From IMG/VR virus record IMGVR_UViG_3300036466_000132: DNA of 51,038 nt. One strand, given 5' to 3'. The notes beneath the pieces are model-generated. The model saw only the letters and a list, made by a program, of their open reading frames with translations. It searched no databases and had not been told where the DNA came from. Positions 1-51,038 of this stretch are shown piece after piece (position 1 is the stretch's first letter; each line of letters begins with the position of its first letter). This DNA is from a virus. A program made the position numbers and the translations under genes.

Positions 1-6754: not shown

Positions 6755-7182
6755 GACCTTCCCTCGAACATGGCGCGCTCAGCAGCACGGCGAGTGACGA
6801 GCCCCTTCAGCACCTTCCCGCCCGCCTTATTCCAGCGGTCGAACTGAGCAGCAGCGCCCTTGTAGTCGCCAGCATTCAGCAAGCGCAGCAGCGTCGAATT
6901 GCCGAGGTTGGCTGCGCCAAGGTTGTATGTGAACGAGACCAAGGCGTCGAGCTGGCCCTGCGTCAGCGGAACCTTGACCAGGCGCAGAACCTGATCCTCA
7001 AACCTCTTCACGTCGTCGCGCAGCAGTTCATCGGCTCGTTCCTTGGTGATGACCTGCCCCTCTTTCACGCCAGCAGTTGTGCCATAGCCGATTGTCCAGA
7101 CGCCGGCCGGGCATTTGTAGGCAGACAGGCGCAGGCCCTCGAAAGACTTGATCAGGTCAAGCCCCTTCTGTGATGTGTTCAT
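6751..7182 (-). CDS. Endolysin, glycoside hydrolase family 24 (T4/P22-type lysozyme)
   Basis: MNTSQKGLDLIKSFEGLRLSAYKCPAGVWTIGYGTT...SFTYNLG signature. GGAGAAAGC SD before ATG 7182. The longer ORF-track start at 7257 runs through a terminator. Confidence 0.9.
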   Translation of the reverse strand: MNTSQKGLDLIKSFEGLRLSAYKCPAGVWTIGYGTTAGVKEGQVITKERADELLRDDVKRFEDQVLRLVKVPLTQGQLDALVSFTYNLGAANLGNSTLLRLLNAGDYKGAAAQFDRWNKAGGKVLKGLVTRRAAERAMFEGRS

Positions 7183-7198
7183 GCTTTCTCCGGGCAGT

Positions 7199-7222
7199 AA
7201 AAACCCGGCGCAGTGGCCGGGT
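7199..7222 (-). terminator. Intrinsic terminator after the HNH gene
   Basis: Stem ACCCGGC/GCCGGGT with a 6-nt loop, followed on the minus strand by TTTTT. Confidence 0.6.
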
Positions 7223-7246
7223 AATTTATGGTCTGTAAGGTGTGGG

Positions 7247-7996
7247 CTATTCAACATCCGCCCAAGAGGTGCGGCGTATTATCTCGCCAGCAGTTGAAGT
7301 TGGGATTCCGAAAAAAATGGCCGTCTTCTTGATGCTTCCAGACTCAAGCGCATGCTTCCTGATCTTTCGCACAAGCTCGACAGTCATCTTATTTGTGCTT
7401 TTGTTCCTGCAGTTTTCTGCATGGCTTACAAATCGACAGTTGAGTGGCGAGTAATCACCATCATTGTCAATTCGATCAAGCTCCATGCCATCGGCATATC
7501 CATTTGCGAAGGCCCATTGCGCAAATGACTCAGGGTTATTTGCCCAGTCATCACATACCCTAATTCCCCTGGCGCCATAGCGGCCATAGTCCTTGCTCTT
7601 TGAATTTGTGCATCGGTAGACGGCGCTTTTAATAATTCTATATAGCGGGTGAGTAGATTTTCTGGCCGCCAGTCCATGCGTGCTTCTCGCTTTCAATGCG
7701 CATATACGGCACATCCTGTGCCTATCCTTCTTTGCAACCAGAGATTTTAATCCGCACCCACTACAGACGCGCTCGTATAGGGTGATCATTTTACCGCCTC
7801 TCTCCACTTGAACAGAGCTAGGGCTTAGGCGGTCTCGCTTGTCTTTCATTGCGCATTGATGGCACGTCATAGACAGGTATCTCTTTTTGACAATCGATAC
7901 CTGGCCGCACCCAGAGCAGGTGCGCTCATAGAGCGCTTTCCCGTCGTTCCCATAGCTGTGGACGGAAAGATGAATGTTAAAATCCACAATAGCCAT
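7247..7996 (-). CDS. HNH-type homing endonuclease-like protein (two CxxC zinc modules, nuclease core, C-terminal HTH)
   Basis: Duplicated YER(T/V)CSGCG...C..C modules, then YGARGIRVCDDW...LDRIDNDGDYSPLNCRFVSHAENCRNK and a C-terminal HTH-like tail. Clearly AT-richer than the flanks. Confidence 0.7.
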   Translation of the reverse strand: MAIVDFNIHLSVHSYGNDGKALYERTCSGCGQVSIVKKRYLSMTCHQCAMKDKRDRLSPSSVQVERGGKMITLYERVCSGCGLKSLVAKKDRHRMCRICALKARSTHGLAARKSTHPLYRIIKSAVYRCTNSKSKDYGRYGARGIRVCDDWANNPESFAQWAFANGYADGMELDRIDNDGDYSPLNCRFVSHAENCRNKSTNKMTVELVRKIRKHALESGSIKKTAIFFGIPTSTAGEIIRRTSWADVE

Positions 7997-8071
7997 ATGC
8001 CGAACCTCTCAACAGGTTGGTACTTGGTCAGACACCGATGCCGTTGGCGCGGCATCGGTGTTGCTGTAATT

Positions 8072-8191
8072 TTATACAGTATGCAGGCCGATGGCGAGCA
8101 ACATCACCTCAGCCTCTCGGCTCGACATCCGCGCAGGCAGCAGCGCGAGAGCGGGCGCTATGGCTCGCTCTCGGATTTCAGATAGGGTCAT
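8072..8191 (-). pseudogene. 5' remnant (39 codons) of a phage gene, possibly an SLT/transglycosylase-like lysis gene, cut off at an AT-rich insertion
   Basis: MTLSEIRERAIAPALALLPARMSSREAEVMLLAIGL then HTV-stop. High-GC coding sequence switches abruptly to AT-rich sequence (tgtataaaattaca) and a 12-bp perfect hairpin. Confidence 0.35.
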
Positions 8192-8209
8192 GGGAAATCC
8201 TTCAGGCGT

Positions 8210-8233
8210 AAAAAAGCCCCGGCTGGCGGGGCT
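8210..8233 (-). terminator. Intrinsic terminator (minus orientation)
   Basis: Stem GCCCCG/CGGGGC, followed on the minus strand by TTTTTT. Confidence 0.55.
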
Positions 8234-8250
8234 GTGGTGTCTGTTTCGTC

Positions 8251-8280
8251 GTGACTGGACTTAGCTCTTATGAGTAGAAT
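8251..8280 (+). promoter_or_regulatory. Candidate sigma70 promoter of the acyltransferase insert
   Basis: GTGACT, 18 nt, TAGAAT, about 25 nt upstream of the AGGAG SD and ATG 8306. Confidence 0.4.
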
Positions 8281-8305
8281 GCGCCGGCATTTGTAGGAGC
8301 AACGC

Positions 8306-10285
8306 ATGGAGCCTCGTAGCTTGAACTATCGGCCAGACATAGACGGGCTTAGAGCAATGGCCGTGTTGGCCGTATCCGTATTCCATTTCAATAGGGATTG
8401 GCTCCCCGGCGGATTCATCGGCGTAGATGTCTTCTTCGTGATTTCAGGGTTCCTGATCACTGGGATTATCTACGGCAAGGGGGCTGAATTCTCTTTCGCT
8501 GATTTCTACGGTCGCCGGATACGGAGAATCCTACCGGCGGCCATCTTCGTTACTGTCGTTACGCTCATTGCTGGCTCACTACTGATGATGCCGGCCGATG
8601 TAATAACCCTGTCGAACTCCTCGATTGCAGCAGCCCTCTCAGCCGCAAATGTCTATTTTTGGCTGTTCCTAGACACTAGCTATTTCGCGCCATCGTCCGA
8701 GACTGTGCCGTTACTACACATGTGGTCTCTAGGCGTGGAAGAGCAGTTCTATCTCGTTTGGCCTGCGTTAATGGTCATAGCCATGAAAGTTGGTGGCAAG
8801 CGCTTGTTGTCAGTCACCGCTCTGCTTATTGCAATAGCCTCGTTTGGGGTAAGCGAGTACTACGTTACCCGCGATCCCTCTTTCGCCTACTACATGTTGC
8901 CGTCCCGCGCTGGCGAGCTCTTGATTGGGGCGATCCTGTTCCTATGGATGGACTCCAGGCGAATTGGCGAAGCGGTTGCAAACTGGGCTGGGGTTATCGG
9001 CCTAGCGCTTGTTGCAGGCTCTCTGGTCATGCTTGATGAAAAAGGCGGATTTCCTGGCATCCGCTCCATCATCCCATCGGTCGGCGCCGCACTTATAATC
9101 CTCGGCGGCACCAACCAGGCCGGTCTGCTCGCCAGAAGCCTGGCAACTCCTGTCGCCGTATCAATTGGCCTCCGCTCTTTCTCCTTGTACCTGTGGCATT
9201 GGCCGGTTTTAGCGTTCTATAGGTATGCGTATGGTGAGCCTACGCTGGTGGGCGGCCTTGCGTGCGCAGGTATTATTTGGATGCTCACCGAGCTTACCTA
9301 CCGCATGATCGAGTCGCCGTTCCGGGGATACACGCCTAGCTGGATACTCACAAAAGCCACGCCGATATTCGCTACGAGCATGGCGGTAATGGCATTCAGC
9401 GTTTTCTTGGTTCAAAACAACGGCGTACTTCCAACCGAATCTGCCAAAGCGTATTTGGCGCAGCTAAATTTGCATGATCACAACACTAAGGCGGCAAGCA
9501 AATTTAAGTTTAATTGCCAGATGTTCAAAAATGACCCTGACCTATGGACACAGGATCGCTGCTTGATCGGCGATACATCTGAGCCGGCTGAAGCTTTACT
9601 TTGGGGCGACTCGAATGCTGCACACTACGTTGGGTATCTAAAGGCTGTAGCGGAACACTCGCATGTTGCTGTACGCAATATTTCACACTCTTCTTGCCCA
9701 CCGACCCGCAACCTTGACGGCTTGGTTCCGCCCGCCCTGCAGGAATCTTGCAATGAGTTCAACAACAAGGCGTTTGCGGAGTCGAAAAACTACCGCACCG
9801 TAATTATCGGGGCTGCTTGGAATAACTATGCGAAAGTGAACGGCAAACCTCAGTTCGAGGCGACGATAGCGGAACTTGCTGCCAACGGTAACCAAGTGGT
9901 AATCGCGCTCAATGTTCCTGTGTTCGAAGAGCTTGATCGAATGTGTAGTGCAAAGTCCATCCGTTTCCCCGGCATGGACTGTGCTTCTAAATCGGTATTC
10001 GCCTCATTTGCTGATAGCGACACCAACGCCTATCTAATCGATCTAGCAAGCCGGCACCCAAACGTCAGCACGTTCGGTGTACGTGAGCAGATCTGTAAGG
10101 ACGGTAAGTGCTCCGCCTACCAAGACGGCGCCCTACTGTACTACGACCGCGGTCACCTCAGCATGGTCGGCTCCGAGCTGATCGGCAAAGCCGCGATTAA
10201 AGCCGGCGCGGTACCCCAGCCAATCGCCGCGCTATCCCGAAGAGCCGTTAACACGTCAGTTACGCGAATGGATTCCGGGCGATGA
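8306..10285 (+). CDS. Acyltransferase-3 family O-antigen/LPS acetyltransferase with C-terminal SGNH domain (OafA-like)
   Basis: YRPDIDGLRAMAVLAVSVFHF...GFIGVDVFFVISGFLIT plus about 10 TM helices, then a soluble C-terminal domain (LLWGDSNAAHY). Opposite strand to the late genes and AT-richer. Confidence 0.9.
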   Translation: MEPRSLNYRPDIDGLRAMAVLAVSVFHFNRDWLPGGFIGVDVFFVISGFLITGIIYGKGAEFSFADFYGRRIRRILPAAIFVTVVTLIAGSLLMMPADVITLSNSSIAAALSAANVYFWLFLDTSYFAPSSETVPLLHMWSLGVEEQFYLVWPALMVIAMKVGGKRLLSVTALLIAIASFGVSEYYVTRDPSFAYYMLPSRAGELLIGAILFLWMDSRRIGEAVANWAGVIGLALVAGSLVMLDEKGGFPGIRSIIPSVGAALIILGGTNQAGLLARSLATPVAVSIGLRSFSLYLWHWPVLAFYRYAYGEPTLVGGLACAGIIWMLTELTYRMIESPFRGYTPSWILTKATPIFATSMAVMAFSVFLVQNNGVLPTESAKAYLAQLNLHDHNTKAASKFKFNCQMFKNDPDLWTQDRCLIGDTSEPAEALLWGDSNAAHYVGYLKAVAEHSHVAVRNISHSSCPPTRNLDGLVPPALQESCNEFNNKAFAESKNYRTVIIGAAWNNYAKVNGKPQFEATIAELAANGNQVVIALNVPVFEELDRMCSAKSIRFPGMDCASKSVFASFADSDTNAYLIDLASRHPNVSTFGVREQICKDGKCSAYQDGALLYYDRGHLSMVGSELIGKAAIKAGAVPQPIAALSRRAVNTSVTRMDSGR

Positions 10286-10314
10286 TAGATTTGCTTTAGT
10301 TTTACCCTAGCTCC

Positions 10315-10340
10315 GGCAATGCCCCGCTAACGGGGCTGCC
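10315..10340. terminator. Hairpin between the convergent acyltransferase and tailspike genes (possible bidirectional terminator)
   Basis: GCCCCG-ctaa-CGGGGC with an extended GGCA/TGCC stem. No clear U-tract on either strand. Confidence 0.35.
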
Positions 10341-10345
10341 TCTAC

Positions 10346-12547
10346 TTACGCGCTGATCGCACCAAACGGCTTCCAAGTGCCGGGAGTGCCTGCGGCTGTA
10401 CATACCCACCCAATGGTCCCTCCTGCGGAAGCTGCGGTATTCCATACAACGTCGTTTCGTGCCCAGCTGCCTGCGGTCGGGGCTCCGCTGCTCCACGACT
10501 CCTTTCGGTTCCATGTATTTCCATATTCGTAAAGGGACGTTACGCCCGCGCCCGTTACCTGGAGAAAGCCGTGGATGTACGATCCAAGCGCAGTGTTTCC
10601 CTTGATCTGCGCAGCAGCCACTCCTGAAGTTCCGCCCACTCTGAACGCACGCTGACCAAGAGTGCCTCCGTCGGTAACGCTGCGGACCAGATTGTTTGCC
10701 AATGATAAGAAATTGACTTCCTCGGCGAATATGCCGGTAGCAGTGGAGGCAAAAACCTCATTGTTCGATATGTCGATGCTAAGATTCGGCTGCGCCCCGA
10801 CAGAACCTATACCTGCACCACCCGCGTAGTTGACCATGTTCCCCCGGATCATAGCTAGGCCGTCGCAACCCGCAAACGCGATCCCCTGCGCCCCTGCATT
10901 TTTTACTATGTTGTCGCACACTTGGAAGGAAGTGGCTTTGTTCAGGTAAATGCCGATATCCCCAGCACTGTCGACTATATTTCCGCTGATCAGGATGTTC
11001 TGCGGTGCGGTGTCAGCGCTACTAACTTCAATCCCTCTGTAGGGGCAGTTGGAAATCATGTTATCGGTGATAACGTACCTTCCAGATACCGGAGCCAGCG
11101 TTGCGCTGACGAGATGTATCCCGCCCCCGTAACCCTTCCCGACATCCACGAAACTATTCATCTGGTTTCCGGTGATGGTCAGGTTACGGGCGTTAACCTT
11201 CCCTCGGATGGGTGTGACTCTGCTGCTGATGAACAGGTTGTTTGATATGTTTACGTCCTCGGCCCAGGCGTAAGCATCGATCACGCCAACACCGCTTCCA
11301 TCGGTAAAACGCCCGTACCCCCTGAACTGGTTGTTCGTGATCTGGACCTTCGTATACGAAGCAACCGACGTATCAACCCCCGCGATAGCGATGGCGCTGA
11401 TGCCTTGGTTGAGGGTCGTAAGACCGTGATCGAAGTCGCAGCCGTCTACGATGAGTTCAGCACCATCGGCGGCGAACACGGTGAAGGTGTTGTACACCCC
11501 GCTTTGGCTCGCGGTGCCTCCACGAAACGCGGAGTTGCGAATTACCAGGCGGTCTCGGGTGGCTGCGTCCTTGTCGCCGCGCACACGGACGGCCCCCTCG
11601 CAGAAATCCTTTAGCAGGCAGTTTTCTAAGACGAGGTTGATGCCGCCAACTTCGCTATTGATGAGGAATTTCCCAGATCCAAACGTCTGACCGGTATTGT
11701 TTTGGTTGAGAGTCAGCCCAACTAGACGGACCTCCGCCCCCGCTCCTGTGACGCTTAAACCAGTCCGATCGGAGCCGCTCAGCTGCCGGAGTTCCGCCAT
11801 GCCCTCTCCGACAATCTCTACTGACGACGGCACAACGATCTGGACGAACGAATAAACTTGCCCAAGGTTAGGCACCACGATCCGGCCGCCTTCAGCAGCA
11901 GTGATCGCAGCCGCGAACGCGGGCGACCAGTCCCAGGTTGCTGGGTCGAGCGGGTCAGGCTTACTAACGACGTGCCCTGCGAACTCCCAAATATTCAGCG
12001 CAGTGGCCGAAAGCCGCTCGGACACGGTGCTTACGCCGTCGACTAGGGCCGTACGGGACCATCCAATCAGCCCAGCCCCGCTATTTGCTGCCAGCTCCTG
12101 CCGCAGCACGTCATCCCCAAGCAGCACGAGATTGGCCGAGTCGGTCGCCCAGGTGCCAGTCAGTGTCAAAGGAAGCGTAGCGCCAGGGCCAGGACGGTAG
12201 AGCCCTGCTGTTGTGCCGGTAGTCGTCGCATTGACCGCCACATATTCATTGCGCTCGGCCAGAACAACGCCGGCCGCATAATCGCCCTTGCTCACATAGC
12301 CCGAGGACACCAGAAATGCCTGGAACCGGCTTTCTTTGTCCGCCTGGCTCAGCGCGAAAGAGGTCTCCCGGCCTTCCTGTGACGTGTCGAAATCGTTCTC
12401 CATCCCCGCCCAGGACTGGCGCAGCACGCCCTTGCGGTCGGCGTAGAACGGATCGGCGCCGTTGACCAGCTTGTCGAGATTTTCGGCGTTGTCGTACAGG
12501 TCGCGCGGATCGGTCGACGGGACGTTGTTGCCGGTGTTGAAGGTCAT
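10346..12547 (-). CDS. Tailspike / tail fibre with a right-handed beta-helix (pectate-lyase-like) receptor-binding or depolymerase domain
   Basis: Conserved N-terminal adaptor MTFNTGNNVPSTDPRDLYDNAENLDKLVNG. The body carries repeated N-x-(I/V)-x-(N/D) beta-helix rungs. It is the last tail gene. Confidence 0.8.
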   Translation of the reverse strand: MTFNTGNNVPSTDPRDLYDNAENLDKLVNGADPFYADRKGVLRQSWAGMENDFDTSQEGRETSFALSQADKESRFQAFLVSSGYVSKGDYAAGVVLAERNEYVAVNATTTGTTAGLYRPGPGATLPLTLTGTWATDSANLVLLGDDVLRQELAANSGAGLIGWSRTALVDGVSTVSERLSATALNIWEFAGHVVSKPDPLDPATWDWSPAFAAAITAAEGGRIVVPNLGQVYSFVQIVVPSSVEIVGEGMAELRQLSGSDRTGLSVTGAGAEVRLVGLTLNQNNTGQTFGSGKFLINSEVGGINLVLENCLLKDFCEGAVRVRGDKDAATRDRLVIRNSAFRGGTASQSGVYNTFTVFAADGAELIVDGCDFDHGLTTLNQGISAIAIAGVDTSVASYTKVQITNNQFRGYGRFTDGSGVGVIDAYAWAEDVNISNNLFISSRVTPIRGKVNARNLTITGNQMNSFVDVGKGYGGGIHLVSATLAPVSGRYVITDNMISNCPYRGIEVSSADTAPQNILISGNIVDSAGDIGIYLNKATSFQVCDNIVKNAGAQGIAFAGCDGLAMIRGNMVNYAGGAGIGSVGAQPNLSIDISNNEVFASTATGIFAEEVNFLSLANNLVRSVTDGGTLGQRAFRVGGTSGVAAAQIKGNTALGSYIHGFLQVTGAGVTSLYEYGNTWNRKESWSSGAPTAGSWARNDVVWNTAASAGGTIGWVCTAAGTPGTWKPFGAISA

Positions 12548-12622
12548 ATGGTTTTACTCCAGGCGTGCAAATCCGCACGGCGTCCTTGCGGGCCGTGTCC
12601 GGTATGTGGTGTTGGCTAGTGG

Positions 12623-15310
12623 TTAGGCGGGAGGGAATGCATCATCGAACGTGAATAGGCGATCGTCATAGTTGACGGCCTTCACAGAGGCACCGCTATC
12701 GCCACTAGGGTCGATAGATGTGATCAGCACCGGATAGCTCCAGCGATTCATCGGGCCGAACAGCAGGTGCGGAGGCTCGATGCTCCAGCTGGTGTCTGGC
12801 TCAAAATCAAGCGCAGGCACGGTCATCCGGTAGTCATCGACTCGCGTTGCTGTGTAGGGCCCTGATAGCGTGCCATCCGGCCGCCTGATGGCCACGACGT
12901 GCTCGCCGTCGCCCCATGTCAGCGGCTCGGACGATTCCAACATGGTCATCCCGTTGCCAGAGACGAAATCAAGCAGCAGCGCGCTCTGGCCATAGCCTGG
13001 CACGTCATCTGCCGCAGCGCAGTACGACAGGTACCGCGAATTGAGCGCGTCAAGCTCAGTCGACCAGCCATAGGACCAGCGGCGATAGAGCTGCTCCATC
13101 CTGCGCCGCATACCGATGCGCCAGGCGCGCGTCTCGTCAGTAACCCCTTCGACCTTGATCTTCTCGACGCGCCGGCCAAGGTCTCCAGGCAGCCGGCACT
13201 CCACAGTCTCTTTCTGCCAGGTGATGCCGTCCGTGTACTCCACGTCTACACCGTCGAAATCGTCCGGTTGGAACGCCGCGAACTGGCGCGTCAGCTGCTC
13301 GGTCATGTTCTGCGGCGTGTACATGTGCTCGAACGTCGTGCGAGGCTCATCGCGCACTGGACGAATAAGGCCGCGGTCGACTGTTAGCTCGGCGAAGCCA
13401 GCCATCAGCGCGTCGTTGAGCCACTCCTTCACCGTGCCAGAGCTATCAATCGCAGCGTCGAACGTGTCCCCACGCGCGCGCCAGATTGCATCGAGGCGGT
13501 CCAGCTCCTCGAAATCGATATCGTCATCCGTGTAGCCGATCGAATGCGCGACGTAGGCGAACCACGGCGCGATGTCGCGAGTTGGCGTTTCGACATCCCA
13601 CGCTCCACCGTTGCGTACCGGCAGAACGCGGGTGGCCACGACCGACACCAGCTGCTCAGACTGCGATGCCAGGCGATGACCGCCGCGCACGCGGATGGCC
13701 AGCGTCGTGACGTCCTCATAACTGGTTGGCGGCTGCAGCTTTGACCGCAGGCCATACCACTGAACCGTGTCCTGGATGTTCGGGTTTGTCGATTTCGCAC
13801 CGATCCGCCGAACGCGCGCCTCCGGCCTGATAGCAGAGCCAATCGATATTTTCTCGGTATAGCCGAGCTGATCCAATGTCTTGGCGGTGTAGGTCTTCTT
13901 CACTGAAGTCCATGCGCCGGCAGTAGCCATGTCTCGGTACTGCATTTCTACCGTTACGGACCGGTCAATCAGCTGCCCCTTCGAGCCGATATGAATCAGG
14001 CCGCCCGGGAACATGAAGTCGAACTCAAGCTCATCCGTCGTCTCGCCTGCCGGGCATACGGCAAACGGGCCGGCCCAGTCGCCCTCCTGCGTGCTGGCGT
14101 CGAGCGTCAGCTCTGCATCGCTCATGGTCACCGGAGTGAATCCACTCCATGCCGTGTCTGTAGACCCGGTATCAGTGAGCCGATCGACGCTGATGGCGGT
14201 TGCGCTTCCTGCAGTCAGGCGGTAGCGCATACCGTCGTAGCCTACAGCCAGGCGTGCAGAGCCCGGCGACAGGCCAACCACGGGGCTGCCGCTCTCGTAG
14301 TTCAGGGCGATCGAAACAGGCGTAGGGTCGGAGGGCCCTGCCGTGGTTACAGAGGCAATCACGAATGTGCCAGCGATATCACCAGCCAACTCGATGACCA
14401 TCCCAGCGAACGGCTCGAGCTGGGTCAGGTTCCCCTCGAGAGAGCCGCCGTCTGAACCAATCGTATACGTCAGGTACTGCTCAATACGCACGATCATGCC
14501 GGCGTCCCAGCCGTCCGGGAACGCGCCGGCGCCAGAGGGAACGGTGATGGTGTCGCCGCTGAAAATGTAGCTCGAGGCCGTAGATACTGGATCAACCGCA
14601 TAGGTAGCACGCAGCTCGAGACCTGCCGTTCCGCTGCTGGTTGAACCAACCTCGGTCGCGGTATGCCACCAATCGGCCGCACGTTCAGCCGCAACGCTAG
14701 CGCCCGGCTGATAGATCGCGTATTCGGCGTCGGCGCCCAGCGAGATGACAGGCGTGTCGCCGACTAGGATCTCGCTGGCGTTGATCTGGTATTTGCCCTT
14801 GCCGATACATAGGAGCATCTCGACCCACTGAGATTTCGGGCTGCCTGCCTGGAAATACCGGTGCGGCGGTGTCAGGTAGTCGGGGTAAACCTTGCGCCGT
14901 CCCGCGATCTCACGGATAGGCGAGTTGATGCGGATCTTGTTGCCCTTGGCCGCTGCCTCGGCCAGCTTGTCGCCCTGCGTCGTGTTGTTCTTCGGCGTTG
15001 ACGGAAGCTTGGGCATGAACAGCCCTGTGACCACGCTGACCGCCGCAACGATGGTCGCGACCGCAATCAGCGACTCAACGCCTTTTGGCTCGACGCGGAT
15101 CGCTACGACATCATCAGGCCCGAACTCAGCAGTCACCCAGGCATCAGGTGAAATCAGAACACCGTTGATCTCGACGCTGATCGGCGGCGCCTCGCGCTGC
15201 TCATAGCTCGGCACATTCGCGCGCAGCCATGACTCGACAGTCATTCGCTGCAGGGTGCGATGTGTTTCGATAGGCGCGCCGGGCAACTTGCTCGGATAAA
15301 TCTCGATCAT
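12623..15310 (-). CDS. Central tail fibre / host-specificity protein (lambda J-like) with a gpI-like N-terminal module
   Basis: 895 aa, following the K-like and L-like genes. The first ~110 aa (ubiquitin-like segment plus hydrophobic LIAVATIVAAVSVVTGLF) resemble tail assembly protein I. Confidence 0.85.
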   Translation of the reverse strand: MIEIYPSKLPGAPIETHRTLQRMTVESWLRANVPSYEQREAPPISVEINGVLISPDAWVTAEFGPDDVVAIRVEPKGVESLIAVATIVAAVSVVTGLFMPKLPSTPKNNTTQGDKLAEAAAKGNKIRINSPIREIAGRRKVYPDYLTPPHRYFQAGSPKSQWVEMLLCIGKGKYQINASEILVGDTPVISLGADAEYAIYQPGASVAAERAADWWHTATEVGSTSSGTAGLELRATYAVDPVSTASSYIFSGDTITVPSGAGAFPDGWDAGMIVRIEQYLTYTIGSDGGSLEGNLTQLEPFAGMVIELAGDIAGTFVIASVTTAGPSDPTPVSIALNYESGSPVVGLSPGSARLAVGYDGMRYRLTAGSATAISVDRLTDTGSTDTAWSGFTPVTMSDAELTLDASTQEGDWAGPFAVCPAGETTDELEFDFMFPGGLIHIGSKGQLIDRSVTVEMQYRDMATAGAWTSVKKTYTAKTLDQLGYTEKISIGSAIRPEARVRRIGAKSTNPNIQDTVQWYGLRSKLQPPTSYEDVTTLAIRVRGGHRLASQSEQLVSVVATRVLPVRNGGAWDVETPTRDIAPWFAYVAHSIGYTDDDIDFEELDRLDAIWRARGDTFDAAIDSSGTVKEWLNDALMAGFAELTVDRGLIRPVRDEPRTTFEHMYTPQNMTEQLTRQFAAFQPDDFDGVDVEYTDGITWQKETVECRLPGDLGRRVEKIKVEGVTDETRAWRIGMRRRMEQLYRRWSYGWSTELDALNSRYLSYCAAADDVPGYGQSALLLDFVSGNGMTMLESSEPLTWGDGEHVVAIRRPDGTLSGPYTATRVDDYRMTVPALDFEPDTSWSIEPPHLLFGPMNRWSYPVLITSIDPSGDSGASVKAVNYDDRLFTFDDAFPPA

Positions 15311-15705
15311 GACTTGTCCCGGTAGTAGATGACGCGCGCGTATTCGCGCTTGAAATCGGTCAGGCTGAGTAGCCTGGCGCTGGTCTTGGCGTTGCGGATC
15401 TCCAGCACGCGCAGCCCATCACCGAGGTCAACCACAACGGCAACATGCAGGCAGAGCGAGCCGCGGAAGCAGGCAGCGATTGCCCCAACTTCCGGCGCGC
15501 ACTCCTCCATCGTTGCTGCCTCTGCCCGGTACGCCCGGGTGAACTCGGCTGGCTGCGTGTTCCTGACATCGCCCCACGAAGGCAGCAGGCGCTTGCCGTA
15601 GATAACGTGTCGAACCTCCCTGACCAGCCCCCAGCAGTCGTAACGATCCGGCCCGCGTGCGCCGTCCTGGTACGTCGCGCGAAGGTAGTGATCGATCCAG
15701 GTCAT
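15307..15705 (-). CDS. NlpC/P60-family tail protein (lambda K-like)
   Basis: Catalytic context RYDCWGLVREV ... CLHVAVVV. Its position between the L-like and J-like genes fits. Confidence 0.8.
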   Translation of the reverse strand: MTWIDHYLRATYQDGARGPDRYDCWGLVREVRHVIYGKRLLPSWGDVRNTQPAEFTRAYRAEAATMEECAPEVGAIAACFRGSLCLHVAVVVDLGDGLRVLEIRNAKTSARLLSLTDFKREYARVIYYRDKS

Positions 15706-16184
15706 AGGTATTTGAGCGCCGGGGCGAATTTCGTGGTGTAGAGATCGCGCGGCCAGGCCACGTTGATTAGGTCGAAAAATCCGGCCTGAATCTGGATCTG
15801 CGTGCCGACGATCGAGCCACCCAGCACGCTCATGCGTAGCGGGCGCTCGGCCGGTGCAGAGAGATCGCTGGCCAGGTAGGTGCGGTACATCAGCGTCACG
15901 CGCTCCTGCGCCTCAAGCGCCGCGTCGATCTGCTGCTGCGCCTCCCCGGTCACGTTGTCGATCGCAAACGTCAGCGTCTGCGAGCCGCGGTTCGATTTCT
16001 CGGGGAGTGCGACATCGATGCCGGCTGCGAGGAACGTCAGCGCACGGCCGTCTTCGTCGATAACCGACCGGTTCTCGAACCCGTTGCAGATCAGGATCGG
16101 TTCAGCCCACGCGGCGCAGATCAGCTCGATAGTCGGGATGATCACGTCGCCGCCCGACGCATACACTCGCTCGAGAATGGTCAT
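15702..16184 (-). CDS. Minor tail protein (lambda L-like, DUF1833-type)
   Basis: Gene order and size. ATG 16184 overlaps the upstream stop (ATGA). The track start at 16196 is a GTG. Confidence 0.7.
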   Translation of the reverse strand: MTILERVYASGGDVIIPTIELICAAWAEPILICNGFENRSVIDEDGRALTFLAAGIDVALPEKSNRGSQTLTFAIDNVTGEAQQQIDAALEAQERVTLMYRTYLASDLSAPAERPLRMSVLGGSIVGTQIQIQAGFFDLINVAWPRDLYTTKFAPALKYL

Positions 16185-16645
16185 GCCTCTGGCCACTCCC
16201 TGTTGAGTGCAAGGTCGAGAATCGAAGGATCAAGGACGTACTGAGGGAGAAGCTGCCAGCCATCACTGAGCGTTTGCCGCTCGCGGATCTCCAGCCTGCA
16301 GCTGATGCGCCAGTAATCGGGGCCATCGAGGCGCGCGGTGTAGGCAGGCGATCCATCTGAACCCATGAAGCGCATCGTCGTCTGCCGGCCAGGCCCAGAT
16401 GTCTGAGCCCAGCCAGTGAACCACTCCTCGCCGTCCTTCAGTGACCAGCGGAACCAGGCCTCGAACAGCTCGAACTCTTTCTGAGGCATCCCCCAGGAAA
16501 GAGTCACGAAGCTCGGCACGCTGGTGTATTTGCGGCGCTGCCTAGCGCGGCCACTAACCATCGGAGTTCGCGTTAGGTTAGGCGCATGCTCGAGCGAGTA
16601 GCCGGACAGGTCGGGGTACGGCAGTTCTGATGGGTACTCGATCAT
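16181..16645 (-). CDS. Minor/distal tail protein (lambda M-like position)
   Basis: 154-aa ORF immediately after the tape measure gene, coupled by overlaps. Confidence 0.6.
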   Translation of the reverse strand: MIEYPSELPYPDLSGYSLEHAPNLTRTPMVSGRARQRRKYTSVPSFVTLSWGMPQKEFELFEAWFRWSLKDGEEWFTGWAQTSGPGRQTTMRFMGSDGSPAYTARLDGPDYWRISCRLEIRERQTLSDGWQLLPQYVLDPSILDLALNREWPEA

Positions 16646-18954
16646 CTGCCCGCCCTCTTCAGTCCATATGCCTGCTCAAGCGCAAGCGCCTCTGGCGTTC
16701 CGCCAGCCCTGATCTTCGCCACCCAGAGCTGCAGCACCTTTTCCCCGTCAGGCCCTGTCGTCTGCTCTACCTGCCCAGCTCTGGAGCTATCCTCGACGAG
16801 GTTTACGACGACGTTGCCGCCATCTGATGCGTTTCCAGGCCCTCCGCGCTGCTTGGTGTGGTCAATGACGGTTTCCTGCGGGTGCATCATCGCGAGGAAT
16901 CCGCCCTTTCCATCCAGGCCGCCGCTGCGAGGGCCGTTACCGGTGTAGCCGCCGCCATCGAACGAGAGCCCAACCGAGGCAATGTTCGAGACGAGGCCGG
17001 CCGTAGCCGCGGCCACGGACGCCATAGCGCCGAGGTTCAGCGGCCACGGGTTAGCCGCAGCAAGGGCAATGCCCTGCTGAATGGCAATCATCGATTGCGC
17101 GATAGCGAAAGCTTTCTGCGCGATGAACATCGCCTTGTAGATACCGGACTGCTCGCCGGCGAACTGCGCGGTGATATCGGCCAGGTTGCCGAACAGGTCC
17201 GTCGCGCTGGACAGCGAGACCTGATAGCGCGCCTGCTCGAGCTGTTCGACCTGCTGCTGGTGTTGCTCCTGAATGTTGCGAACGCGTTCGGCGTACTGCT
17301 CCTCGTTGATCGCTTTCGCCTCAAGGAATCCGCGCTGCTTTTCGAGCTCTGTCGCACGCCACTCCTCAAGCTGCGCGGCCTGCTCCTGCAGGCGCATGAA
17401 CTCGCTAGCGGCACCGCCGATTTCTGGCGAGACGACACCGGAGTTCGGCGCCTTGGTGACGCCTTCAACCGTCCCGGGAGCCTGGTCGGCGTTCATCTGC
17501 ACTTCGCGGATGCGGCGCAGCGTTTCCAGCCTCTGCAACGCCTCGACATTGCCCTGGCGTTCGTACTCGGCGATTTTCTCGGCGTACTCCAGCTGGAACT
17601 GCGCGTCATTGGCGGCGCGCAGCTGTCCTGACTCGCGCAGGATGTCGATGCGGATCTGCTCTTGCGCGGTCAACTCGCGCTTGGCTGCTAGTTCAGCCTT
17701 TAGCTGCGCCTGCAGAGCTTTTGAATTGCTGATTTCTTTTTCTACAACTCCCGTTCCGCTGCTAGCCATCCTGAGCGCCGGGCGCTGAGCCGCAGCTGCC
17801 GGAACAGGCGAACCACTGCCTGACTGAAGCGTTGAGGCAAGATCCGCGAGTTCGTATGCCTGGTCGAGCTGCCGCTTTACCTTGTCGTAGCTTTCCTTCG
17901 TGCTTCCGTAGATCGCGTATCCTGTTTCTCCGCGCTGCTCCATCTTGTTGAGCAGCTCTTGCAGGCGAGAGGCTTCCTGCTCGAGGCGGTCAATGTCATG
18001 CAAGCCGATCCCGTTGAACAGAACCGCCAGCTCTTCGGCCATCCACTGGACGGCACCAACGGTAGACGTCGCAGCCTCTACGACCCAGCCAAGTGCAGTT
18101 GCGATGCCGGCCGCGAGATCTTGGGCCGCTTTCACCGTCGCAGGATCGGACAGGATGTCGGCCAGTTTCATGATCTCGGCAGCAGCATTTGCCGAGGCGC
18201 CAGTGGTTTGGTCCATCTGCCCAACGAGTTGGACAAACGCATTGCCGACCGTAGTCATTGCGCCAGAAACAGTAGGCGCCAGCGTTGCGAACTGCTGGTC
18301 CAGCGCCTCTCCCTGGCTGAGCAGAGCGTCGACTACAGCCTGCGCAGAAATTTTCCCTTCAGCACCTAGTGCACGAAGCTGCCCTACGGTAACACCCATG
18401 CCGCGCGCCAAGGCTTGCGCCAGAGCGGGAGCATTCTCCAGCACCGAGTTCAGTTCCTCACCGCGCAGCTGGCCAGATGCGAACGCCTGCCCTAGCTGGG
18501 TAAGCGCACCCGCTGCCGCCGATGCTGATGTGCCTGAGACGGCAAGCGACTTGTTGATTACCTCAGTGATGCGGGCAACGCCGTCGCCGGTTAGGCCTAG
18601 CTCTTTCTGGTTGGTGGCGATGCGCTGGTAGAGCTCGGCCGTCTCGGTGAGCGGCTGCCTAGAATTCTGCGCGATGCGGAACAGATCTGCCTGAGCTTGC
18701 GCAAATTGCTCGGAACTCGCCGTTACCAAGCGCAAGCGGTTGTTGATTGTGGTGTATGCCTCAGCAGCTCTAACCACCTCGCGCACGCTGAAATAGGTGG
18801 CAAGAACGCCGCCAAGCTTCTTGAAGCTAGAAGTGAGGCCATCTGCCGCTGAACTCGCCTTACGCGCAGATCCAGGCAGCTTGTCCAGTTCGGCTCTCGC
18901 CTTTGCGGCTTGGGTGCTATCTACAGCCACGACCAACCGTGCGTATTCAGTCAT
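16642..18954 (-). CDS. Tail tape measure protein
   Basis: About 770 aa, Ala/Gln-rich and helical, between the chaperone and distal tail genes. ATG 18954 overlaps the upstream stop. The track start at 18966 is a TTG. Confidence 0.9.
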   Translation of the reverse strand: MTEYARLVVAVDSTQAAKARAELDKLPGSARKASSAADGLTSSFKKLGGVLATYFSVREVVRAAEAYTTINNRLRLVTASSEQFAQAQADLFRIAQNSRQPLTETAELYQRIATNQKELGLTGDGVARITEVINKSLAVSGTSASAAAGALTQLGQAFASGQLRGEELNSVLENAPALAQALARGMGVTVGQLRALGAEGKISAQAVVDALLSQGEALDQQFATLAPTVSGAMTTVGNAFVQLVGQMDQTTGASANAAAEIMKLADILSDPATVKAAQDLAAGIATALGWVVEAATSTVGAVQWMAEELAVLFNGIGLHDIDRLEQEASRLQELLNKMEQRGETGYAIYGSTKESYDKVKRQLDQAYELADLASTLQSGSGSPVPAAAAQRPALRMASSGTGVVEKEISNSKALQAQLKAELAAKRELTAQEQIRIDILRESGQLRAANDAQFQLEYAEKIAEYERQGNVEALQRLETLRRIREVQMNADQAPGTVEGVTKAPNSGVVSPEIGGAASEFMRLQEQAAQLEEWRATELEKQRGFLEAKAINEEQYAERVRNIQEQHQQQVEQLEQARYQVSLSSATDLFGNLADITAQFAGEQSGIYKAMFIAQKAFAIAQSMIAIQQGIALAAANPWPLNLGAMASVAAATAGLVSNIASVGLSFDGGGYTGNGPRSGGLDGKGGFLAMMHPQETVIDHTKQRGGPGNASDGGNVVVNLVEDSSRAGQVEQTTGPDGEKVLQLWVAKIRAGGTPEALALEQAYGLKRAGR

Positions 18955-19297
18955 GGCGTACCCCAAAGTGCATTGAATGGTTTTCAGCTATGCGCTCGAT
19001 CTGCCGGCGCAGACGCGGCGCTTCAATGAGCAGCTGGACTGGATCGATTTCGCTAGGCAGCGACCAGTCAGCTATGAGCGCAGCGGCGAGAGTGGCGCGG
19101 AGACGCCTAGTCTTCTGCTTTCCAGAATCATTCGAGCTATGCCCTGCGCCTTCTACAGCTCGCAACGAGGCCGCCTTGAACTCATCGCTTAGCACGGACC
19201 TGATGCGAATCCACTCCCGGCTACCTGCAGGGTCGGCAAAATAGACAACAATGCCCTTGCTGGCCCTCGTCTTCGTGTAGAAATCCTGCGGGCGCAT
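18947..19297 (-). CDS. Second tail-assembly-chaperone (G-like) paralog without a T extension
   Basis: MRPQDFYTKTRASKG...EWIRIRSVLSDEFKAA...AALIADWS...IEAPRL aligns with the G protein at 20256-20648. The GGAGAA SD favours ATG 19297. Confidence 0.6.
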   Translation of the reverse strand: MRPQDFYTKTRASKGIVVYFADPAGSREWIRIRSVLSDEFKAASLRAVEGAGHSSNDSGKQKTRRLRATLAAALIADWSLPSEIDPVQLLIEAPRLRRQIERIAENHSMHFGVRHD

Positions 19298-19313
19298 CTT
19301 TTCTCCGGGCATT

Positions 19314-19336
19314 AAAAAGCCCGCACTAGGCGGGCT
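19314..19336 (-). terminator. Intrinsic terminator closing the Imm/lipoprotein insert
   Basis: AGCCCGC-ctagt-GCGGGCT followed by TTTTT on the minus strand. Confidence 0.6.
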
Positions 19337-19353
19337 CTTATGTGTCTTTACGG

Positions 19354-19713
19354 TCAGTCGCGCTTGACTGCTCCGTTACCTTGGAACTCGGATATGTTGA
19401 AGCCATCCGGCTCCCACGATCCATTCGGCGACAGAACCATGATGGCGTCGAACTTGCTGCGCACCATGGCTCCGAACAGGTTTTGCGAATCCACGTAGCT
19501 GCTGATCAAGTACCTGCACCCGTCAGACTTATCCACGTGCGCTCCTTTTTCTCCTGCAATCGGGAAGGAAGCTGTCGCCGGCGCAACCAGTCGCTCTGCA
19601 ACCAGTGCCTGAGCTGCCATATACGCAGCGTCAGCGTCATTACAGACCTGCTCGCGCGCATCACAACCAGCCAGCCCAAGAACAGCAGCCGCACATACGA
19701 CAGAGAATCTCAT
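19354..19713 (-). CDS. Lipoprotein (insert gene)
   Basis: MRFSVVCAAAVLGLAGC has a signal peptide and a LAGC lipobox. Its ATG overlaps the upstream stop (ATGA). The longer 190-aa track ORF start is unlikely. Confidence 0.7.
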   Translation of the reverse strand: MRFSVVCAAAVLGLAGCDAREQVCNDADAAYMAAQALVAERLVAPATASFPIAGEKGAHVDKSDGCRYLISSYVDSQNLFGAMVRSKFDAIMVLSPNGSWEPDGFNISEFQGNGAVKRD

Positions 19714-19889
19714 TGCGGCTTGCTCGACGATGCTGACCACACGAGCGCGCCAACCCATCCAAGCAAAGTCCAACCGAGGAACAGGTTGAGCAGCATAATC
19801 GACGCCGCGTTGTGATGACCCCGCATGTAGGCGATCAGGCCGGGCAGGAAATAGGCGGCGACCATCACCGCCAACATGATGAACTCCAT
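19710..19889 (-). CDS. Superinfection-immunity (Imm-like) small membrane protein, 59 aa (not in ORF track)
   Basis: MEFIMLAVMVAAYFLPGLIAYMRGHHNAASIMLLNLFLGWTLLGWVGALVWSASSSKPQ carries the YFLP...R.H.N...I...N..LGWT..GW..AL.W signature of the Imm_superinfect family. Confidence 0.7.
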   Translation of the reverse strand: MEFIMLAVMVAAYFLPGLIAYMRGHHNAASIMLLNLFLGWTLLGWVGALVWSASSSKPQ

Positions 19890-19935
19890 AGGACGCGCTC
19901 CCTGTCAGAAAGCGCCAGAGTACCAAATCGGCGCC

Positions 19936-20648
19936 CTACTGACTCGCCACGCGATCCTCTACCGCAGCCAGCCGGCGCAGTAGCGTGACCTCGAACGGGA
20001 GTAGGCGGTGGCCGTACAGTTCGGACCAGGCCTTGATGTCTGCGAGCGAGCCGATCGGCCTGGCTGAGCAGTACCACTCCCAGACGTAGGCAAGCTCATC
20101 AGGGCACGGCGGGCCATCCAGGCGGGACGGACGCTTGCCGGTCTTCTCCGCAATGGCTTCCAGCTGCGCGCGGACGGTGATGCGCTTGTCCGGCCCTTTC
20201 TTCGGCCTCGGCCCAGCTGGTCGCAGCAGTCCAAGTTGATGCTCGGCGTGCGCGATCAGTCCTTCGGCGAGCCCGTCGAGCGTTTCCCAAAAAAACGGCG
20301 GCGATCACTCGCGAACCGGTCCACCTCGGTAGCGACGTATGGCGCCTCGCGCAGAAACTCCAGAAGCGCGGCCTCGGTGAACTCTGCATCGAATGACCAG
20401 CCGATCACGAGCGCGGCATTCAACTTGAGCCGTGCGGCCTCGGTTTTGTCCGCCTTTTCGTTCTCATCCTTCAGTGAGGCCAGGACTAACAGCTCGCGCC
20501 TGAAGTCGTCCAGCGCCACGCGGAACTGGTCGGAATCCACGCCGCGGATCAGCAGCCACTCATCCGTTGGCGTCCCGTCAGGCAGGGAGAGCGGCATGCG
20601 CTCCCCCTCGTTCGCCTTGGCCCGGGTGAAAAAGTCACTCGGTTTCAT
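19936..20648 (-). CDS. Tail assembly chaperone GT fusion made by a programmed -1 ribosomal frameshift at 20289-20295
   Basis: The -1 frame is open for 117 codons from the slip site to TAG 19936-19938. It has no ATG, and its only GTG lies four codons before the stop. It opens only 4 codons upstream of the slippery heptamer. Confidence 0.65.
20256..20648 (-). CDS. Tail assembly chaperone G (zero-frame product)
   Basis: Immediately after the major tail gene, with an AAGGGGG SD. It ends shortly after a T7 slippery run. Confidence 0.75.
   Translation of the reverse strand: MKPSDFFTRAKANEGERMPLSLPDGTPTDEWLLIRGVDSDQFRVALDDFRRELLVLASLKDENEKADKTEAARLKLNAALVIGWSFDAEFTEAALLEFLREAPYVATEVDRFASDRRRFFGKRSTGSPKD
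20289..20295 (-). promoter_or_regulatory. Slippery heptamer T_TTT_TTT (X_XXY_YYZ) for the G/GT -1 frameshift
   Basis: Zero-frame reading is cgT TTT TTT ggg. A7 on the plus strand at 20289-20295. Confidence 0.6.
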
Positions 20649-20658
20649 GCGAGCCCCC

Positions 20659-21822
20659 TTATGCCGGAATGCGGGTGATGGTGATCTCAGTGTCGACCGC
20701 CTGGTCATTGAATGCCCGGAAGTCGTAATTCTGGATGATCGGATCGTCGCCGCTGCCTTCCTCGCTCGAGGTCGTCAGCTTGGCCTGGGTCATGCTGATC
20801 TGATAGCTGTTCTCGCCATCGGTCAGGGTCACGACCAACGGGGTCTTGGTCTCGCCGAGGTACTTGTCCTTCAGGCGGTTGTCCTCGATGTAGGCGGACA
20901 GACTGCCGGAAACGTTGATGCGGCCCAGCTTGATGTCGTAGGCGTCGCGGCTGAACAGGCGGTAGATCGCCTCCATGCCGTTGTCCAGCGACAGGTTGAG
21001 CGCGGTCGCGTGGTTGAGGCCGGTACCGCCCTCGGTCAGCGACCCCTCGAAGGTCGTCATCATCACGGTTTCGGTCGGGTCGGCGATGCTCTCGGTCAGA
21101 GCATCGTAGACGTAAGGCTCTTCCTTGGTCCCAATCATGGAGAAGGTGATGCCGATCTTGCCCTGCAGCGGGCAGTCGATCGCAACGCTGCCGACTTCGC
21201 AGCCGCGGTAGATCAGCCAGCGGCCAATGTCCTCGTTGTGCTTGAGGATGGCGAACTTGCGGCGAGTGCTGCCGGTCTTCAGGGTGCCGCCGGTCGCGAT
21301 CGTAACGGAGGCACCCGCCAGCTCATCCACCAGGGTGACGGCGCCGCCGGCCAAGTCGGTGACGGTGATTTTGCCGGCTGCGACCGAAGCCACTTTGAAC
21401 TGACCATTGTTCGCAGCAGTTGCGAAGCCGCTTACCTTGACGACATCGCCAACCGCGAAGCCGGCAGTCACGAAGCCCGACGCGGAGTCGTTGAAGCTGT
21501 CGTCTGCGGCTGCGACCGAGAGAGTCGAAGCTGTGCGTGTCTTCACCTGCCAAGTGCCGTGGAAAGCCGCCTCCAGCAGCATATCGAAGGTGCCGTAGGT
21601 CAGCTCCGCCTCAAGGTCGCCGGCCACGCTGAAAACGCCGCTGCGGGACTCGGCCATGTGGCGGCCGGGCAACATCTCATCGGACTCCAACTCCTCGACC
21701 GACTGGCTCAGACCGTTGGTGATCAGGCGAAGCGGAATCCAGGCGACGGCCGGGTCGAGAGTGCCGCCGACACCCTCGATTTTGAGATATGTATTTTGGG
21801 AAACACCTACTGCATAGGCCAT
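20659..21822 (-). CDS. Major tail (tube) protein
   Basis: 387 aa with a GGAGAAAGC SD before ATG 21822. Position is upstream of G/GT and downstream of the tail terminator. Confidence 0.75.
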   Translation of the reverse strand: MAYAVGVSQNTYLKIEGVGGTLDPAVAWIPLRLITNGLSQSVEELESDEMLPGRHMAESRSGVFSVAGDLEAELTYGTFDMLLEAAFHGTWQVKTRTASTLSVAAADDSFNDSASGFVTAGFAVGDVVKVSGFATAANNGQFKVASVAAGKITVTDLAGGAVTLVDELAGASVTIATGGTLKTGSTRRKFAILKHNEDIGRWLIYRGCEVGSVAIDCPLQGKIGITFSMIGTKEEPYVYDALTESIADPTETVMMTTFEGSLTEGGTGLNHATALNLSLDNGMEAIYRLFSRDAYDIKLGRINVSGSLSAYIEDNRLKDKYLGETKTPLVVTLTDGENSYQISMTQAKLTTSSEEGSGDDPIIQNYDFRAFNDQAVDTEITITRIPA

Positions 21823-21841
21823 TTGCTTTCTCCAGAAATGC

Positions 21842-21862
21842 AAAAGCCCGCACTAGGCGGGC
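21842..21862 (-). terminator. Intrinsic terminator upstream of the major tail gene
   Basis: GCCCGC-ctagt-GCGGGC followed by TTTT on the minus strand. Same hairpin as at 19314. Confidence 0.55.
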
Positions 21863-21883
21863 CGCTATAAATTCTTGTGAAAC

Positions 21884-21912
21884 AAAAAGGGCGACCCTTT
21901 CGGAATCGCCCT
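21884..21912 (-). terminator. Second, tandem intrinsic terminator
   Basis: AGGGCGA...TCGCCCT stem followed by TTTTT on the minus strand. Confidence 0.55.
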
Positions 21913-22096
21913 ATATGTGCCGTTGTCGGCCCTTACCGCGCCTGACCTGACCTCACCTCAGCTCGCCGTAGCTTGCCTTGGCCGACCTTGCCCCGCTGGC
22001 TCTATCGTATCTCTGTGCCGACACGATTCGCAAGCTGTGTGATGCGCTCGGCGTAACCGTCATCTACCGCGTAGACGGTACCGAAATCAGCGGGCC

Positions 22097-22516
22097 TTAA
22101 CCGAACGCCCATGCGCTGCAATAAACGCTGACGCTGACCGACTGCCAGACATCCTCTTGGCGAATCTGAGAGCGCTCAGCGCGGCGGATCAGTACGCCCT
22201 GGCCTTGGTAGTCGAGGCGCTTGCCGGATGCGAAGAAAGCCAGCAGCGCGTCCACGTCAGCTAGTAGCCCAGCGTGGCCGGTGTTCTTTGGGTGAAATAC
22301 GTCGATCTGAAGAATGCCGGTCCACTCCTGCGCGGCGCTCTTACCTTGAGCCGCAGGGGCTCGACCAGTTGGCAAGCCGGTGAGGCGAGCCCAGCTCTGC
22401 CCGGTCGGCGGCGTGAAGGTCTTGCCCTCGAATGCCGTGCGTTCCACAGGCATGACGCCTGACGCGATGTAGGCCGACACCAGCGCTGAGTGGATTTTGG
22501 CTTCGCTCATCGTCAC
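22097..22516 (-). CDS. Tail terminator / tail completion protein (DUF4128-like)
   Basis: Position between the head-tail joining genes and the tail tube gene, and size. The start is either GTG 22516 or ATG 22510. Confidence 0.6.
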   Translation of the reverse strand: MTMSEAKIHSALVSAYIASGVMPVERTAFEGKTFTPPTGQSWARLTGLPTGRAPAAQGKSAAQEWTGILQIDVFHPKNTGHAGLLADVDALLAFFASGKRLDYQGQGVLIRRAERSQIRQEDVWQSVSVSVYCSAWAFG

Positions 22517-22959
22517 ACCCTGTTTTTTCGTATTGCCGCGTCAACCATGCGCTGTACGCGGTCCATGTTCTTGCGGACCATCGCGCCAGGGGGCGCCTGG
22601 GTCGACCAACCCATTTCCAGGCGCTCGATGTAGCTCAGGTTGCTGGTCAGGAACGTTACCTGGCCAGCGCCTTGCGGGGTTTTGCTCTCTGCGTCGGCCA
22701 CGGTTGCGCCGCCGCTGTCGTCTATCCGTTCGATATCACTTCCAGCCGGAGCGCCAACGGTGCATTGCCAGCTCCCGCGCGCCCTCCCGCCGACGTAGCC
22801 TGGCGGCGCCATGTCGGGGTTCTTCCACAGATCAGGGTTGCCCACTGGCGTAGCGAGGATGACGCCCCTGAACAGCTCCAGTGTCGCCGTGCGGGTAATC
22901 TTGTTGTGAGCATCGACCGTCTTAGCCGTGAAGCGCCGGATGTCATCGGAAAAGCTCAT
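22513..22959 (-). CDS. HK97 gp10-family head-tail joining protein
   Basis: MSFSDDIRRFTAKTVDAHNKITRTATLELFRGVILATPVGNPDLWK...GYVGGRARGSWQ is typical of the family. Confidence 0.7.
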   Translation of the reverse strand: MSFSDDIRRFTAKTVDAHNKITRTATLELFRGVILATPVGNPDLWKNPDMAPPGYVGGRARGSWQCTVGAPAGSDIERIDDSGGATVADAESKTPQGAGQVTFLTSNLSYIERLEMGWSTQAPPGAMVRKNMDRVQRMVDAAIRKNRV

Positions 22960-22960
22960 A

Positions 22961-23344
22961 TCAAGCCCTCAGCTGGACAACCCAGGTCGCGCCGGCCGGG
23001 TCTTTGCCAACCCGCTGCGCCCGCATGCCATTGATCATGTCGCCCACTGCAGGCGTGGCGATGACAGTTGTCCGCTCGCCGTTTTCAGTAATGAACAGCT
23101 CAGCCTGCAGCACGGTCAATTTCGTGTCAGTGGCGAGTATCAGACTGCCGTCGATCTCGTCATTGCGGTAGCTGCCGAGCACGCCGCGCCCCCCGTAGGA
23201 GATGGTCGAGGTTGAGTGCTCGCCGGTAACAGGATCGTATTGGCCGTCAATCTGCCTGGTGCCGACTAGCGCAGTAACCGCATCAGCAAGATCAGTATCG
23301 AATGCCTCCGCTAGATCCGCGGTCAGCTCGTCACGCAGCCCCAT
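22961..23344 (-). CDS. Head-closure / head-tail adaptor protein
   Basis: 127-aa ORF in the connector gene block. Assignment is by position only. Confidence 0.45.
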   Translation of the reverse strand: MGLRDELTADLAEAFDTDLADAVTALVGTRQIDGQYDPVTGEHSTSTISYGGRGVLGSYRNDEIDGSLILATDTKLTVLQAELFITENGERTTVIATPAVGDMINGMRAQRVGKDPAGATWVVQLRA

Positions 23345-23715
23345 CAGCCGCGCACCAGGCGAACTTGATTGCCAGGGCCGAGGTACGGAGCCAGCAGGGC
23401 CATCGCGAACGCCTCACCTGCGCTGATATTGCGAGAATTGCTTGCGTAGGTCTTGCTGCTCGACACTTCGCCAGCCGAAACAGACTTGCTCAGTACGCCT
23501 GTTTCGGTTGCCCCATAGAGTGCACCCGCAGCAGCCTCCCGCGCGATTTCCGCACCAGCCTGCACCACGGCAGCCGGAACCTCGGAAAACTCCGTCAGCG
23601 GCTTTGCGCTGAGCCAGGTGTTAGCCATCAGCACCGCGCGGGCCTTCTTGTCTTCGGTGGTCCAGTCGGACCCCAGCAGGCCGTCAACCTGCGCGATGGT
23701 GATGTACTCGGTCAT
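23344..23715 (-). CDS. Head-tail connector (gp6-like) protein
   Basis: 123-aa ORF following the capsid genes. Assignment is by position and size. Confidence 0.5.
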   Translation of the reverse strand: MTEYITIAQVDGLLGSDWTTEDKKARAVLMANTWLSAKPLTEFSEVPAAVVQAGAEIAREAAAGALYGATETGVLSKSVSAGEVSSSKTYASNSRNISAGEAFAMALLAPYLGPGNQVRLVRG

Positions 23716-23904
23716 TTACTCGGCCTCGGTCGGCTCTAGCTTGGTCTTGCGGGCGCGCGGCTTCGGCGCTTCGTCTTGCTGCTCGACTACCTCGCCAGGC
23801 GGCGCGAATCGAGCGTCGATGATCTTGAAGCCCTGAGCGCGCAGCTCAGCCTTCTGTTCCGGCGATACCGGATGCTGAACGTACTTGATCTTCTGTTCGG
23901 ACAT
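23716..23904 (-). CDS. Small hypothetical head-module protein
   Basis: 62-aa ORF between the capsid and connector genes. Confidence 0.45.
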   Translation of the reverse strand: MSEQKIKYVQHPVSPEQKAELRAQGFKIIDARFAPPGEVVEQQDEAPKPRARKTKLEPTEAE

Positions 23905-23950
23905 TTCAGTCTCCAGTGGAGCGGGGCGAGCCGGAGCCCGCCCCTATCGG

Positions 23951-24934
23951 TTACAGGGAAGCGTCACCGATGGTGATGACGCCCGCCGAGGCCTTGATCG
24001 AGTTCGCTACCAGATCCCAGTTGGAACCGGTGGCCAGCTCAGCGTCGGTCGGAGACTTGCCGCCGTTGGCGGTGTCCCAGGTATAGCCGCGCAACGCCAG
24101 ACCGAAGGAATAGTCGGCCTGGAAGGTCGTCTCGATGCGGCCCTTACCGTTGCTGGTCTCGATATTGGTGATCAGGTCGGAACCGTCCATCACCATGCCA
24201 GCGCCATCGGCCAGGGACAGCACGCGCTGCTTGGCAGGAGCAGCCGGAGTGGCGACCGCGGCCGAGTACAGCGCCGGGGAGTCGGTCACGATGACAGCTT
24301 TGCCGAGAATATCGACGATCGTCACGTCACCAGCCCGGAACAGCTGCTGCGCGTTGGTGAGGTTCTTCCCGATGAGGTCGTGGAAGGTCACGCCGTTCAT
24401 TACCTGCGCAACCAGACGGCCGGAGGCGTCGCCGAACTTGGCGTGCGCGGCGTTGATGGCGGCATAGGTAACACCGGCAGTAGCCGACACGTCGTTGGTC
24501 GCGGCGGCCTGGTTGCTGATGGCGGCGACCAGGGCGGCGATGACGGTATTCAGCTGATCCGCCACGATAGCCTCGGACAGGTTGCGGCTGATGACTTCCA
24601 ACGCTTCCTCCGGGCTCTTCTGAATCCAGGAGAGCTGCGAGGGCTCCCACAGGATCGGGCCGAAGCCGCCGGCCACCTTAACAGCGTCGTACTGCTTCTG
24701 GGAGAGCGCGGTTGCCGACTGGGCGCCGTTGGCGGCGTAGCGATCGACGCGGCGCTGGGCGCCATGCAGGCCAGCCCAGAATGATTCTTGCAGGAAGTCG
24801 CCGTCGATGCCCTGCGTGGTCAGGCGGATGGCGCCGGCCGAGGCGGCGTTGAACTTCTCAACGTCCTGGGCCAGGGTTTCGATGGTGGCGTTCTTGAGGT
24901 ATTCGTTGAATACCTTCATATCGGAAAGGGCCAT
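23951..24934 (-). CDS. Major capsid protein
   Basis: 327 aa, directly after the scaffold gene. Abundant-structural-protein composition. Confidence 0.8.
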   Translation of the reverse strand: MALSDMKVFNEYLKNATIETLAQDVEKFNAASAGAIRLTTQGIDGDFLQESFWAGLHGAQRRVDRYAANGAQSATALSQKQYDAVKVAGGFGPILWEPSQLSWIQKSPEEALEVISRNLSEAIVADQLNTVIAALVAAISNQAAATNDVSATAGVTYAAINAAHAKFGDASGRLVAQVMNGVTFHDLIGKNLTNAQQLFRAGDVTIVDILGKAVIVTDSPALYSAAVATPAAPAKQRVLSLADGAGMVMDGSDLITNIETSNGKGRIETTFQADYSFGLALRGYTWDTANGGKSPTDAELATGSNWDLVANSIKASAGVITIGDASL

Positions 24935-24946
24935 TCGGGCCTCCTA

Positions 24947-25684
24947 TCAGTTCTGTGCGGTTAGGGCCTTGATGGCTGCGAGGCGATCCTCTTTGCTGCC
25001 GCCAAAATTGCCCTTGGGTTTGGGTGGCTGACCGTTTCCGTTCGGAGCGCCGCCGCCGTTGGCACCGGAACTCTTAAGGATCGTGTCGCGATAGGGGTAA
25101 GCGTCGACGAGGGTTTCCAGCGCTTCATCGAAGTCGGCCAGCTCACCCGGGCGCGCACGGCTGAAGATCTTGTTGCCGTTGGCGTCATAGGCGACGACCT
25201 TGCCGTCCTCGATCTTGAAGCGATTCCCGAAGGTGGCTTGCACCATGTCAGCCGGGACAGCCAGCTTCTCGGCGATCACCTTGGAGCGAGCGAAGCTGCC
25301 GCCGATCTTCTCGCCGTACAGTTGCTGCTCGAGGGTCTGCGCCTTGGTGTTGGCTTCGTCCAGCTGGGCCTGGAAGGCCTTGCTGATCTCCGACTTGACC
25401 TTCTCGACTTCGCCGGCATCGATCAGCCGCTTCTGGTCGAGGCTTGCGACGGTTTCCAGTGCTTTGCGCGCAGCTGCCGGGTCTTCGAGACCCTCGAAAG
25501 CCTTGAGGGCCTTCTTGGCTTCGTCACGCTGCTGGAAGGCCTTCTCTGCCTCGCCTGCCAGGTACTGCGCACGGCTAGTGAGTTGGGCGACATCCACCGC
25601 CAGCTCCTTGCCATCATCGTGCACGTAGACCGGCTTGCCTTCTTGCAGGACTGCGTTGCCGTTTTCGTCAAGCTTCAGTTTCAT
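24947..25684 (-). CDS. Scaffolding protein
   Basis: Highly charged helical protein upstream of the capsid gene. GGAGAAAGA SD before ATG 25684. Confidence 0.7.
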   Translation of the reverse strand: MKLKLDENGNAVLQEGKPVYVHDDGKELAVDVAQLTSRAQYLAGEAEKAFQQRDEAKKALKAFEGLEDPAAARKALETVASLDQKRLIDAGEVEKVKSEISKAFQAQLDEANTKAQTLEQQLYGEKIGGSFARSKVIAEKLAVPADMVQATFGNRFKIEDGKVVAYDANGNKIFSRARPGELADFDEALETLVDAYPYRDTILKSSGANGGGAPNGNGQPPKPKGNFGGSKEDRLAAIKALTAQN

Positions 25685-25765
25685 CTCGTCTTTCTCCGGC
25701 CATCCGGCCATTGCGTTGAGCCATCCGGCCCGGTGGCGCCCCGTCCCATCCGAAACTGCGGGCAT

Positions 25766-25787
25766 AAAAAAACCGCCATGCGGCGGT
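25766..25787 (-). terminator. Intrinsic terminator after the KilA-N gene
   Basis: ACCGCC-gcat-GGCGGT followed by TTTTTTT on the minus strand. Confidence 0.65.
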
Positions 25788-25806
25788 GTGTTTGGCTGGG
25801 CAGGCC

Positions 25807-26319
25807 TTATGCGGCCTCAAGTCCCAATGTCATTTGCAGCTGCTCGCGCCAGTGCTCGACTTGAGCAATCATCCCGGGCTTAACCCAGCGGTGCTTCGCC
25901 AGCTCGCGGCCTGCCATGCTCCCGCGCTCGTTTTGATCATCAAGCGCCTTGCAAGCTCGGTCGAACTGCTGCTTTTCGGTCAGCTCGCCGCGGAGCAATG
26001 CGTCTATGTGAAGGTCGGCCCATACGGCGAATTCCAAGTCTAGCCAGCGGGCGAAAACAACAGCCAGCTTTGGATGGAGCCACGTACCCCCGCTTCGGCC
26101 TTTCGTGCTACTGACTAAAAGGTGGGATTCCCCCACATTTAAATGCCGCGCCAGCGCATCCATGTATCTCGCCGTGTCGGGCAGACGAAGCCATTCGGCC
26201 GGCTTCTTCCCGAAACGCTTGGCCACATCTGTAGCATTGATCCAGCCCTCGCTGTTGAAACGCACCGGCTGGCCTTGGTAGTGAAATGGAACGACGTTGT
26301 TCATGTTCATGCCCTGCAA
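25807..26319 (-). CDS. KilA-N domain DNA-binding protein (insert inside the head module)
   Basis: NNVVPFHYQGQPVRFNSEGWINATDVAKRFGKKPAEWLRLPDT...GTWLHPKLAVVFARWL is the KilA-N signature. The start is ambiguous among TTG 26319, ATG 26310 and ATG 26304. Confidence 0.75.
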   Translation of the reverse strand: MQGMNMNNVVPFHYQGQPVRFNSEGWINATDVAKRFGKKPAEWLRLPDTARYMDALARHLNVGESHLLVSSTKGRSGGTWLHPKLAVVFARWLDLEFAVWADLHIDALLRGELTEKQQFDRACKALDDQNERGSMAGRELAKHRWVKPGMIAQVEHWREQLQMTLGLEAA

Positions 26320-26486
26320 TGAGCCCTGGAAATAGATCGACCGTAGAAACGCTCCAGGGAAAGCGCTTTCGGATGCCTCCTATCTACGGTCGTTTGCAAG
26401 GCGCAGCGGGGCGGACGGATGAGCGAACATCCGCCTTTCGGCTGTACGGGCCTAGCTGCGTGTTGGTTTGCCTTTCGGCTGAAACG

Positions 26487-26512
26487 AAAAAGCCCCGCAC
26501 GATGGCGAGGCT
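26487..26512 (-). terminator. Intrinsic terminator (first of a tandem pair)
   Basis: AGCCTCGC...GCGGGGCT stem with one mismatch, followed by TTTTT on the minus strand. Confidence 0.5.
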
Positions 26513-26522
26513 CTAGAAATGG

Positions 26523-26544
26523 AAAACCCGGCGCGGGGCCGGGT
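26523..26544 (-). terminator. Intrinsic terminator (second of a tandem pair)
   Basis: ACCCGGC-cccgc-GCCGGGT followed by TTTT on the minus strand. Confidence 0.5.
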
Positions 26545-26563
26545 CTTTGGTGTCGCTATCAGA

Positions 26564-26818
26564 TCAGCAGAGCACTACGCGCTCGCCACGCATGAAGCAT
26601 GACGCGCACAGGATCTGCTTCGTCCCGCCCTGCGCCTTGCCGTTCTTGTAGAGCATGCCGATTTTGGTTTCCAGCACTTCGCGCGAGCCGCATCGGCCGC
26701 ACTGAATCATGCTGGCCGGCTTTGGCATCGCGCGCATTCGCTTGCGCACCTGCTCTGCCGGACTATCCGGTGCAGGTGTGCCGTCGATGACGTGGAGTTT
26801 CGGCTTCTGGTCGCTCAT
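26564..26818 (-). CDS. Small zinc-ribbon protein
   Basis: 84 aa with CGRCGS...CASC. Confidence 0.55.
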   Translation of the reverse strand: MSDQKPKLHVIDGTPAPDSPAEQVRKRMRAMPKPASMIQCGRCGSREVLETKIGMLYKNGKAQGGTKQILCASCFMRGERVVLC

Positions 26819-26825
26819 TTCGCCA

Positions 26826-27941
26826 TCATAGCCCAGCCTTGGCGAAGGCAGCAGCGTCTCTTTCGCGGAGTTCGTCGAGCGACAGGTAGATGCCCTTGTC
26901 GTTGTAGAAGCGATCCATCTTCAGCCCGCCTTGGCGCATCAGCTTGCCGCGTGCCGGGCCGAGGATTTGATCCTGACGCGCCGCGCTCTGCTCCATCAGC
27001 CACTGGCCGTAGGTTTTATCGGCCGGGATCTGGCCGTCCATGCTGGCTCTCGTGCCGGCGTCGATCTCGTCTGGCGACAGGCCGAGTTCTTCCCAGCCCT
27101 TCAGGGCGGTGACACTGGTAGACCGGCAGCGCCAATGGATGCGCCCAGGCCCGGCCAGCCATGGCACTTTGTGACCGATCGGCTTGTGCGTCTCGACCTC
27201 ATAGCGCAGGCCGTCACGAATGCGGCACTCGGGCGTCGTTCGCGAGTCAATCGTACTCGTCCAAGTCAAAGCCGCGATGATGTCGGCGTTTGCTCCGTAG
27301 AACGCATCACGCGCCGTCTCTGCGGTGTGACTGATCGCCGTGCGGACCATCGCGTCAATGTCGAGCCGGCTGCGCTGTAGCAGACCGTCCGCGTAGCCCT
27401 CGGCACGAATGCCCATGATCCCGCGAATGATCTCGTCGGTCGTCTGGCCGTTCACGATGCCGATACGGATGGCGTCCCGAATGCGCGCCGCGCGGGTCGA
27501 CTCTAGATCGCTAAGCCACTCCTTGAGCAGACGCCCCTGGAATGGCCTAGCGAAAGCGGCGGCACGAACCTGGCCGAGATTCACATTTGCCAGCGGCACG
27601 GCAACCAGCACCTGATTGGGCAGCGTGGCCGTAAACAGCGTCTGCTGGTAGCCCAACTCATAAGCGGCCAGCTCGTCGACGACCTTCACAACCTCCTCGC
27701 CAATCTCGGCGTAAATGGCCTTGTTAAGTTCGCGCACCGACTCCAGCACGCTATTCATGTGCGTGACCGTGAAACGATCTGTTCCCATGCGCTCAACTGC
27801 GGCAACCAGGCGCTGTCGAAGGTCTGCGTCGGCACGGTTCAGCAACGCAATGATCTTGCGCGCCTCGCCGTTGCTCAGCTGCTGCAGGTCTATGGCATGA
27901 CTGATCGCGGCATCAAGCAATCGCTCGTTGACGGTTGCCAT
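26826..27941 (-). CDS. Head morphogenesis protein (SPP1 gp7 / Mu F-like minor capsid protein)
   Basis: Follows the portal gene and contains the family motif ...TIDSRTTPECRIRDG.... Confidence 0.85.
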   Translation of the reverse strand: MATVNERLLDAAISHAIDLQQLSNGEARKIIALLNRADADLRQRLVAAVERMGTDRFTVTHMNSVLESVRELNKAIYAEIGEEVVKVVDELAAYELGYQQTLFTATLPNQVLVAVPLANVNLGQVRAAAFARPFQGRLLKEWLSDLESTRAARIRDAIRIGIVNGQTTDEIIRGIMGIRAEGYADGLLQRSRLDIDAMVRTAISHTAETARDAFYGANADIIAALTWTSTIDSRTTPECRIRDGLRYEVETHKPIGHKVPWLAGPGRIHWRCRSTSVTALKGWEELGLSPDEIDAGTRASMDGQIPADKTYGQWLMEQSAARQDQILGPARGKLMRQGGLKMDRFYNDKGIYLSLDELRERDAAAFAKAGL

Positions 27942-29299
27942 CAGATCACCCCAATGCCAGGCCCTTGCGCCTCGATCTTCTCTTTCTCAGCGTCCCAGTC
28001 GTACTCATCGCTGATGATCCCGCGCCGCTGCATCTCAGCGAACAGGGTTTCATCGCTGAGCTTGCCGGAGTTGGCCATCTGCAGCAGTTGCGGCACCGAT
28101 ACTTCCGGCGCCCAATCCTGATCGAAGTTGCCGCGCATCTCGACCATGCCGCCATCTGGCAGCCCGAGGTAGTCGGCCATCACCTGCAGCATCTGCGCGA
28201 TGGCATCAGCGAACTGGCTTGCCATGCGAGCCAGCGGGGACAGCTCTTGCGCTGCCTCCTCGTTCGCCTGGGTCGCCGTCTTGGTCTGCTGCTTTTCTTT
28301 CTGCAGCAGCTTGGCGCCGGCCATCCGCATTTCTTCGATCAGGTCTTGCAGCGACTCCCGGCCAGCGTTGATAGCTGCCCCGGTGTGCTCGACGTACTTG
28401 GCATCGCCGTCTTTCGGCATGCGGGTCGCGCTGCCTGAGCTGATCACCAGCTCGAACTGCTCGTCGTCGGTGAAGGTGAACAGCAGCGGCACCCGGGCGA
28501 CATGCAGGAGGTTGTCCTGATCGCTCTGGGACTGCCAGTGCTTGACGTTGAGGTGCGCCAGTTCGAGCAGCGGCGGCTTTGCCGTCAGGAAGCCGGTGCG
28601 GCCGGTATAGAACGAGACAAGCGGCACGTAGCCGAGGCTGGTAGTGCCTTCGTCGTGCCGGACCCATGCGCCGCCATTGTCGGCCTTGCGATAGGTGCGC
28701 CAGATGCCGGGCTCAAGAACTCGCACCTGGGCGACCGACTTCACGCCGAACTCGCCGTCAGCCTCCTCGATCGACTCCATGTAGCGGAACTGTGCCAGCT
28801 TGCCGCCCTCAACACGCCAGCCAAGCACCTGCTCGGGGCGAATCAGCACGGCATAAGGGCGAACCCCTGCAGCGATCTCGTCTGCGCGAGTGCGGAGACC
28901 TTCGGCGCGCGGGTACTCAACCAGCACGTGACAGAGGCCATGGCTTAGCGCATGGCGGAATAGGTCGACCGACCAGCTGTTCAGGTCATTCCCGGCAAGA
29001 TCGATGTCCTTGCACAGCTCAGCCAGGCGCTCGGGCACGTCGTCACCCAACTGCAGCGGCTCAGCGAACACACGAGAGGTCATGTTGTTGACCGTCTCGG
29101 CGTAGGCCGGCAGCAGCGTGGAGAGGCGTAGACGCTCCTTATAGGTATCGTCCTCCTCGGCCTGGTACTGAGGCAGCAGAGCACGCCCAGCGGCCCGCAT
29201 AGCCTTGGTGCCGCCCATGAGCGGCGCAACGATGGCCCAATCCTCGCGCATGGCATCCACGGCCGGGATTGTTTTGGACGGGTCGTTGCTCATGGTCAC
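27941..29299 (-). CDS. Portal protein
   Basis: About 450 aa, immediately downstream of TerL. The start is either GTG 29299 or ATG 29293. Confidence 0.85.
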   Translation of the reverse strand: MTMSNDPSKTIPAVDAMREDWAIVAPLMGGTKAMRAAGRALLPQYQAEEDDTYKERLRLSTLLPAYAETVNNMTSRVFAEPLQLGDDVPERLAELCKDIDLAGNDLNSWSVDLFRHALSHGLCHVLVEYPRAEGLRTRADEIAAGVRPYAVLIRPEQVLGWRVEGGKLAQFRYMESIEEADGEFGVKSVAQVRVLEPGIWRTYRKADNGGAWVRHDEGTTSLGYVPLVSFYTGRTGFLTAKPPLLELAHLNVKHWQSQSDQDNLLHVARVPLLFTFTDDEQFELVISSGSATRMPKDGDAKYVEHTGAAINAGRESLQDLIEEMRMAGAKLLQKEKQQTKTATQANEEAAQELSPLARMASQFADAIAQMLQVMADYLGLPDGGMVEMRGNFDQDWAPEVSVPQLLQMANSGKLSDETLFAEMQRRGIISDEYDWDAEKEKIEAQGPGIGVI

Positions 29300-30609
29300 A
29301 TCCGTAGCGATTGGGTTTTGGTGACTTGCTGTTTGATTGGGTATCGCTTGGCGATGAAGTAGCCCGCAGCGTCGTTCATGTGGTCATAGCCGCCCTTTTT
29401 GTCGGGCTCGCCCTTGTCCGTGTAGACCTGACGCTCAAGGCACTGCGTGAACTGCGGGCATTGGTCGACGTTGACCTTGAGCCGGCGCTCGCCATACGTG
29501 TTCAGGAACATGGCGTTCATCGCATTGACGCGATCCTTCACGCTCGGGTTGGTGGAGTCCACGACCACGGTGAAGCCCGCCTTCTTGAGCAGCGACAAAT
29601 CGGACTCACTCGCATTCTTGCTACTGGTGTTCTGGCCGCTTGCGTCGGGGTAAACCGCGATGCTGTGATCTGGAAAGCGGGCCTTGATCTTCTCGATCAG
29701 CTCTGGCGTATCGCGGACGGCGTGGAATTCATCCAGGGCCAGCGGAAGGCCCTCGCGGACGACGTAGACCACCGCGCTCATTTTCATCACGTTAAAGTCG
29801 ACACCAATATGCAGCGTCTCGCCTGGCTTGATTCGCTCGGCCGTGCGGCACTCCTCACGGTTGAACGTGTAGTACACGACGCCGGCATAGTTCTCGAAGC
29901 TGGCTTCGTATTCCTGCCGGAAGGTGCGCGGGTCCATCTTGCGACGGGCCGCTTCCAGCTCCTCCGCGGGGACGTTTCCACCGTCAAGCGACGTATACAG
30001 CCAGCTCTTGTGGTCAGGCTCATGGCCTGGCCTGCCGTCTTGGAACGTGTCGTAGCAGTGGTTGAAGCCCTTTGGCGTCCCGATCCGCAGTGCGTGGCCG
30101 CCCTTTCGAGTGCCTACGCCTGGAATCTCGTACTGGCACGTCGAGAGCATCGGGCGCAGCACCTCTTCCCACGCTTCCCATGGGCAGTCGGCCCACTCGT
30201 CCACCAGGACGAAGAACAGGCCTGACCCGCGCAGGTTGTCGTAGTTGTCGAGGCCTACCACGCGCATGACGTGGCCAGACTTCAGAGTGATCGAGCATTC
30301 GGTCTCGTTCGGCCGATGAGCGCGCCACGCCTCAGGGATGGCTTGCTTCAAGCGGCGCCAGAAGACGCGCTTGGCCTGCTTGAATGTCGGCGCGCCGTAC
30401 CAGATTTCATCCTCGACGCTTACGCCCCACTCAGCAGCCAGGCGGGCAGCACGTCGCATCTCGGCCTTGCCGAGGAATGTCTTTCCAAAGCGGCGCCCGC
30501 ACACTGCGTCGCGGAAGCGCGCCTCTGGCTGGAACCCCCACACATAGATGTTCGCCTGCTTCGGCGTCAGCTTTACAGGAGGATCAAAGGTACGGGGTAG
30601 TCGGGACAT
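29296..30609 (-). CDS. terL: Terminase large subunit
   Basis: Walker A-like CGRRFGKTF, an ATPase region (LVDEWAD) and a C-terminal nuclease region. ATG 30609 is preferred over the track start at 30669. Confidence 0.9.
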   Translation of the reverse strand: MSRLPRTFDPPVKLTPKQANIYVWGFQPEARFRDAVCGRRFGKTFLGKAEMRRAARLAAEWGVSVEDEIWYGAPTFKQAKRVFWRRLKQAIPEAWRAHRPNETECSITLKSGHVMRVVGLDNYDNLRGSGLFFVLVDEWADCPWEAWEEVLRPMLSTCQYEIPGVGTRKGGHALRIGTPKGFNHCYDTFQDGRPGHEPDHKSWLYTSLDGGNVPAEELEAARRKMDPRTFRQEYEASFENYAGVVYYTFNREECRTAERIKPGETLHIGVDFNVMKMSAVVYVVREGLPLALDEFHAVRDTPELIEKIKARFPDHSIAVYPDASGQNTSSKNASESDLSLLKKAGFTVVVDSTNPSVKDRVNAMNAMFLNTYGERRLKVNVDQCPQFTQCLERQVYTDKGEPDKKGGYDHMNDAAGYFIAKRYPIKQQVTKTQSLRM

Positions 30610-31060
30610 TCTCGTCTGGCTCCAGCTTGTACTCAGCAACGGCGTGCTGCTGGTCAGCGGTGGACCCAAGCGGTTTTTCTGGCTCGATCCGGCGGTTCAC
30701 GTACACGTCGCCGACCTCTTTGGCTGCTTGCTCCAGTAGCTGGGCAGTCAGCGCCATGTTCTTCATGCTCTCGGCCTTCTCGGCCAAGCGACCCAGCGTT
30801 CGCAGCCGATACGCACGGTTGGCGATCGGTATCTCTGCCGTCTCTTCACGGAAGCGCTTGCGGGTATCCTCAAACAGATGCTTCCACTTCGGCGCCAAGC
30901 CACGGCCGGACACCTTGGTCGGATCGTGCGACTCGATCTGCTGCCGGCTGATGGACAGCCCAAATTCTCTTTGGACCGACTCTGCTACCTGTGATGGCGT
31001 GTCAAAACAGGCGAGGGCCTGAACCACAAAGGCCTTCACCTCGCTAGATAGGGCTGCCAT
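30584..31060 (-). CDS. terS: Terminase small subunit (DUF2280-type)
   Basis: MAALSSEVKAFVVQALACFDTPSQVAESVQREFGLSISRQQIESHDP resembles DUF2280. It is directly upstream of TerL and overlaps it. Confidence 0.7.
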   Translation of the reverse strand: MAALSSEVKAFVVQALACFDTPSQVAESVQREFGLSISRQQIESHDPTKVSGRGLAPKWKHLFEDTRKRFREETAEIPIANRAYRLRTLGRLAEKAESMKNMALTAQLLEQAAKEVGDVYVNRRIEPEKPLGSTADQQHAVAEYKLEPDENVPTTPYL

Positions 31061-31090
31061 AGGCGTTCATCCGTCCAAACCTGTCTAAAT

Positions 31091-31717
31091 TCAGGCCGAC
31101 TTGAGCAGACAGGTTCCGCAGGCCCTCGAAATGTTGATCTTCGCTACCTCAGCCGGCTTCATTGCGGCATCCACGAGCTGTTGCACGCCTTGACTGGCCC
31201 CGTAGCGTCTGACGACCCCTACGAACTCCTCAACGTCGTGCCCGCGCATCTCAAGCCTTGGCAACCCTTCCTGCGTGAACTTGGGAGCGCCGAATGCGTC
31301 CTTCGCCTGGGCGATGTGGTACAGCTCATGCTCTACCAGTGCGCAGAACTCAGCATCGGAGCATTGCGCGCAGTAATCAGCCGCCAAAGTGATGAGGTAG
31401 GCAGGAACGCGGCCGAACCAGTCAAGCATCTGCTGCTCTTGGCGAGCCTTCTGCCAGCCGCCGGCACGGAACATCAACTGCTCAGCCTGGCCAACGATTA
31501 CTCGACCCTGTTTGGCGAACGAGGACGAGGCCCATAGCAAGCCAATATCGGCGTCTATCAGGTGCGCGTGATCGGGGTTATGGATGCTGCCCGTGTCTGC
31601 CAGAACCTGCTCGCTTATCCAGGCCCACACTTCAGTCGCTGGCGTCAGGCGCAGCCCTATATCCGCGAACTCACTCAGCTCGAGCATGCTGGCAGGAGGC
31701 ATAGGCCTGTCAGTCAT
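31091..31717 (-). CDS. Putative phage metallopeptidase (HExxH)
   Basis: The VEHELYHI zinc motif in a 208-aa protein upstream of the terminase genes. Confidence 0.6.
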   Translation of the reverse strand: MTDRPMPPASMLELSEFADIGLRLTPATEVWAWISEQVLADTGSIHNPDHAHLIDADIGLLWASSSFAKQGRVIVGQAEQLMFRAGGWQKARQEQQMLDWFGRVPAYLITLAADYCAQCSDAEFCALVEHELYHIAQAKDAFGAPKFTQEGLPRLEMRGHDVEEFVGVVRRYGASQGVQQLVDAAMKPAEVAKINISRACGTCLLKSA

Positions 31718-31932
31718 GCGCTACTCCGGTTACTCGATGCATCCACTCCACCACTATCCGCCGCAGCACGGGCTCGGTCAGGATGCTGGATGGAGGCTGC
31801 CGATCGGCTATTTCTGCTACGGCGCCCATTCAGGTACTTCCGTCTAGCCGCTCTCCCCATTTCCCCTGCACAGAGGCAGGCGATGCAGATGCCTAGCCAG
31901 GTGATGAGGAGGATGGCGTGGAGGCGTTTCAT
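31714..31932 (-). CDS. Small membrane-anchored protein next to the holin
   Basis: N-terminal MKRLHAILLITWLGICIACLC. Overlaps both neighbours. The Arg-rich C-terminal half looks less protein-like. Confidence 0.4.
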   Translation of the reverse strand: MKRLHAILLITWLGICIACLCAGEMGRAARRKYLNGRRSRNSRSAASIQHPDRARAAADSGGVDASSNRSSA

Positions 31933-32252
31933 ACGCCGGCCTTCTTCTCCCCGAACCGGATAGCCAGGTCACGGAGCTTTTCTGTTCCGAGGAAGCCAAC
32001 CGATCCTCCGACGAACGTAGCCATGCTCTGCGGGAGGCCGAAGTACTCGAGCAGCGGGACCAGGGTCAGCGTGGCGAATCCACACAGAGCGCCCTCGAGC
32101 ACCATCTGCCGCTTAGTTCCGCCCCCGTACACGACTCGCAGCACGGCGATAGTCACGGACAGACAGAACGCGTACAGGCTCGGCGCAATAGCGTGCAGCC
32201 ATGCGAGGACCGCAGCCCATACTTCTGGACTTTTCTCGGGCATCTTGGGCAT
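31929..32252 (-). CDS. Class I holin, lambda S family, with dual-start motif
   Basis: MPKMPEK... and ...IRFGEKKAGV parallel lambda S (MKMPEK..., ...KRFAAKKAGV). Three hydrophobic segments. Confidence 0.8.
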   Translation of the reverse strand: MPKMPEKSPEVWAAVLAWLHAIAPSLYAFCLSVTIAVLRVVYGGGTKRQMVLEGALCGFATLTLVPLLEYFGLPQSMATFVGGSVGFLGTEKLRDLAIRFGEKKAGV

Positions 32253-32355
32253 CTCGGTTATCCCGCATGGGGCAGTTGAATTAGTCCGGCCTCACATGCG
32301 CGTGCGATCCGCCTATGAGCAAGGAGGCAGGCATGGGGCCGGAATAGGGTTGGGC

Positions 32356-32715
32356 TTAGCCCTGTTCGTGCAGTCGCTGGCGGAGCAAGTAGCCTTCCAG
32401 CAACCAAATCTTGTTGCGGGCGTTGTCGCGGGCGATCTTCCGGCCGATCTCGGCGTTGAAGTTTTCAGGGCTAGCGCAGGCCGACTCGCCGGTGACGGTG
32501 AAGCCGTTCTTGAGGACTAGTACACAAAAAGTTAACTGCCGAAGAGGATGGCTGGCGGGAACTGGTGGCTGGAACTCATCGGCCGCAATGCCTTCTCCGG
32601 CATTGATGTACCACTCGCTGGCAATAACTGAATCGATCAGGGCGGGCGTCAGTCGCGGCGCATTCAGGCCTTTGGCTTGGATCTCTTGCTCGAGTGCTGC
32701 TTCATTGGTCGGCAT
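32356..32715 (-). CDS. Gp49/Sf6 gp66-family protein
   Basis: LTFCVLVLKNGFTVTGESACASPENFNAEIGRKIARDNARNKIWLLEGYLL matches that family's signature. ATG 32715 has a GAGGAAG SD. Confidence 0.6.
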   Translation of the reverse strand: MPTNEAALEQEIQAKGLNAPRLTPALIDSVIASEWYINAGEGIAADEFQPPVPASHPLRQLTFCVLVLKNGFTVTGESACASPENFNAEIGRKIARDNARNKIWLLEGYLLRQRLHEQG

Positions 32716-32743
32716 CGCGTCTTCCTCTAGTGGGTGCGATAAC

Positions 32744-32769
32744 AAAAAAGCCCCGCACTAGGCGAGGCT
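32744..32769 (-). terminator. Intrinsic terminator (second terminator downstream of the Q gene)
   Basis: AGCCTCGC-ctagt-GCGGGGCT followed by TTTTTT on the minus strand. Confidence 0.6.
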
Positions 32770-32981
32770 TGTATGGTTGCACTGCATTGCACGTTAGGCC
32801 GCGTAAGCTGCCGTGGCGCTGCACCTTAGTGCGCGATGCGGTGCGAATGAATATCCGCGCGATTTGTGCATGACCATGTTGAGGTGTTTCTCCAAATGGT
32901 CAGAGGCATGGCGGATGTATTGAGTTGGTGCGCATGGTGGCGAGCCATTCAAACGGCCTTTAGCGCCCGAAACTGAGGCAC

Positions 32982-33008
32982 AAAAAAGCCCGACTCATTG
33001 GCCGGGCT
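32982..33008 (-). terminator. Intrinsic terminator about 50 nt downstream of the candidate late promoter (tR'-like)
   Basis: AGCCCG...CGGGCT stem followed by TTTTTT on the minus strand. Confidence 0.6.
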
Positions 33009-33039
33009 CTTCTGAAGCGGTAAAACCGCAATTTGTGCC

Positions 33040-33068
33040 AGATTGCCAGATTGGCGTTAACACGTCAA
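33040..33068 (-). promoter_or_regulatory. Candidate late promoter (PR'-like) with an extended -10 and a tandem 8-bp repeat
   Basis: Minus strand reads TTGACG, 14 nt, TGg-CAATCT. CAATCTGG is repeated in tandem (33038-33053). It sits just after the Q-like gene's stop. Confidence 0.35.
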
Positions 33069-33085
33069 CAGTCACGACATGTAAA

Positions 33086-33439
33086 TTAAGCTGCCATTCG
33101 TCGGTCGAATTCCGACTCAACGTAACCGTGCACACGGCTCAGCATGTCCTTCACCTGGTGGCGTGATTTACCCAGCTCCTTGCCGATCTGCTCCATGGTG
33201 CGGTTGTGGCAGTAGTACAGGTGCACAGCCTCGGAGGCCTCGGGATAGCGCTGCTGTAAGCGAGCCACTACAGCCGATACCGTCTCAGCCTCTTCATCGG
33301 TGATCGCAGCATCTGGCGCGTGAGTGCTGGGCACGTTGTCGCGCATGATGGCCAGCATCGGTGAGACGTACCGAGGCACGCCTGTCTTCTGCCATACCCA
33401 GATACCCCATTGGGTCAAAAGCTCTTCGGCGGATTTCAT
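33086..33439 (-). CDS. Late-gene antiterminator, phage Q family
   Basis: LLTQWGIWVW...ITDEEAETVSAVVARLQQRYPEASEAVHLYYCHNRTMEQIGKELGKSRHQVKDMLSRVHGYVE resembles the Phage_antitermQ family. It is the last early gene before the late genes. Confidence 0.7.
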   Translation of the reverse strand: MKSAEELLTQWGIWVWQKTGVPRYVSPMLAIMRDNVPSTHAPDAAITDEEAETVSAVVARLQQRYPEASEAVHLYYCHNRTMEQIGKELGKSRHQVKDMLSRVHGYVESEFDRRMAA

Positions 33440-34563
33440 CAGAACAACCTCCCCAGTGATGCGGCGAATTCGTAAGGGTCTTTAGCGCTCTTGCGCAGGT
33501 TGCAAGGCGGGCAAGCAATAACCAGATTGTCGACCACATGCATTCCGCCCTTCGATAGCGGCTGATAGTGGTCAACGTGATAGTTGTTTTCACACTTTGA
33601 TTTGCACCAGTGGCAAAACTTTGGAACTGATCGCTCCCAGGCCATAATCACGGACGTACTATCGCCACCAGCCTCTAGCTGTCTGCGCCTAGCCTTGTAC
33701 GCTTTAGATATCGCCTTCCTGATCTCTGGATTCTTCTTTGCCCACTCTTTGGCTTTCTGCGCCCTTACTTCCCTGTTTTGTTCGTTGCGAATTCTCGCAA
33801 GTTGAATGATCCGATCCCTGTTTTCAGCAAGGTATTTCCGGTCGTACTCTTTTTTAAGTTCAGACCGTGAGAAAATTGCCAAGCACTCGACACATGATCC
33901 AGAGGCTGTATATTTCATGCCGCTGTGGCCCTTCGAGCACGGCCGTCCGACATACATTAAGGCGCCGCTTTCGAGCGCTATCTTTCGTGCGCTCTTGGCT
34001 ATCCTGCGCTCCTTGCGACGAGCAGCTACCTCCGCCAGCCGAGACGATCGCTCTTCTGAGATTCGCTTGCGCCCTGCCTTCCCCTTCTCGTACTCCTCCA
34101 GCGTCATTCCGAACTTGGCGGCTGCCGATATAGCCTCGCATGTCCGGCAGCGATCAGTTGATACGTAGCGCTCTGCTGAATGTCCGTTAACGCACGGCAA
34201 TCCGATGCTGTAGAACATCAGCCCGGCATCCATAGCAGCTTGCCGGAGAGAAGCGCGCCGTTCCCTCTCAGCTTTCCGCACGGCCAGCCCTGGATCTCGC
34301 TTCAGCCGTCGCGCCATTTTCTTCTCTGCGCACAAAGGGTCAGAGTCACGCCGCATCTTTTGCTCAGCGCGCTCGGCCTCTATGTTCGCGTGATACTTAG
34401 CCTTCCTCTTCAGCCTGGCGCACTCGCAGCAGGCGCCGTTGATCGTGCTCCTGTCTGCAATGTGCCCGGCGGGACATTCCTTGCCGTTAAAGTAGGATTT
34501 AAGGCCGGCCGCTTTTGCTTCCGCTCGCAGAACTATCGGCTTGTTTATTTCTGCGGGAATCAT
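33439..34563 (-). CDS. HNH endonuclease with three N-terminal C-x2-GH...C-x2-C zinc-finger repeats
   Basis: C-terminal HWCKSKC...HVDHYQPLSKGGMHVVDNLVIACPPCNLRK. Repeats are ECPAGH..CCEC, PCVNGH..CRTC and PCSKGH..CVEC. AT-richer than the flanks. Confidence 0.8.
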   Translation of the reverse strand: MIPAEINKPIVLRAEAKAAGLKSYFNGKECPAGHIADRSTINGACCECARLKRKAKYHANIEAERAEQKMRRDSDPLCAEKKMARRLKRDPGLAVRKAERERRASLRQAAMDAGLMFYSIGLPCVNGHSAERYVSTDRCRTCEAISAAAKFGMTLEEYEKGKAGRKRISEERSSRLAEVAARRKERRIAKSARKIALESGALMYVGRPCSKGHSGMKYTASGSCVECLAIFSRSELKKEYDRKYLAENRDRIIQLARIRNEQNREVRAQKAKEWAKKNPEIRKAISKAYKARRRQLEAGGDSTSVIMAWERSVPKFCHWCKSKCENNYHVDHYQPLSKGGMHVVDNLVIACPPCNLRKSAKDPYEFAASLGRLF

Positions 34564-34564
34564 A

Positions 34565-35704
34565 TTAAGCAGCCTCGGTTTTAATCATGTCGTAACTGAC
34601 CGTTATTCTACCAACTTCCCCGTATGATTTGTGATAAGTAATAACTTTAGCATCGCGCCCAGATATCCAGCCGCCTCGTGCTGCATAGGCATCTGGAGCA
34701 GCCAAAGTGCGGTGCTGTTCCACTATCATTAAGTTGTTCTCTTTCATGTCGACACTATGCAAATGCCCCATGTGGACATATGCGTACTTAGTGCGCCCGA
34801 ACATTTCTCGGAACTTGGCGGCGAACACTTCAGAGACGTTTGTAACTTTCCGCTTGTGACCGTGATGGGTGAATACCGCCACGCTACCGAACTCATAGGC
34901 GTTGTATGGCGAGGGGCTGGTATCTACCGTGACGCGCGACTCGTCTTCATACAGAACCGATAGCCACTCGCGCAGCCAGACCTGCGATACCGGGTCGTGG
35001 TTCGCATCGGCCATGATGATGTGCAGCTTCTGGTGCTTAGTCAGCAGCATTCCGATGATTTGCCGCAGTACGCGGATAGCCACCCTGACAAGCTTTGGAA
35101 ACCGCGTATCGGCGTCGAGCAAATGTTTAGAGGCTGGCGTTACCGCGTCGAAACCATCCCAATGCAGCAGATCCGAAATTTGGGCGAGCAGCGCAGTTTC
35201 CGCGTTGGGCGACTGCTCGATAGCGCGGCGAAACCACTCGACCAGGGTTCGCTCTGCTATATCCATGTTCCAGTCAGCGCCCGTCTCAGGCTTCCAGCTA
35301 AGAGCCCCAAGGTGGAAATCGGTTATCACGTAGCAGTTGAGCAGGTCGCTATCCATCGGCCCGGCAGCGAACGGAACTGGAGCTGCCTTCGGAATCTCAT
35401 CAGCCATGCCTTTGATGGCTTCCCGCATGATTTCAGCCTGGCGCTCGTGGTCGATGCTGGACTTCACCCACTGCATCTTCTGCTCGCCGTCTTTGCCATA
35501 CAGCGTCGACGTACCTTTGAGGTGGAAGCCATCCGGCACGGTCTTGGTCATGTCGTGCTCCGGGCTCCACCCCTGACGAGCCAGGCGCGCCTTGTGGGTG
35601 TAGACGTTGCGCTCGTGCATCCCGAGGATCTGCGCGGCCTCAGCCACCGTCCGGCCGTCCAGTGCAGCCCTGATTTCATCGTCTGTCGCTTTGCGTGCGG
35701 CCAT
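34565..35704 (-). CDS. HTH-containing calcineurin-like metallophosphoesterase
   Basis: N-terminal HTH (TVAEAAQILGMHERNVYTHKARL), then metallophosphoesterase motifs ITDFH, SDLLH, ADANHD, THHGH and GHLH. Confidence 0.65.
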   Translation of the reverse strand: MAARKATDDEIRAALDGRTVAEAAQILGMHERNVYTHKARLARQGWSPEHDMTKTVPDGFHLKGTSTLYGKDGEQKMQWVKSSIDHERQAEIMREAIKGMADEIPKAAPVPFAAGPMDSDLLNCYVITDFHLGALSWKPETGADWNMDIAERTLVEWFRRAIEQSPNAETALLAQISDLLHWDGFDAVTPASKHLLDADTRFPKLVRVAIRVLRQIIGMLLTKHQKLHIIMADANHDPVSQVWLREWLSVLYEDESRVTVDTSPSPYNAYEFGSVAVFTHHGHKRKVTNVSEVFAAKFREMFGRTKYAYVHMGHLHSVDMKENNLMIVEQHRTLAAPDAYAARGGWISGRDAKVITYHKSYGEVGRITVSYDMIKTEAA

Positions 35705-36063
35705 CAGGCTGCCTCCCCGTCTATCTCTGAAATGGTCACCTCGACGCACCCTAGGGCCTTGATAGGGCCTCTTTTGATGGTCAGATGGTCGATCTGGCTG
35801 TCGTCTTCCCAGGCTCCGCCGTGGGTGAGTGCGTCCAAAAGCCCCTTGAGCATGTTGTCGAGGTCACGACGGCGGCGGTCTGGCGGGCACGCTTTGATCA
35901 CCACCGCCAAACGCCCGTCCTGCCTGCTTATGCGCGCTTCGGCGCACGCTTTGATCACCGCGGCGCAGTACTCCCGCCCCTTGGCGCTGATCAGCGTCTT
36001 GGCGCCAACACGGCGGTAATAGGTGTTCGTCGAAGGCGGAAAAGGCAGGGTGATGGCTGTCAT
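35704..36063 (-). CDS. rusA: RusA-family Holliday junction resolvase
   Basis: ITLPFPPSTNTYYR...DLDNMLKGLLDALTHGGAWEDDSQI is the RusA signature. Confidence 0.9.
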   Translation of the reverse strand: MTAITLPFPPSTNTYYRRVGAKTLISAKGREYCAAVIKACAEARISRQDGRLAVVIKACPPDRRRRDLDNMLKGLLDALTHGGAWEDDSQIDHLTIKRGPIKALGCVEVTISEIDGEAA

Positions 36064-36287
36064 CTACTCCCCCTCGCCTTCGCTTCCAGCGCAGCGCGCA
36101 CCATCGACCGGAGCAGAGGGCTCATCCGCGACAGCTCGGCCGATACCCACTGGCGCCACTTCGGCAGTCCCATGGGCTTGCACCGGGCGCGCATCTTGTC
36201 CGCGATTACCAGGGCAAGCGCTTCCGCATTGGCCTTGGCAGTCAGGCCTTCCGCTGTTAATCCGCGATGCGCCGCAGAGGTGTTCAT
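36060..36287 (-). CDS. Hypothetical nin-region protein
   Basis: 75-aa ORF with ATGA overlaps at both ends. Confidence 0.55.
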   Translation of the reverse strand: MNTSAAHRGLTAEGLTAKANAEALALVIADKMRARCKPMGLPKWRQWVSAELSRMSPLLRSMVRAALEAKARGSR

Positions 36288-36754
36288 GCATGGCTTCTTC
36301 CCTTAACGAAGTGTCGCGTGCAGATGTGGCCGCGCAGGTCCGGCCATGCGCACTTATCGCAGCCAGCTTCAGCCTCCGGCGCAAAGTTCATGTGTTTCTC
36401 AGTCGGGAAAGACACGTCTACGCCGGCAACGGTGCGGGGGTCGTGAATGCTCTGCGGGCCAAAGAATGTCTTGATATCCGGTCGCTGCTTCTGCTCATCC
36501 GAGCGGCAGTCGATGGTGTTCTGCTGGCCGAAGTCGGCGCGGGTCACCTCGCGCAGCTTGTTCTGATACCAGCAGGCCTTGGCGATGCACTTCTCAACCG
36601 GACCTTTCTCGCCAGCGCGCAGGCGGTACTTGAGCGCATTGCCCTTGCAGTAGCCGGCGAACTCCTCCGGGGTCAGAGCCGCCTTGATGACGTCGATCGC
36701 CTCCATGTCCGGAAACAGCATGTAGTGGCTCGGGCTGTTGATTTCGTCAGTCAT
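36284..36754 (-). CDS. DUF3310-family protein
   Basis: INSPSHYMLFPDMEAIDVIKAALTPEEFAGYCKGNALKYRLRAGEKG...KACWY fits DUF3310. ATG 36754 has an AAGGAAG SD. Confidence 0.7.
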   Translation of the reverse strand: MTDEINSPSHYMLFPDMEAIDVIKAALTPEEFAGYCKGNALKYRLRAGEKGPVEKCIAKACWYQNKLREVTRADFGQQNTIDCRSDEQKQRPDIKTFFGPQSIHDPRTVAGVDVSFPTEKHMNFAPEAEAGCDKCAWPDLRGHICTRHFVKGRSHA

Positions 36755-36927
36755 TGCGGCTTCCTTGTGGCTCTGTTGTTTGCGATCAGGGGGAGCTGGC
36801 CGGGCGCCAGGTTCCACGCGAATGTCTCTTTGCATCCGGTGGCGCATTGGCGGGCGTTCAGGCTTGGCATATTGCTCATGGGCTCGCCGCAGTCAGGGCA
36901 GGCGCGGCCTAGTGGGGTGTCGGTCAC
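36751..36927 (-). CDS. Small zinc-ribbon protein, 58 aa (not in ORF track)
   Basis: GTG 36927 overlaps the YbcO-like stop (GTGA), and its own stop overlaps ATG 36754 (ATGA). Contains CPDCGEP...CATGC. Confidence 0.4.
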   Translation of the reverse strand: MTDTPLGRACPDCGEPMSNMPSLNARQCATGCKETFAWNLAPGQLPLIANNRATRKPQ

Positions 36928-37232
36928 GCTGCCTTCCCCTTTGCGTCGATCAGCCCCATGCGGGCGAGTTGTGCGATGGTGTCAAGCACCGCCTTACGCA
37001 GGATTTCCCGGCGCTCGTCGCGGGTGTACTTCTTGCCGTTGTCCAGCTCGTGGTGGCAGCCCTGGCAGATGGCTGCTGTGAGGCAGTCGTCTGTCTTCTG
37101 GCTCATTCCCTTTCCTTCGTTGATGTGTGCGGCCTGGACGCCATAGGCGCCGCAGAGCACGCAGTTTTCGATCTTGTGTACCGCTGAGAGCCACTTGCTC
37201 GAGCGGAATGGCTGGGAGCGCTGGCGTAGCAT
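36924..37232 (-). CDS. YbcO/DUF1364-like putative nuclease
   Basis: RSSKWLSAVHKIENCVLCGAYGVQAAHINEGKGMSQKTDDCLTAAICQGCHHELD resembles the YbcO family. Confidence 0.6.
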   Translation of the reverse strand: MLRQRSQPFRSSKWLSAVHKIENCVLCGAYGVQAAHINEGKGMSQKTDDCLTAAICQGCHHELDNGKKYTRDERREILRKAVLDTIAQLARMGLIDAKGKAA

Positions 37233-37909
37233 CAGGCCACCTCCAGAGAGTCGAGATTCAGCAGGGTGAAGTGCCGGCCGGCCCATCCCGCCGTATCGAT
37301 GTGGTAGACGTTGCCCAGCAATACCGGCTCCCTGAGCGGGGTATGCCCGACCACTACGGCGCGCACGTTCTTCACGAAGGATTCATCGCGGTCGGTGATT
37401 CGCTTGCGGGACCACTGGCACATAGCGGCAACGTGTTCCGCCTCCGATCCGCCTTGTTCTAGGGTGCGGATCAGATCGTTCCAGTCACGGCGCGGGCAGT
37501 CAGCGTGAATGAGCCCAACCACGCCGGCAGCGGTCTCAATCTCGATAACGAGAGGAAGCTCAGACAGCTCGGCAGCGATCTGCCCGCGTTCATCAGATTG
37601 CAGGCAGTAGAACCACTGTCCGCCGTTGATAAAGTGCAGGTCAGTCGCGCCCAGGAAATGTGAGTCGATGGTCATTTGCTCATGGTTGCCGCGCACGGCA
37701 TGGAACCAAGGCATTGCCATCCACTCGGTTGCCTGGTCGCTTTCGTCACCGCGATCAACCAGATCCCCAACCGAGAACAGCCGGTCAACTGACGGATCAA
37801 ACCCAACCGCATCGATGGCCTTCTGCAGGAGGGTGAAGCAGCCGTGGATATCGCCCACGGCAAAGTCCCGGCCTGCTGTGTTTCGCGCGAAGCGCTTGAT
37901 CAGGCTCAT
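37232..37909 (-). CDS. Ser/Thr protein phosphatase, lambda PPase (NinI) family
   Basis: Motifs GDIHG, GDLVDRG, GNHE and, downstream, VVGHTP. Confidence 0.9.
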   Translation of the reverse strand: MSLIKRFARNTAGRDFAVGDIHGCFTLLQKAIDAVGFDPSVDRLFSVGDLVDRGDESDQATEWMAMPWFHAVRGNHEQMTIDSHFLGATDLHFINGGQWFYCLQSDERGQIAAELSELPLVIEIETAAGVVGLIHADCPRRDWNDLIRTLEQGGSEAEHVAAMCQWSRKRITDRDESFVKNVRAVVVGHTPLREPVLLGNVYHIDTAGWAGRHFTLLNLDSLEVA

Positions 37910-38502
37910 GCCGCAATCCCCCAATGGTCAGCCGTGGTGAACTGCCAGCTGTAGCCCTTGTGCGTCTTCTGCCTACCGGTGCAGCAGCTGCTGATGGAGT
38001 GCTTGGAAAACCCGTCGACCTCAGCGTCCGTCCCGGACCTGTAGACGCGCTGCTCGCCAGTCTTCAGATTGGTGCCGACCACTGGCTTAGCAGTGGGATG
38101 GTCACCGCCGAACACGCCGAGACTCGTTGGGCGACGGCCAAGCTCACGAAACGCATGAAGGTTGTTCTCTTGCTGCGTAACCCACTCGAGGTTTGCAGCT
38201 CGGTTGTCCGTGCGATCGCCGTTCTTATGGTTTACGACGCGGCCATCTTCAAAGCCCTCGCAGAACTCGAAGGCGACAAGCCGATGAACGTAGTGGCGAG
38301 CCTTTCCGCTGAGGCTGACCTGCAGATAACCCGTTGACTTGGACAGGAAAGGCTTGAGCAGTCGGCCCGGCAGCAGGCGTTCATATCCAGCTGCCCGCCC
38401 GCACGCCTTCTGCTGAACCATCCGATCCTTACTGCGAACACGGCCTTCGCTGCTAACCTCGTACCCGGCGTCCATTCGGGACTGCTTCCATTCTTCGCTC
38501 AT
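37906..38502 (-). CDS. HNH homing endonuclease with NUMOD4-like N-terminus
   Basis: EEWKQSRMDAGYEVSSEGRVRS (NUMOD4), then HRLVAFEF...VNHKNGDRTDNRAANLEWVTQQEN (HNH_3). ATG 38502 overlaps the NinB stop. The Arg-rich 77-aa track extension is rejected. Confidence 0.8.
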   Translation of the reverse strand: MSEEWKQSRMDAGYEVSSEGRVRSKDRMVQQKACGRAAGYERLLPGRLLKPFLSKSTGYLQVSLSGKARHYVHRLVAFEFCEGFEDGRVVNHKNGDRTDNRAANLEWVTQQENNLHAFRELGRRPTSLGVFGGDHPTAKPVVGTNLKTGEQRVYRSGTDAEVDGFSKHSISSCCTGRQKTHKGYSWQFTTADHWGIAA

Positions 38503-38924
38503 CAATACCGCCCTCCCCAGTTGTCCTTCTGGGTCCAGCGAACGGAGTGCTCCGCGCCGAAAGCTTCTATCCAGTCGATCAGCGAGGCGCACTTCTTCAC
38601 GCCCAGCTTTGAGGTTTTTTCGTAGATGACGTCGAAGCCGTTGCCGTCGAGCGCCGGGATCATCGTTGCGTTCTCGCCGATCTCGCGCAGCCAGGCCGCG
38701 GTGCATAGGCGCTTCCAGATCAAGATGTTCCACTTCTTACCGGCGTGCTCTACCTGCTTGGCAATGTCAGCCAACATGGCGTGCAGCTTTGCGTTCTGCT
38801 CTGCGGTGCGGTCTTCGTCACTGATAGCCAGCTTGCGCGGCTGATCCAGCTCGACGGACTGAAGCCAGGCGATGGCGCGCTGGCGGTCCATCTCATTGCG
38901 CAGGGGGAAGGTTGGGTTAGCCAT
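38502..38924 (-). CDS. ninB: NinB/Orf-family recombination mediator
   Basis: 140 aa: ...RTAEQNAKLHAMLADIAKQVEHAGKKWNILIWKRL.... Position is in the nin-like region. Confidence 0.7.
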   Translation of the reverse strand: MANPTFPLRNEMDRQRAIAWLQSVELDQPRKLAISDEDRTAEQNAKLHAMLADIAKQVEHAGKKWNILIWKRLCTAAWLREIGENATMIPALDGNGFDVIYEKTSKLGVKKCASLIDWIEAFGAEHSVRWTQKDNWGGRY

Positions 38925-39093
38925 TGGCCACCTCCCGCAGCAGGTCAAGCTTCGCCCGCAGTTCGATAAGCTCGACGGTCTGCTCACGGTAGATATCGAT
39001 GTGCTTGTCGTTCTGCGCGCGCAGCTGGGCATTCTCCAGCTCCAGGCGCCGGACATATGCGCGTTCGCGTGCAGTCATTCGGGAATCAGCCAT
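38917..39093 (-). CDS. Small coiled-coil protein (58 aa)
   Basis: MADSRMTARERAYVRRLELENAQLRAQNDKHIDIYREQTVELIELRAKL. Overlaps both neighbours. Confidence 0.45.
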   Translation of the reverse strand: MADSRMTARERAYVRRLELENAQLRAQNDKHIDIYREQTVELIELRAKLDLLREVANG

Positions 39094-39352
39094 GGCGGCG
39101 CGCCTCCCGCTTGTCGTGGTCGTCCTGGCAGGAGATGCAGCGCTCTGCCCAGGGTGCCGCGGCGCGACGCTTGGCGGGGATAGCCTCGTCGCAGTCGATG
39201 CAGAACTCAGCGCCCTGCCCCTGCAGCCTGGCCTGTACCAGGGCCACGCCACCTATACGATCTGCCTCCTCTAGGCCAGTAGCGCGGTCTGTTACATCGG
39301 GGGCTGTGCGGGACTGCTCGTAGGCTTCGGTGATTTCCATGTAGTCGGTCAT
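39086..39352 (-). CDS. TraR/DksA-family C4 zinc-finger protein
   Basis: CIDCDEAIPAKRRAAAPWAERCISCQ motif. Confidence 0.75.
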   Translation of the reverse strand: MTDYMEITEAYEQSRTAPDVTDRATGLEEADRIGGVALVQARLQGQGAEFCIDCDEAIPAKRRAAAPWAERCISCQDDHDKREARRHG

Positions 39353-39639
39353 TTCCGTGCTCCTACGCCGCGCTGGGTGCTTCCGTCAGCACAGACGACG
39401 CGATTGTCATTGCCGCGGGATAGGCCTATGCCTGCCCCGGTGATTGCTTGAGGGCGGAAGCCCTGCTTCTGGAGGGCCTGAACGGCCAGGCGCTGCTGAT
39501 ACGGCATCGCGTAGATGGCCTGACGGGTCTTGGCGCAAGCGGTGTGCTTATGGCCGTTGCGCGGATTGCCGCAGATGTCGCAGCACCACTTGAGGTCCAG
39601 GCCTTCGTGAATGCGGCCGGTGCCGATGGAGGTGGTCAT
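39349..39639 (-). CDS. Hypothetical protein
   Basis: 96-aa ORF coupled to its neighbours by overlaps. Confidence 0.5.
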   Translation of the reverse strand: MTTSIGTGRIHEGLDLKWCCDICGNPRNGHKHTACAKTRQAIYAMPYQQRLAVQALQKQGFRPQAITGAGIGLSRGNDNRVVCADGSTQRGVGARK

Positions 39640-40424
39640 CCTTTGGCCCTCCCGCGCGCCGACTTCCAGTCGAAGCCGATGGCGAAACCGCCGCCCTCAC
39701 GCAGGCGATCGACGCAGCGCTCGCCAAGCGCAGCCGATAGCTCGTCAGCCGGAAGATTGGAGATGACGACGGTCGGCAGCAGCTGCTCATAGCGGCCGTT
39801 GATGATGCGGAACAGGGTCGCCAGCTCGAACTCGCTTGGCTTCGTAGCTCCGGCTTCGTCTAGGATCAGCAGCTTCGGGGCGATCAAGCTGCGCATGACC
39901 TCCTCCTCGGTCACGTCTCGGGCGTCGTAGCTCGACCGGATCTCAGCCAGCACGCCACCGACCGTGCGGTAGATTGCCGAGATGCCTTTCTTGTGGATGA
40001 GACGGTTTGCGATCGCAACGGCCAGGTGAGTTTTCCCGGTGCCAAGACTGCCAAGCAGCAACATGCAGCGCCCGGCTTTCAGGTGCTCCTCGAAGTTGTC
40101 CGCGTAGGACTGGCAGATGTTGAGCGCCTCCTTCTGCTCTGGAGTACGAGCCTCGTAGTTGGCAAACGACTTCTCAGCAAATCGGCGAGGGATGCGCGCC
40201 TTCTGAAGCTGCCAGTGCGCGAAGTCACGCAGTTTGTTCAGCCGCTCCTCTTCGGCGCGCGCCTCTGCAAAGCAGTTCGGGCACGAACTCGGCTCATGCC
40301 CATCACGCAGGACTGAGATGTAGTCGCCGTGCTTGTCGCAGACTGCAGGCTTCTTGCCTGTAACGCCGAAACGGCGGTCAAGCTCGGTCAGCGCTGTGCT
40401 CAATTCAGAAGCCATGAGTGCCAT
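39636..40424 (-). CDS. DnaC/IstB-like AAA+ helicase loader
   Basis: Walker A LLGSLGTGKTHLAVAIAN and Walker B LLILDEAG. Confidence 0.85.
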   Translation of the reverse strand: MALMASELSTALTELDRRFGVTGKKPAVCDKHGDYISVLRDGHEPSSCPNCFAEARAEEERLNKLRDFAHWQLQKARIPRRFAEKSFANYEARTPEQKEALNICQSYADNFEEHLKAGRCMLLLGSLGTGKTHLAVAIANRLIHKKGISAIYRTVGGVLAEIRSSYDARDVTEEEVMRSLIAPKLLILDEAGATKPSEFELATLFRIINGRYEQLLPTVVISNLPADELSAALGERCVDRLREGGGFAIGFDWKSARGRAKG

Positions 40425-41118
40425 CCTCCCGCTCGATCAGGCCTGCTTTGTAGTCACGCTCAGCAAAGCCGGTGTGACGCGAGGCACCAGGGAAGTGGTG
40501 CACATTGGCAGCCGGCTTCACCTCATCGTTCCAGCGCTTCCCGTTGAGCCAGGTGGCCGCGTGCGGGATGAACTGCCCGTCGTCCTTCAGCCAGCCCTGG
40601 CAGGTGCAGTGCTTGGCCAGAGACTCGAGGATCTGAGCCAGCAGCTCGGCATCAGGATCGATCTTCGCGAATGCCTTGCGGGCGTTGTCCTTGGCGGTCT
40701 TGCGCGGGTACAGCTTCCAGAAGGTTTCGAAGGCCTCGGCGCACTCGGCAGTCATGCCCTTTGCGGCCTTTTGAGTCCCTGAATAATTCCCCTCAGCATC
40801 GGGAAGCTCGGACGGCTCCTCGTTCTTGTGCGGGTTCTGGTGCTTCTCGAAGTTGTTGATCTGTATGCAGGCTTTGCCGTCGACTTCGTAGCGCTGGATG
40901 AAGTCGTGCTTATCCAGCCAGGACAGCAGCGCGTCAGCGTCGATGCCGTCGCGGTAGGGGAACACTTCAGCCTTGATGCGCAGCGGGCGGTCTTCCAAGA
41001 TTCCGCGCCGGTCTGCCAGCGTCCAGAGGCCAATGAACAGGAGTGTGGCGATCGGGTCAGCCACGCCGAGAACTTCGTTCTTGAACAGTGCCGGTTTGAT
41101 ATTCCTAGCCCTCGCCAT
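40405..41118 (-). CDS. Replication initiation / replisome organiser protein (lambda O position)
   Basis: 237 aa, upstream of the DnaC-like gene and overlapping it. Winged-helix-like N-terminus. Confidence 0.6.
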   Translation of the reverse strand: MARARNIKPALFKNEVLGVADPIATLLFIGLWTLADRRGILEDRPLRIKAEVFPYRDGIDADALLSWLDKHDFIQRYEVDGKACIQINNFEKHQNPHKNEEPSELPDAEGNYSGTQKAAKGMTAECAEAFETFWKLYPRKTAKDNARKAFAKIDPDAELLAQILESLAKHCTCQGWLKDDGQFIPHAATWLNGKRWNDEVKPAANVHHFPGASRHTGFAERDYKAGLIEREDGTHGF

Positions 41119-41844
41119 TTATGCAGCCTCCTTAAAAGCGGCCACGGCCTCAGCTGCAAGGTTTTCAATCGTGCCGATGCACGCCTCAGAATCCTCAAGG
41201 GCAGACGCGTATAGCTCAGCAATTCCCGTCGGGCTTAGCTGAGAAAAGGCAATCGCTGCGTTGAGGAAGAAAAGGCTGTAGCCGCGACCGGCCAGGCTGG
41301 TGAAAAGGTCGCCGCCATAACACTCGTCCAGAAACAGCTGCTCTAGTGATTGCGCATGAACTACTGCTACACCCCAATCAGTGCGAGCCTGAATCTTCGA
41401 AGTTGCGCCGACTTGCGCTGATGAAGACTGAATCGCCGATAGCAGGTGCTCCGCCTTCTCGTCTTCTCTCTTTCTGTGAATGGCCAGGGTTTCATCCGTG
41501 GCAGCATCAAAACCTGCAGCCACTGCGTTCGACAAAACATCGAAGTCGACGCCTGAAAACCATTCATTGCCGTGCTTGGGAATGCCTGACATGGCGCAAA
41601 GATTGATCAGGTCCCGCTCGGCGCCTTTGCAGTCAACTAGCAAGGCGGACACGCAGCTCCTCGTCATCACCGCGCCTCTCATGCGCGATGCCGACTGGTG
41701 AGAGACGATCCGATTCTTCGGGGCTCTGCCTCTGCCAACCTTTACCCAGCCATCCGAGAACTCGACCGCATAGACGTGGCCGATGTTTATCGGGGAAACC
41801 TTTGCGCATCCCGAGCTGCGTCTTGCGTCTTTGGAATCATTCAT
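41119..41844 (-). CDS. T5orf172 (GIY-YIG-like) domain protein
   Basis: HVYAVEFSDGWVKVGRGRAPKNRIVSH...NEWF fits the T5orf172/MUG113 pattern. AT-richer insert in the early-right operon. Confidence 0.6.
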   Translation of the reverse strand: MNDSKDARRSSGCAKVSPINIGHVYAVEFSDGWVKVGRGRAPKNRIVSHQSASRMRGAVMTRSCVSALLVDCKGAERDLINLCAMSGIPKHGNEWFSGVDFDVLSNAVAAGFDAATDETLAIHRKREDEKAEHLLSAIQSSSAQVGATSKIQARTDWGVAVVHAQSLEQLFLDECYGGDLFTSLAGRGYSLFFLNAAIAFSQLSPTGIAELYASALEDSEACIGTIENLAAEAVAAFKEAA

Positions 41845-41875
41845 CTAATATTTCCTCAGTTCCTGCTGTTGAAGA

Positions 41876-41901
41876 ACCCGGTCTTTCCCACCGGGTTTTT
41901 T
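41876..41901. terminator. Strong hairpin with its T-tract on the plus strand (tR1-like position; orientation puzzling)
   Basis: ACCCGG, 9 nt, CCGGGT followed by TTTTTT on the plus strand. The minus strand has only UUCUUC after the stem. Confidence 0.5.
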
Positions 41902-41938
41902 ATTGCCTGCCGTTTGGGTTTCAGTCCCTGGTCAGGCC

Positions 41939-42142
41939 CTATTCAGGCTTTCGCCGAAAAGGTCTTACGGTTCCCCGCTTCGCTGATGGCCGGGTGATTC
42001 TGCTAACGGCCTCGTTCAGGTCGCGCTCCACCTCTTGTCCCAGCAGTTCCTCGGGGGTCATTCCTCGTCGTGCAGCTGCCTTACGCAGCATTTCCAGCTC
42101 ATCCCCGTAGAGATAGGCGGGCAGATCTACTTTTTGAGGCAC
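41939..42142 (-). CDS. Ribbon-helix-helix-like small protein
   Basis: VDLPAYLYGDELEMLRKAAARRGMTPEELLGQEVERDL fits a beta-alpha-alpha pattern. Confidence 0.45.
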   Translation of the reverse strand: MPQKVDLPAYLYGDELEMLRKAAARRGMTPEELLGQEVERDLNEAVSRITRPSAKRGTVRPFRRKPE

Positions 42143-42161
42143 AAGCCCCTCCTCGGGGCCT

Positions 42162-42350
42162 TCAGGCCGCGGTTACTTCATCGCTATCCTCGGCAGCCAG
42201 GCGCTCCAAAGCGGCCTCGACCAAATCACGAACCAGCACCGCCTTCTGTGTGCGGTGAAACTGAGCCAATGCGTCGATCAGCTTGTAGGTGGCGTCATCT
42301 ACGCGCAGCTTGATCTCGCGGTCGCGTAGGTGGTTGGGGTCTGCATACAT
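42162..42350 (-). CDS. Ribbon-helix-helix-like small protein
   Basis: REIKLRVDDATYKLIDALAQFHRTQKAVLVRDLVEAAL. Confidence 0.5.
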   Translation of the reverse strand: MYADPNHLRDREIKLRVDDATYKLIDALAQFHRTQKAVLVRDLVEAALERLAAEDSDEVTAA

Positions 42351-42389
42351 GGCAATTTCCTTCTGCGGGGATGAATTGTGAAAAAGGAA

Positions 42390-42602
42390 TCAGGCAGCGG
42401 TCTTGACGCGCTTGAGTCGCGGGCAGAGGTCGACGGCCTTGAACAGCCCGCCAGTGACCTCTTCGGCCTTGAGCGCGGTAATGGCGTGCATTCCACGTTT
42501 CCCAGTGACCCAGCCGGAGACGGTGGTCTGGTCAATACCAAGGGCCTCGCCGGTCTTGACCTGCGTACCGAAGTGCTTGACGAGCTGTTCGTAGATGTTC
42601 AT
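42390..42602 (-). CDS. cro: Cro-like repressor (YdaS/Cro family HTH)
   Basis: MNIYEQLVKHFGTQVKTGEALGIDQTTVSGWVTGKRGMHAITALKAEEVTGG. Divergent from cI. Confidence 0.75.
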   Translation of the reverse strand: MNIYEQLVKHFGTQVKTGEALGIDQTTVSGWVTGKRGMHAITALKAEEVTGGLFKAVDLCPRLKRVKTAA

Positions 42603-42689
42603 GTGGCGCCCTTTTACGATTCTCGCCATATCTTAGGTTATGGCGAGAACCCTTTGCAAGCCTATGGCAAGAATCCTGATCATTTACCC
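42603..42689. promoter_or_regulatory. OR-like switch region: operators plus divergent PR/PRM candidates
   Basis: 30-bp palindrome TTCTCGCCATA-N8-TATGGCGAGAA (42620-42649) and a third half-site TATGGCAAGAA (42663-42673). The palindromic TTGCAA (42654-42659) could serve as -35 in both directions. Candidate -10 elements are TAAGAT on the minus strand (42630-42635) and GATCAT on the plus strand (42678-42683). Confidence 0.6.
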
Positions 42690-43388
42690 ATGAACAGCAT
42701 CGGCCAACGCGTCAAAGCAGCCCGGAAATACGCCGGCCTGACACAAGTCCAGCTCGCTGAAAAGGCGCAGATGGACCAGACCACAATCTCAAAGCTTGAG
42801 AAGGGTCATAACGCCAAGTCCGCCTTCTGCGTGCGGATCGCAGTTGCGTGCGGCGTTAGCCCGGTATGGGTTGAAACTGGACAAGGCGACATGCTGCCTA
42901 AAGAATCGAGCTCCCCCACCGATAATGGGGAGAATGTAGAACCACTCCGGGTCCATGACGCATCCGTTATTTCGTTCAGCGACTTCCATAGAGTGCCGCT
43001 GATCAGCTGGGTAGCTGCGGGATCGTGGAGTGAGGCTATCGACCTTTACGAAGTAGGCGATGCTGAGGTTTGGATGCCCTGCCCTGATCCGATTGGCCCG
43101 CGCGGCTTTGCACTGCGCGTTGAGGGGGACTCGATGACGAGCCCCTACCCTGGTTCCGAAAGCTATCCGCACGGGACGTTTATCTACGTCGACCCAGACG
43201 TAGCCCACAAATCCGGCGATCCAGTGATTGCCAAGCTGCCGTCCAGCAACTCAGCGACGTTCAAGATATTCATCGAGGACGCAGGGAAGTTCTATCTGAA
43301 GCCGCTGAACCCTCAGATGCCCATCATCCCCATCACCGAAGAGACGCACATCGTGGCGGTTCTCGTTGGCGCCTACAAACGCCGCTGA
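42690..43388 (+). CDS. cI: CI-type repressor (HTH_XRE plus LexA/S24 autopeptidase domain)
   Basis: IGQRVKAARKYAGLTQVQLAEKAQMDQTTISKLEKG, then the S24 domain ...FALRVEGDSM...VIAKL.... There is no SD before ATG 42690. Confidence 0.9.
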   Translation: MNSIGQRVKAARKYAGLTQVQLAEKAQMDQTTISKLEKGHNAKSAFCVRIAVACGVSPVWVETGQGDMLPKESSSPTDNGENVEPLRVHDASVISFSDFHRVPLISWVAAGSWSEAIDLYEVGDAEVWMPCPDPIGPRGFALRVEGDSMTSPYPGSESYPHGTFIYVDPDVAHKSGDPVIAKLPSSNSATFKIFIEDAGKFYLKPLNPQMPIIPITEETHIVAVLVGAYKRR

Positions 43389-43423
43389 TCCTGTCCAGCC
43401 CGCCTCTGGCCCGAAAGGGCCTG

Positions 43424-43473
43424 TAGAGGGAATCAGGAATCAGGAATCAATGAAGAGGGAATCAGGAATCAGC
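43424..43473. repeat. Iteron-like array of AATCAGG heptamers (3 plus 2 copies within two 18-bp AGAGGGAATCAGGAATCA units)
   Basis: Units at 43431, 43438, 43445, 43460 and 43467. The larger repeat occurs at 43424-43441 and 43454-43471. Confidence 0.7.
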
Positions 43474-43475
43474 CC

Positions 43476-43549
43476 GAGCGCTACCGAATAAATCGGGAGT
43501 AGTACCGATTTTATCGGGCTTTTTCTGGAGCGCTACCGAATAACTCGGT
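43476..43549. repeat. Two 16-bp direct repeats GAGCGCTACCGAATAA plus three TACCGA-N5-TCGG palindromes
   Basis: Direct repeats at 43476 and 43528. Palindromes at 43482, 43503 and 43534. The middle one is followed by GCTTTTT. Confidence 0.65.
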
Positions 43550-43552
43550 ATT

Positions 43553-43780
43553 TCAACCACTTAGCAGTGGTGATCCCTCGTCTCTGCCAGAGCCTCTGTA
43601 GTCGCGCCTGTAGCGTGCGAACTCTTTCCGCATCACCTTGCGCGCCTTTTCTGCGCCGACCTCCTCAATCAGCAGCCTGACGCTCACAGCCGCCATCTGA
43701 TCAGCTGTTGTAGGTGTCACATCTAGCCGCTCACCCTGCCAGGTCGCCTTGACCGAGGCCGCGATAAACACCCTTGCCAT
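43553..43780 (-). CDS. Hypothetical protein convergent with cI
   Basis: 75 aa from ATG 43780, preceded by a GGAGGTG SD. No recognisable family. Confidence 0.5.
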   Translation of the reverse strand: MARVFIAASVKATWQGERLDVTPTTADQMAAVSVRLLIEEVGAEKARKVMRKEFARYRRDYRGSGRDEGSPLLSG

Positions 43781-43872
43781 GTGATCCACCTCCAAGATTT
43801 CGGATATTCAATTCACCTTTCGTCGCCTGACGACCGGGAAGATTCCGCCCAAAAAACCGATATGAGCAAAAA

Positions 43873-43915
43873 TATGGCGATGACCATTGACAGTGAATAT
43901 GGCTTGCGTCATATT
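43873..43915 (+). promoter_or_regulatory. PL-like early-left promoter with CI-operator-like half-sites
   Basis: TTGACA (43887-43892), 17 nt, CATATT (43910-43915). TATGGCGATGA at 43873 and TATGGCTTGCG at 43898 share the TATGGC core with the OR sites. Confidence 0.5.
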
Positions 43916-44266
43916 TGCTCCAACGAAGCGAAACACGCTTCAGGGCCTCAAGAGGCCTCGGGTGATCCCGGAACGCTCTTTACACAACTTGGGAACATCG
44001 CGGCGGGGTCTGCTTCGGCATACAGCGCGATCAACAAATTCCCCGCTCCATGCCAGCTCTGGAACTGGCCGTGGCTCCACATGCAGCCACGCGAAGTTGC
44101 GCAACCGCCTCTCTGGAATACGCCAGTAGCTGACCAGGGCCTGAGACGACTCGGCATAGCGCGCAACGGAGAACGAACTGTCAAGGAATCCTTGGTAGTT
44201 CAAACGGAACATTCACTTCTGGCCATTCGCAAGAGTGGCCAGCGGGAAGACAACCGGAGAACGGAT

Positions 44267-44542
44267 ATGACTGATTTTGGCGTAAGCGAACAAACCGTAA
44301 ACGATGCGGCTGAATCGTGTGCACGCCGCCTGGCCAAGTGGTTCGGCGGCGCTGAGGAAGCTGCCGCAGCGATGGAAGCCGACCCGATAGCGATGATGGA
44401 GATCGCCCTGGCTGACTTCATGAAGGAACGCCAGGCGCTGACGCTGAAGGTTCACATGAACCCTAGGCCATTTACCAGGCTGTGTGCAGAGCTGCTCCAG
44501 GCTGGCGGGAAGCTACCAAACTTGCATGAGGCCGCCCAATGA
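44267..44542 (+). CDS. Hypothetical early-left protein (first convincing ORF after PL)
   Basis: GGAGA SD 7 nt before ATG 44267. This is the C-terminal 91 aa of the 253-aa track ORF, whose 5' part spans the promoter. Confidence 0.45.
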   Translation: MTDFGVSEQTVNDAAESCARRLAKWFGGAEEAAAAMEADPIAMMEIALADFMKERQALTLKVHMNPRPFTRLCAELLQAGGKLPNLHEAAQ

Positions 44543-44673
44543 AGCCCACCAAGCAACCCGCGCCACCCCGCCCCGCCCTATCGCTAGTACCCAAGGACAG
44601 GGGCACAGAGCAGTTCCCGTATGGAAGGCAGGCGGTAGGCCGGAAGGTCGTGCCTTTCACGGTAGGCCGCTGA
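44539..44673 (+). CDS. Possible small protein (44 aa)
   Basis: ATGA overlap with the upstream stop. MKPTKQPAPPRPALSLVPKDRGTEQFPYGRQAVGRKVVPFTVGR. Confidence 0.25.
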   Translation: MKPTKQPAPPRPALSLVPKDRGTEQFPYGRQAVGRKVVPFTVGR

Positions 44674-44674
44674 T

Positions 44675-44782
44675 ATGCCCGCCACAGCAGAGCTTTTGAT
44701 TATGGCAGCCGTTCTATTAGCCACCCAGGCTTATGAGGTGTGGCTGGAGAGGCAGAACAAACAACCGAGGACAACGGAATGA
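44675..44782 (+). CDS. Possible small membrane peptide (35 aa)
   Basis: Its stop overlaps the next ATG (ATGA). Hydrophobic core LLIMAAVLLA. Confidence 0.25.
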   Translation: MPATAELLIMAAVLLATQAYEVWLERQNKQPRTTE

Positions 44783-45114
44783 ACAAGCAAGAGTTCATTG
44801 ACCAAGAGGTCGCAAAGAATCGCGAGGCTTTCGGGCGCTGGGGCTCAACTCAGCGCGTCAACTCTGCTGACCCAGTGAAGCTGATTACACAGCCCTCTCC
44901 GAAGAATGAGCACGAAGCGTTACAGCACGGTAACGCACTCGCCAGCACCGGCAACTACCCAGCTGGCACAAGCGGATGCTTCAACGTCGGCATATCGGGC
45001 GGGTGCGGCCTAGAGTGCTACGTCTACCTGTCAGGCCAGTGCGGAGAACCGCAGGAGATGGTTCCTCACCTCAACGAGGAAGAGCTTAAGGCTCACAACG
45101 AACTTTACAGCTAA
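44779..45114 (+). CDS. Hypothetical Cys-rich protein
   Basis: 111 aa from ATG 44779. Contains GCFNVGISGGCGLECYVYLSGQCGEP. Confidence 0.55.
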   Translation: MNKQEFIDQEVAKNREAFGRWGSTQRVNSADPVKLITQPSPKNEHEALQHGNALASTGNYPAGTSGCFNVGISGGCGLECYVYLSGQCGEPQEMVPHLNEEELKAHNELYS

Positions 45115-45152
45115 CCGCCCCATGGGCACCCATCAGCACATAGGAGGATGAG

Positions 45153-45356
45153 ATGAGCGAATGGATAAGCGTTGAGACTCAGATGTCACCAAATGGCGAA
45201 GCTGTGCTGGTGTGGTGCGCTGGCAGTGAATGCCCAGGAGTGGCCTGGTGGCGAGGAACGGCTCGCGGCTGGATTATCCCTGAGCCGCAAGCAATAGGCG
45301 CCGAAAGCATCACGCACTGGATGCAGCTCCCCGCGCCCCCGAGCGCCCCATGCTAA
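45153..45356 (+). CDS. DUF551-domain protein
   Basis: WISVETQMSPNGEAVLVW...ITHWMQLPAPP matches the DUF551 pattern (...THWMPLPxPP). Confidence 0.7.
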   Translation: MSEWISVETQMSPNGEAVLVWCAGSECPGVAWWRGTARGWIIPEPQAIGAESITHWMQLPAPPSAPC

Positions 45357-45438
45357 CCCTACCCCAAACCCTCCTCCTCATCTGCGTACTAGCTGCGCTG
45401 TGGGGGTGGGAGTGGTGGAGAGAGAAAGGAGAGAAGTG

Positions 45439-45645
45439 ATGACGACTGAAACAGGCGGGCCGGCGTTTCCTCTTGGCAACACGCCCGAAGAATGGATGAA
45501 CGGCATGACCCTTCGCGATTACTTCGCGGCTAAGGCGATGCAGGGGTGGACAGCGAACCCGCTGCCTAATGATTCGTCGATTCAAGACGTCGCCGCATGG
45601 GCGTATCGCCAGGCCGACGCAATGCTCGCAGCCCGCACCAAATAA
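45439..45645 (+). CDS. Hypothetical protein
   Basis: AAGGAGAG SD before ATG 45439. 68 aa. Confidence 0.55.
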   Translation: MTTETGGPAFPLGNTPEEWMNGMTLRDYFAAKAMQGWTANPLPNDSSIQDVAAWAYRQADAMLAARTK

Positions 45646-45756
45646 CCCCCTCCTGAGCCAGCCAGACCAGACCCTAACGGGCCTGTAATAACCGAGGGCG
45701 CCCGGTGCTGGTAGCGCCATGAATTCAGATAGCGCCACTGGCGCAAGGAGATCGAA

Positions 45757-46065
45757 ATGACGATTCAAGCAGCGCCGGTACAGCGCGACGAATGCGGCCA
45801 GTGGACTCATCCAGACTTCCCCGACTGGGATGAAGGCGCAACACGCGAAGAGATACGGGCATGGTTCGCTGATAACAACCTCGTATTCCAGATCAATGAA
45901 ATGGAATACGAAGTCGACACGGACGCAGACCCCTACTTCATCGACGGCTGCGGCAGCTTCTTGCACTGGGAGCCAGCGAAGCCGGTAGGTGAAGGCTGGT
46001 TCGCCCTATCCATGCACGAAACCGAATGCGGTCCTGTCTGCATCTGGGCCAAGAGCATTCAGTAA
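45757..46065 (+). CDS. Hypothetical protein
   Basis: 102-aa ORF with an AAGGAG SD. Confidence 0.55.
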   Translation: MTIQAAPVQRDECGQWTHPDFPDWDEGATREEIRAWFADNNLVFQINEMEYEVDTDADPYFIDGCGSFLHWEPAKPVGEGWFALSMHETECGPVCIWAKSIQ

Positions 46066-46181
46066 CGACCATCAGCTGGAGCCGATCCGGCGTCACGGAA
46101 GACAACTCCTGCCTAGCGCCTGCCGGGAATCGGTAGCAGGCATTCATTCCATCGCCCATCCGGGCAACCGAGGTATCCACC

Positions 46182-46397
46182 ATGAAGCACTACGGACCCA
46201 CAGGGCGCCGCGAACAGCCGTGCCCGGATGACAGCGTTTCCGAGGCAGACGTGATCCACGAAGCGCTGATGGAGCACGACGAAGCAACAGTCTCCGCCTT
46301 CATCGACTACTGCGATGACCGGATAGACGCATTCCTCGAACACGAGGCCAACCGGCGCCGCGAACACGCCGACGAGATTAAGCGGGAGGCAGCATGA
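46182..46397 (+). CDS. Hypothetical protein
   Basis: 71-aa ORF overlapping the next start. Confidence 0.5.
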   Translation: MKHYGPTGRREQPCPDDSVSEADVIHEALMEHDEATVSAFIDYCDDRIDAFLEHEANRRREHADEIKREAA

Positions 46398-46672
46398 AGA
46401 CCGACATCCAGAAAGCCGTATTCGACCTGTTCTGCATCTGCCACGACGTGACGCAGGCCGGGCAATACGAAGCGTATCTCTCCTACGCCGGCAACACGAA
46501 CGGCATATACGCCCGGGTCTATGACAGGGCAGAGGATCAGACGGTGTTCAATCAACACTGCTACATCAGCGGGCTGACCGGCGAAGGCGACCCGGACCTG
46601 CTCGACAAGCTCCGCGCCCTATCCGATCGGGTCAGCGAGTTCCTGCTACCAGCACAGGAGGAGGCGGCATGA
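46394..46672 (+). CDS. Hypothetical protein
   Basis: 92-aa ORF with ATGA overlaps at both ends. Confidence 0.55.
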   Translation: MKTDIQKAVFDLFCICHDVTQAGQYEAYLSYAGNTNGIYARVYDRAEDQTVFNQHCYISGLTGEGDPDLLDKLRALSDRVSEFLLPAQEEAA

Positions 46673-47079
46673 GCAAGGAAGTGAAGCGCTACGAGCTGCG
46701 CATCGTTGACCGGTACGCCGGCGACGGAACTGGCGATATCGAAACGGACGCCAGAATGAAGCAGGAAGCCAAAGGGCGCTACGTGCTGTTCAGCGACTAC
46801 GACGCCCTTCTCGCTGAGCGGGATGCAGCTCGGATGCGGGTCAAGGAGCTTGATCTGCTGTTCGGTCGCTACCTGCTAGCCATGAAAGCCGCCGTGATCG
46901 ACGCAGACCAGCGCGGCGACGAAGAGGGCATGCGGTGGATATACAACAGCCTGGAAGGCCCCGGCGAGCTTCCCGCAGAGGACGAGATCGACGCACAAGC
47001 GTTCTTCGACCGTGAAATCAAGCCGATCAACGAGGCGATGGCCGAACTGCTCGCCGCCCTGCAAGGAGATCAGCCATGA
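46669..47079 (+). CDS. Hypothetical protein
   Basis: 136-aa ORF, translationally coupled to its neighbours. Confidence 0.55.
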   Translation: MSKEVKRYELRIVDRYAGDGTGDIETDARMKQEAKGRYVLFSDYDALLAERDAARMRVKELDLLFGRYLLAMKAAVIDADQRGDEEGMRWIYNSLEGPGELPAEDEIDAQAFFDREIKPINEAMAELLAALQGDQP

Positions 47080-47180
47080 CCGCCTACGTCCTCAAGGAGC
47101 TGGCCGGCGCCCTAGGCATCACTGTAGCCGGATCGCTTATCGGAACTCTCGCCTACGTTGCGCTATTGGGGGGTGTGTGA
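47076..47180 (+). CDS. Possible small membrane peptide (34 aa)
   Basis: AAGGAG SD 7 nt upstream. Overlaps both neighbours. MTAYVLKELAGALGITVAGSLIGTLAYVALLGGV. Confidence 0.3.
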   Translation: MTAYVLKELAGALGITVAGSLIGTLAYVALLGGV

Positions 47181-47521
47181 TGGATGACCGCGAACTGTTG
47201 GAGCTTTCGGCAAAAGCGGCTGCGATTGGCGGCGGCTGGGGCGACAAGATCGAATACCACAACGGTGCCGTTGATTTGCGCGACGTGTGGATTCTTGAAG
47301 GTGACGACTTTGTGCCATGGAATCCGCTCACCGACGACGGCGATGCGCTGCGGCTGGCTGCCGGTCTATGTCTGAATGTTCTGTCTTCAGAGGCTTGCGT
47401 TGTTGTAGAAGACGAAAAAGGCGTCGAGTGCATAGAGTATTTCTACGGGCCTGAGGACTACACGTCAGGCTGGCGCCGCGCCATCGTACGCGCTGCGGCA
47501 GCGATCGGGAGGGCCATGTGA
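47180..47521 (+). CDS. DUF2591-like phage protein
   Basis: MDDRELLELSAKAAAIGGGWG...WNPLTDDGDALRLAAGL pattern. ATG 47180 is preferred over the track start at 47012. Confidence 0.55.
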   Translation: MDDRELLELSAKAAAIGGGWGDKIEYHNGAVDLRDVWILEGDDFVPWNPLTDDGDALRLAAGLCLNVLSSEACVVVEDEKGVECIEYFYGPEDYTSGWRRAIVRAAAAIGRAM

Positions 47522-47640
47522 TGGCTAGCCAAAGACAACGAGCCCTTCGCTACGCATGGTGGCGGGGCTTCGCTATCGCCCTGCTCGTTTTCACAGGATG
47601 GATATACGTCAGCGCGCTGGCGGGGAGGGTTACGGGATGA
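47521..47640 (+). CDS. Possible small membrane peptide (39 aa)
   Basis: TGATG and ATGA overlaps. MASQRQRALRYAWWRGFAIALLVFTGWIYVSALAGRVTG. Confidence 0.3.
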   Translation: MASQRQRALRYAWWRGFAIALLVFTGWIYVSALAGRVTG

Positions 47641-48146
47641 AAGAGATCGACTGGAGCAAGGCGCCAACGGATGCGACCCATTACAACCAATTCGCTTGCC
47701 ACTGGATCAAGCATTTAGGCAACGGCAGCTATCAGTTTCTGAAAGGCGACGAATGGGAAATGGGTTTCGGCTGCATGGACAGCCGCTACATCGAGCGGCC
47801 AGAGCCGGAAGCATGGTCAGGCGAAGGCCTTCCTCCGGCGGGGACGGTGTGTCAGCTGCGCACGGTGCGCGACCCTGATGCGATATTCGATGGCTGGGGA
47901 AAGGCCGAGATAATGTATTCGAGCAAAAGCGCATTGGTTTGGCGATGGCAGGGCCATACGAGTGAATTCGGCGCTGAATGGTCGGACGTTGAATTTAGGC
48001 CAATCCGCACGCCTGAGCAGGTCGCGGCGGAAGAGCGGGATGAAGCAATTCAGGAGATGCTTTATCTGTGGAAGGATTCAGCAGGACCTGGAAGTTTTTG
48101 CGCCTATCTCTATGACGCCGGCTGGAGGCGAATGGATGAACGCTAA
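47637..48146 (+). CDS. Hypothetical protein
   Basis: 169 aa from ATG 47637. Confidence 0.55.
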   Translation: MKEIDWSKAPTDATHYNQFACHWIKHLGNGSYQFLKGDEWEMGFGCMDSRYIERPEPEAWSGEGLPPAGTVCQLRTVRDPDAIFDGWGKAEIMYSSKSALVWRWQGHTSEFGAEWSDVEFRPIRTPEQVAAEERDEAIQEMLYLWKDSAGPGSFCAYLYDAGWRRMDER

Positions 48147-48639
48147 ACGACTTCGTGAGCTTCTGATCTACGACCCATTAACCGGAAGCTTCACACACCG
48201 AACTACTCGCGGACCCTGCAAAGAGGGTTCATTAGCAGGCTGCCTGAATGCCCTTGGCTATATAAGAATCTGCGTAGATTACGTTGACTACGCCGCCCAT
48301 AGGCTGGTGTGGCTCTATCAGTTCGGCTCATTCCCAAGCAGCCAAATTGACCACATCAACGGAAATCGGGCTGACAACCGTCTCTGCAACTTGCGACTTG
48401 CCGATAACTCGCAGAATAACCAGAACAGGCCGCTACAGCGAAACAGTACATCTGGGTTCAAAGGGGTAAGTCTGCACAAGCAATCTGGGCGCTGGTTTGC
48501 GTATGCGACCAAGAATGGAAGACGAGTCAGCGGCGGGTATCACGAGTCGGCCGAACAAGCGTTCGCAGCAGCAACAGCTCTCCGCACGCAACTGCACGGG
48601 GAGTATGCAAAGCACGACTACCGCAAGGTGACGCCATGA
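48136..48639 (+). CDS. HNH endonuclease with AP2 domain (paralog of 3276-3776)
   Basis: HRLVWLYQFGSFPSSQIDHINGNRADNRLCNLRLADNSQN, then SGFKGVSLHKQSGRWFAYATKNGRRVSGGYHESAEQA (AP2). Confidence 0.8.
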   Translation: MNAKRLRELLIYDPLTGSFTHRTTRGPCKEGSLAGCLNALGYIRICVDYVDYAAHRLVWLYQFGSFPSSQIDHINGNRADNRLCNLRLADNSQNNQNRPLQRNSTSGFKGVSLHKQSGRWFAYATKNGRRVSGGYHESAEQAFAAATALRTQLHGEYAKHDYRKVTP

Positions 48640-48788
48640 ACCGCACCCAATCCCTCCCCTACGACGACACCCCCACAGGCCACTCATTCGCAGCGGCGTG
48701 GTGGACCCTTACCGGGTTCGGCGTGCTGGCTGGCGTGCTGCTGATCGGCCTGGCTGGCGAGGCGGCGATCTTTCACCTTTTCGGGTAA
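48636..48788 (+). CDS. Possible small membrane protein (50 aa)
   Basis: ATGA overlap with the HNH stop. TM segment WWTLTGFGVLAGVLLIGLAG. Confidence 0.35.
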   Translation: MNRTQSLPYDDTPTGHSFAAAWWTLTGFGVLAGVLLIGLAGEAAIFHLFG

Positions 48789-48834
48789 CACCAACTACTG
48801 ATCAGGCTGCGCGAGACGCGGCCAAGGAGAACTC

Positions 48835-49896
48835 ATGTCTACGGAATTGGCCCTCGTGCCGCCAAAGAAAACCGCACTGCAAGTCTTCCAAGCTGCGAAC
48901 GGGCTTGACCCGTACCTGCAGCAGATCCGCGCCGAGATCGATGCATTCGTGCCGGACGTGACCACGAAGAAAGGCCGCGACGCCATCGCATCGATTGCCC
49001 ACAAGGTAGCCCGATCCAAGACAGCGCTCGACAACGTGGGCAAGGATCTGGTCGCCGAGCTGAAGGAAATCCCGAAGAAGATCGACGCCGAGCGCAAGCG
49101 CATGCGCGACACGCTGGATGCTTGGAAGGATGAGGTGCGGGCGCCGCTGAATGAGTGGGAACAGGCCGAGGCGGATCGGGTTGCACGCCACACCGACCGA
49201 ATCGACTGGCTGCGCAACCGCGATGACCAGTTGGCCGAGCTTTCGGCCGCAGAGATTCAGGCCCGTATTGCCGAGGCTGAGGCCGTAGAGGTTGGGCCGG
49301 AGTGGGAAGAGTTCGAAGCCGAAGCGCATCGCGTCAAGGCTGCCACGCTCACCACCCTGCAGCTGGCACTGACCAAGCGGCAGGCATACGAAGCCGAACA
49401 AGCAGAACTCGAACGCCTCCGCGCCGAAGCCGCCCAGCGCGAGCAGAAGGAGCGCGAGGAGCGCATCGCCCGGGAAGCCGCCGAGCAAGCCCAGCGCGAA
49501 GCCGAGCAGCGCGCACAGGCCGAACGTGACGCAGCGAAAAAGCGCGAAGCAGACGCCAAGGCCGCAGCCGAACGCCGCGAGCTGGAACTGAAGCTGCAGG
49601 CCGAACAAGCAGAGCGCGAGAAGCTGGAAGCCCAGCAGCGTGCCGAGCAGGCGGAGCGAAAGGCGATAGACGATGCCCTGCTAGCTGTAGCAGAAGAACG
49701 CAAGCGCCAAGCCGACGAGCAGGCCCGCCAAGAAGCCGAGGCCAAGGCCCGCGAGGCGGACATCGCGCACAAGACCGCCGTCCTCACCTCGATCAAAGAG
49801 GCATTCATGGGCGCAGGAATTACCGAAGAACAGGCCAAAGCCATCATCAACATGATTCGCAAGGGCGAAGTGCCCAGCGTGTCGATTACCTACTGA
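48835..49896 (+). CDS. DUF1351-like coiled-coil protein of the recombination module
   Basis: AAGGAGAA SD. N-terminal LALVPPKKTALQVFQAANGLDPYLQQIRAEIDAFVPDVTTKKGRDAIAS. Long AEQAER-type charged helix. Upstream of ERF. Confidence 0.6.
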   Translation: MSTELALVPPKKTALQVFQAANGLDPYLQQIRAEIDAFVPDVTTKKGRDAIASIAHKVARSKTALDNVGKDLVAELKEIPKKIDAERKRMRDTLDAWKDEVRAPLNEWEQAEADRVARHTDRIDWLRNRDDQLAELSAAEIQARIAEAEAVEVGPEWEEFEAEAHRVKAATLTTLQLALTKRQAYEAEQAELERLRAEAAQREQKEREERIAREAAEQAQREAEQRAQAERDAAKKREADAKAAAERRELELKLQAEQAEREKLEAQQRAEQAERKAIDDALLAVAEERKRQADEQARQEAEAKAREADIAHKTAVLTSIKEAFMGAGITEEQAKAIINMIRKGEVPSVSITY

Positions 49897-49903
49897 GGCA
49901 GCC

Positions 49904-50653
49904 ATGAACACAGCAATTGCCCAGCGGCAGGAGTCAGCCGCAATCGTCCAGGCGACGGAATCGACAACGATCCTTCAGGTCATCCAGCGCGCCGCCGCAG
50001 ACCCGCAGTGCGACATCGAGAAGATGGAGCGCCTGATGGCCATGCACGAGCGGATGCAGGCGCGGAACGCCGAAGCCGAGTTCAGCGCGGCTATGGCAGA
50101 GATGCAGTGCGAGATTCCGAGCATTGCCGAGCGCGGCAAGGGGCACGGCTCCATCCGCTACGCCACGCTCGAGGACATTAACGACGTGATGAAGCCGATT
50201 ATGCAGCGCTACGGCTTTGCCATCTCCTTCAAGGTCGAGCATCACCAGGGCGGAATCAACGTCACCGGTATCCTGATGCACCGCGCCGGCCACCGGGAGC
50301 AGACGACGATGCTGCTACCGAGCGATACCAGCGGCAGCAAGAACGCGGTCCAGGCGGTTGCCTCGTCGGTCAGCTACGGCAAGCGCTATGTCATGTGCGC
50401 CATGCTGAACATCACGACCCGCGGAGAAGACGACGACGGCTATGCCGCGGCGCCGACGGCAACAGTGACCGCGCCGCAGGCGGCACAGCTGCGCGCGCTG
50501 CTGGAGAAGTGCAGCGACAAGGCCAAGACAGCATTCGAAGGCATGCACGGCACGCCGGAAAGCGTGGCCAAGGCTGAGTTCGACAAGGTGCTGGCAGCGC
50601 TAACCAAGTCGGCCAACAAGGCCAAGGAGTCTGGCAATGCAGATAATCCGTGA
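49904..50653 (+). CDS. erf: ERF-family single-strand annealing protein
   Basis: IRYATLEDINDVMKPIMQRYGFAISF...QAVASSVSYGKRYVMCAMLNI is typical of ERF. Confidence 0.8.
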   Translation: MNTAIAQRQESAAIVQATESTTILQVIQRAAADPQCDIEKMERLMAMHERMQARNAEAEFSAAMAEMQCEIPSIAERGKGHGSIRYATLEDINDVMKPIMQRYGFAISFKVEHHQGGINVTGILMHRAGHREQTTMLLPSDTSGSKNAVQAVASSVSYGKRYVMCAMLNITTRGEDDDGYAAAPTATVTAPQAAQLRALLEKCSDKAKTAFEGMHGTPESVAKAEFDKVLAALTKSANKAKESGNADNP

Positions 50654-51038
50654 AGTCGAGCAGGGGTCGGCCGATTGGCTGGCCCTTCGCCTGGGCATCG
50701 TGACCTGCTCCGAACTGAAATGCCTGCTGGTCAAAGGTGAGGGTCAAGCTGGGTTCGGTGCAGGCGCATTCACCTACATGGACACGCTGATAGGCGAGCG
50801 CATCACAGGCGAGGCGGCAGACCCATTCGGCGGCAACCGCCACACCGAGCGCGGGCATGAGCTGGAAGCCGTGGCCCGCGGCCTGTACGAGTCGCGCGAA
50901 GAGGTCGCCACGGAACAGGTGGCCATCATCCTGAATCACGGCATCGGTTATTCGCCGGACTCGCTGGTAGGCGCGGATGGCCTAACCGAGATCAAGACCA
51001 AGCTGCCGAAGTTTCAGGTCGGTGTGATCCTGGCCGGC
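50637..51038 (+). CDS. YqaJ-like exonuclease, N-terminal part (runs off the window end; continues at 1-343)
   Basis: MQIIREVEQGSADWLALRLGIVTCSELKCLL... is the YqaJ N-terminal signature. The frame is continuous with position 2 onward. Confidence 0.8.
   Translation, partial: MQIIREVEQGSADWLALRLGIVTCSELKCLLVKGEGQAGFGAGAFTYMDTLIGERITGEAADPFGGNRHTERGHELEAVARGLYESREEVATEQVAIILNHGIGYSPDSLVGADGLTEIKTKLPKFQVGVILAG
50912..51038. repeat. Right copy of the exact 127-bp terminal overlap
   Basis: Identical to 1-127. Confidence 0.9.

What the first reader, a model, noticed from the sequence alone, without database searches (positions are those of the whole stretch)
19354..19889. Two-gene membrane insert (Imm-like superinfection immunity protein plus lipoprotein) inside the tail operon; the first gene is absent from the ORF track
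Between the T-frame stop (19936) and the second chaperone lie two genes. The first is a 59-aa ORF (19710-19889) reading MEFIMLAVMVAAYFLPGLIAYMRGHHNAASIMLLNLFLGWTLLGWVGALVWSASSSKPQ, which matches the signature of the 'superinfection immunity protein' membrane family. The second is an ATGA-coupled 119-aa lipoprotein (19354-19713) with a LAGC lipobox. A strong terminator at 19314-19336 closes the cassette.

The ORF track hides this arrangement behind a spurious 190-aa ORF. The pair is a plausible envelope-level superinfection-exclusion system carried as cargo in a structural operon.
Basis: partly seen in the sequence, partly recalled or inferred. Interest (0 to 1): 0.65.

Follow-up and report, generated by a model that had tools for sequence, protein, structure and literature searches.

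The report
Imm-plus-lipoprotein moron before tape-measure gene
A temperate Pseudomonas-type phage carries, between its tail-chaperone and tape-measure genes, a swappable two-gene cassette (a relative of phage T4's Imm protein plus an unnamed lipoprotein) that most likely stops other phages from injecting DNA; this is a new example of a known kind of element, not a new kind.

Summary
On the minus strand, the T-frame stop (19936-19938) is followed by a 59-aa gene (19710-19889), then an ATGA-overlapping 119-aa LAGC-lipobox gene (19354-19713), then a strong terminator (19313-19336).

- **Both genes are real.** Both are under purifying selection. The 190-aa ORF is a mechanical artefact.
- **Gene 1** is a true Imm_superinfect member (64.5 bits, cut-off 27.9). 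It aligns to T4 Imm and keeps the two residues shown to matter for T4 Imm.
- **Gene 2** belongs to a large unnamed extracytoplasmic domain family.
- **It is cargo.** In about 40 related Stutzerimonas/Pseudomonas phages and prophages this site is either empty or holds one of 15 or more alternative sets of small envelope genes. Nearly every set has a conserved TGnTAnnnT extended -10-like motif upstream and a terminator downstream.
- **The two genes are independent modules.** Each occurs in the slot without the other.
- **Link to tape-measure genes.** Both families sit directly upstream of tape-measure genes in unrelated siphophages. T4 Imm has been reported to bind the tape measure.

This is the HK97 gp15 arrangement with different proteins: a new member of a known kind. 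Function and prophage expression are inferred, not shown.

The parts
19936..20294 (-). Context: T-frame extension of the tail assembly chaperone. A -1 frameshift at the slippery TTTTTTG (20288-20294) leads to a TAG stop at 19936-19938. This is the left border of the cargo slot.
   Evidence: Frame translation and slippery-site scan. The equivalent ORF in relative L003 carries Pfam Phage_TAC_18. It is 75-100% conserved in relatives.
19917..19925 (-). TGGTACTCT, an extended -10-like promoter motif (TGnTAnnnT). Its last T lies 28 nt before the Imm ATG. Putative promoter of the cassette.
   Evidence: The same TG-n-TA-nnn-T pattern lies 23-29 nt upstream of the first envelope cargo gene in nearly all cassette types, including upstream regions with unrelated sequence. 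Background is 0.018 per 45-nt window. Promoter activity is inferred, not shown.
19898..19903 (-). Shine-Dalgarno AGGGAG, 8 nt before the Imm ATG.
   Evidence: Read from the sequence. A GGGAGG-type SD is conserved in the relatives' cassettes.
19710..19889 (-). imm-like gene, 59 aa. A two-helix inner-membrane protein of the Imm_superinfect family, homologous to T4 Imm.
   Evidence: Pfam PF14373, 64.5 bits against a cut-off of 27.9. phrog_1039 'immunity to superinfection', 3e-23. BLASTP against T4 Imm: 31% identity, E = 2e-10. R23 and W40 align with T4 R33 and W50. Purifying selection.
19354..19713 (-). Lipoprotein gene, 119 aa. Signal peptide with lipobox LAGC (Cys17) and Asp at +2. The mature part is an alpha+beta domain of a large unnamed family.
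   Evidence: ATGA overlap and lipobox read from the sequence. phrog_13160, unknown function, 2e-13. 2,891 representative clusters at E <= 1e-3. AF2 model with MSA has pLDDT 88. No Pfam, NCBIfam, PADLOC or PDB identity. Purifying selection.
19313..19336 (-). Intrinsic terminator: 7-bp GC stem, 5-nt loop, T-run. It closes the cassette and abuts the TAC2 ORF.
   Evidence: Fold of -16.3 kcal/mol, z = -3.0. A hairpin plus T-run is present in every occupied slot, with compensatory stem variants, and absent from the empty slot.
18947..19312 (-). Context: TAC2, a paralogue of chaperone G without a T extension. Its likely start is the ATG at 19297. This is the right border of the slot, immediately upstream of the tape-measure gene.
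   Evidence: phrog_313, 5.7e-4. About 30% identical to G by tblastn. Present in all relatives, and its identity tracks that of the TMP rather than G.
16642..18954 (-). Context: tape measure protein gene (TMP_3 type in relatives). The hydrophobic segment lies at about aa 615-665.
   Evidence: The equivalent genes in L001-L003 carry Pfam TMP_3. Hydropathy and conservation profile.

Best explanation
The region 19313-19925 (minus strand) is a moron: an autonomous cassette of promoter, two genes and terminator. It sits in a recombination and cargo hotspot between the tail chaperone G/G-T genes and the TAC2 and tape-measure genes of a temperate Stutzerimonas/Pseudomonas-type siphophage.

**Gene 1 (Imm homologue).** It inserts as a helical hairpin into the inner membrane. 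Most likely it blocks genome translocation by superinfecting phages, by engaging the membrane-inserting part of their tape measure protein, as reported for T4 Imm.

**Gene 2 (lipoprotein).** It is translationally coupled to gene 1 and exports a lipid-anchored globular domain to the periplasm. It is probably a second, independently acting envelope-level exclusion factor, for example one that binds an incoming tail tip or TMP, or masks an envelope component.

**Shown here:** gene reality, family membership of gene 1, the lipobox, cargo status, modularity, and the conserved promoter-like motif and terminator.

**Inferred:** promoter activity, prophage expression, exclusion activity, the target, and any role at all for the lipoprotein.
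For: **Imm family membership.** Pfam Imm_superinfect at 64.5 bits. T4 Imm itself scores 58.2 bits on the same model and aligns pairwise at E = 2e-10. Thirteen invariant columns include R23 and W40, which align with T4 R33 and W50. Mutating those residues lowered exclusion in the preprint 10.64898/2026.03.06.709160, which also reports that Imm binds the T4 TMP.

**Cargo status.**
- L047 has an empty site, where the T stop overlaps the TAC2 start.
- 35 or more distinct slot contents occur, almost all small lipoproteins or membrane proteins.
- The window's own cassette is mosaic. Its T end and Imm N-terminal part resemble L025 and L008. Its Imm C-terminus, lipoprotein, TAC2 and TMP resemble L006.

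**Autonomous transcription unit.**
- A TGnTAnnnT motif lies at a fixed distance upstream of cargo genes across unrelated upstream sequences.
- A terminator with compensatory stem changes occurs in all occupied slots and folds at -16.3 kcal/mol in the window.

**Temperate lifestyle.** Integrase and a CI-like S24 repressor are present. Relatives occur as prophages in Stutzerimonas stutzeri, Pseudomonas sp. and Halopseudomonas.

**Synteny with TMP genes in other lineages.**
- Imm homologues: 41 of 79 loci have a large ORF just downstream, and 8 of 9 sampled are TMPs.
- Lipoprotein-domain homologues: about 33 of about 70 loci have one, and 7 of 10 sampled are TMP_3. One further case lies between Phage_tail_T and TMP_2 in an HK97-like phage.

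**Precedent.** HK97 gp15, the original moron, occupies the same position and is an inner-membrane exclusion protein that depends on the tail region (PMC3594210).
Against: - No expression or phenotype data exist.
- The standard sigma-70 scan finds no promoter here. The window's -10 hexamer TACTCT is weak (3 of 6).
- The promoter-like motif could be conserved merely as a recombination boundary.
- Terminator hairpins also precede the major tail gene (21845-21863), so terminators are not unique to cargo in this phage.
- PF14373 has only one characterised member (T4 Imm), from a virulent myophage.
- The window protein is shorter than T4 Imm (59 aa against 83). It lacks the first 10 and the last 14 residues of T4 Imm.
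- The lipoprotein has no characterised homologue, and its fold matches nothing informative (best PDB E about 0.03, TM 0.4).
- The cassette's GC content differs only modestly from its neighbours (57-58% against 61-66%).
Confidence: 0.6

Rival explanations
1. Only Imm is an exclusion factor. The lipoprotein is a lysogenic-conversion gene acting on host envelope physiology (stress tolerance, adhesion or serum resistance, in the manner of lambda Bor or Lom), or on a non-phage threat such as bacteriocins or tailocins.
For: The two genes are independent modules. The slot also holds BamE-like and other general envelope lipoproteins. The lipoprotein family has thousands of members, many of them on long bacterial contigs from Paracoccus, Proteus, Photorhabdus and P. 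aeruginosa. There is no hit in PADLOC.
Against: The family recurs immediately upstream of TMP genes in unrelated siphophages. That placement is hard to explain by general physiology. Translational coupling to Imm is conserved in all four variants of the pair.
Confidence: 0.25
2. The cassette is transcribed mainly or only with the late tail operon. It would act during lytic growth, protecting the infected cell from late superinfection or keeping progeny from wasting DNA on infected cells and debris (as T5 Llp and T4 Imm do), rather than protecting lysogens.
For: It lies inside the late operon on the same strand. No canonical -35/-10 promoter was found. The experimentally studied family member, T4 Imm, acts during lytic infection. 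Other terminators sit inside the late operon, so read-through is evidently normal.
Against: A terminator that appears only together with cargo, and a TGnTAnnnT motif kept at a fixed distance from cargo start codons in otherwise unrelated upstream sequences, fit an independent transcription unit better.
Confidence: 0.3
3. Imm and the lipoprotein form one obligate two-component complex at the inner membrane.
For: ATGA overlap is conserved in the window, L001, L002 and L008. The lipoprotein has Asp at +2, which is the inner-membrane retention rule in E. coli (from my own knowledge). That would place both proteins at the same membrane.
Against: Each gene occurs alone in the same slot. No co-occurrence was found in 76 other lipoprotein-family loci or 70 or more other Imm-family loci. 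The four pair variants are close relatives and so are not independent evidence. The +2 rule is not reliable in pseudomonads.
Confidence: 0.12
4. The ORFs are chance or decaying remnants with no function.
For: Both are short, and the first is below the usual ORF length cut-offs.
Against: Third-position substitution bias and a synonymous excess occur only in these frames. The Pfam and PHROG hits are strong. The SD, start codons and coupling are conserved.
Confidence: 0.02

Closest known systems
HK97 gp15 moron (Juhala et al. 2000; Cumby et al. 2012; reviewed in PMC3594210)
   Same: [quoted passage not shown] It has the same promoter-gene-terminator logic. Its product is a small inner-membrane protein that blocks DNA entry of superinfecting phages in a way that depends on the tail region. 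The host phage is a temperate siphophage.
   Different: The protein family is unrelated: gp15 is YebO-like, and no YebO hit was found here. The cassette here has two genes. The slot here is separated from the TMP by an extra chaperone paralogue (TAC2). In this phage family the slot holds 15 or more alternative cargo sets.
Phage T4 Imm (PF14373 founder; Lu and Henning; bioRxiv 10.64898/2026.03.06.709160)
   Same: It is homologous: same Pfam model, 31% identity, and a conserved Y-x-L-P...R...W...GW...WS pattern that includes the functionally tested R33 and W50 equivalents. The expected mechanism is the same: an inner-membrane block of TMP-mediated genome translocation.
   Different: T4 is a virulent myophage. 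Its imm is an early gene in the replication cluster and acts alongside Sp. The protein here is 59 aa against 83. It lacks the first 10 and the last 14 residues of T4 Imm. It sits in a moron next to the TMP gene of a temperate siphophage.
Lipoprotein exclusion factors: Ltp (S. thermophilus TP-J34, targets the TMP; PMC3952083), Llp (T5) and Cor (phi80, N15, HK022; block FhuA)
   Same: These are prophage- or phage-encoded lipoproteins exposed outside the cytoplasm that stop superinfection at the adsorption or DNA-entry step. Ltp's target is a tape measure protein.
   Different: No sequence or fold similarity was detected. Ltp lies in the lysogeny module of a Gram-positive phage. The function of the lipoprotein here is entirely inferred.
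P22 SieA (PMC10883804)
   Same: It is a prophage-expressed inner-membrane protein that blocks DNA entry.
   Different: The protein is unrelated and larger, and its genome location differs.

Membership tests
Imm_superinfect (PF14373) / T4 Imm | Scores above the Pfam gathering threshold over the whole domain | tested here: met
   64.5 bits against 27.9, profile positions 2-41 of 42. phrog_1039, 3.3e-23.
Imm_superinfect (PF14373) / T4 Imm | Direct similarity to the characterised founder, T4 Imm | tested here: met
   T4 Imm scores 58.2 bits on the same model. BLASTP gives 31% identity over 55 aa, E = 2e-10.
Imm_superinfect (PF14373) / T4 Imm | Conservation of the residues shown to matter for exclusion (T4 R33 and W50) | tested here: met
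   These align with window R23 and W40, which are invariant columns in A3. The mutational data come from bioRxiv 10.64898/2026.03.06.709160.
Imm_superinfect (PF14373) / T4 Imm | Blocks genome translocation of superinfecting phage; binds the tape measure protein | not testable with these tools
   This needs plating, DNA-entry and co-purification experiments.
Moron (Juhala/Hendrix definition) | Extra DNA present in some, and absent from other, closely related genomes at the same site between conserved genes | tested here: met
   L047 has an empty site with the T stop overlapping the TAC2 start. There are 35 or more alternative contents.
Moron (Juhala/Hendrix definition) | Own terminator | tested here: met
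   Hairpin plus T-run at 19313-19336, -16.3 kcal/mol. It is present in every occupied slot with compensatory stem variants.
Moron (Juhala/Hendrix definition) | Own promoter active in the prophage | tested here: inconclusive
   There is no canonical -35/-10 promoter. A conserved extended -10-like TGnTAnnnT motif lies 23-29 nt before cargo ATGs. Activity was not measured.
Moron (Juhala/Hendrix definition) | Base composition different from flanking genes | tested here: inconclusive
   The cassette is 57-58% GC. G is 62%, the T region about 66% and the TMP 61%. TAC2 is also 58%.
Bacterial lipoprotein (signal peptidase II substrate) | A positively charged n-region and a hydrophobic h-region, followed by a [LVI][ASTVI][GAS]C lipobox | tested here: met
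   MR-FSVVCAAAVLG-LAG-C17, read from the sequence. The lipobox is kept in L001, L002 and L008. No dedicated predictor such as LipoP or SignalP was available.
Known exclusion lipoproteins (Ltp, Llp, Cor) | Sequence or fold similarity to a characterised member | tested here: not met
   No Pfam, NCBIfam or PADLOC hit. No PDB sequence hit. The best PDB fold matches are NTF2-like or CaMKII hub at E about 0.03, TM about 0.4.
HK97 gp15 / YebO family | Sequence similarity to gp15 or YebO | tested here: not met
   Neither protein lists YebO in its Pfam hits at E <= 1. The resemblance is positional and functional only.

The most novel reading that the evidence does not exclude
The TAC-TMP junction of siphophages may be a general exchange site for portable cassettes of promoter, envelope gene and terminator. 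Their products would be anti-tape-measure 'immunity' factors, genetically linked to TMP genes much as colicin immunity genes are linked to colicin genes.

Under this reading, the unnamed lipoprotein domain would be a new, widespread class of periplasmic factor that blocks DNA entry. The family has about 2,900 representative clusters and lies directly upstream of a TMP in roughly a third or more of viral occurrences. It would act one compartment outside Imm, and Imm carriage would track the type of TMP membrane segment. In the loci examined, all 8 Imm carriers have the window-type segment.
Probability: 0.25. Interest if true: 0.65.

Novelty: new member of a known kind. Interest (0 to 1): 0.4.

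Why it matters
The element itself is ordinary, but three things give it some value.

- **An experimental handle on Imm homologues.** It offers a tractable case of a T4-Imm homologue in a temperate siphophage. There are natural variants with Imm alone, Imm plus the lipoprotein, the lipoprotein domain alone, and an empty site. Relatives also carry two types of TMP membrane segment. Together these allow a test of whether the recently reported Imm-TMP interaction generalises beyond T4.
- **A candidate function for an unnamed protein family.** The large lipoprotein-domain family has no Pfam model or name. Its position next to TMP genes in unrelated phages suggests a testable role in blocking DNA entry.
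- **An annotation point.** The slot, with its conserved promoter-like motif and terminator, marks where to look for small envelope and defence genes that routine gene calling misses or mis-calls. Here, one gene falls below the 60-aa cut-off and a spurious 190-aa (or 134-aa) call masks it.

Tried and rejected
- **Sigma-54 promoter reading of the conserved left element.** The GG-to-GC spacing is 9 or 10 nt and the GC is sometimes absent. The predicted start would fall inside the SD. Rejected.
- **Conserved RNA hairpin at the left border.** By eye the stems seemed to covary, but RNAalifold found no consensus pairs. Dropped.
- **Single-sequence AlphaFold of the lipoprotein.** pLDDT was 39.6, so the model was useless. 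It was repeated with a 119-sequence alignment and gave pLDDT 88.
- **Sequence search of the PDB with the lipoprotein.** No hits.
- **PDB fold search.** Only weak NTF2-like, CaMKII hub and VirB8-like resemblance, which is not informative.
- **BFVD fold search.** The hits are all uncharacterised phage proteins or lipoproteins.
- **Searches of cultured phage genomes.** tblastn of Imm found nothing, probably because of low-complexity masking. The lipoprotein gave only two weak hits. blastn of the region found no close cultured relative.
- **Exact-sequence look-up of the window lipoprotein.** Not on record.
- **Contexts of P0004 and P0007.** The contigs are too short to be informative.
- **Source names for lipoprotein homologues.** Names exist for few homologues, and every name is 'hypothetical protein'.
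- **Rfam on the region.** Nothing near threshold.
- **Spanin or lysis role for the lipoprotein.** Rejected. It is a 100-aa globular domain, not a short proline-rich o-spanin. The only lysis-type marker seen, DUF2514 in relative L001, lies beyond the tail genes rather than in this slot.
- **Virion or assembly role.** Rejected, because the protein carries an export signal and a lipobox.

Full report
**1. The observation**

On the minus strand the gene order is as follows.

- Major tail protein: ORF from 21843, with the probable ATG at 21821.
- Tail assembly chaperone G: 20256-20648.
- A -1 frame that opens at the slippery run TTTTTTG (20288-20294) and ends at TAG 19936-19938.
- A 46-nt spacer.
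- A 119-aa ORF at 19354-19713. Its ATG overlaps the previous TGA (ATGA), and it begins MRFSVVCAAAVLGLAG-C.
- A hairpin AGCCCGC-CTAGT-GCGGGCT with a T-run at 19313-19336. It folds at -16.3 kcal/mol, z = -3.0.
- A second chaperone-like ORF at 18947-19312.
- The tape measure gene at 16642-18954.

The 59-aa ORF is invisible at the default 60-aa cut-off. The 190-aa ORF (19354-19926) is the lipoprotein frame run upstream to a TTG across the Imm gene.

Two tests show which frames are real.

- GC3 is 0.78 in the Imm frame and 0.48 in the extension of the 190-aa ORF.
- Against relatives, substitutions cluster at third codon positions, and synonymous changes are frequent only in the Imm and lipoprotein frames.

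**2. What the two proteins are**

*Gene 1.* It matches Pfam Imm_superinfect at 7.8e-18 (64.5 bits, gathering cut-off 27.9). It also matches PHROG 1039, 'immunity to superinfection', at 3e-23.

I checked that this family name is earned. The T4 imm product taken from NC_000866 scores 58.2 bits on the same model. It aligns with the window protein at 31% identity, E = 2e-10.

In an alignment with T4 Imm, 13 columns are invariant. They include R23 and W40, the counterparts of T4 R33 and W50. A 2026 preprint (10.64898/2026.03.06.709160) reports that T4 Imm co-purifies with the T4 tape measure protein gp29. It also reports that R33A and W50A lower exclusion.

*Gene 2.* It has a textbook lipobox but no Pfam, NCBIfam, PADLOC or PDB sequence match.

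- An exhaustive HMMER search found 2,891 representative clusters at E <= 1e-3, sharing an approximately 80-residue domain.
- The domain consensus is C-x-D...LKAPxTAxFP...G-x-C...YVDSQNxFGAxIR.
- The domain is anchored variously by a lipobox, a TM helix, or a zinc ribbon plus TM.
- Every source name given for a homologue is 'hypothetical protein'.
- With a 119-sequence alignment, AlphaFold gives a confident model (pLDDT 88): two helices packed on a four-stranded antiparallel sheet.
- The model matches only uncharacterised phage proteins in BFVD. In the PDB it matches, weakly, NTF2-like folds.

**3. It is cargo in a hotspot**

Anchoring on G and on TAC2 recovered about 60 loci from IMG/VR, Logan, ENA and JGI contigs. 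It also recovered four prophages, in Stutzerimonas stutzeri KOS6, a Pseudomonas MAG, a MAG labelled Pelagibacterium, and Halopseudomonas pertucinogena.

All share the order major tail protein, G, G-T, [slot], TAC2, TMP. The slot length ranges from zero to about 1.9 kb.

- In L047 the slot is empty: the T-frame TGA overlaps the TAC2 ATG.
- There are at least 35 distinct slot sequences.

The contents are almost entirely small exported or membrane proteins.

- Imm alone (L025, L026, L039, L043).
- Imm plus this lipoprotein (the window, L001, L002, L006, L008).
- BamE-like lipoproteins.
- Other lipoproteins.
- Two-TM proteins.
- TM-anchored or lipobox-anchored versions of the same domain as gene 2, without Imm (L024, L014, L041, L058).
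- More distant relatives of that domain (L016, L029).

The two genes are therefore independent modules that happen to share a cassette here.

The window's own cassette is a recombinant. Its T end and the N-terminal part of Imm resemble L025 and L008. The Imm C-terminus, the lipoprotein, TAC2 and the TMP resemble L006.

**4. Cassette borders**

*Right border.* Every occupied slot ends in a GC hairpin plus T-run that abuts TAC2. Several stem sequences differ by compensatory changes: AGCCCGC/GCGGGCT, ACCCGC/GCGGGT, GCCGCC/GGCGGT and CCCAGC/GCTGGG. The empty slot has no hairpin.

*Left border.* Most cassettes carry a conserved element right after the T stop. I considered and dropped two readings of it.

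- A sigma-54 promoter, because the spacing is inconsistent.
- An RNA hairpin, because RNAalifold finds no consensus pairs.

What is invariant is T-G-n-T-A-n-n-n-T. These are exactly the most conserved positions of an extended -10 sigma-70 promoter. The last T lies 23-29 nt before the start codon, with a GGGAGG-type SD in between.

The pattern recurs upstream of cargo in regions that otherwise share no sequence.

- TGCTACGAT in L054.
- TGCTAGGAT in L040.
- TGCTAACTT in L028.
- TGATACATT in L023.
- TGCTACATT before the second gene of L020.
- TGGTATGCT in L058.

It also recurs before internal cargo genes of multi-gene slots. The background expectation is 0.018 per 45-nt window.

In the window the motif is TGGTACTCT at 19917-19925. 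Promoter, genes and terminator together meet the definition of a moron. Promoter activity is inferred, not shown. The standard -35/-10 scan finds nothing.

**5. Lifestyle**

The window encodes an integrase (4538-5758), a CI-like HTH and S24 repressor (42378-43388) and an ERF recombinase. Relatives sit in bacterial chromosomes. A prophage-expressed function is therefore plausible.

**6. Link to tape measure genes beyond this phage family**

*Lipoprotein-domain family.*

- A 48%-identical homologue sits between Phage_tail_T and a TMP_2 tape measure in an unrelated phage with an HK97-like head.
- Among about 70 further IMG/VR loci with distant homologues, about 33 have an ORF of 650 aa or more starting within 800 nt downstream on the same strand.
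- Seven of ten sampled ORFs are Pfam TMP_3, one is marginally lambda-TMP-like, one is gpJ, and one is unassigned.

*Imm family.*

- 41 of the 79 best viral loci have a downstream ORF of 600 aa or more.
- Eight of nine sampled are TMPs of two different Pfam types, and one is gpJ.

Outside the present phage family, no locus had both families side by side.

*Within the family.* All eight evaluable Imm carriers have a TMP whose hydrophobic segment (aa 590-700) is at least 77% identical to the window's. About half of the non-carriers have a divergent segment. This is suggestive only, because the loci are not phylogenetically independent.

**7. Mechanism**

*Most likely (confidence about 0.6).* Imm inserts in the inner membrane and prevents incoming tape measure proteins from opening the DNA conduit, as reported for T4 Imm and proposed for HK97 gp15. 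The co-translated lipoprotein is a second envelope factor acting in the periplasm.

*Lipoprotein placement.* Its Asp at +2 would mean inner-membrane retention under the E. coli rule. That rule is from my own knowledge and is unreliable in pseudomonads. Its conserved Cys pair fits an oxidising compartment.

*Rivals.*

- The lipoprotein serves host physiology rather than exclusion.
- The cassette acts mainly in the lytic cycle via late read-through.
- The two proteins form an obligate complex, which is disfavoured by the modularity.
- The ORFs are spurious, which is refuted.

**8. Comparison with what is known, and novelty**

The closest precedent is the very first moron, HK97 gene 15. It lies between the tail chaperone and tape measure genes and encodes a small inner-membrane exclusion protein that depends on the tail region (PMC3594210).

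The present case uses different proteins, a T4-Imm homologue plus an unnamed lipoprotein. It lies in a slot with unusually rich cargo turnover. It is a new member of a known kind.

Three by-products are the more interesting part.

- The portable promoter and terminator borders.
- The recurrent placement of both families directly upstream of TMP genes.
- The unnamed lipoprotein family.

All three remain hypotheses about function.

Noticed in passing
window 18947-19312 (-), likely start 19297; relatives L001-L067: The phage family carries two tail-assembly-chaperone paralogues: G with its -1 frameshift T extension, and a second one (TAC2) with no T extension, directly before the TMP. TAC2 identity tracks TMP identity (98-99% with 98%; 55% with 30%), while G/T stay 75-100% conserved. 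The cargo slot therefore coincides with a mosaic junction between two tail modules.
   Followed up: partly
window 21845-21863 and 21888-21912 (-): Two more terminator-like hairpins lie in the ORF-free 250 nt between the tail-terminator gene (ends 22097) and the major tail protein ATG (21821). The proximal one (GGCCCGCCTAGTGCGGGCT) is almost the same sequence as the cassette terminator and is likewise followed by GGAGAAA-N-ATG. It may be a remnant of another cassette border, or a general feature of the late operon.
   Followed up: partly
L029 ~5295-5340, L034 ~2320-2373; partial in L012 3134, L019 2879, L050 4732, L056 6219: Multi-cargo slots contain an internal second copy of the left border. 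In L029 and L034 this copy includes a duplicated 3' end of the T coding frame (GTGGCGAGCCAGTAG) plus the TGnTAnnnT motif. This suggests that cassettes are added by recombination at this border sequence.
   Followed up: partly
window 8306-10285 (+), next to 10346-12547 (-): An AT3 acyltransferase fused to an SGNH domain (Pfam 1.7e-24 and 3.1e-42) lies beside a beta-helix tailspike-like gene. It is a probable O-antigen-modifying lysogenic conversion gene, and so a second envelope-level exclusion candidate in the same phage.
   Followed up: no
window 1821-2774 (+): A 317-aa ORF has a C-terminal match to the R67-type (type II) dihydrofolate reductase domain (PF06442, 9.2e-22, residues 264-317).
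   Followed up: no
L177, L178, L180, L181, L183, L185, L187, L190, L192, L195: A group of 203-aa proteins containing the Imm_superinfect domain lies upstream of a large ORF, at a distance of about 0.9-1.6 kb. In the one case sampled (L177) that ORF is a tip attachment protein J gene rather than a TMP. A similar 203-aa protein in L189 lies directly upstream of a TMP_2 tape measure. This is a second recurrent tail-operon position for the family.
   Followed up: partly
window TMP aa 590-700 (about window 16855-17187, -); L001-L047: The hydrophobic, membrane-inserting segment of the TMP is far more conserved (77-100%) than the rest of the protein among phages that carry Imm. N-terminal identity among the same phages falls to 30%.
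   Followed up: partly
window 33439-34563 (-): A 374-aa ORF has a C-terminal HNH endonuclease domain (PF01844, 2.4e-9).
   Followed up: no
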